40,189 bases of DNA from Vitrella brassicaformis CCMP3155 (lineage: Eukaryota; Protista; Chromerida), in NCBI GenBank assembly GCA_001179505.1, contig CDMY01000628.1, forward strand, positions 1 to 40,189, written 5' to 3'. Positions within the stretch are counted from its first letter, which is position 1, and every line of letters starts with the position of its first letter. Of the stretch, positions 1-40,189 are shown in pieces. The notes under the pieces were generated by a model. It was given only the letters and a program-made list of their open reading frames with translations, was not told the DNA's origin and did no database searches. Made by a program: the position numbers and the translations under genes.

Positions 1-488
1 GCCAGAACGTCGTCACCATCCTCAACCCGCCGTCTCGTGTGAGTGGCCAAGCCCGACAGACAACCAACACTGTGTACTTGTGGATGCCCCTGTGTGTGTG
101 TGGTCTCAGCGTGTGTGCTTTCCGGCGTTGCAGTGCTCCGTTGGCGACAAGGTGGTGATCCTGCAACATGGGGCCGTCAGGACGCACACTCAGGGCGCGT
201 CAGTGCTCGTCAGGGCATACGGACAACCGCACAGAGAGGGGTAAGGGCACACACACACACACGTCACCGCATTGTATGTCCGGCAACCACACTTCAGCTA
301 CGTGAACTTCGCTGATATCGGTCTGCCTATCCCCCACAGCAAGACACGACAGGTGAAGACACAGTCTTGCTGCACGATGGCCTCTGTGTGTGTGGGTGTC
401 ACTGTGTCTCCTGCACTGCATGTGTGTGTATCTGTGTGCGTGTTAGGTGTGGAAGAAGCTGGGGCATCCGGTGCTCATGAAGGAGTGA
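1..488 (+). CDS. 3' end of an unidentified spliced gene (partial, starts before the window)
   Basis: Phase-compatible exons ..QNVVTILNPPS / SVGDKVVILQHGAVRTHTQGASVLVRAYGQPHRE / GYVNFADIGLPIPHSKTRQ / VWKKLGHPVLMKE* separated by GT-AG introns rich in GT/CA repeats; TGA at 486-488. No family recognised. Confidence 0.55.
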
Positions 489-1113
489 TCGGTGTCAATC
501 GACTCTGACAGAGACGAGCAGACACTCATACAGACAAACAGCGAGGAACAGACAGTCAGACAGAGACAGCAGGCAGCAGACAGACAGTGAGAGTGCATGG
601 ACGGAGACACAATTGAGTGCATACATGAAGGCGCTTGAGACAAAATGGATGGATGTTCAGAAAACTGTCAAAGATCGTGACGGTGCTGTGACGGTCGGCG
701 GGGCAAATGTGTCTGGGTTGACGAGAGAAAGGGATTTAAAGAATGGGCGTGTTTCAGCGTAAAGACTGGCATACTGCGGGTCCGCGCGAACCATCCACCC
801 ACACACATGTACACACACGTACGTGCACGGCAAGAGAAAAAAGGACAAACGACCAACAAGACAAACTCTGCACATCCATCCCCCCAGCCAGCCAGCCAGC
901 CAGCTAGCTTGCTAGCTCCTGGCCCCTCCGACCAGCGGGGAGCCAGGAGCTCCCCTCGGCACAACACATTCCTCGCCCCTCCTGGCACGCGCACACTCCC
1001 CATTCCTCGGCGACATGCGAACCCCTGCAATACACACCACACACCACACACACGTGAACACACCAATATCGGCGCAAAATTCCTTTTGCCCCCTGTCTGT
1101 GGATGTGAGTTGA

Positions 1114-2676
1114 TCAACCTTGACTGCATGCAGTTGCCTTCCGCTTGAGCGACACGGGTGGCGTGTCCAGCATTATCAGGTCGTCGTCATCCGAATGCTG
1201 GACGGGGGGTGGGGGTGGGGGTGGGGGTGGAGAGGGGGCGGCAGGGGCAGCGGCCGCAGCAGCACAGGGCTGCTGCTGTGGCCGGACGTCCCACCGGTCG
1301 CCCCACGATGTCTTCGCCTTGGGGCCCCACCTCGTCTTGCGAGGCCTCTTGATCGGCTGGTCGTCATCCGATGACACGCTGCCCTTTCCCCCGCCTGACT
1401 CTCGCCCGTCTTGCCTCGACCCATCATTGCCGTCCTTGTCCTTGTCTCTCTTGCTGCCGGACTGATGCCTGTTGCTGGAGACGTCGGGCGAGTCGGTGAG
1501 GTCGATGGGTAGCTGAGGGCCGGGCGGTGGACATGGGATGGTGACGGGGAGGGGCTTGGGGGCGACAGGCGGAGGGATGGGCAGCGAGGACCTGCACACA
1601 GACACGCACAGAGAGACGGGATGGGGTGCGTCAGCACCGAGGTCGCGCGAGGGCAATGCTGTGCTGATGGCGTTGGAGTGGCGTCAGGGAGGCGGTGACC
1701 ATTTGCTGGCGTGGGGCTCCTTGTCAAGGTAGATGATCGTCACATCACCACTTTTGTTCTTCAGCGACGCCCTGATGTGGTGCACACACCGCCTTTGTGG
1801 CGGCCATCCTTCGTCGTGTTTTCTCCCTCACGCAATCGACTTGGAGAACCCGACGATGGCCACCTTCAGCTTGAGGGTCAAGCATTTGTCCACGGCCTCT
1901 GATAGTGCATAGCGCGCATAGGAAGAACACACATGCGAACACGACACCCACAGACACCTGTTCGTCCACTTGTTGCCTGACCTGAAAAGTCGCTATCGCC
2001 CGCCAGGAGCACTATTGTCTTGATAGGCTCATGCCCGCTTTCAGCGCAGGAGCGTCGGCGAAAAATCGGCGAGCTTTCTGAAATTGGACGGTCAGATCAT
2101 ATTCCGTTCTCGTGTTGCTATGCACTGCTCACCATACGCCGTCTCCAACATCTTCATCGCAATCGCGCAATCAGCACCCCGCTGCACCCACCCTGCAGGC
2201 ACACACACACACACACACACATGATGTACTGATGTAATACACTACTACAATTTCTCCTTCCCTCCCACTTCTCGCCTGAGCACAGCTCGCCACCCTCCGT
2301 GTCACCCGTGATGGACTGCCGCTTGTAGTCGCACAGGTGCACAGTGACACGCTTCGACCGCAAGAATTGATGGAACGCGTCGCGTTTGTCCAGCGCGGCG
2401 CGAGGCGCCAGACCACGCGTGACCTTGGAGAACCACTTGAAGGGGCATCCGTCAAAGAAGAACGTCTGCTCGTTCTCCACCCTCAACACACGCTGCACGT
2501 ACTTCAAAAGACGAAAGCAGAAAACCTCCCCCGACAAGAAATCCACTCCACTCCGAATGTAGGCGCCATCTGCAGCACGACAGACACCATGGTGCACAGC
2601 CCTTAATTACTCCTCGCCCTTGCTTCATCGTCTGCTGCGTACCGACAATGAAGACGGCCTTCGCCCGTCCAGCCAT
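1114..2676 (-). CDS. NYN (LabA/PIN-like) domain protein with Pro-rich low-complexity C-terminus
   Basis: Spliced model: MAGRAKAVFIV/DGAYIRSG..FFFDG..AFHQFLRSKRVTVHL../WVQAGADCAIAMKML../..IKTIVLLAGDSDFS/EAVDKCLTLKLKVAIVGFSKSI/AASLKNKSGDVTIIYLDK..KW/SSLPIPPP... The motifs match NYN hallmarks (VFxDG, GxD, GDSDF, V.ivGf, i.lD); the splice phases I checked are compatible. Confidence 0.8.
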
Positions 2677-2906
2677 GGCCGTATCCGCTACACACGCCTC
2701 TGACAACGAAGACGAACCTGCAGGCAACTCACAGAGATGCCACAGGCAGGACACGATGCTAGAGGCACACGAAGGCAAAACAGAGGAAATCCGATTTGAA
2801 GTGGCGAGAAATCGTGATGGACCCGCAAACCCCGATTTTCATCATCCTCACTTTTTTTCGTCCTCGAAAGCGCAGTCACCGTGAAACATCTGCCCAGGAC
2901 GGACCT

Positions 2907-2946
2907 TCCAGACGGCTTCTTCAACGTCCAGACGGCTTCTTCAACG
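2907..2946 (+). repeat. Perfect 20-bp tandem duplication (TCCAGACGGCTTCTTCAACG x2)
   Basis: Read directly: units 2907-2926 and 2927-2946. Confidence 0.9.
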
Positions 2947-3009
2947 TTCTTCCAGGCTCAGAGAGAGAAACCATGTGGTGTCTGGCTGTCATTTTCTCCT
3001 CTTCCTCAG

Positions 3010-4235
3010 AGTTCTGGCCGTCGAGAGGACTTCAACGAGGAGTCAATGTGTGACGGCTTCAATGACTTCAATGACTTTAATGCCGTGGGGTAACAGAAGG
3101 CGATTGAAGACAAGACGGTGCTGTCAGCTGGTGGAGGAACATTGCGTGCGTTTGTATATGGGTGTTTCATTCAGCGATGCGCGCGCTCACGTCGCTAGAG
3201 AACGAGCCAGTCCACCACGCGACCCCGTTCGTCCGGGGGCGCTGCGAGTTCAGCTGCAGCAGCGGCGGGTGCTCATAAGGTGGGTGGCCTTGACGGATTG
3301 GCTGACGACGGGCGATTTGAGTTCCTGCGGCAGGTCAAATGGGAAGTACTCGAACGCCTGGAGATCCTCTATGGCGAGACAAGATACGAACAGATAGCCA
3401 AATCTCTGTTCGAGTACCCGAAAGGTCAGTCCGTAGAGAAGCAGGCAGTGCGAGTGAGTGAGTGGCTGAGGGGGCGGGGGATGCATTGGAGATGTGTGTC
3501 ATTGTGTCAGAGACAGCAAAATTAATCCTCAAAGAGGCAACAAAACGTGCAGAGAAAGTGTGAGTGAAAAAACCCAAACAAAGACGACACATGGTCGGCC
3601 CGTTGTGTGTTGCTGTGGCCATTAGCAAGAACTCTCAGGAGAATGATGGCAAAAAACTGTGGTCGGAAATTTCCAACCGCAGATATGAGCCATGACTCTA
3701 TTCGTACAGCGGGTCGTCGGCTGCCCATAGGTCGTCGGCAGCCGCAAGTGCAGCGCTGCAGGCAAATGGGTCGGCAAAGCGTTCAGGTGAGTTGAATGGA
3801 TGGATGGGAGAGAGGAATGGCTGGATGGACTTAAATGGATGGATATGGTGTGTGTTTGTGCGCCCTCAGTGCACCTGGTAACCTCGTTGGTCTCAAGCCC
3901 GCCGAGCTGGACATGCGTGAGCTCCCGCCACAGATGGAGTCCTTCATGGGCGCCATGCTGCGAGCGAGCTACTGCGCCCAGATGGGCCTTGTGGGTAAAA
4001 CAAGAAGGAGACATACAGTATATGCATGTGAACGTCTGCATGCAGGTTGGTGTTGCACGCCGTGCCGAGAGTTATCGGCAACCAGGGACCCGGACGCGAA
4101 CAAGTCCAAGAGCTGAGGCAAGACACAGAGGAGTGGCGTCAACGGAAGATCACTGCACGGGACTGGGAGAGGGAATGGAATGCTGCAAAAGACACAATTG
4201 AGACGGCAGCGAGATACTTGGCCATAATATATTAA
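3010..4235 (+). CDS. Hypothetical spliced protein (boundaries uncertain)
   Basis: Exon-like segments flanked by GT/AG: EDFNEESMCDGFNDFNDFNAV; VKWEVLERLEILYGETRYEQIAKSLFEYPK; APGNLVGLKPAELDMRELPPQMESFMGAMLRASYCAQMGL; last-exon frame ambiguous. Confidence 0.4.
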
Positions 4236-4400
4236 GGTGGAAACAGTTCTGGTAGCCCACGTCAATCCTTCATGCGACATCGAAGACATCGCAGGCAGCA
4301 AAGTGCACCACCGTCGACAAAAGAGAGTGCCAGACAATGATCCAGGGGTGTGAGGAGAGGAACAACATCTTTAGGTAGGCGCGTGCTGATCTCAGCAGAC

Positions 4401-5650
4401 ATGTGGAGCCTCGGTACGCTCTTACACACAACACACAACGGACTGTCGCGATGTGTGGGCATCTCTCTCCGTCGATGTGGGCCTCATGTCTGTTGCTGCT
4501 CTATATGCTCACGAAGACCGTGCTGCTGTCGCCGCCCCAGCCATACGCTTCATCTGACATTCGGGCCAGAGCGATGCACAGAGTACGAACACAACACACA
4601 CAACCACACTCTCAGATACAGTCCACTCCACCCACCCACCGATGCGTGTGTATGAGTCTTTTCAATGCTGTGTGTCAGATGGGTGTGCTGTCCACCACCG
4701 GTGCCAACGCATGGCCGCATTCCCACATACACCTGCCTCATGGCGTCACCTCGCAGTACGGCGATCAGACGAGGGTGGACAGGAACGTCGAGCTGATCGC
4801 ACGCATGCTCCAGCGAGACCCCCCCCCCCAACGGCTGCGCGTGTCAGAGGTCAGTTGTGTGGATGCGGGAAAACAGCATGACCACAACACACGCGTGGCT
4901 GCATATGTGTGACGATCTATGTGTCCGTGTCCGTGTGGCTGTCTCTCAGATTCAGGGGTTGGTCTTCATGCACCTGCATGTCATCGAGCTCCTCAACGGC
5001 TCAACGGACCGCGCGGCAGGGGAGGCGACGCTGGTGCAGGGACACGAGGTGCCGGGAGAAGGCATCGTGAGGGCGCAGCCGACACACAATCCATCCAAGT
5101 ATCCCCTCATCCCCGCCGCCCCCGCGCCCCTCAACGGCCCACCGCGACTCGGCAACGCGCCGGATCCTGGCCGCACAGGGAAGCCCCGGAAGCCTCTGAA
5201 CGCCCGGGCGGCGACGCACGAAGAGCAGAGGGGACTCACATCGATAGGGTAGGGAGGGGAGGGGAGGGGAGGGGAGAGACATTGGTGAATGTATGGCGGC
5301 GTGGATGTATCCTTGATTCGATTCGTAGGGCCACTCAGGCTGGTGCCCGTGACGCCGCCGCCCCGCCCGGCAGAGGGTTCCTGGACACCACACAGAACAT
5401 GTACGCACGAGAGAGACCACACACATACCTGTGTATTCGTTCGGTGTGGTCGCTTTTCGATTGCCTCCCGACAGATTCAACGGCACGTTGGGCGATGGAG
5501 CTGCTGCAGGGGTGGTGCAGCCGGGGAGCAGCGGACCGGCGGCGGCAGCAGCGGCAGCAGCCAGCCGCAGCAGCCGCAGCAGCAGCAGCGGTGAGGGCAA
5601 CGGGGAGGACGTCGGCGACGGGATTCCCCCGACCGTGGATGACCTGCTGG
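4401..5650 (+). CDS. Hypothetical spliced protein, possible N-terminal hydrophobic segment
   Basis: Exon-like segments MWASCLLLLYMLTKTVLLSPPQ..; MGVLSTTGANAWPHSHIHLPHG..RNVELIARMLQRD; IQGLVFMHLHVIELLNG..; then low-complexity Pro/Ala/Ser exons, bounded by GT-AG introns. No family recognised. Confidence 0.4.
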
Positions 5651-5773
5651 CCGACAGCAGACGTGTGTGGTGGTGCGTGTGTGTGTGTGTGATGGGCCTG
5701 AGCGAATCACCAGTTAGCTGTGGCCACTGTGTGGGGCAGCTAGGCCGCCCCTATATATATTGCTGCCTGCATT

Positions 5774-5809
5774 TTATATCCTTGACGGCGCTTATATCCT
5801 TGACGGCGC
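5774..5809 (+). repeat. Perfect 18-bp tandem duplication (TTATATCCTTGACGGCGC x2) in intergenic DNA
   Basis: Read directly: units 5774-5791 and 5792-5809. Confidence 0.9.
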
Positions 5810-5986
5810 AATTGACAAAGGTGCATTCAAGTGGACGAGGGCATGAATGCATGTGGCTCGGTGTACGAGTGTGACACCCCATGAAGCGTAAAAACACAGT
5901 GCGATGTCCACCTCGACACGAAATTCGCATCAACCTCATCTATCAAAGAGAGCGATCGCATCAGTCACATGACCAGACACCCAAGC

Positions 5987-8900
5987 TCACGAGCGGCCTC
6001 TTCTCTCCAGCTGCACAAAGCGAAAGAGACACACGCATTCATGCAGAAAGGATGTCGTGTCACTCACGCAGGCACGCACCTTTCTGAGCAGTGCGCTGAG
6101 TGTGTTGACTTCCAATCGCAGCATATTGAGGGCCTCCTTCAGCTCATGATCCACCTGTGGACTCTGCAAATACACACGAAACACGAGCATGCTGTGCCTC
6201 ATCGTCAGTGTGGGCAGCCCTCACCCATCCGAACATCTGTCTCCGAGCCAGCTCCCCTATCTTCGCCTCGGACTCAAGCTGACAGAGACACACGCCGACG
6301 GAGACATGTGCAGAAGCGGATGTTTGCCATACCTGCTTGTCGATCCTGTCGGTCTCGGCCACACCGACAGACACAGGAGCGGCCCCCTGAAGACGGCAAG
6401 TGACCATTTGTTGCACTGAGACACGAGAGTGTATGTGTATATCCGGCTGGCCAACTGACCACGTCAGCTGTCTCGAGCATGCGCCTTATCTCCAGCACGA
6501 ACTGGTTCACGTTGTTGACGAACCCCTGGGCCTCCTCTATGTCGCCCTTGAGGTAGGAGGCCAGCTCCTCGACACTCACTTCAGGCTTGCCCCCGTCCAC
6601 CGACTCCTAAACGAGCCGATAGCACGGGAAGGAAGGATTGTGTGCAGAGACATGGTGTGTGCGGGCGTGAATGACGAGGCTAACGGCTGTGATTCGTTCT
6701 ATGATGTCTGCTCGCACACTGAGCTTCTTGACCACTCTCTGGATCTCAGAGTGGATCTAAAGGTCGGACTCAAAGACACACATGTGTCCGTCTCATCTGT
6801 GTGGGAAGAGTCCTTACGAATAGGAGCTGCGGGTTTTGGAAGACCTCTTTCCTGACGCGCTTGAGCTTCTTAGTGTGCACTTTCCTGTCCGGATCGACAT
6901 TCTCCTTCTCAGCGAACTGACGAGCAATGCCCTCAACAGCTGCAGATAGAGACGGACACACACAAACGGTCAAAGGCAGGCCATGTCAGGCCCCTCTCCC
7001 TGTGTGTGTGGTTGACGTGTGTGCGTTGCTGACAGTCAAGGAGTGCGGTTCTGAGCATGAATCCCTCCCCGGCCTGGTCCTGAAAGTCTGCTATCCGACG
7101 AATGCGATCCTTGGTCAGCTCAAATGCGTCTGATAAACAGATTGGATGGAACACAAAAAGAGAGGATGGAATGTCAGCCAGATGGGCGAGCAACATACCG
7201 GTCAGGATTGCGATGAACATGTTGATGAGCACGAGTGTGACAATGAATATCCACCCCACTGTGTATGCGGGCGCCGCAGCCGAGTCCGCCAGCTGCAAAG
7301 ACTCGTAATCGTACTCTCCCGTCAGCGACCGCAGCAGAGTGGAGAAAGACTCACCCCACGTGTGAAAGCCCGCTACCTACACCCACACCACAACACACTT
7401 GGCGTGTCTCTCTGTGTTTGTGAGCGTGCGCACCGCACCGCACCGCACCCGTGTGCCGAACAGCCAGTGTCCCGCGAATGTGAATCCGATGGTGACGAGG
7501 AAGAAGACCATAATGAACGGCAGGATGTCCACCGCCGCGTTGCTGAGCGCCACCCACAGTAGGCTGAGCTTCGGATTCACCTGCAGGTACTTGAATATCT
7601 GGTGAGAGACACACCCACACACCCACACACAAGCACACAAACACACAAAGACGCAGCAGATTGCCTTTCAGACGTCTGTATTGTCCGCCTGTCCGTACAG
7701 TGAAGCATCCGATGATGACGTTGACTGCAGCGACGGCCGATGTGAAGGTGAAGAGCTCGATAACCTTCCCCGGATCGCGATACTCTGTCGGCGAAAACTC
7801 CAAATACTGAAAGCGGTCCTCCAGCAGAAAGCGAGACCTGCACGCACAGACACACACCATGTCTCATTTGCAATATTTATATCTTCACAGGCAGGCTGCT
7901 CCGTACCAGTAGACGAGAATGGTGAGATACATGGCGATGTTTGTGAGCTCGACGAGGTTCCAGAAGGACTTGAAGTATTCGAGCTTGTACACTCGGAGCT
8001 CATTCATCTCACGTAAGACATACACGCACAGGCACAGGAAGAAAAACACCTCACACGCCAGACGGGCGAAGTCCGCCCCTGATTGATGAGATGAGCAAAC
8101 GGATCCCAGCCGAGACGTTCCTCGTGTTTGCGTGATGGGCCGCCCTTCCGTGGCTACCTGTGCGGTATGGCTGCAGTCTGCATGAGTGGAGTGCGATGGA
8201 AGAGTGGATACGCCCGCCGATCATCATGTCGTTCACAAACCTGCACCAACACACACACCATCAAGTGCATCCACACACCCGCCTCTCACAATCACATGCA
8301 TGTGTACGTACGTACCTCACACGTGTGAGAGTGTCATAATTGGCGTTGTACGTCAGGAACTCCACCACAAAGACCGCCGTGCCCCCGCCGAGAAAGATGG
8401 GTTCGGTGGCTGCGCCGCCGCCCGACTCGTCGCCCTCGTCGATGGTCTTCCCCACGCCCTGCTTGACGTAGTTCTCGTACACGAATCGGCCTTCGTTGGT
8501 CAGGGGTATGTCGAGGATGTGGGCCTCGTGGCCGTAGTCGTAGCCGTAGCCGTAGCCGTCGATGCCAATCAGATCGGGAAGGCGCTTCTCGTAACGAAGA
8601 TAGGGATTCAGCAGTGTCACACGGTCTTCACTCGCCTGCATGGAAAGAGACACGTGGCCACTGGTTGATGTACCTCGTTGGTCAGGTGAGAGTCACCTGA
8701 ATGGAGTTTTTGAAGCTTTCCCAGCATGGCCTCTGTACGTCGACCTCCGCCGGCCAGCCACAGGAGCCCTCCGTGACGCTCACCTGACGAATGCGGATCG
8801 GTGATACTGACAGAGAGGGGCAGATGGATGCACATATAAGGAGCTTACAGTGCATTGCTTAGAGTACGTGACTTACTGATTCTGTTTGCCATCCTGACAA

Positions 8901-9575
8901 ACACCCGCGGGTCGTTGTCATTTATGAGTGAGTCAGGCAGCACAACGGGCAGCAGAACCGTCTCCATCCACCGCCATATATCGTCCGTCGTCCCAATGTC
9001 TGTTTCATAGTAACATACACCCAATAACCAGACACCACGCCTCTGCATCTGCCTGACTGACTGACCATAATACGTCTTGTCGAAATATATCCCTCCCAGG
9101 TTCTCCTTTGCAAACGCGTCTTCCATCGTCTCTTGAGTCGACCACGTCGTACGTACCTACACAAGCACCGAGCCAAATGGTGAGACAGCCAGCGTATCCC
9201 AATATATCCATATCATCACCTCCCATCACCGCCCCCTCACCCCACCGGCCGCACGAGCATGTTAATCGCCCCGAAACTCGCCACAAACAGAGTATACAAT
9301 AGAGCCTTGTACAGGTAGTTTTGCTGCTGCACCCTCAGCACATACTTGATCACCCCGCCAGAGGGCACAGCAGTGGGCACCTCCAGCGCGGCCTCGTCCT
9401 GATGGTCCAGGAAATGGTCGCCATCCATCGCATCTGGCGAGAGAGGCGGAGGGGGGCCGAACGAAGCCTCCTTCTCAGCGGCTGGTGGATCAACTGCAGG
9501 CCTCTCGCCTGCTTGGTGGACGCCCTTCACGCCCTTGAGGCTCAGACGCCTGCCGATGGCCTTCATCTGCTTCAT
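5987..9575 (-). CDS. PKD2: Polycystin-2 / TRPP-family cation channel
   Basis: Spliced exons give S1 (YLYKALLYTLFVASFGAINMLVRP), the TOP domain (DIGTTDDIWRWMETVLLP; NRIISPIRIRQVSVTEGSC; TAVFVVEFLTYNANYD), S4-S5 (FKYLQVNPKLSLLWVALSNAAVDILPFIMVFFLVTIGFTFAGHWLFG), S6 (WIFIVTLVLINMFIAIL) and a helical/coiled-coil tail ending LERRGRS*. Start Met uncertain. Confidence 0.88.
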
Positions 9576-9830
9576 TGTAGTGAGCGATGAGTCAAATGGG
9601 GGCCTGGACAAATTGACGTTTAAGAGCACAGCAGTTGCAGCACAACTTCAGTTGGCGATGCGGCGGCACGTCTGCTGACGTGACAGATGCGGATCTCTCT
9701 TGAGTCAGCGATCTTAGCTCGCAGCTACACTCCGTGAAACCGCTGCTCAGTAATTCGAGTGCCTTGAAGCGCACAACTGAATCATTCATCAGCTCCCACG
9801 CATGTGCATCCATCGCTGATAGACATCGCC

Positions 9831-11276
9831 ATGAGTGGGATCTTTCGAATCAACCGCTATCCGTATCAACGTCGGCTGTTCCGATGGCAGCAGATGGGTG
9901 TCCTGTACGTGCTCGCCACGTGCCTCATGGCCTTCCTCGCCAGGCAAACAGCCGCACTCTCCAGCCACACCAGCCATGCTCCGTCGTCGAGCAGACCGAC
10001 GTGCCGCTCGTTGGTCGGCCGCACTGATGATTCACGGCAACGCAGATCTCGACTCGTCCAGGTGTGCAAGATAGCGCAGAGATGCCCTGTGCATTATGGA
10101 TATACACCACTCACTGCGCGTCTGTCTTTGTTCAGATGATGCGTGTGCGCGGGGGTGCGGAGGGCGACAGCGACTTTGATGCGGAGGACGACTTTGGCGA
10201 TTCGCTGGTCGAGGCCGACTTTGAGAGCGACAACTCGGTGCAGAGCAAGCTGCTCGACCTGCTCAAGGCATTCGACAGAACGCCCCCCATTACAAAAGGG
10301 TCGGTCAGTGACAGACACCATTGAAGGCATTCACCCATGGTCTTCTGTCTGTGTCTGTCTGTCTGTCAGGTATCTGTTGACGTCAGCCTTCCTGACTGGT
10401 GGGGCGTATTTTCTCACGGCTAAGAAGGTCTTTCCACGAGAGCTCATGTACGACTGGAAGAAGGTGCTCCAGGGGCAGGTATCAATCATATCGATAAACG
10501 TCTTCCTTATTTGTGCAGATAGGCAAACACATGACATGACGACCGGCACTCTCACTCTCTCTCTCTCTGTCTGTCATTGGTGTACAGATATGGCGTCTGA
10601 TGACGGGGTTTTTCTACATTGGTGACTTTGGCCTGTCCTACCTGATGACGGCCCAGTTCATATGGACCTATATGGCCAACCTCGAGAAGCTCAACTACAA
10701 ACACCCCGAGCAGTTCGCCATCCTGCTGCTCTTTGGCATGGCCTGCCTCACCCTCGCCTACCCCCTCCTCAATGCCATGGACCCCACGTGGGCCCTCGTC
10801 CCCGAAATGCTCGGCCACAACCTCAGCAGCTTCATGTCTGTGGGCACCGCACCGCTCGCAATGAATGGCTGGCTGACACGCTCACATCCCACATGCATGC
10901 CTTCTGTGTGTGTGTGTGTGTTTGAGTGCAGTGTTTATGTGTGGTCGCGCACGCACGAGGGCCAGGACGTCAATATCATGGATCTGTTTCAGCTGCGGGC
11001 CGAGTACCTGCCGTGGTTCTTCGTCATGCAGACTTGGCTGCTCGAGGGACAGGCACCCACCTTCGACCTACTTGTGAGTAACAGACACACGTGGCACACG
11101 CCTCGTGTGGATCGACGCGTGTGTGTGTCACTAACTGACAGGGCATAGCATTCGGTTGGTTGTACCACTGGCTCAAAAGTCGGCATTGGCTGAAGTCGCC
11201 GCCCCCACTGAAGGATTTGTTCAGGCAACCCGTGCTGAAGAGGCAGTATGAGAAATACGAGAAAGAGTTCGAATAA
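9831..11276 (+). CDS. DER1: Derlin (Der1 family) with bipartite N-terminal presequence; probable SELMA/plastid-import Der1
   Basis: Six phase-compatible exons: TPPITKGYL..WKKVLQGQ/IWRLMTGFFYIGDFG..LGHNLSSFI/VYVWSR..RAEYLPWF..DLL/GIAFGWLYHWL..KEFE*. These are derlin motifs, preceded by about 120 aa of signal + Ser/Arg-rich + acidic extension. Confidence 0.85.
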
Positions 11277-11562
11277 ATAGATAGTACATTTCTGTACGGG
11301 AGAGGAAGGCAAGCAAGCAGGGGAGCGGGGGCTGTGCGGTGAGACTATGGATAGCATGTGATGCCCAAGAGCCTTTGTTTATCCGTGTGTGGATGATGAG
11401 TGGACAGATCACAAGCGTGTTGAATGCTGAATCGATCGTGTGCACATTGATTGTCACGTCATAATCACATGCAATTCCGTCATGACACATGAACAGCACC
11501 CTACAAGCGAAAGTCCCTTCAGCTCCTCAGCCTCGTCGGTAGTCCGTCGCACACCCATCACT

Positions 11563-12670
11563 TCACTTCTCTATTGGTCTCCCCAGCCCCTCCTTTATCA
11601 CATCCCGATTCACCACCTCGGGCGGCACACGGATCTCGGCCGCATCCATTTTATCCCAAATGGTCTTGGCCATCGAAGGCCCAAACTGATCTAGAGGGCT
11701 CTCCCATGGAAAGATAGTCCTCCGATACCGAAGCACGGGCACCTTCTCCAAACCCAATGCAATGCGGATGGACTCTAACGATCAATGCGTGACACGTCAG
11801 ATGCATGCAAAACTGCAGTCTGTTTCGTTCCCTCACCCAATCGCCTTCGATTGACGCCAAAGTCGGGCAGAGAGTCCCTCCGTGCAGCTCTGAACTGCAC
11901 CGTGTTGTCACCAGGTGTGAGGTAGAACTCCTGACACACACATGTGAACACACAGATGTGGCATGTGTCAGGACCTCCCATCATGACCGGACCACGTCAT
12001 CGACTGTCTTGAGCGTCTCGTCGGCAATTTCCACCCTCAGATACCTTTCCGAGCTGACCACCTGCTTGACCTGCACCTTCGGGAGCAATGCCAGGGCGGC
12101 CTTCAGTCGCCGCATCAACATGTCAGGCTCGATCTCCTCGTACATCCACGGCTCCTGATTGATGTACACACAAACACACACACCCTTGAGCCATGAATGA
12201 ATGCATCTCATCCCATTCCCGCTGCCCATGGTCACCTGAAAGAACGCAGGTCGGTCATCTTGCGATGAAACGCAGCTGCTGCTGCCATCTGGGCAGTAGG
12301 ACAGCAGGTCCTGATCAACACCAAGGCACTCACTAGAGCCGCCGAGCAGCTGTCTTTGCAGCGAAGTGCACTGCGCTGGGGCGTCGGATCTTGCAAGAGA
12401 AAGAGACGGCAGCAGGAACAACGCAAGACTTGCTGCCACAAGGGGTGCGAAAACACGGCGCGGGGCGTTGGGCGTTGGATCTTCTCGTGACGCTCGTCTG
12501 ACTAAGCTGCTGGCACTGGTGCGGGGCTGCATCAGCAGAGATCTTTCACTTAGATGCTCCTGACCACTGTGGCGATGAGTTCTGATGCCTCCTCCCACTC
12601 GGTGCTGCTGAAAGGCTGAGGTGGACGAGGCCGCAAAGGCGATGATGAAGGCATACACATGGAGCGTCAT
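11563..12670 (-). CDS. DUF1499-family protein with plastid (probably thylakoid lumen) targeting
   Basis: MTLHVYAFIIAFAASSTSA-FQQ presequence; mature part LSYCPDGSSSCVSSQDD/EPWMY..YLRVEIADETLKTVDDV/EFYLTPGDNTVQFRAARRDSLPDFGVNRRRL matches the DUF1499 pattern (CP..PNCVSSQ; f.DDvEF; rsaSR.g.sDlGvNr.R). Confidence 0.8.
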
Positions 12671-13227
12671 CGACGCTGTTGAAGCCAAATAGGTTGAAGC
12701 GCACTTTCGAACGCGTTTTGGCGCGTGCCCTGGAGCGCCGTGATCTGGAAAACAGCAGAAAGGCTGTTGGATGTGTCCCTCTGTCCTGTTAGTCAACACT
12801 GCCGCCGATCACGTCGCCGGCAGGCCAGTTACTGAGACTGATGCCATTGGATGGATACTTTATCTACTTACCGGAGTACCGTGTGCGCATCTGCATTCTG
12901 ATGAGATTGGTTGATTCCGGGAAGCTTCCACGATAAGGGAGGGAAGCTTTCGAGAGACGAGCTGTGGCTGTCTCGATATGTCTGTGTGAATTTAACAGAC
13001 TGTGATCATGAAGGGCTGGCTGCGATAGTCCGTCGGTTCTACTGAATGAGTCGCAGCATCCATGCAGCTTGCTACGATCATGGTGGACGGATGCAGTCAT
13101 GCAGACGTGCATGCCACAACACACAGCTACTCGCACAGACAAACTACCACGTCTCTACAGGAAACACACACCGAGAAGGGAGCCGTGCGACGGCAACACA
13201 GAGAGCAATCAATCAGATCAGATCTGA

Positions 13228-16200
13228 TTAGAACAACGAGCAGTTCCAGCCATATCCCCCCCCATTGATGGATGCCTCCGGCTGGCACACACACCGCCCG
13301 CTTGCAAAGTTGCAGTAGCTCCCGCCAGCCGTGTCGCTCCACCCGCAGTCCGTCACAGTTGCCTGGGCCGTTCCAGCAAAGTCCTGTCCTACGTCAGAGC
13401 ACTCGTGATACGTGCAGGCCCGGCTGCCACTGCCACCGGGCGGCAGGTCAGAGCACAAACACTCGCCAGTCAGGGGGTCGCACCGTGACCTGCGGGCTAG
13501 GCCACACCCAAAGGCATCGACCGTCCCCGCCTCGATGCTGTACCCGCGTACCGGGACCACCCCAGTTTCCATCTGGAACTGTTGCCTCCTGCCGTGTACG
13601 CACACGGCGTGGTTGCAGCCGCTGCCGTACCAGCCGAGATCGCACACACACTCGGCAATCGTGTCGACGTTGATGTCGCAGCGGCCGTGAAGGGCGCACT
13701 CGGTCGCCGGGATGCCGTATGCGGTCACCTCAGCCGCAGGGCAGGACGTGTACTGACATGTTTCGCCGAAGTGGGGGTACTCACACATGCACACGCCGGT
13801 GGTGGTGTTGCACGTGCCGGCCTCGTTGCATACGCGGCCGTTGTGGATGGGGCAGGCCAGCTCCTCACAAGCAAAGCCGCCGAATCGCCCAGAACACGTA
13901 CATGTGCCAGTGGCCGTGTTGCAGGTGCCGCCGTTTTGGCATGCCGGCACGCATTGTGTCTCGCCGCAGTTGCCGCCTGTGTAGGGGTGGGCGCAGACGC
14001 ATGTCTGCGTGAGGGGATGGCACTCGCCGCGGCCGCCACAGACGAGGCTGTTGTATGTGGGGCAGTCTGCGGTGCCGAGCAGCCGCTTCGTGCCGATGGC
14101 GATGGTTGTTCGCGCGGATGCATATGCCAGGCCGTCATCGGATGTTATGGACGCCTCGATGACGTATCGGTCCTCCTTGAAATTGTCGATCGTCACCTGA
14201 GAGAGACACACACGGGCCCATGACGAGAGACGCATGCAGATACGTGTGGTGTCTGGCTTACCGAGTCAAGAGCAGCGTTGACGTGATTGAGTTTGCCCCT
14301 CAGGGACACATAATTGATGCTTTGGCCACTCCTAGGGAAGACATCAAGTCCCTCCACATTGGACACGGTCAGCCTGGCGTCTCTGCCCTCCACCACTCTC
14401 ACCACACCACCAGCATCCCTGTTGGCCTCTAGATTGCCCCCGAATGCGAAAGACACCGTGTACTGCGTTGTGGTCTGGGTGATGGGGATGGTCATAATGT
14501 ATCGAGGTCCCAAAAGATCATCGTCGACGTGGGACGTGAAGAGGTACGGACCATGGGAGATAAAGCTGTACAGCTCGTGGAAAGTCCCTGCATACACAGA
14601 GAGGGACTGTGTAACGAGGCATTATGTAAGTGGGTGTGTGCCATTATGCGCTATGTATGTACCAGTGCCAGGAGGGGAGTCTGCACGATTTAGAGCAAGA
14701 GTAGAGGATTTGGGTGTGGGGTCGGTTACATCAATGACACGGATTTGCCTGTTCATCTTTTGGATGAACAAGTAAGGATAGGAAAGGGCCATCAGCCGCG
14801 GGTTCGCCAAGTTGTTGTTTATCTCTTCCACGAACTCGAGTGTACCCGGCCGCTCGATGAAGTACATGTCCAGCGAGAGACTCGCAACACAGTCATTGAC
14901 GGTGTCCCTGCAGGGACACACACATATGGATGCAACGAGAGACAGTGAGAGACACATACAGTACCCACTTACGTACCAGCATCCCTCTTTTAGCACACAC
15001 GTGCCCTTGTGGTAGTCGCCGCACGCCGTCCCGCCCGCACATGTGGTGGTGTTGTCGTACGAGAAGCAGTCGCACAGGGGGTTGTGCTGGCAGGCGCTCT
15101 TGCACTCGTCAGGACTGACGTACGTCAAGGTGCCCCCAGCGATGTCCGTCGTCCGGCTGTTGGCTGGTGCATTGGTGCAGTCTGTGTCAGGTGTGTGTCG
15201 CCATGTGATGATCTCCCCGCGGCCATCGGGCGAGATGTTTTTCACCAGAAGCTCCACAATGCGTGCGTTTGCCCTGTCGCTGACATAGAGAGTGGGCTGC
15301 GGTGCGCTGACGTATGTCGTGTCCCAGGGCCGGTTGAATCCCCTGTTGCCGGTCAGCGCTACCCCGGTGGAGCCATATTGGGTGACATAGGACAGGTCGC
15401 TCGCTCGCAACACCTGCATTCATCCATCGATAAAAACAACAGCCTCTGTCTGTCTGTGTCTGTGATTTGGTGCGCTGACTGACCACAACACGGTGATTCT
15501 CGGTGTCGGCGACAAAGACGTGGGTGGAGGAGGCAGACATACCTCTGAAAGCAGGCGAGCAAGCAAGCAAAGAACACAGACAGACGCCTGTTGCTCCCTC
15601 CCTCTCTCGCCCTTCTCTGCCGTATGTCGCTTGCTTGCGCGTCTCCTCCTCACTGTGGTCGGCTCAGCGTCGATTTGTCGGATCCTTCTAGGTTTATGCT
15701 GCCGAACGTCTGTGTGGGAGCCATGTAGAGCAAGAAGCCGCGGCTCCCATGCTCGCTGCAGGTGTGAGTGAACGCCAAATACCGAGACAAGAGAGACGAG
15801 CGAGCAGCGATGGATGGCCTCTGTGCATCGTTCTCGCTCACTGACTCACTCACGTGATGGGATGGTTTGCAAAGCGCAGCACTCGATGGGAATCCAGAAC
15901 GTACAGAATGCCGTCAGCTGACACGTGCAGATGACGGAGGTTGCAGACCCTAAGGACAGACAGACAGACAGACAAGCAGAAGAGAGACAGAGGGGGAGTC
16001 ATTGTGCGTAGTCACTCTCAAGCAACTTCTGTCTGTCTGTCTGGCTGTCTGTCTGTCTGTCTGTCTGCACCATTCATTCAGCTCACTTGGTGGGGTCGCC
16101 GCAACCTCTGTCTCCGCCGCGAAAGTATGACGTATCAAGAGTGCCTGACGCGAAGCCAAGAGGAGCAGTGTCTTGATCGTGTATCAGTCCGTCCTAAACA

Positions 16201-18725
16201 CATATACACACACACACACATACATGTGTAAGTGAGGTGTCTGCCTGAAGCTCCTTCCTGCTGCTCCGACCTGGCTGGGATTCGCTATGGGAGTGCCGCC
16301 AGGGTACACAGGCCACGATTGGCTCTTCAGGATGCTGAACTCCCACCAATCGTCAGTAGTGTTTAGCCGAGCAGCTATTAGTCGCTCCTTCTGCAAAGGA
16401 AACACAGCCATGCCCACTTGTATGTATGGCACAGACAGACGCAATCAAGGCTCGCCATGTACCAACCAGGTGAGCTGGGGCAATGAGGAAGGGATATGTG
16501 GTGTTCATTTCTTGTCTGTAGATCCCAGCAGGCTCCAGAGTCACAGTGGGAGGGACAGGATCGCTCGCAGCACTCGCTTCCCCCATCATATAGTTGGCAG
16601 GGATTGAGGCGAGGCCGGTCGGCAGCGCTGTGTAGGTCAGTATCTTGATGCCGGTATCGACATAAGTGCCTCCCCCAGCCACGCACACGCGGTAAGACGG
16701 ATTGACAAGCGCCCCTCCAGTGCTGATTGTCGCAGCAGCTGGAGTACCGGCGATTGCGTGGGGCCCCCCTCCGTTGCAGTCGGTGTCGTCTGTGATGCGG
16801 ACGGTGAGCGTGGGGGACCCCTGATAGGTACACGCCAGACTCACCGTGGCGCCCGATAGAATGAGCGTCGGGCTGACGGACGAAAGGCCAGCCACGTTGA
16901 GAGTGCCGGATAGGAGAGCCGCCTTGGATGCGGCAGGGGGCCACGCCGGGGTCGGTGAATTCACAGAAGCGGAAGCCACTGCCGGCCCACGGTAATGTGA
17001 ATGTCTGCTGAGATGAGGCGTCCAGGTTGACGTATGTCGTGACAGTCGAACATGGATCGGCAAGGGAAGTCGGCGCTGGCGGGACCATCGCTACGCGAGT
17101 GTTCTGAGGACAACGCGTAGCGGACAGACGGACATATCGGTGCAGTGTGTCTCGCTCGCCAAGTCCATGAACACATGTCGCTCACCTGCGAGAGGCCCGT
17201 GAACGTCACCGTGGACGCGTCAGCCTGATCAACCGTCCCTGTAGGTGAGGGTTGCTGACAAGACCGTTACAGTGTACCCGCTGTAATCCACAGCCGGGCC
17301 CCCCACCTGCGTCCTATAACACACCCCATACGTCCCAGTGCCGTTCATGGCCGACAGATCGATCGCCCCCGTCTGCAGGTTTGCGTCCAACAAATAATAG
17401 GTGACCCATGACAGGGAGCAGTCGGCAACCCCACTGTAGTCCTTGACGAAGGCCACTGCGTCGCCTTGCACGAGGGTGGCTCCGCCATATGCCTCAAATA
17501 TCTGTGTCTGCCCTTCGAGCACCTCCTTCGGATCGACGATGTTGGCGAGGCTGCGGACAGTGATAGTCAGGCCCGGCACTTGCACGTATTGGGGCGAATC
17601 AGGGTCTCGCTGACACACGCACGGCAGATGGTACTCAGCTTGCCCTGTGTGACGGTCGTCCCGTGTCTCCCGTCCGTCACCTTAATGCAGATGGCCTTCG
17701 TCGCCCCGCCAGCCGTGGTCAGTGTCACCTGGAATGTTGCCCATACATCCTGGCGCTTCAATGGGACAGCATTTCCCACCGTGCCCACTGCTGGACACCC
17801 TCCCCCATCGTCAATGTACACCACCAGGGTGTCATCAAGCCCCAGCCCCCCCAGAGTAATGACCCTTGTCACGCCATCCATCACAGCAGCCGGGCTGACG
17901 GCGGTCACGCCCGCAACGGTCAGAGAGAGGAAGTCCACTGGGTAGAAGGCGCCATCGGTCCCGCCTGTGGGTGCTGCGGGGCGGAAGCAGACTGAATAGC
18001 GGCCGACATTGGCGTTTGCTGCTGGAGTGATGGATATCGAGTAGGGTGCACCGGTGCCAATGTTGTGTGGGTCGCCGGGCAGAGCCCCGCCGCACACTGC
18101 GTTGCCAAATGGCGTGAAGCGGACGGCATCGGGGTTGGCGGAGGGCAGCCACGTCGGGTAAGCTGCAAAATGACCAAAATACGGCCACAGGAAACATTGG
18201 TGTGGTTTCTTCGGGGCGTCGCTCACTTGGCATGGTGAGTTCGATAGTGGTGGCGTGACCAGCCAGTATGACATCCCGGTTCATGGCTGTGGTCGGGTAG
18301 ACCACCCGCAGCTTCAGATCCTCCGTCGCCCAGCTGGTCGAGGCGTTGGTGCGATAACACAAGCCGCACTCGCCAATCTGCGTGAACTCAATGAAAGCGA
18401 CGAAGGCCGCGTCGAGTGTGGCTCGCTGGCCGGTCTCGCAGTTCGTGCTCGCAGCGACGACACCTGATCAGCAAGCAAAGGAGGACATGCTGATGTTTGT
18501 GCGCTTGTTTCTTCTCTCTCCCCTCTCCCACGCCCGCACACCTCCTGCATTTGGCCCGACGAACGACACAACGCCTCTGTCCTCCACTGTGTTGCTGAAG
18601 GTGAGGGGAACTGGGTAGGCAGAGCGTCGAAATGGATGGAGGACAGCCACACTCGGAGCCACGTCGACTGAAAACGTCGTCTGGCATAAGAAGAGGAGAA
18701 GGTAGAGTCTGACCAGCAACATCAT
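13228..18725 (-). CDS. Large secreted modular protein: signal peptide, six two-Cys Ig-like repeats, NHL-like propeller blades, PAN/Apple-like domain, six tenascin-type EGF repeats (two frame breaks near 17250 and 16950)
   Basis: Signal MMLLVRLYLLLFLCQTTFS; repeats with GxYxVC-like motifs; NHL-like HVFVADTENHRVV and LYVSDRANARIVEL; PAN-like ECKSACQHNPLCDCFSY..CVLK; EGF CGGRGEC..CVC..YTGGNC. About a dozen GT-AG introns with compatible phases; no C-terminal TM segment. Confidence 0.8.
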
Positions 18726-18988
18726 CTGCACAAAGGGTGGCTGCAGTGGCATCCTCTACGCCGTTGCAGCTGCGATCAACATGGCATGGAGGAAAGGCTG
18801 CAATCCCGATTAGCCCCTCCATTTTTGAGATCGTTACGCAGCCGTTGAACCGCGACCCTTCCGCAACTTTTGTCTGTCTTTCGTCACGATTCGACTCACG
18901 AATGTCTCATTCGTACACGCATCTAGCCCCTTGATTTAATTGCTCGCCCGACCCCCGGAACGAAACTATTCGTATGTAGGTCGCTATG

Positions 18989-21900
18989 TCACTCCTGCTC
19001 TATCTTTACGACGACAGGCACCTCGACAGGCATCACCAGACCACCATACTGCACCTCACAACCCAGATCTGGCATAGCCTGATCGGGGGATGCCTCACGA
19101 TGTGCGCTGCTAGCACCGCCAGCCATGCCGCCTCCGCCATGCCCATCCTCCCCCTCCCCGCCCTGGTTGGCCAGCATGGCATTGAAATCTAGCCCCGCCT
19201 CGGGGGCCTCTCTGTTGACGATCTCAACGCACTCGCGCAACGCTTCGAGCAGCCCCTCTCTTGTGAGGGTCTGCGGCACGACCGACCCTACATAACGGGG
19301 CTTGGCGTTCCCAATGGCCGATGATCGCTGGATTGAGTAGCGCCGGTTTTGTCTGGTCCAGTAGATGCGCGGGACGCCGCTGCTCATCTTTGGTGGCGAG
19401 GAGGCCGCGTAGAGCTGCTCTCTGAGGCTGTTGGCGAGCATGTCGACTAATGAGCGGTTGCCGTTGGAGGCTCTGGCCTCGGTCGGGCTGGGGGACCCTC
19501 GCTGGTGCTGCTGCTGCTGCTGCAGCTGCTGGTGATCCTGAGTGGCCGCTGCAGCCCCCTCCATTCCTTCTTGTGTGCCTCCGCTCTCGCTCTCATCTGC
19601 CTCCTCGTCAGGGTCCCACTTGCCAATATTGGCACTCATCACCCTGTCGAAGGCATCCATGCTTATCCGTTTGCTCTCGGGCATCTGGCCGTTTCTCGTC
19701 TGCACCGCTCGCCGCAGAGCAGCTATCAGGCCCTCCGTTGTGCGTGTGGGGAGCGGGAAAGTGGGCTCCTTGGCTGACGCCTCCTGATTGTGCTTGAGCG
19801 TGTAGCAGTCGGGCGTCCACACGATGCCAGGGGAGCACTTGTTCCTGTCGGGCGCCTTTGACAGGGGTGTGGTGCGCTTGAGGATCGTGTGAAGACGGCG
19901 GGCGACGGTAGAGAGATGGCTGCCCGCCAGATGCTGCTTCAGCTCGGGCAAGCGAACTGGGCACACAACACACACACCCAGACACAGCAGATGGACTGGG
20001 TGCCGGTCAGCTGGTGTGACTTACTCACTCACCGTCTTTGGGGTTCCTCCGGCGCTCAGCGGCCCTGAGAGTGTCGCGGTACTGGACCGCCCGCTGCAGC
20101 GCATCCTGCACGCCCTGTTCGTCTGCCGACTCGATGGCAAACGTCTTGAACGGCCCAGACTTGATTTGGACCTTGAAGGCGCCACGACCAAGAGTGATCT
20201 GCAGGCCACCAAACTCCATACTCTCGTCAGGATGTCGCATGCGGTCGGTCAACGCCTGCTCGGCCATGCGGGTGAGGGGCGAGGAGGAGGTCTCTCGTGA
20301 GGGTGAAGGGACGCTAGGGCGGGCCGATCGACGCGCGTCGACTGAGGCGTCCTCCCTGGCGACGCCGTGTTTTGCGCGCCGTTTCTTGGCGGGAGGTCCT
20401 TGCCTCACGAGCGGCGGTGGTGAGGGGAATGGGGGCGGCATGTCGGCATCACCTCCCTCGGAGGGCTCTTCCTTCTTGATGAATGCCGGCACTGCAAGTC
20501 CCTCCGTGGCACTGATGCCCTCCGCCAGGGCCTCGCCGCTGATCTGGGGGATGGTGGGGCCGCCCTCCATGGCCAAGTCCCTCGCCAGCTCGTTGCGCGC
20601 ATTGATGGCGTGCTGGCAGGCACACAGAGAGACCGAATGAAGGCAGGCACATAACATGCATCAGTGGAGCGAGCAGCCCGCGCACCTGGAGGGATGAGTG
20701 TATGGCTTTGATCGACAGCGTTGGTGGTCCGAATGTGCCGCCCGGCTGCCCCGCCAGCTGGACGCGGTAGTGCCCAGCAGGAGGGCCGGGGCGCCACGTG
20801 ATGCCGAGACGCTCATGCACCGAGGACGGGAGGGACTTGAGGAGGGCCTGCAGCAGGGCCTCGGCCTTGATCGTGCCGATCTGCGCGAAGTAGGCCCTCT
20901 GTTCATCACGGCCGCCCATATCGTCGTCCAGGTTATGCTCCTCCCTCTCTCTGTATGACGCGCGTGGCCTCCCCTTTTGACGCAGCGACTTGCTGACTCC
21001 GTGACCAAGAGGCATGGAGGACCTGCCCCTCTCCTGCTCATCGCCACCCGGCCCCCCCTCTCCCCCCGCCTCTCCCCCCGACTCATCTCGCTTCACTCGC
21101 ACTCGCGCCCTCACAGTGATGTCGCTGGCGCGCCTCTTGCGGCGGTTGGTGGGGGTCTTGAGCTGTGGGGTGGCCGCCTTCGGCTGCTGGACCGATGACG
21201 CCACATGCGGGGCCTTGCTGCCCAGCGCATCGTCGCCCACGGCGAGGCCGATGGCGGTCTGCATGCGTGTCAGGTCGATCCGTCCAGGCAAGCGCATCTC
21301 CTCCTGCAGAATGTTGCGGCAGTGGAGTGTCTCATGGAGGGCTGTGATGAGGCCGAGTGTGGTCGAGTCGGCAGGGCTGATGGTGTGGGCGTGGGTGGCC
21401 GTCGAGGAGCCGACCTTGAAGCGTCCCTCAGCGGTGTGCCATTGGATGCACTGGCCTCTCTTGGTCTTCATGCTGAGGGGGATGATCGTGAGGCACCGAT
21501 CGATGAGATCGTTGGCCAGATCCCCTTGCGCTATGGGGGACAGGGTGCGATCCAGTGGGGGCAGCGGACCTGATGATGAACACAACAGACAGCACACAGA
21601 CGGTGTTAAGGGACAGGCCCTCTCTTTCTTTCTCTCTGCGTGTCAGTTGCCTGACTCACTAGTGTGACTAGAAAATCGTGAAGGTGCGGGGAGGGGCCTT
21701 TGTTCTCGGATCTTGTCTCGATGCGCCACAGCGTTCGCGAAGGCCGCCTCCAGCGTTTCCCTCGTTATGGGACTCTCGACGAAGAAACGCATTTTGTCTG
21801 CTGCACCTGGCCCTTCTTGAACGAAGAAGTTGCACCGATTCATCTCGAAGCCCATCTGGAAGGCTCCATCTGCAATGTACTCGGTCGCCTTCTTGGCCAT

Positions 21901-23511
21901 CAGCAGCTCGGCGGCCACCGAACGGGCGTCGCGACGCAACAACTCTGCAGAAAGCACACAGAGACAGCTTTATAGTACACTTAGCGCTTTCTCCGTTTGC
22001 ACTCACCGTTTGTCTGCATGGGCGCCGCTCCCTGCTTCTTCGCGTCAGCCACCTTGGCCACCACGTGCTGCTCAATCTGCCGGATGTCCACCTGGTCGGT
22101 CATGAAGTCAATGGCCTTGTCAAGCGCCTCCAGTAGCCCACGCAATGTGTCGGACTGCGGCGAGAATGCCCGCGTGGTGAGGTCGACGGCGAGTGACGAC
22201 CTGGGCCTGACGACGAAGTGTGCGGTGCTTGTGTTCCAGAAGAAGCTGCCGCCCTGCTGGCTGCTAGGTGTCTGACGGGTCTTGACGAGCGACACCAGGT
22301 GGCTGGCATAAGTGTTGAGCCGGGACAGCACCAGCTCCTCGTCTAATGACGCGGGAAACACCACTGAACCCCCACAAACACAGCCAGCAACACAGACACA
22401 CACATCCAGGGCCAGCCATGGAGGGCGTCCATGTGTGAACTTTTCAGGCTTTTTGGCATACATGATTCGTCCACTTCCACGGCCGCTTTCGACGGTCGCC
22501 GCCCAGCGCCCCCGCCCCCTCCCTCGGCCAATGCGGGCGGCACCAAACCTTCCGGCACATGAGGGAGGATATCTCTGACATGTGTGATGTCTATCTGGGC
22601 ATCCGTGTATCCCGCATCAGCAGCCAGACGATTGCGGGCCTCCAGCGCCTCCAGGAAGGCCGTGACGCAGCCAGCGACGCTCCTCTGCCGGACGGGAATG
22701 TTCCGCTCCTCGCCTGAGGGCAGCCTGGCCTTGAAGCCGCCGTAGGAGCCGCATTGTGACAACCATGACACGTGCAGGCCGACCTTGTTCTTGCCGAAGT
22801 TGATGCCTCGTACAGCGGGGATGGGGTCGAACGGGGGGGCAGAGAGTGCCTTGTCGACGGGAGGGAAGTCCGCGGGGTCGACGCCCTTGTCTCGCTTGGA
22901 CGTGACGGCCTCACGGTGCCTGAGGGCCTCGCGGAACGCCTCAGACACCCCGCGCTCGGTGTGCTCAGCAGGGGTGAAGAGGGTGATACCATCCTTGCCG
23001 TTGTTGAATGAGAACCGCCTGCATCCGAGAGAAAGAGAGAGAGAGAGAGACAGAGGGGCAGACAGACAAGCCCCATCCACCAGTGTCTGTGCCAGCAGCA
23101 TGGATATCTATGATAGATGGGTGGATGGCTCACCGCCGCTGAGGACACCATGCGATATACACTCCCCCGTCGCTGAGACTCATTGACGCTCTCTTGGCAT
23201 CGATCAGACGCTGCGCCAACTGCGTCTCATCGATGGCACTCAAAGAGGCGCTCACACGGCCATTGGCCGATGCAGCGGCAGCAGCAGCATCGCAGTCGTC
23301 TGTGAATGGCGGTGTGTGGTGCCCCTCGAGGTATGTCTGCGCCATCCCCATCCCGCCCAGCCGCTGGGCCATGGTGAGACCCTCTTCCTGATCCTCATCA
23401 TCCATGTCATCTGCAGCAAAAGGATTCGTTCACACATACGTACACACGGATAGATGGCTGGCTGGCTGGTAACAGCAGCCCCCTCAGTGCACTCGCGTCA
23501 CCTTGGTGCAT
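18989..23511 (-). CDS. Large nuclear-type protein with nine divergent AP2-like modules (start uncertain, may extend to about 23750)
   Basis: Six internal introns give phase-compatible junctions (..CPQR/RRFSF.., ..DES/LVFPAS.., ..QTN/ELLRR.., ..SHT/SPLPP.., ..SSLQ/HAINAR.., ..PKD/VRLPE..) ending VKIEQE*. Nine repeats of about 55 aa share G-hydrophobic-xW..f.v...f..t..gl.eAl..A...Rn. Basic NLS-like (PPAKKRRAKH, RRKRR) and SUMO-consensus (IKAE, IKKE, VKIE) motifs sit in the linkers. Confidence 0.75.
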
Positions 23512-24260
23512 GGCCCTATCTACGGCTACATCCTGACATACATCCTGACAGCAACAACGGACGCACGCAGAGAGAATTCGGATTCCACCACACCCACACT
23601 CGTGCATCTATTCTGGCATCACTCCCTCACCATTGCATCGAGCCTCTCGCCATTGTTGAGTCCACGTGAGTCGCCTTGCGCCGCCTCGCTGTGGTCTGGC
23701 AGGGGAATCGCCGCCGCAGCAGCAGCGGCAGCGGCATGCGACCCTGAACCGTAGCCATTCGTACCTCAATTTGTTAAATCATACAAGCGTGTGGGAACAA
23801 CACAACAGAAATGAGCAGTCGCCGGGGAACATCGCATATATATTGAATCAAGCTTACTCTCGGGGTGCTGCATAATCAAGCGATTTCTGCGATTCAAGTC
23901 AAGACGTCATGCGCGTCGTGCCGCTCGCCGCGGTCCGGTCAGGGCATGGCTGCAAATACGGGTTTGACACTCCATCTGTGACGTTCCTGGTGCCACTGTG
24001 CCTGCTCACCTCGGGACCATCGGAGCGCAGAACACGCAGTGCGTCGAGTTTCTTCGTACCCTTCCTCTATTCGACGGCTGCACACTCATCATTACCTTCT
24101 GACACAGCTGTGCCTAGGGCACACGTGAAACCGTCGCGAGATGGAGCTCGCACTTGAAGACGCTCTCTTTGGGACGTCCACGTCTCTTTGGTGACCCGTT
24201 AGCTTGTGTTTGTGACCCCGTTGGCTTGTGTGCAGCCAGTCGCAGTGACTGTCCAGTCAG

Positions 24261-25295
24261 ATGAAGTCTGAGGAGGTCTGCACGGCGCCTTCGCCCACAG
24301 ATGGTCCCACGGAGTTCTACTGGTCCAACGAGCACGAGCCGCACGCCAGACGACGGAGAGAAATCGTCGCCAGGCATCCTGAGGTTCTCGGCCTCTACGG
24401 ACCCGACAGTCGCGAGGCGGTATTCGCGTCGGCATGCATCCTCATCCAGTTCGCCGTCGGGGCGGTCATCGGCTTCTATGCTCAGCAACTCAGCTGGGGA
24501 GCGGTGTTGGTGCTGACCTACTGCGTGAGCGGGACGATCAACCACTCTCTCTTCCTGGCGATGCACGAGTGCGCCCATTCGTCGTTCTTCACGTCCAAGT
24601 GGCAGAATGAGTGGTTCGCTGTTCTGGTCAACCTGCCGACGGGCATCCCCGCGGCCATCACCTTCAAGCGGTACCACATGGAGCACCACGCGCACCAGGG
24701 CGTCGACGGCGTCGACATGGACATCCCCACCCACGCAGAGGGGTGGTTCTTCCGCACACCGGCGCGCAAGCTGCTGTGGGTCGTCCTCATGCCCTTCATG
24801 TACGCCTTCCGGCCGCTGCTCATGAAGCCCAAGCCGATGTCCTTGATGGAGGCCATGAACTGGCTCTGTGTGGCCGCCAGCGATGTCGCCGTCCTCTACT
24901 GGCTCGGCCCCAAGACGCTCTTCTACTTTGTGGGCGGGACCTTTCTGGGGACGGGGCTTCACCCGCTGTCGGGTCACTTCATTGCGGAGCATTTCGTCTT
25001 CATTGAGGGGCAGGAGACCTACTCCTACTACGGCCCGCTCAACTGGCTGACCTACAACGTGGGCTATCACAATGAGCACCACGACTTCCCCCGCATCCCC
25101 GGCAGCCGACTGCCCGCCCTCAAGAAGATGGCCCCCGATTACTACGACAACCTGCCGGCCTACAGCAGCTGGTCACAGGTGCTCTGGGACTTTGTCTTCG
25201 AGTACGACGTCAACTGCTTCAGCCGCATCAAGCGACGGCGGCAGGTGCCCAACGCACAGGCGGGCATTAGCGACGAGGGCAAGAAGGGCAATTGA
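24261..25295 (+). CDS. DES1: Sphingolipid delta(4)-desaturase (dihydroceramide desaturase), intronless
   Basis: Single 344-aa ORF with the N-terminal FYWSNEHEPHARRRREIVARHPEV lipid-desaturase motif, three His boxes (HECAH, HMEHH, HNEHHDFP), GHFIAEH and QETYSYYGPLNWLTYNVGY. Confidence 0.95.
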   Translation: MKSEEVCTAPSPTDGPTEFYWSNEHEPHARRRREIVARHPEVLGLYGPDSREAVFASACILIQFAVGAVIGFYAQQLSWGAVLVLTYCVSGTINHSLFLAMHECAHSSFFTSKWQNEWFAVLVNLPTGIPAAITFKRYHMEHHAHQGVDGVDMDIPTHAEGWFFRTPARKLLWVVLMPFMYAFRPLLMKPKPMSLMEAMNWLCVAASDVAVLYWLGPKTLFYFVGGTFLGTGLHPLSGHFIAEHFVFIEGQETYSYYGPLNWLTYNVGYHNEHHDFPRIPGSRLPALKKMAPDYYDNLPAYSSWSQVLWDFVFEYDVNCFSRIKRRRQVPNAQAGISDEGKKGN

Positions 25296-26158
25296 TGGAC
25301 TGAATATGGATGTGGGTGGGTGGGTGGGTGGGTATGGATGGATGGATGGATGGCTGCATGAGGGGCCAAGGAATACGATCCGCTGTGTTAATACGTACGT
25401 GTGGATGCCTACCTGCACGTGTGGTGGGTGCCGTGGCGAAGGTTCCTTGTTTGTGTATCGCTAGCGCTAGTTTTTCATTGGTTGTTTACGCGAGCGGGTG
25501 ATTTGCTGAGTGAGTGGTGCCGGCCCCATTTGGCTGAGTATCCTCTACTAGGCAATCACTTCTGGCTGCCTCGCCTGCGTCTGCTGCCAGAGTGGCTGAG
25601 TATTTTGCCCGGGTGTGCACCTGTATACGTACGAGTGGGTACGTGTGTGGGTGAGACAGGGCGGAGTGAAGTCATGTCACAATCATGACACAGTTGCACG
25701 TCTTTTGTGTGTCAGAGAGAGCGGGATGCTGGGCTGACCTCTTGTGCTCACTTGTACAGCCTGACTGACTGACGGGCGGGAGGAGTGGAGTGGAGCAGAG
25801 GAGCCTGCGTCTGTGTGTGTGTGGCAAGTCAAGCTAGATAGGCAAAGAAAGGCACGGGTAGGGATGGGTTGGGAGACCTTGCCGCCGGTCATTTCTTCAT
25901 GGCTGGAGGGAAGGTGACTGCCACTACTCGACTCGGGGACCGCCCAATGGCCTCCACTCAAAAATGATCCATCCAACCGTGCACACGGCAAAAGTCTCTT
26001 CTCGTCCCCACATACACACGAACACACACATCAATATAACCGACACGCACACGAGCGCTACACACAGAGACATCCGCTCACCCACACATGTGACTGACAT
26101 GCCGATCATGTTGACATCTCCCCTCCATTTCCGTGCCATCCGCCCGCCTCCTCTGGAC

Positions 26159-27560
26159 TCACGCACCAGAAGCTGTCTTTGCCTCGATGAGCTTCTGTTT
26201 GATGGTGTCTAGCAGGGCCACGTGGCGTGTCTTGAGAGGCTGCTGCATCCACTCAGGCACACTCGACCGGACGTCGACCTGCACACAAACAACATGACGA
26301 TCATCGTGAGACACAGACAGAAGGAGGACCTGTGCAACCTGTGGGTGTCGGGTGTGGTGTCCTCTCACCTGCTCTACGTAGGCGATTTGCAGAGTGCCGT
26401 CATCGAGCTTGCGACACTCAAAGCCCACCAACTAAAGCAACAAACACCAAACCCGTACAGATGAGATGACTGTGTCTCCCTGTCTGTGTCAATGTCGCCT
26501 ACCAGTATTTCGCCCCTGAAGTGCGTCTCCGATTCATACGGCAGCTCGAGACCCGTTATCGACTGCACCTGGTGATCCCCCGAACCACCCACCTGCAACC
26601 CAATAAGCACACAGACACACAAAAATAAGGATGAGTGATTTTCTCGACGGTCTTTACTCACTCGACGAGAGTAGTGTCTGAGGCATCCGTAGTCCCTGCC
26701 AGGAATGCCGATGAAGGGCGAGTAATCCGCTATGTAAGACACGTCCATTTTGGTGTCGTCACCCGTCGGCACAGGCACGTCAGACACCTTACACACTGCA
26801 AACCCACCCAGCCAGCCACCCCACCCCAACCAGCCGATGGACGTCCGTGCATTCCCAGATGCACGCACCGCCCCGTACCTTTCTCCACAAGTGGGTCGTA
26901 CACTTTGAGGTTGTTGCTGTCCCACAGGTATGCCATAACGTCGTCCACCTCTAGCCCGCCGTGGCCCCCCATCTCCTCAGGGCGGATCAGCACACGCCCC
27001 CGGGTCATGAACACCTCACCAGCAGCCGAACGCGACCATGCCTGCACGAAACAAACACCGGCAAGGGCAATGAGCACCACACACTTCACGGGTCGGTCTT
27101 TTACTACCTCTGTCTTTCCGAAGTGTCCGATGGACGTCCATTCCATCGGGGCAAGGCTGTGGTCGGCTGCTGGTGAAGTGTCGTCAAGATCCAGAGAGGC
27201 CCGCGTGCTCTGCGGCGCCAGCGACGTGACGACGGATCCCTTCAACTTGGGAGGCGACAGATCGCTAACGCACCGGAGCAGCCTCTCTGACGCACTCACG
27301 CCCTGATGAGATACAAAGGAGCAGTATACGTCTTCAGGGGCGCCCTCTGTTGTATCTTATGCGTTCCTTTGTGCATGCCTTTTGTAGGAGCCCTTCGACA
27401 ACATGCCTGCAGACAGCCACATGGATGGATGGGTGGATTGGTTCTGTGCGTTGCGTGGTGTGGTGTGTGTAGGTATCTGGGACAACTACCGCTCTGTGTT
27501 GAGCGCTACTTTGTGGATATCTCTGTTGGGGGTGGCGACCGTCCGCTGCTGGGTCGCCAT
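26159..27560 (-). CDS. START-domain (lipid-transfer) protein; 5' exons uncertain
   Basis: Spliced exons ..MEWTSIGHFGKTE/..AWSRSAAGEVFMTRGRVLI..VMAYLWDSNNLKVYDPLVEK/..SYIADYSPFIGIPGRDY/..HFRGEIL/..GFECRKLDDGTLQIAYVEQ/VDVRSSVPEWMQQPLKTRHVALLDTIKQKL follow the START order of motifs (W..., wD, sprDf, RG, G..i, vD..g.lP.w). Confidence 0.7.
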
Positions 27561-27688
27561 TAGGAGCTAATATACAACTAGAAAAACTGCCCTCACGCGT
27601 CTGCAAGCTCAACCTGCGGGCGAGACGCCCCCCCAGCGCATGCACGCCAGGCGACCCCACCTTCGCCTTTCTCCTTGCAAGTCTCATT

Positions 27689-30600
27689 ATGGCGGCCGCG
27701 GCGGCAGCTGAGCCTTTAAGTCACGTGTCTGAGTTCGATGAGTCGATGCAGTGGATGGACACCATCTGGCGGAGAAGCGGCAAGCGGCTGCACTTCTACG
27801 AACCCGCACTGCGGTCCTCCTTCTGGCTCACAAGGATTGTAAGCTCACGCATTCATTCAGTGCAGGCAGACCCACCACAGTCAAATGGGGACGCCTGTGC
27901 GTGCAGATATTCCTCCGTGCTCTCGGCTTCATATACCTCGTCGCCTTTATGGTTGCAGCCTTTCAAAACGTGGGGCTGATCGGTCGCCGCGGCCTCACGC
28001 CCTTTCACTACCAAGTCGACCGCCTATATCAACAATGGGAGGGCGAGAACGCATCCTTCTGGGAGCGATACTCACAGCTGCCCAGCCTGTTTGTGTTCTT
28101 GCCGGCATCCGACTTCTGGCTGCAAGCCATGGCGTGGCTGGGGATCGTCTTGAGTGTCCTGGTGCTGGTTATGGGTGCCGGTGCAGGGCTGATTCTGCTG
28201 GTGCTGTGGATCCTCTATGCGTCCATCAGACACGTCGGGCAGCTTTGGTATGGCTTTGGATGGGAGTCTCAACTTTTGGAGACGGGCTTCCTCGCAAGTG
28301 AGAATCCGAACATGGCCTTACAAAGGACGGGATATGTGGTGCCTTCCTGTGTAATTTGCATGCAGTATTTCTCACCCCCTTTTGGACATTCAAGGAGCTC
28401 CCAAGCAGCTGGCCCCCACCGATGGTGTGCGTGTGGGGCTACCGCTGGCTCATTTTCCGCATCATGATCGGAGCCGGGCTGATCAAACTCAGGGGAGATG
28501 AGGTGAATTAATCCATGTACGTGATGAGGGAATTGTCCCATACATGGGTGTCCATGTGTGCGTGTGTGTAGTGCTGGCGAGATCTCACTTGCATGGGTGG
28601 GCGACGAGAGCGAGGAAGAAATGGATGGAGAGACACTAGCCGCCGATGTCCGTGTGTGAATGATCTCTCTCTCTCTCTCCCTCTCTCTCTGCATCAGAGT
28701 ATCACTATGAGACCCAGCCCAACCCCAATCCACTGTCGTGGTACTTCCACAATAACTGGCGACCCTTTCATTGGTTTGAGACCCTCGTCAACCACATCAT
28801 TGAATGCGCACTGTCCTGGAACACCCTCATACCGCTCCGGGGCTGCAGGCTTATTGCAGGCGGCTCACAGGTCAGCGAGGCAACTGGGGAAGAAAGAAGA
28901 CCGGTGATGTCTCAGTGCTTTGCATGGGTGTGTACGTGCAGGTAATTTTTCAAGTGGTTCTCATCTTGTCAGGGAACCTGTCCTTCTTGAACTGGCTGTA
29001 GGACCAAAGACAGATATACATACTTACTTTCTTACTCCCCTTTCCTCGCTTGTAGGACGATCCTCCCATCGATCTTCTGCTTCGATGACGCCGTCTTCGC
29101 GTCAGTGACACGCAAATACACACATGCATACAGGGCGCGTGATCAATCGAGTCTCCCTTTGCAGGTGCATCTTCCCCCCCTGGTACCGCAACCGCGTCAA
29201 GCGCCTCATCGGGAGCAAGGAGGAGACAGAACCGCTCACGTACGACATCGCATATCTTCCGATGTACGACCGCATCTTTCGCTTCATCTGCAAAGCCATA
29301 CACACCCGAGTTGCCTCACCAGCACGCCCAGGACCCATGGAGCCGTCAGCACCCTCCCCTGTCCAGCCACCGCCGGACATTGAGCAGTCGGGAAGTGAAG
29401 ACACCCACCCCCTGCTTGTCGATGACGACCGTGAGGGCGTCCGAAGGCAGGTGGCCCCCGGGCAGCAGGGGGCATACGTCCAGGGAGAAGGCAGGGCGGC
29501 CGAGTACCAAACAGGGGAGGAAGGCGGCATGAGGGAATGCCTCCGTCGGTCCAGCGCTTCTCAGCTGGCTCGTCTGGAGGCGAAGGAGCGGAGGATCAGA
29601 GCCAAGGGTGCGGAGGAGTCGGAGAGCGACCCGCAGGATGAGATGTTGCGTGGGCGGGGTCGGCTGAGTTGGGCCGGGGTGTGGCTGAGTCGTGTGTGGC
29701 TGGTGCTGGTGCAGCTGGCCCTTCTGTACATGATTGTGCGGCTTTCCATTCCGGTTGTCAAGAATCTCATTTCTCTTCACCAGGTAGGTACTTGAGACAA
29801 CCAGAAAAGCCATGGATGATGGGCCAGACCACGCCGTTGCCGTGCGTACGTACCTGTTTGTCCGGTCCGCAGGCTATGAACACGAGTTTTGACAGCTTTG
29901 AGCTGCTCAACACATACGGTACGGTAGATGGATGTCTGACAGACATGCAATCATATTATTATGCATGGAATGGAGAAGGGCTCTCTCTTGTTGTTTGCTG
30001 CTCAGGCGCATTTGGGAGCGTGACCAAGGTCAGAAAGGAGGTCATCATCATGGGCACAAACGACGAACATCCCGTAAGCAGACCCTCCCTCCCCCGCCTG
30101 GCCCAACCAACGCAACGCGTGTTGCCACGTGTGCAGACGGCATCGAGCAACTGGCAAGAGTATGAGTTTATCTGCAAACCAGGCAGGGTGGACAGGCGGC
30201 CCTGCACCATCTCCCCCTACCACTACAGGCTCGACTGGCTCATGGTACCCACAGGCACACAATCTCACCCCATTGTGGCAAGAATGATGTGTCTCCGTCT
30301 TATGTAGTGGTTTGCGGGTTTTGGTGCCAAGGAGGGCGGGTGGCTGCCCCACGTAGCATACAAGCTGCTGCGAGGCGATCAGAATGCTCTCTACCTCATG
30401 GCCCACAATCCTTTCAGAGATGCACCCCCCAGACACATACGAGCGGCACACTTCGTGTACAGGTTCACCAACAGGGCAGAAGTGGGATTCTTCGGGCCGC
30501 TATTCGGCCAGGGTGAGTCCATCAGATAGGTGACAACGATGAATTGCAAGCGCTTCGTGCGCTTTGGCATGCCATGGATGTCTCGCTCTGTCTCTCTGCG

Positions 30601-30733
30601 TGCGGTGCATGCAGGTCCGTGGTGGAAGAGGGAGTTTGAGGCGGAGTATCCGTTGCTTGGCGGGGAGTCCATCGTATCACTCGACAGCCCAGCCTTGAAG
30701 GAATACGCACGCAAGCACAAATGGGACACATGA
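27689..30733 (+). CDS. LMF1: Lipase maturation factor (LMF1/LMF2 family)
   Basis: Exons with family motifs: IFLRALGFIYLVAF, GLIGRRGLTP, VGQLWYGFGWESQLLETGFL, RWLIFRIMIGAGLIKLRGD, CWRDLTCM, YHYETQPNPNPLSWYFH, LSGNLSFLNWL, NTYGAFGSVTK, WQEYEFICKPG, ISPYHYRLDWLMWFA, WWKR; the junction phases I checked are compatible. Confidence 0.95.
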
Positions 30734-31052
30734 CATGAGGCAAGAGAGAGACCGACCCGACAGCTAAGTTCGTGATTCAGCATGGGAGTCAGCACACGAG
30801 CCGCCCCATCATCTAGATATCTAGCGGTCCTGATGCGATGCCATGGATGATGACGGTGAGTGGCCAAGTCGAGTTCATTCCACAGACAACCAACATACAT
30901 ACATGGATGCGTGAAAAGCTACGACATCAGCGCGCCACGTGGCCAGCTCTCCTGCTGCTCTCCATGTCACTGAAAATGCAGACACATACACACACATATC
31001 ATATATATACGTCACATACATTGGATATGCACCAAGAGACACATCTTGGCCC

Positions 31053-32543
31053 TTACGTGACGAAATGCAGGATTGCGAGAAAGAACAGGGGGTCGATGCC
31101 CGTCAGCACATAGCTCAGGTGTTGGTCATAAGTGAGCGTCAGAGACAGTGTAGAGCCATCGAAATACGCCTCTGCGAGGTCCGACTCGCTGAATGACCCC
31201 ACCTGCCTCCAGCTGTGCCGCGCACTGGCCAACGAAGTGGCCCACTCATGAACGCGCAGACAGGCACCTGCATGAAGCGGACATGTAGAGAGTTGGGGTG
31301 TGGATGTACGAAGTGGTTCCGCCCATTTAGTACTTACTTGCATCGTATTCGTGAAGGACGTAGAAGAGGGGCCGCTTGGAGACCGGCACATCGGTGCCGT
31401 TGCGATACATAGCAGTCATCACCCACACACCTTGAGACAACAGACACAAGGGACACATCGCCCTCCCTCCCTCCCGCCCTCCTGTCTACGAGTCTTCTTC
31501 GCTTGCTCACCCTGACACGCAGCGGCATACGCCGCATTGACGTCCTCCCATGTGCACCTCTCATAGGCCGCCAGCCCCCGGCCCCCCACAATGCTCGCCA
31601 GGCCTCTCACCAACATGCGATCTTCCCTCGATGCATCGGCGGGAGGCGCTCTGATGAGAGGTGGCAGCGACTCAGGAGGTGTTTGTCGTTCCGAGGGCCT
31701 TGGCCAGCTATACCACCCACTGCTCCTTCCACCCCGCGTCTCAACCCTCGACTGTTCTCCAAAGTCACCTTCGTCGCGACGAGGCTGTTGGATTCCCTTT
31801 CTCGCTCGACGGTCTTCCGGTGAGCCGTTGTGGTCACTGCCTGGGTCAAGAGGGGGAGGGGCGGGTGGAGGGGGGAGCAGGGGAACGGGGGGCGAGGGAC
31901 GCTGCAGCTGCGTCAGGACATGCCGCAAGATGCAGCCCTCCCCTCCTTCCGCGCAGGATGGCTGCTCGCTCGTGGTGGTCTGAGGTCCTCGCACACGCTC
32001 CAAGGGCCCTGTCGACAGGGGCTGCCATATGGCTGACGGCAGCTCGCTGTGTCTCAAAGAAACCTCATAACGAGGCTCAACCGCCGAAACAAGCCGCCGC
32101 AGCTGTTGTAATACTTATCCAGTCTCCCCCACGCCGCCATCTGGATGCTTCAGATTCTGCGCTTGCTCAGCAGCTGCTGCAGAGGTTGCCTCCGGGGTGG
32201 CCCCCGTGAGTCTGCCGTCGACGGCAGTGACAAGCGTGGCTGCCTCACTCCGTGACACGGGCTGCTTGTGGGAAGCATCGGTGTGAGGCCAAGCAGGCGA
32301 AGCATCCACCTGCTGCGGGAAGGTGGGGGTCGGTTGTCTCGGTGCAGAGGGAATAGGATACCGAAGCACGTGCTGCAGAGGCACACAGAACAGGACAAGA
32401 GGCTCTTCACGCCTCAGACTTGAACTGCAGTGACACTCACTTACCTTTTGCTTCGCAAGAAGGACGATTCGTTCGAGGGCGTCATTGTTCTGTTGCAGCC
32501 GACCCTGAAGCGACCGGAGGCTCGTCTTGACGCTTGGGTCCAT
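31053..32543 (-). CDS. Hypothetical spliced protein, Pro-rich middle (3' exons uncertain)
   Basis: Exon-like segments MDPSVKTSLRSLQGRLQQNNDALERIVLLAKQK / HVLRYPIP.. / ELPSAIWQP..DRMLVRGLASIVGGRGLAAYERCTWEDVNAAYAAACQ / ..RPLFYVLHEYDA, with GT-AG boundaries. No family recognised. Confidence 0.5.
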
Positions 32544-32843
32544 CAATTTAAACGAACAACGACGCCATCGACGAACAGACCAAACGGCAATTTTAGCTCG
32601 CAATGCAATCGTCGAGAATCGCGTTGCGGTACAGTGTGCGGAGAGGGCTCGTCTGGGTGCGCAGCAACAGCAGTCTGGCTCCAACATTGAGAGAGAGGGC
32701 TCGTGCTTGGGGCAAAGACGATGCTTGGGCGTGATTCTGACGACAGCAGAGCTGAGGAAACGAGGAGGTGCATTGATAGGAGGGCAGAGAAGGAGAGGAA
32801 GAGGGGCGGCACCAGTGCCCCAAACAGGCGTGCCGGACGCGCC

Positions 32844-35666
32844 ATGAGGGCGGCTGGGATCTTATCGCTGCTCAGTTTGGTGGCACAAGCGTCCGGCTTT
32901 GCGATGATACCCAGGAATCCCTTCATTGCTGACAGCCCTTGGCCAATCGCTCAAGTATGGGCCGCCAACACTCATCGATCTGATCTGACCCCCTTCTGTG
33001 CGTGTCGTGTGTGTGTGTGTGTGCTCAGTGTAACAACTATGCCCAGGCGTCGACGCTGCTGCCAGGTCCGTTCGAGAAGGGCGGCGCCAAAGTGGACGCC
33101 CTGCTCGACTACCGACTGGCAGACCCCATCAGCCTCCTGTACACATCCGACGGCAAGGTCGTCTGGGGGTCCTCCCTCACCCACGTCTTCAAGCTCGACC
33201 GGTCCACCAAGAATCTGCGGATTGTCGACTTGGTGCCGAAGAGTGAGGAGCTGCGGCAGAATGACACTTTCCACGGGGCGTACAGCGTGCTGAGCAGCGA
33301 GGGCATCTACTACACGGCCACGCTCTTCTCCATCGAGGCGTATAAGGACAAAGAGGAGGGCAACTCGACCTCCAAAATCAAGTTCTTCAAACGGTGAGGC
33401 GAGTGACGATATTGAGGCATGGCGGCGCAGTGATGGGTCTGTCTGTTGCGCTGTGTGTAGGTGGAAGATGGATGACCGGCTGGAGAGTGAGAGCATCATC
33501 GGTCTGAGCATGACGTATGACGGCGTGCTGGTGTTCGGCACCAACCGCGGCCGCATCGGTGTGCTCTCCCGCAACCTGGAGCGCCTCATCGACATGGTCC
33601 ATCTCGCCGACGATGGCGACAAGGTCACCGTGTCCAACAGCCTCGCACTGGATGAGGATGGCGGCATCTACTCTGTCACATCGAAGTCAGCCACCCAAGA
33701 CGTCCACATAGAGAGACCTCATCTCGTCCATGCCCCCGGTATGTGTGTGTGGCTGTAGGTATCTGCACAAGACCTTTTGGGACCCGATAGAGCAGGAGCT
33801 GCGGCCAGCGTGGGACGGCGAGTATGATGTCGGCGATCACGGAGGGGCGGGACGGCTGTCGGCGCAGGGCAGCGGAAGCACACCCAGCCTCCTGTTCCAT
33901 GAGAAACACGGACGATTCGTGGCCATCACGGACGGCGGCAGCCTCATGAATGTGGTGGTCTTCAACGCCACTAGTGGTGCCAAGCTGGCCGAGCATCCTG
34001 TGACCTTCGGCGACCCGAGGGCAGCAACATCATACTCAGACCAGGCAAGAGATCGGCACAACACAAAATCCATTTCACGACCCTCTCTGTGTATCTGATG
34101 TGCAGTCCATTCTGGTTAGCGGTATGCGCATGGTGGTGGTCAACAATGCCCTCACTCGACGAGGCGAGCTGGTCGAGTCCGCCCTGCAGCTGGCTGTCGG
34201 CGGTCCAGACGGCATCGAGCACATCGTCAAAGCACAAAACCTGCCACCTGTAACCACACCATACGACCAAACTCACACGGGCAGAAAGAGCCCTTTCCCT
34301 TTCCCTCCTTGTGTGTGTTCGATCTGCAGATCATATCAGAGGTAGCGGATTTGTGGCCGGCGTTGCTGGGTGACGCCCCCCGTGGTGTGGAGCAGTTTGA
34401 GTTCGACCCCGTGTCTCGTTCGCTGCGGACGACGTGGGCGCGTCCTGACCTGGCCATCCCCAACGGCATCCCCACCATGAGCGAGTGGACCGGACTCATG
34501 TACGCCGTCGGCAAACGCAAATGGAGAGGCGCATGTGAGCGACAGACACTAGAGACAGAGATGGCATGTGCAGGCAGACCGCGATGTGATACTGTTGGGT
34601 CTTGTGTCGTATGTCTGTGGTTGTTAGCGTCCGCTGAGTTGGGCACAGGTTGGTGGTCTCTGGAGGCGCTGCACTGGTGGACGGGCAAGGACGCCTTCAC
34701 GGTGCGGCTGGGTGACGGGCCAAACTACAACAGCCTCTACGCCGCTACCGAGATCGGCGTCGGAGAAATCATCTCGGGTGTCCTCGGTGAGTGCCCTCGG
34801 CAGCATCCATCCACACTTGTGTCCCCCTCTCGGTCTGCTTGTGTGTGTGTCTGACTGTCGACCATGCAGGTGGCGTGGTCCGTGTGCGTCAGGAGTCTCT
34901 CTTCCTGGACGGCACCCCCAACAAGCCTCCGACGGCGGCAAGCGGCGGCCAGCTGCAGCAGCGAGGTCTCGAGTCTGTGCTGGGTCTCAACATCACCACC
35001 CTCACGAACATGCCCCCCAGATTCAGGGGCCGCAGGGGCGACGGCAACGGCGAGGGCATTCTGCAGCGCGACATCGGCCGCGAGGGCACCAGGCGAGAGA
35101 ACGGCGCCAGACGGCATCAGGACAGCCATGAGATTGGGGGCCGGTTTGACGGCAGCCTCCTGAGGATCCCCGACAACCCCATCACGACCTACAGCGAACT
35201 GATCACATACCTCAGCTCGCCAGATATGATCGCCAGCACCTCCACGGTGCCCACGAGCACCGGCAATGGCAAGGGGCCGCGGCGCGGACAGAATGGGGGG
35301 CCTTTGCTTAGCGGGAAGCGTGTGGATCACTTATTGAGCAACGGGCCGGTCCTCAAGCCGATCCCTCCGCCTATCCCTGCACTTCCGTTGATGGCACCTG
35401 AGGGCCTCAACGCCGTGCATGACAGCATCAGCGACCCAGCAGCAGCTGCCGTCATGGCAGCGGTGACACACAATGCAGAGGAGCAGCGCAACGCCTCCAC
35501 GGCAGCAGAGGCAACGGCGAGACAGAATGAGGCGCAGAAGGAGGAGACAGGGGGGAAGGGGGCTGGCAGTGAGCAGGCTATCATCCCTGTGAGAAGCGAC
35601 ATTGACTTGGAGGCCTTGCTGACCTCGTTGGGCGGCGAGTCGGGCGAAGAGGGATCATCCTCATAG
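32844..35666 (+). CDS. Secreted beta-propeller-like protein of an uncharacterised, bacterial-looking family, with a low-complexity C-terminal tail
   Basis: Signal MRAAGILSLLSLVAQASG; exons NPFIADSPWP/..AQAST.LPGP..FHGAYSVLSSEG../..IIGLSMTYDGVLVFGT..VSNSLALDEDGGIYSVT/..GSGSTPSL..FVAITDG..SDQ/SILVSG..VVVNN/..GVEQFEFDP..IPNGIP..LMYAVG/..WSLEALHWWTG..LGDG.NYNSLYA; stop at 35664-35666. Confidence 0.75.
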
Positions 35667-35973
35667 ACATTGAGAAGTGAGGGCGAGAGAGATATATAGA
35701 CTCATGGATGTGTGTGTTCTTTGTTACATCATTCGTGTCCTTTTATTCCAAAACGTAAGGGGGCCCTGGAAACGGGCGGGTGGGCGGGCGGGTGGGCTAA
35801 ATCGGAGTGTGTGGATGTGTGAGATATATGCGTACGTGTGTTGGTAATTCCTGTGTATCTAGCTGGAGCGGCCGATCATGCACGCTCCTTTCTTCTTGCT
35901 TGCTTCCTTCCTACATCGGTTCCTTCCTTTCTCCCTCCCCCGGCCCTCTCTTTCTTTCTGCATTGATTCACTC

Positions 35974-35996
35974 ATTGATTGATTGATTGATTGATT
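35974..35996 (+). repeat. (GATT)n microsatellite, intergenic
   Basis: attgattgattgattgattgatt read directly. Confidence 0.85.
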
Positions 35997-36385
35997 CGTT
36001 CATAGATGAAGTGCGCTGTGCTGTCCGCTCGCTCGACAACCCAAATGGTGGGACTGTCTGCGAGAGTCAGCTGGCCAGCCAGCCACCATGACCCTCTGAT
36101 CGTATCTTCTTCTGTTGCATTGCATGTTCGAGGGGACGATTTCATGAATCCTAGACACAGATGAGATACATGGTGCGTCGCTTTAGTGGGCGCGACTCGC
36201 ATGGCCATGTGTGCGTGGATGTTCATGTATTGCTCGCTTTGTTGTCGCACCGGTGCATGGTGAATGTTGAACCGTAAATATTGACATTGCCGGTGCTCAC
36301 CCGAACGCGAAGATGCTTGGAAGAACCTTAGAGGGCCCACGGCCCGTAAGCGATGGACGTACCATCACCCACAAAAAGGACGCGC

Positions 36386-37588
36386 ATGGCACAGCTCACA
36401 CAGGCAGCCATCGTAGGCCGCCGTTGGCGGGTATGCCGATTGAGTGACCTTGTCATCATCATGAGCCTTCTCCTGCCGGCTGCCTCGGTAGGTGCACCCA
36501 CACACCACTGCACGAGACGGGGATGCATGTCGGGGGGCCGACGGGGGCTTTACAATGACAATGTTGCCATCCGTCCGGTGCCGTGGCACTGAATCACACC
36601 GGTGAGCGATGGGCTGTGCACAAGAGACGCAGTGAGGCAGCCCCGTCTCATGTGCGGATGATGCAGCCGGAGTCTCATCGCATCGCTCGCTGGCCGCCAC
36701 GCTGCCCACTGGCCATGGCGGGCTCCAGTTGGCCGGTGAGGACCCATGTCTGATGCCCGACAACTGGCAGAAGCGGTGGAAGAAGATTATCGGAGGGGAA
36801 GTCATGCTAGAGATTTATCGGAGGGAGATGACGAAGCCTCCCGGCTTGACTCGCAAGACCCTGAAATTCGAATGGTACACCGCGTGTTCCCCGTATTCTT
36901 TGGTCTTCATGCTCACATCTTTCCATCCAAGTGTGCCTTCAGGTTGGAGCCTGGCGAGAAGATAGCCGAACCGCCCCTGTTTCAGGTCAACACCGACCTG
37001 CCTGCAAGCAAAGGGGTCGGGAGAGAGGCCGTCTGCAGCATCCACTACTGGGTCCAGCTGATCAAATGGTTCTCCCCCCTGTCCACTTCCACTTCACTGC
37101 GCGAGTACGGCTACTGCGGCCAGCAGGGAGACCGCGTGTGTGCCTGTGTCTCCATGCCTGGAGAGAGCTTCAAGCAGTGCAAACCCCTCGAGGGAGAGCC
37201 GACGGCCGAGCAGGACAACGAGGCGACGAAGCTGGGCAGAAAACTGGCCAGCCTGCTGCCCCCCGCCGGCGGCGACAAGAAGGGAATGGGACAGCAGTGC
37301 ACCAAGGACGACGACTGCTACACGCCTCACCTCGTGGCCGAGTACCAGAAGCCAGGCATCAAGTGCTTCAAGGCGGAGAAGAATGCCGCGGACGGAATCT
37401 GCAAGGTGACCGAATGTGCAGCCATACACGCTCGCGTACACACGTGTGTGTGGGTGCAGCTGGAAGCGGCCGAGGGCGAGGTCTGCGACAGGACCCACGA
37501 GTGCGGGCCCCGGCTTGGCTGCTTCAAAAAACTCTGGCTTTCCGGCAGCCAGCGTACTTTCGGTACAGGAACGTGCAAGAAAATCTGA
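36386..37588 (+). CDS. Small probably secreted protein with a Dickkopf/colipase-like Cys-rich C-terminal domain
   Basis: Hydrophobic LSDLVIIMSLLLPAAS exon; ..RKTLKFEW/LEPGEK.. junction is phase-compatible; C-terminus GQQCTKDDDCY..IKCF..GICK/LEAAEGEVCDRTHECGPRLGCF..GTCKKI*. Confidence 0.55.
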
Positions 37589-38333
37589 TTGTAAGGCAGC
37601 TGGGCAGGCAGCCGAGCAAAGAGAAGACAGACCGACAGACAGACACTGAAATTGATACGTTTCGGTAGCTCTTTCTTTTCTTTTTTTTCTTGAGAGAGAG
37701 GCGAACTCGAAGCTGCGATTAGGCGACGGACACACACATACATACAGACACAGAAATGGACACAGGTTTTTTTTAGTCGCTAACTAAACGAACGCCGAGG
37801 CATGCCAGACGGCTGCAAAAAGTCCAGTCCACCGGCAAGGTGTGCTCCCTGACCGACGGCTTTGACGGGCAAGAGCCTGGCTGCGGGCGAGTGCAAGGGC
37901 GGTACAGTCGTCGATCTGCAGCTGCAGCCCCGTCTCCCGAGCAATCGTGGGCCAAATAATCTGTGGAGCCCATACGACTGACAAAACGGTTGTCGCGGAC
38001 AGCGCAGACACTGAAAATCGAGAACCGACCGACAACGTCCAGCCAGATGGTTTCTTCTGTATGGCTGGATCGATGGATGGATGGACGGAGACACCAGCCT
38101 GGGTGCAGGGTTTCGAAGTGACTGAATCGATTCGATGGCCGGATGCGTTTGCAAGTCCGCCAACCGATTTATTGATCATGTCTCAAAACGAAGAGGCACG
38201 GCACAGACAGACAGACAGCTACCGGTCTCATGTGGGGTGGGTATCCAAGCCCATCCATCCATCCATCCATGGCATGAAGCCATGACCCAATAAACGATCA
38301 AAGACAGCTGGCGGGAGCTTCTTGCTAGCTGTC

Positions 38334-38633
38334 NNNNNNNNNNNNNNNNNNNNNNNNNNNNNNNNNNNNNNNNNNNNNNNNNNNNNNNNNNNNNNNNNNN
38401 NNNNNNNNNNNNNNNNNNNNNNNNNNNNNNNNNNNNNNNNNNNNNNNNNNNNNNNNNNNNNNNNNNNNNNNNNNNNNNNNNNNNNNNNNNNNNNNNNNNN
38501 NNNNNNNNNNNNNNNNNNNNNNNNNNNNNNNNNNNNNNNNNNNNNNNNNNNNNNNNNNNNNNNNNNNNNNNNNNNNNNNNNNNNNNNNNNNNNNNNNNNN
38601 NNNNNNNNNNNNNNNNNNNNNNNNNNNNNNNNN
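38334..38633. other. Assembly gap (300 N)
   Basis: Run of N. Confidence 1.
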
Positions 38634-38699
38634 CCCTCCCCTCCTCACACACACACACACACACACACATATGGCCATCCAAGGCCGGTTAACCAGTGA

Positions 38700-39714
38700 G
38701 TGACCAATGCACTCTCTCTCTCTCTCTCTCTCGGCCACGATCACCAACGGCGGTATGCTATGCGATGTCGTCATAGTTGGCCCCCCCTCTCTCTGTTCCC
38801 GGCTCCGGTGGCTGCTCGCCAGATGGCAACGGGGGCTGCGGCGGCTGCTGTTGCTGCGAAGCCAGCAGACACGTGGACACCACACCACACCCCACACACA
38901 CGAATCACGTGTGTCTCCCCACACACACGAATCACGTGTGTCTCTGTCCATCTGCTCAAGGGCGCACCTGTGCTGCCGGCTGCTGCTGCTGCTGGTGCTG
39001 CTGCTGTGGTTGTTGCTGTTGCTGTTGCTGCTGCTGCTGCTGCTGCTGCATTTGCATGATTGCCTGCGCCTGCACATGGGCCTGCTGCATCTGGCACCAC
39101 ACACACACATACACACATGCAGAGAGAAGTGCGTCTTGCGTTGGGAGAGGGAGAGGGCGCGCGGAGGGAGGGGCAGCGGACGGACGGACATGACATACCA
39201 TTGCAGCCGAGTACATCGTGGCAGCCTGCTGTGCGGGGTGGAGAAAAAAGGCGGGAGGCGCAATCGGCGCCACGGGAGCCATGCCGGCATAACCACCATA
39301 CATCGCTACACCCCAACCACACACACCAAGACGCAGTATGTATGTATGAGTGCACTCACTTACTCACTCATGTTCTTTCCCAGACGTACGTCACCGGACG
39401 AGGGCCGCGCCATTCGTGTCGTCGTGCCGCAAGGGGGCGGGACAGGATGACCGGGCTGCGGGGTCGTGCTCCTGTCTCAACCAGACGCGGCTGCTGCTCC
39501 TGCTGACTCACTCTTTGTTTGAAGAAGCCGTCTGATGACGATGCCGCCGGCGCCGCTGGTGCTGGTGCTGGTGGTGGTGCTGGTGGTTGGGACGCCGGCT
39601 GCTCTTGCTGCTCGCCTGTGTGTCGAAACAGACGAGCACGGGAACACACATGACATGCATTTGTGAGTGGTGTTTGGTGTGTGGTGTGGACGTACTCGGC
39701 TGGTGCTGGTCTCC
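38700..39714 (-). CDS. Partial low-complexity Gln/Pro/Ala-rich protein containing a polyQ tract
   Basis: Exon-like segments AMYGGYAGMAPVAPIAPPAFFLHPAQQAATMYSAAM / MQQAHVQAQAIMQMQQQQQQQQQQQQQPQQQHQQQQQPAAQ / QQQPPQPPLPSGEQPPEP with GT-AG boundaries; upstream exon frames ambiguous. Confidence 0.55.
38890..38943 (+). repeat. Perfect 27-bp tandem duplication (CCCCACACACACGAATCACGTGTGTCT x2), intronic
   Basis: Units 38890-38916 and 38917-38943 read directly. Confidence 0.9.
38981..39050 (-). repeat. CAG/CAA trinucleotide repeat encoding polyQ
   Basis: (CTG/TTG)n on the + strand inside an exon-like segment. Confidence 0.9.
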
Positions 39715-39737
39715 CTGACCGGACATACTCCCTGACC

Positions 39738-40124
39738 ATCTGTATTACGGATCCTGACGCAACATCTTACGCTTCCAAGAACCGATCGACCAAGTCCATC
39801 CTGAAGCAGCACGAGACCGCCAAGAAGAAGAAATACCGCTCGGCCGTCTGCGACTCCCGCGTGACCTTCTGCCCTCTGGTGGTGACGTGTGACGGTGTGT
39901 GGGGACACGATGCCAACGTGTTCATCGCCCACATGGCTCATGCGCTGTTGGAGAAGGAGGGGTGGAAGGGTCGGGGGTTCAGTCATGTGTCTGGATGGAT
40001 TCGCTCTCGCTTGTCTATCGCCCTCGCGCGTGCGACTAGCTTCTGTCTGCGTGGGGGAGGGAGGGGAGGGTTTGCGGGACTGGGGTGTGCTGATGGGGCG
40101 GGGATTGATCCCTCCTCCCCTTGA
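39738..40124 (+). mobile_element. 5'-truncated remnant of a CRE-like non-LTR retrotransposon (C-terminal restriction-like endonuclease region)
   Basis: Intron-free open frame ICITDPDATSY..KSILKQHETAKKKKYRSAVCDSRVTFCPLVVTCDGVWGHDANVFIAHMAHALLEKEGWKG..SHVSGWIRSRLSIALARATSFCLRG matches the RLE C-terminus of CRE-clade elements (DxxxxDxDaxSY..ExxKxxKY..F.PlV.s.dG..G.ea..W..ys.v.gw.R.RlsiAl.Ra...ClRG). Confidence 0.8.
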
Positions 40125-40189
40125 GCCTGTTTGAGTCTGCGTGCTGATGGGACTGTATTTGTATGAGTATCACGGACACACAGACGAGT

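What the first reader, a model, noticed from the sequence alone, without database searches (positions are those of the whole stretch)
18989..23511. One gene encoding nine tandem, highly divergent AP2-like DNA-binding modules
Seen: nine ~55-aa units, each with a G-rich aromatic first strand, two further strands and an amphipathic helix ending A..xR(N/D): (1) GGVYIAWCPQR/RRFSF..GVSEAFREALRHRE; (2) GLHVSWLSQ..GGFKARL..GCVTAFLEALEARN; (3) GGSFFWNTSTAHFVV..GLLEALDKAIDF; (4) GAFQMGFEMNRCNFFV..TLEAAFANAVAHRD; (5) GQCIQWHTAEGRFKV..GLITALHETLHCRN; (6) LGITWRPGPPAGHYRV..AIHSSLQ/HAINARN; (7) GGLQITLGRGAFKV..GVQDALQRAVQYRD; (8) PGIVWTPDCYTL..GLIAALRRAVQTRN; (9) PRIYWTRQNRRYSI..GLLEALRECVEIVN. Linkers carry NLS-like and SUMO-consensus motifs. 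Established: the ApiAP2 fold is three strands plus a helix (GVxW/F..W.a..F...A..A...R), and typical ApiAP2 proteins carry only a few such domains. Inference: a poly-AP2-like factor or a new AP2-derived repeat family that lacks the canonical F..kyG signature and could escape Pfam annotation. This is the best candidate here for an undescribed system.
Basis: partly seen in the sequence, partly recalled or inferred. Interest (0 to 1): 0.82.

Follow-up and report, generated by a model that had tools for sequence, protein, structure and literature searches.

The report
Nine hidden AP2-type modules, one gene
One expressed gene of the alga Vitrella brassicaformis, a free-living relative of malaria parasites, encodes nine very divergent copies of the AP2 DNA-binding fold that standard domain databases miss, so AP2 regulators in this group are probably undercounted.

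Summary
All nine motif sets are present on the minus strand. A profile built only from paralogous genes finds exactly nine modules in the protein.

One transcriptome contig spans every module with the introns removed, so this is a single gene. It encodes 1300 aa from the ATG at 23405, or 1366 aa from the annotated start at 23873.

The AP2 reading is largely supported:
- Pfam gives no hit at all.
- A 40-sequence profile of the module aligns to canonical AP2 domains of the same genome at 93% probability (E 3.5e-7). Decoys reach at most 1.7%.
- Two modules fold confidently (pLDDT 89.7) as three strands plus a helix.

Eight of the nine modules also carry an N-terminal helix. The sub-family has at least 77 copies in Vitrella and only 85 representative proteins worldwide. 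Those looked up come from Vitrella, dinoflagellates, Perkinsus and Cryptosporidium.

DNA binding is inferred, not shown, and several modules have lost the positive sheet charge. The public gene model fuses this gene with its downstream neighbour, which the RNA contigs do not support.

Other readers of this scan noted AP2-shaped repeats in two other genes of this genome.

The parts
18989..23873 (-). Whole coding region. There are ten exons if the annotated start at 23873 is used (1366 aa). There are seven coding exons from the ATG at 23405 (1300 aa). The stop codon is at 18991-18989.
   Evidence: Splice sites and phases come from the sequence. Public protein P0086 residues 1-1356 map to 23762..19022.
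23134..23410 (-). Exon holding the ATG at 23405 and the N-terminal helix and first strand of module 1. The three 5' exons of the annotated start lie at 23873-23858, 23764-23631 and 23544-23502.
   Evidence: RNA shows a joint at 23411-23501. A loose end at 23545 continues with the letters that precede 23631. The public model is compared.
22898..23228 (-). Module 1. The helix and strand 1 lie in 23228-23136, and the rest in 23017-22898. Intron 1 (23133-23019, 115 nt) splits it just after strand 1.
   Evidence: It is an intact domain in the spliced protein at P0086:132-195, E 1e-11 with the paralog-only HMM. Contig record 20 joins 23017 to 23133.
22616..22816 (-). Module 2. It is the only module without the N-terminal helix.
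   Evidence: P0086:234-289, E 7e-9.
22364..22461 (-). Intron 2 (98 nt, phase 1). The acceptor is at 22364/22363, not at 22343 as I first modelled from the sequence.
   Evidence: RNA joint skipping 98 nt. The public protein carries the seven extra residues.
22092..22340 (-). Module 3, with its helix. It lies wholly inside exon 22363-22007, an exon flanked by phase-1 introns on both sides.
   Evidence: P0086:368-428, E 1e-9.
21703..21927 (-). Module 4, with its helix. It lies wholly inside exon 21944-21660, also flanked by phase-1 introns on both sides. Its sheet has net charge -1.
   Evidence: P0086:497-541, E 1e-6.
21301..21531 (-). Module 5, with its helix.
   Evidence: P0086:590-644, E 2e-12.
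20583..20871 (-). Module 6. Intron 5 (20685-20613, 73 nt, phase 0) splits it inside the C-terminal helix.
   Evidence: RNA joint. It is an intact domain at P0086:799-861, E 2e-10.
20061..20273 (-). Module 7, with its helix. The 54-aa core (20061-20222) was folded.
19679..19912 (-). Module 8, with its helix.
   Evidence: P0086:1084-1134, E 9e-11.
19202..19453 (-). Module 9, with its helix. It is the most basic module (sheet net charge +7). All 84 aa were folded.
   Evidence: AlphaFold2 gives pLDDT 89.7 and pTM 0.79, with helix 2-17, three strands and helix 65-82.
20686..21300 (-). Long linker between modules 5 and 6. It holds the NLS-like RRKRR (P0086 residue 699). A second run, KKRR (residue 927), lies in the linker between modules 6 and 7 inside exon 20612-20033.

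Best explanation
This is one expressed nuclear gene of Vitrella brassicaformis. Its product of 1300-1366 aa is a string of nine independently folding AP2-superfamily modules.

Each module is a three-stranded sheet packed on a C-terminal helix. Eight of the nine are preceded by an extra N-terminal helix. The modules are joined by linkers of 40-165 aa that carry two NLS-like basic runs.

The modules belong to a divergent AP2 sub-family. It is expanded in Vitrella, is seen so far only in myzozoan alveolates, and falls below Pfam's AP2 model.

Most likely mechanism (inferred): the protein enters the nucleus and binds DNA or chromatin multivalently. The more basic modules (1, 2, 6, 7, 9) would each insert their sheet into the major groove, as canonical AP2 domains do, so that the chain reads long composite or repeated sites. 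The neutral modules (3-5) may serve as spacers or protein-contact surfaces.

Shown here: the gene structure, the single transcript, the number of modules, the fold, the homology to AP2, and the family's size and range. Inferred: nuclear location, DNA binding and multivalency.

My confidence that the modules are AP2 homologues is about 0.85. My confidence that the protein acts as a DNA or chromatin-binding factor is about 0.45.
For: Gene and transcript:
- Every intron is GT..AG and the phases are consistent.
- One 4319-nt contig of run X6 covers 18945-23545 and beyond, with all introns removed. Runs X1 and X2 repeat three of the joints each, four between them.

Module count:
- The paralog-only HMM finds exactly nine modules.

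Homology to AP2:
- hhalign of 40 modules against 19 canonical AP2 domains of the same genome gives 93% probability, E 3.5e-7 and 51 columns. Decoys score at most 13.2 against 34.0.
- The module profile, searched against 1.84 billion representatives, recovers proteins whose matched residues coincide with canonical AP2 HMM hits, for example P0016, P0043 and P0063.
- About ten of 69 module hits elsewhere in the genome lie within 1.5 kb of a canonical AP2 hit, by my own hand tally. Roughly 0.46 are expected by chance, giving Poisson P 8e-11.
- One Cryptosporidium relative is named an AP2/ERF protein by UniRef.

Fold:
- Two AlphaFold2 models reach pLDDT 89.7.
- ESM Atlas neighbours include Arm-DNA-bind_4/5 domains of integrases and of a GIY-YIG nuclease.

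Nuclear or chromatin context:
- NLS-like runs are present.
- Paralogs combine the module with a PHD finger (30.8 bits, above the cut-off), a sub-threshold chromo domain, or a canonical AP2 pair.
Against: - Pfam AP2 does not match at all.
- Foldseek and sequence searches of the PDB give nothing significant.
- Only two of the nine modules were folded.
- Net charge of the sheet is -1 to +3 in eight modules, against +2 to +8 in canonical AP2 domains of the same genome. Several modules may therefore not bind nucleic acid.
- I could not see where the N-terminal helix packs. If it covers the DNA-binding face it would block binding.
- Published work shows that AP2-fold proteins can serve as ribosomal scaffolds (PMC11742926), and that some predicted AP2 domains show no DNA binding (PMC4117751).
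Confidence: 0.7

Rival explanations
1. The modules are true AP2 descendants that no longer read DNA. The protein would be a scaffold or RNA-binding factor in which the AP2 fold is only a structural bead, as in the AP2-like proteins built into the Toxoplasma and Perkinsus mitoribosomes.
For: - Sheet charge is low or neutral in most modules.
- Structural neighbours 2 and 3 are Toxoplasma mitoribosome large-subunit chains, with 25% identity over 44 residues.
- The mitoribosomal AP2-like proteins contact rRNA through extensions rather than the canonical face (PMC11742926).
- Some predicted apicomplexan AP2 domains show no DNA binding (PMC4117751).
Against: - The N-terminus is acidic from either start codon and does not look like a mitochondrial presequence.
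- NLS-like runs are present.
- Per PMC11742926, one of the mitoribosomal AP2-like proteins carries a tandem AP2 domain and no larger array is described, whereas this protein has nine modules.
- Paralogs pair the module with PHD, chromo-like and canonical AP2 domains, which points to chromatin.
Confidence: 0.2
2. The modules are not AP2 homologues. They would be an unrelated, lineage-specific helix-sheet-helix repeat that resembles AP2 only by convergence.
For: - No Pfam or PDB sequence match.
- Foldseek finds nothing.
Against: - Profile-profile probability is 93% in the correct register, with clean decoy controls.
- The module profile retrieves canonical AP2 domains at the same residues.
- One domain (L019:1468-1623) is hit by both HMMs.
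- Module hits are strongly co-located with canonical AP2 domains in the same genes.
- The core model ranks AP2 structures 1 to 3.
Confidence: 0.07
3. The array is a remnant of a mobile element, since AP2 or arm-type DNA-binding domains commonly accompany integrases and homing endonucleases.
For: ESM Atlas shape neighbours include integrases and a GIY-YIG nuclease carrying Arm-DNA-bind domains. Bacterial and phage AP2 domains are usually tied to such enzymes (PMC4117751).
Against: - No nuclease, integrase or transposase family is found in the 1793-aa public protein at E<=1.
- The gene has spliceosomal introns and is expressed as one mRNA.
- The paralogs are ordinary multi-exon genes spread over many contigs.
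Confidence: 0.03

Closest known systems
ApiAP2 / AP2-ERF DNA-binding domain (Pfam PF00847), for example the PfSIP2 tandem AP2 (PDB 6sy0)
   Same: - Length of the core, about 50-55 aa.
- Three antiparallel strands followed by one helix.
- Aromatic residue at the end of strand 1, and a helix ending in A..A..R(N/D).
- Significant profile-profile match.
- Best structural neighbour.
- Occurrence in myzozoan alveolates, sometimes in the same proteins as canonical AP2.
   Different: - It scores nothing against the Pfam model.
- It lacks the FS(V)..(L)G(Y)E signature of the Vitrella canonical domains.
- Eight of the nine copies carry an N-terminal helix.
- The sheet is much less basic.
- There are nine copies in one protein. 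A paralog has ten plus two canonical domains. Multidomain Cryptosporidium parvum ApiAP2 proteins are numbered D1-D4 (PMC4117751).
AP2-like proteins of the Toxoplasma and Perkinsus mitoribosome (mL143, mL153, mL161, mS130)
   Same: Divergent AP2 fold in a myzozoan. Two Toxoplasma large-subunit chains (9i05_XH, 9g6k_LG) are structural neighbours 2 and 3, with rmsd 1.6 A and 25% identity over 44 residues. I did not confirm which named proteins these chains are.
   Different: - PMC11742926 describes these as proteins with an ApiAP2-like domain, one of them tandem, plus long extensions that contact rRNA.
- The window protein has nine modules, an acidic N-terminus and NLS-like runs.
- No orthology was shown.
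Arm-type and N-terminal DNA-binding domains of tyrosine recombinases (Pfam Arm-DNA-bind_4/5), in the same superfamily as AP2
   Same: Three-stranded sheet plus helix. They appear among the ESM Atlas shape neighbours, with TM 0.47-0.54 by query.
   Different: They are always attached to a recombinase or nuclease catalytic domain and present as a single copy. No such enzyme domain is present here.
Poly-zinc-finger proteins (analogy of architecture only)
   Same: Many small nucleic-acid-binding modules on one chain, joined by linkers. In zinc-finger proteins this allows recognition of long composite sites.
   Different: The fold is unrelated and there is no metal site. The linkers here are long (40-165 aa) and variable rather than short and conserved.

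Membership tests
AP2/ERF - ApiAP2 domain (PF00847) | Match to the family's sequence model above the curated cut-off (33.3 bits) | tested here: not met
   There is no AP2 hit at E<=10 in any exon and none at E<=1 in the whole public protein. No hit on this contig is among the 150 scored AP2 matches of the genome.
AP2/ERF - ApiAP2 domain (PF00847) | Remote homology to canonical AP2 domains by profile-profile comparison | tested here: met
   hhalign of A3 against A2 gives probability 93%, E 3.5e-7 and 51 of 53 columns. The reversed decoy and 40 column-shuffled decoys reach at most 1.7% probability and a score of 13.2, against 34.0.
AP2/ERF - ApiAP2 domain (PF00847) | Fold: three-stranded antiparallel sheet packed against one C-terminal helix, about 60 aa | tested here: met
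   The AlphaFold2 models of module 9 (strands 28-33, 38-43, 53-58 and helix 65-82) and of the module 7 core (strands 7-11, 15-20, 25-29 and helix 35-53) both reach pLDDT 89.7. The other seven modules are inferred from alignment only.
AP2/ERF - ApiAP2 domain (PF00847) | Closest solved structures are AP2 domains | tested here: met
AP2/ERF - ApiAP2 domain (PF00847) | Basic and aromatic residues on the sheet face that contacts the major groove | tested here: inconclusive
   An aromatic residue ends strand 1 in eight of nine modules. Sheet net charge is -1 to +3 (module 9: +7), against +2 to +8 in 20 canonical domains of the same genome. Individual contact positions were not mapped.
AP2/ERF - ApiAP2 domain (PF00847) | Sequence-specific binding to double-stranded DNA | not testable with these tools
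   This needs a protein-binding microarray, SELEX, DAP-seq or EMSA.
Mitoribosomal AP2-like proteins of Myzozoa | Mitochondrial targeting and an architecture of one or two AP2-like domains with rRNA-binding extensions | tested here: not met
   The protein has nine modules, an acidic N-terminus from either start codon, and two NLS-like runs. The architecture of the mitoribosomal proteins is taken from PMC11742926. No targeting predictor was run.
Integrase or homing-endonuclease-associated AP2 / arm-type domains | Fusion to a recombinase, HNH or GIY-YIG catalytic domain | tested here: not met
   No Pfam family of any kind is found in P0086 at E<=1.

The most novel reading that the evidence does not exclude
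The helix-capped module may be a functionally distinct AP2-derived domain family of myzozoans, not merely a set of degenerate AP2 copies. Arrays of 9-12 modules would then form a 'poly-AP2' class of proteins that reads long composite or repeated DNA (or RNA) elements module by module. That would be an alveolate counterpart of poly-zinc-finger proteins. It would also mean that ApiAP2 repertoires in chromerids, dinoflagellates, Perkinsus and Cryptosporidium are substantially undercounted.
Probability: 0.25. Interest if true: 0.7.

Novelty: new variant of a known kind. Interest (0 to 1): 0.45.

Why it matters
AP2 proteins are the main known specific transcription factors of apicomplexan parasites and their algal relatives. 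Their census rests on Pfam-type models (PMC4501334, PMC4117751).

This work shows a sub-family those models miss completely. It has at least 77 copies in Vitrella, and relatives in dinoflagellates, Perkinsus and Cryptosporidium. It can be strung into arrays of nine or more modules, whereas multidomain Cryptosporidium parvum ApiAP2 proteins are numbered only D1-D4 (PMC4117751).

A dedicated profile would change the counts of DNA-binding proteins in these genomes. It would also give candidates for regulators of Cryptosporidium genes that are now listed as hypothetical proteins.

The reduced charge of many modules also bears on a current question: how often the AP2 fold has been put to uses other than DNA binding.

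Tried and rejected
- **Pfam.** A scan of each exon and of the whole public protein gave nothing relevant.
- **HMM searches of PDB sequences.** I tried three module profiles. There were no significant hits. The Plasmodium AP2 entry 3igm appeared only at E 1.4.
- **Foldseek against the PDB.** Both models gave nothing at E<=0.001.
- **The 84-aa model with its N-terminal helix in the wide VIA search.** It gave only generic alpha/beta matches, with AP2 at rank 15. I therefore folded a core-only module, which ranked AP2 first.
- **Word-based protein search with exon 7.** It returned only a fragment of the same gene from a transcriptome set.
- **ESM Atlas search by features.** No usable hit.
- **My first gene model.** It placed the acceptor of intron 2 at 22343. 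RNA shows 22364/22363, so I corrected it.
- **The low-GC block at 38-39 kb.** I checked it as a possible feature. It is an assembly gap of N.
- **Spliced model.** I built no joined model of my own for any search. Exons were searched one by one by reference. Whole-protein work used the public record P0086, whose residues 1-1356 cover this gene.
- **Mitoribosomal protein and mobile-element remnant.** Both were considered and rejected (see rivals).
Full report
**Source and locus**

The window is contig C628 of a 72.7-Mb, 1064-contig assembly. Exact look-up of the encoded protein identifies it as Vitrella brassicaformis CCMP3155. The product is CEM27122.1 / A0A0G4GD51, listed as 'uncharacterized protein'.

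**Observation**

The frames join through GT..AG introns with consistent phases.

I laid the contigs of four public runs on 18900-23600.
- Run X6 holds one 4319-nt contig that covers 18945 to 23545 and beyond.
- That contig has these introns removed: 19957-20032, 20613-20685, 21570-21659, 21945-22006, 22364-22461, 23019-23133 and 23411-23501.
- Runs X1 and X2 repeat three of these joints each, four between them.
- Run X4 is unspliced genomic DNA.

The RNA corrected one of my predicted acceptors: 22364/22363 rather than 22343, which adds seven residues.

The coding region gives 1300 aa from the ATG at 23405. It gives 1366 aa from the annotated start at 23873, through small exons at 23873-23858, 23764-23631 and 23544-23502. 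The RNA joints agree with the last two of those exons.

Exons were searched one at a time by reference. Whole-protein work used the public record P0086.

**Annotation problem**

P0086 is 1793 aa because the public model splices from 19022 to 18755. That removes the stop codon at 18991-18989 and fuses the gene to the downstream repeat gene at 18755-17232. Three RNA contigs run unspliced through 19022, and no joint is seen there. The fusion is therefore unsupported. Residues 1-1356 of P0086 are this gene.

**Is the repeat real?**

MAFFT aligns the units in one register. A profile of them finds many other places in the genome. I fetched 18 of these loci and extracted their modules.

An HMM made only from 33 paralogous modules, with no window sequence in it, finds exactly nine domains in P0086. 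They score 15-33 bits, with E of 1e-6 to 2e-12 for one protein.

Modules 1 and 6 are each split by an intron in the DNA. In the spliced protein they are recovered as intact domains, which also supports the splicing.

Eight of the nine hits start at profile positions 1-6, in an N-terminal helix. Module 2 lacks that helix.

Four of the six introns between 23134 and 19956 lie in linkers, and all four are phase 1. Modules 3 and 4 are each encoded by one exon flanked by phase-1 introns. This is what duplication of unit exons would leave behind; that reading is my inference.

**Relation to AP2**

Pfam's AP2 model has at least 150 matches in this genome, and none is listed on this contig. It does not match any exon at E<=10 or P0086 at E<=1.

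The evidence that the modules are nevertheless AP2 homologues is as follows.
- I aligned 19 canonical AP2 domains of the same genome. Against the nine units alone, hhalign gave 47.6% probability.
- Against 40 modules it gave 93%, E 3.5e-7, over 51 of 53 AP2 columns, with strands and helix in register.
- A reversed decoy and 40 column-shuffled decoys reached at most 1.7% probability and a score of 13.2, against 34.0.
- The same module profile, run against 1.84 billion representative proteins, returned only 85 at E<=0.001.
- In many of these 85 the matched residues coincide with hits of my canonical AP2 HMM. In P0043 and P0063 the AP2 E-values are 1e-16 to 1e-21.
- One Vitrella domain (L019:1468-1623) is hit by both HMMs.
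- Within the genome, about ten of 69 module hits outside this gene lie within 1.5 kb of a canonical AP2 hit. This is my own hand tally. About 0.46 are expected by chance, giving Poisson P 8e-11.
- Those hits do not overlap the canonical ones. The module is a third, distinct domain that lies beside a canonical AP2 pair in those genes.

**Fold**

- AlphaFold2, with the 40-sequence alignment, modelled module 9 (84 aa) at pLDDT 89.7 and pTM 0.79 as helix, three strands, helix.
- It modelled the module 7 core (54 aa) at pLDDT 89.7 as three strands plus a helix.
- Foldseek found nothing for either model.
- The exhaustive VIA-align search with the 84-aa model gave only generic matches, with PfSIP2 AP2 at rank 15.
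- That mitoribosome is reported to contain four AP2-like proteins (PMC11742926). I assume, but did not confirm, that these two chains are among them.
- ESM Atlas shape neighbours include Arm-DNA-bind domains of integrases and of a GIY-YIG nuclease, which are relatives of AP2.

**Family size and range**

The core profile has 77 matches at E<=0.001 in Vitrella, on more than 30 contigs. They include genes with five to seven modules on contigs C465, C653, C649 and C461. One 2622-aa protein, P0003, has ten modules plus a canonical AP2 pair.

I looked up 30 of the 85 representatives. They come from Vitrella, the dinoflagellates Prorocentrum and Polarella, Perkinsus olseni, five Cryptosporidium species (hypothetical proteins of 878-913 aa) and unnamed metagenome contigs. 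No Chromera protein was among those looked up. One Cryptosporidium member is named an AP2/ERF protein by UniRef, although Pfam finds nothing in it.

**Function**

- Two linkers carry RRKRR and KKRR.
- The N-terminus is acidic from either start codon.
- Paralogs combine the module with a PHD finger (30.8 bits), a sub-threshold chromo domain, or canonical AP2 domains.

These points favour a nuclear, chromatin-linked role.

Against simple DNA binding, the sheet of eight modules has net charge -1 to +3, compared with +2 to +8 in canonical domains of the genome. Only module 9 reaches +7. Published work shows that AP2-fold proteins can act as ribosomal scaffolds (PMC11742926) and that some predicted AP2 domains bind no DNA in vitro (PMC4117751).

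My best reading is a multivalent DNA or chromatin-binding protein in which some modules have become spacers or protein-contact surfaces. This is inference.

**Novelty**

AP2 expansion by duplication in chromerids is published (PMC4501334). Multidomain Cryptosporidium parvum ApiAP2 proteins are numbered D1-D4 (PMC4117751).

My two paper searches returned 15 papers, and in the four I opened I found no description of three things:
- a helix-capped sub-family invisible to Pfam;
- its arrays of nine to twelve modules;
- its presence in unannotated Cryptosporidium, Perkinsus and dinoflagellate proteins.

I class this as a new variant of a known kind, of moderate interest.

Other readers of this scan noted AP2-shaped repeats in two other genes of the same genome. 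I did not examine those loci.

Noticed in passing
window 17232-19022 (minus strand): The public gene model CEM27122.1 (1793 aa) splices 19022 to 18755. This removes the stop codon at 18991-18989 and fuses the AP2-like gene to the downstream repeat gene at 18755-17232. RNA contigs of three runs run unspliced through 19022 and end near 18945-18875, so these are probably two genes. The downstream part (P0086:1357-1793) has no Pfam family at E<=0.01.
   Followed up: partly
window 24261-25295 (plus strand): An intron-free 344-aa ORF matches Fatty acid desaturase (109 bits) and the Sphingolipid Delta4-desaturase N-terminal domain (53 bits). It is a dihydroceramide desaturase-type gene, divergently oriented next to the AP2-like gene.
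   Followed up: partly
window 38335-38633: The drop to 40% GC in the composition profile is an assembly gap (a run of N), not a sequence feature. CA and CT dinucleotide repeats lie just downstream of it.
   Followed up: yes
G000 contigs C850 (L025), C269 (L026), C348, C313, C668, C488: A recurring three-domain arrangement spaced about 300 nt apart: one helix-capped divergent module, then an AP2 that matches only positions 1-41 of the model, then a full canonical AP2. Many such genes sit in clusters on C290 and C269.
   Followed up: partly
G000 contigs C465:62.3-65.0 kb, C653:8.0-11.0 kb, C649:3.1-5.9 kb, C461:1.9-6.4 kb: Four closely related paralogs each carry five to seven modules. Their C-terminal helix is nearly invariant (TREAIDKALEEAV..RN.LA). 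This looks like a recent gene-family expansion, distinct from the old, highly diverged modules of the window gene.
   Followed up: partly
window 23631-23756 (minus strand), 5' region of the gene: A short ORF of about 42 codons in another frame (beginning MATVQGRMPLPLLL) overlaps the annotated 5' coding exon. It may be a chance ORF or an upstream ORF.
   Followed up: no
Read laying loose ends at window 21397, 23292 and 19963-19977: Contigs of several runs leave the locus at the same few points and continue into unrelated sequence. This suggests short sequences shared with other loci, or assembly chimeras, rather than alternative splicing.
   Followed up: no
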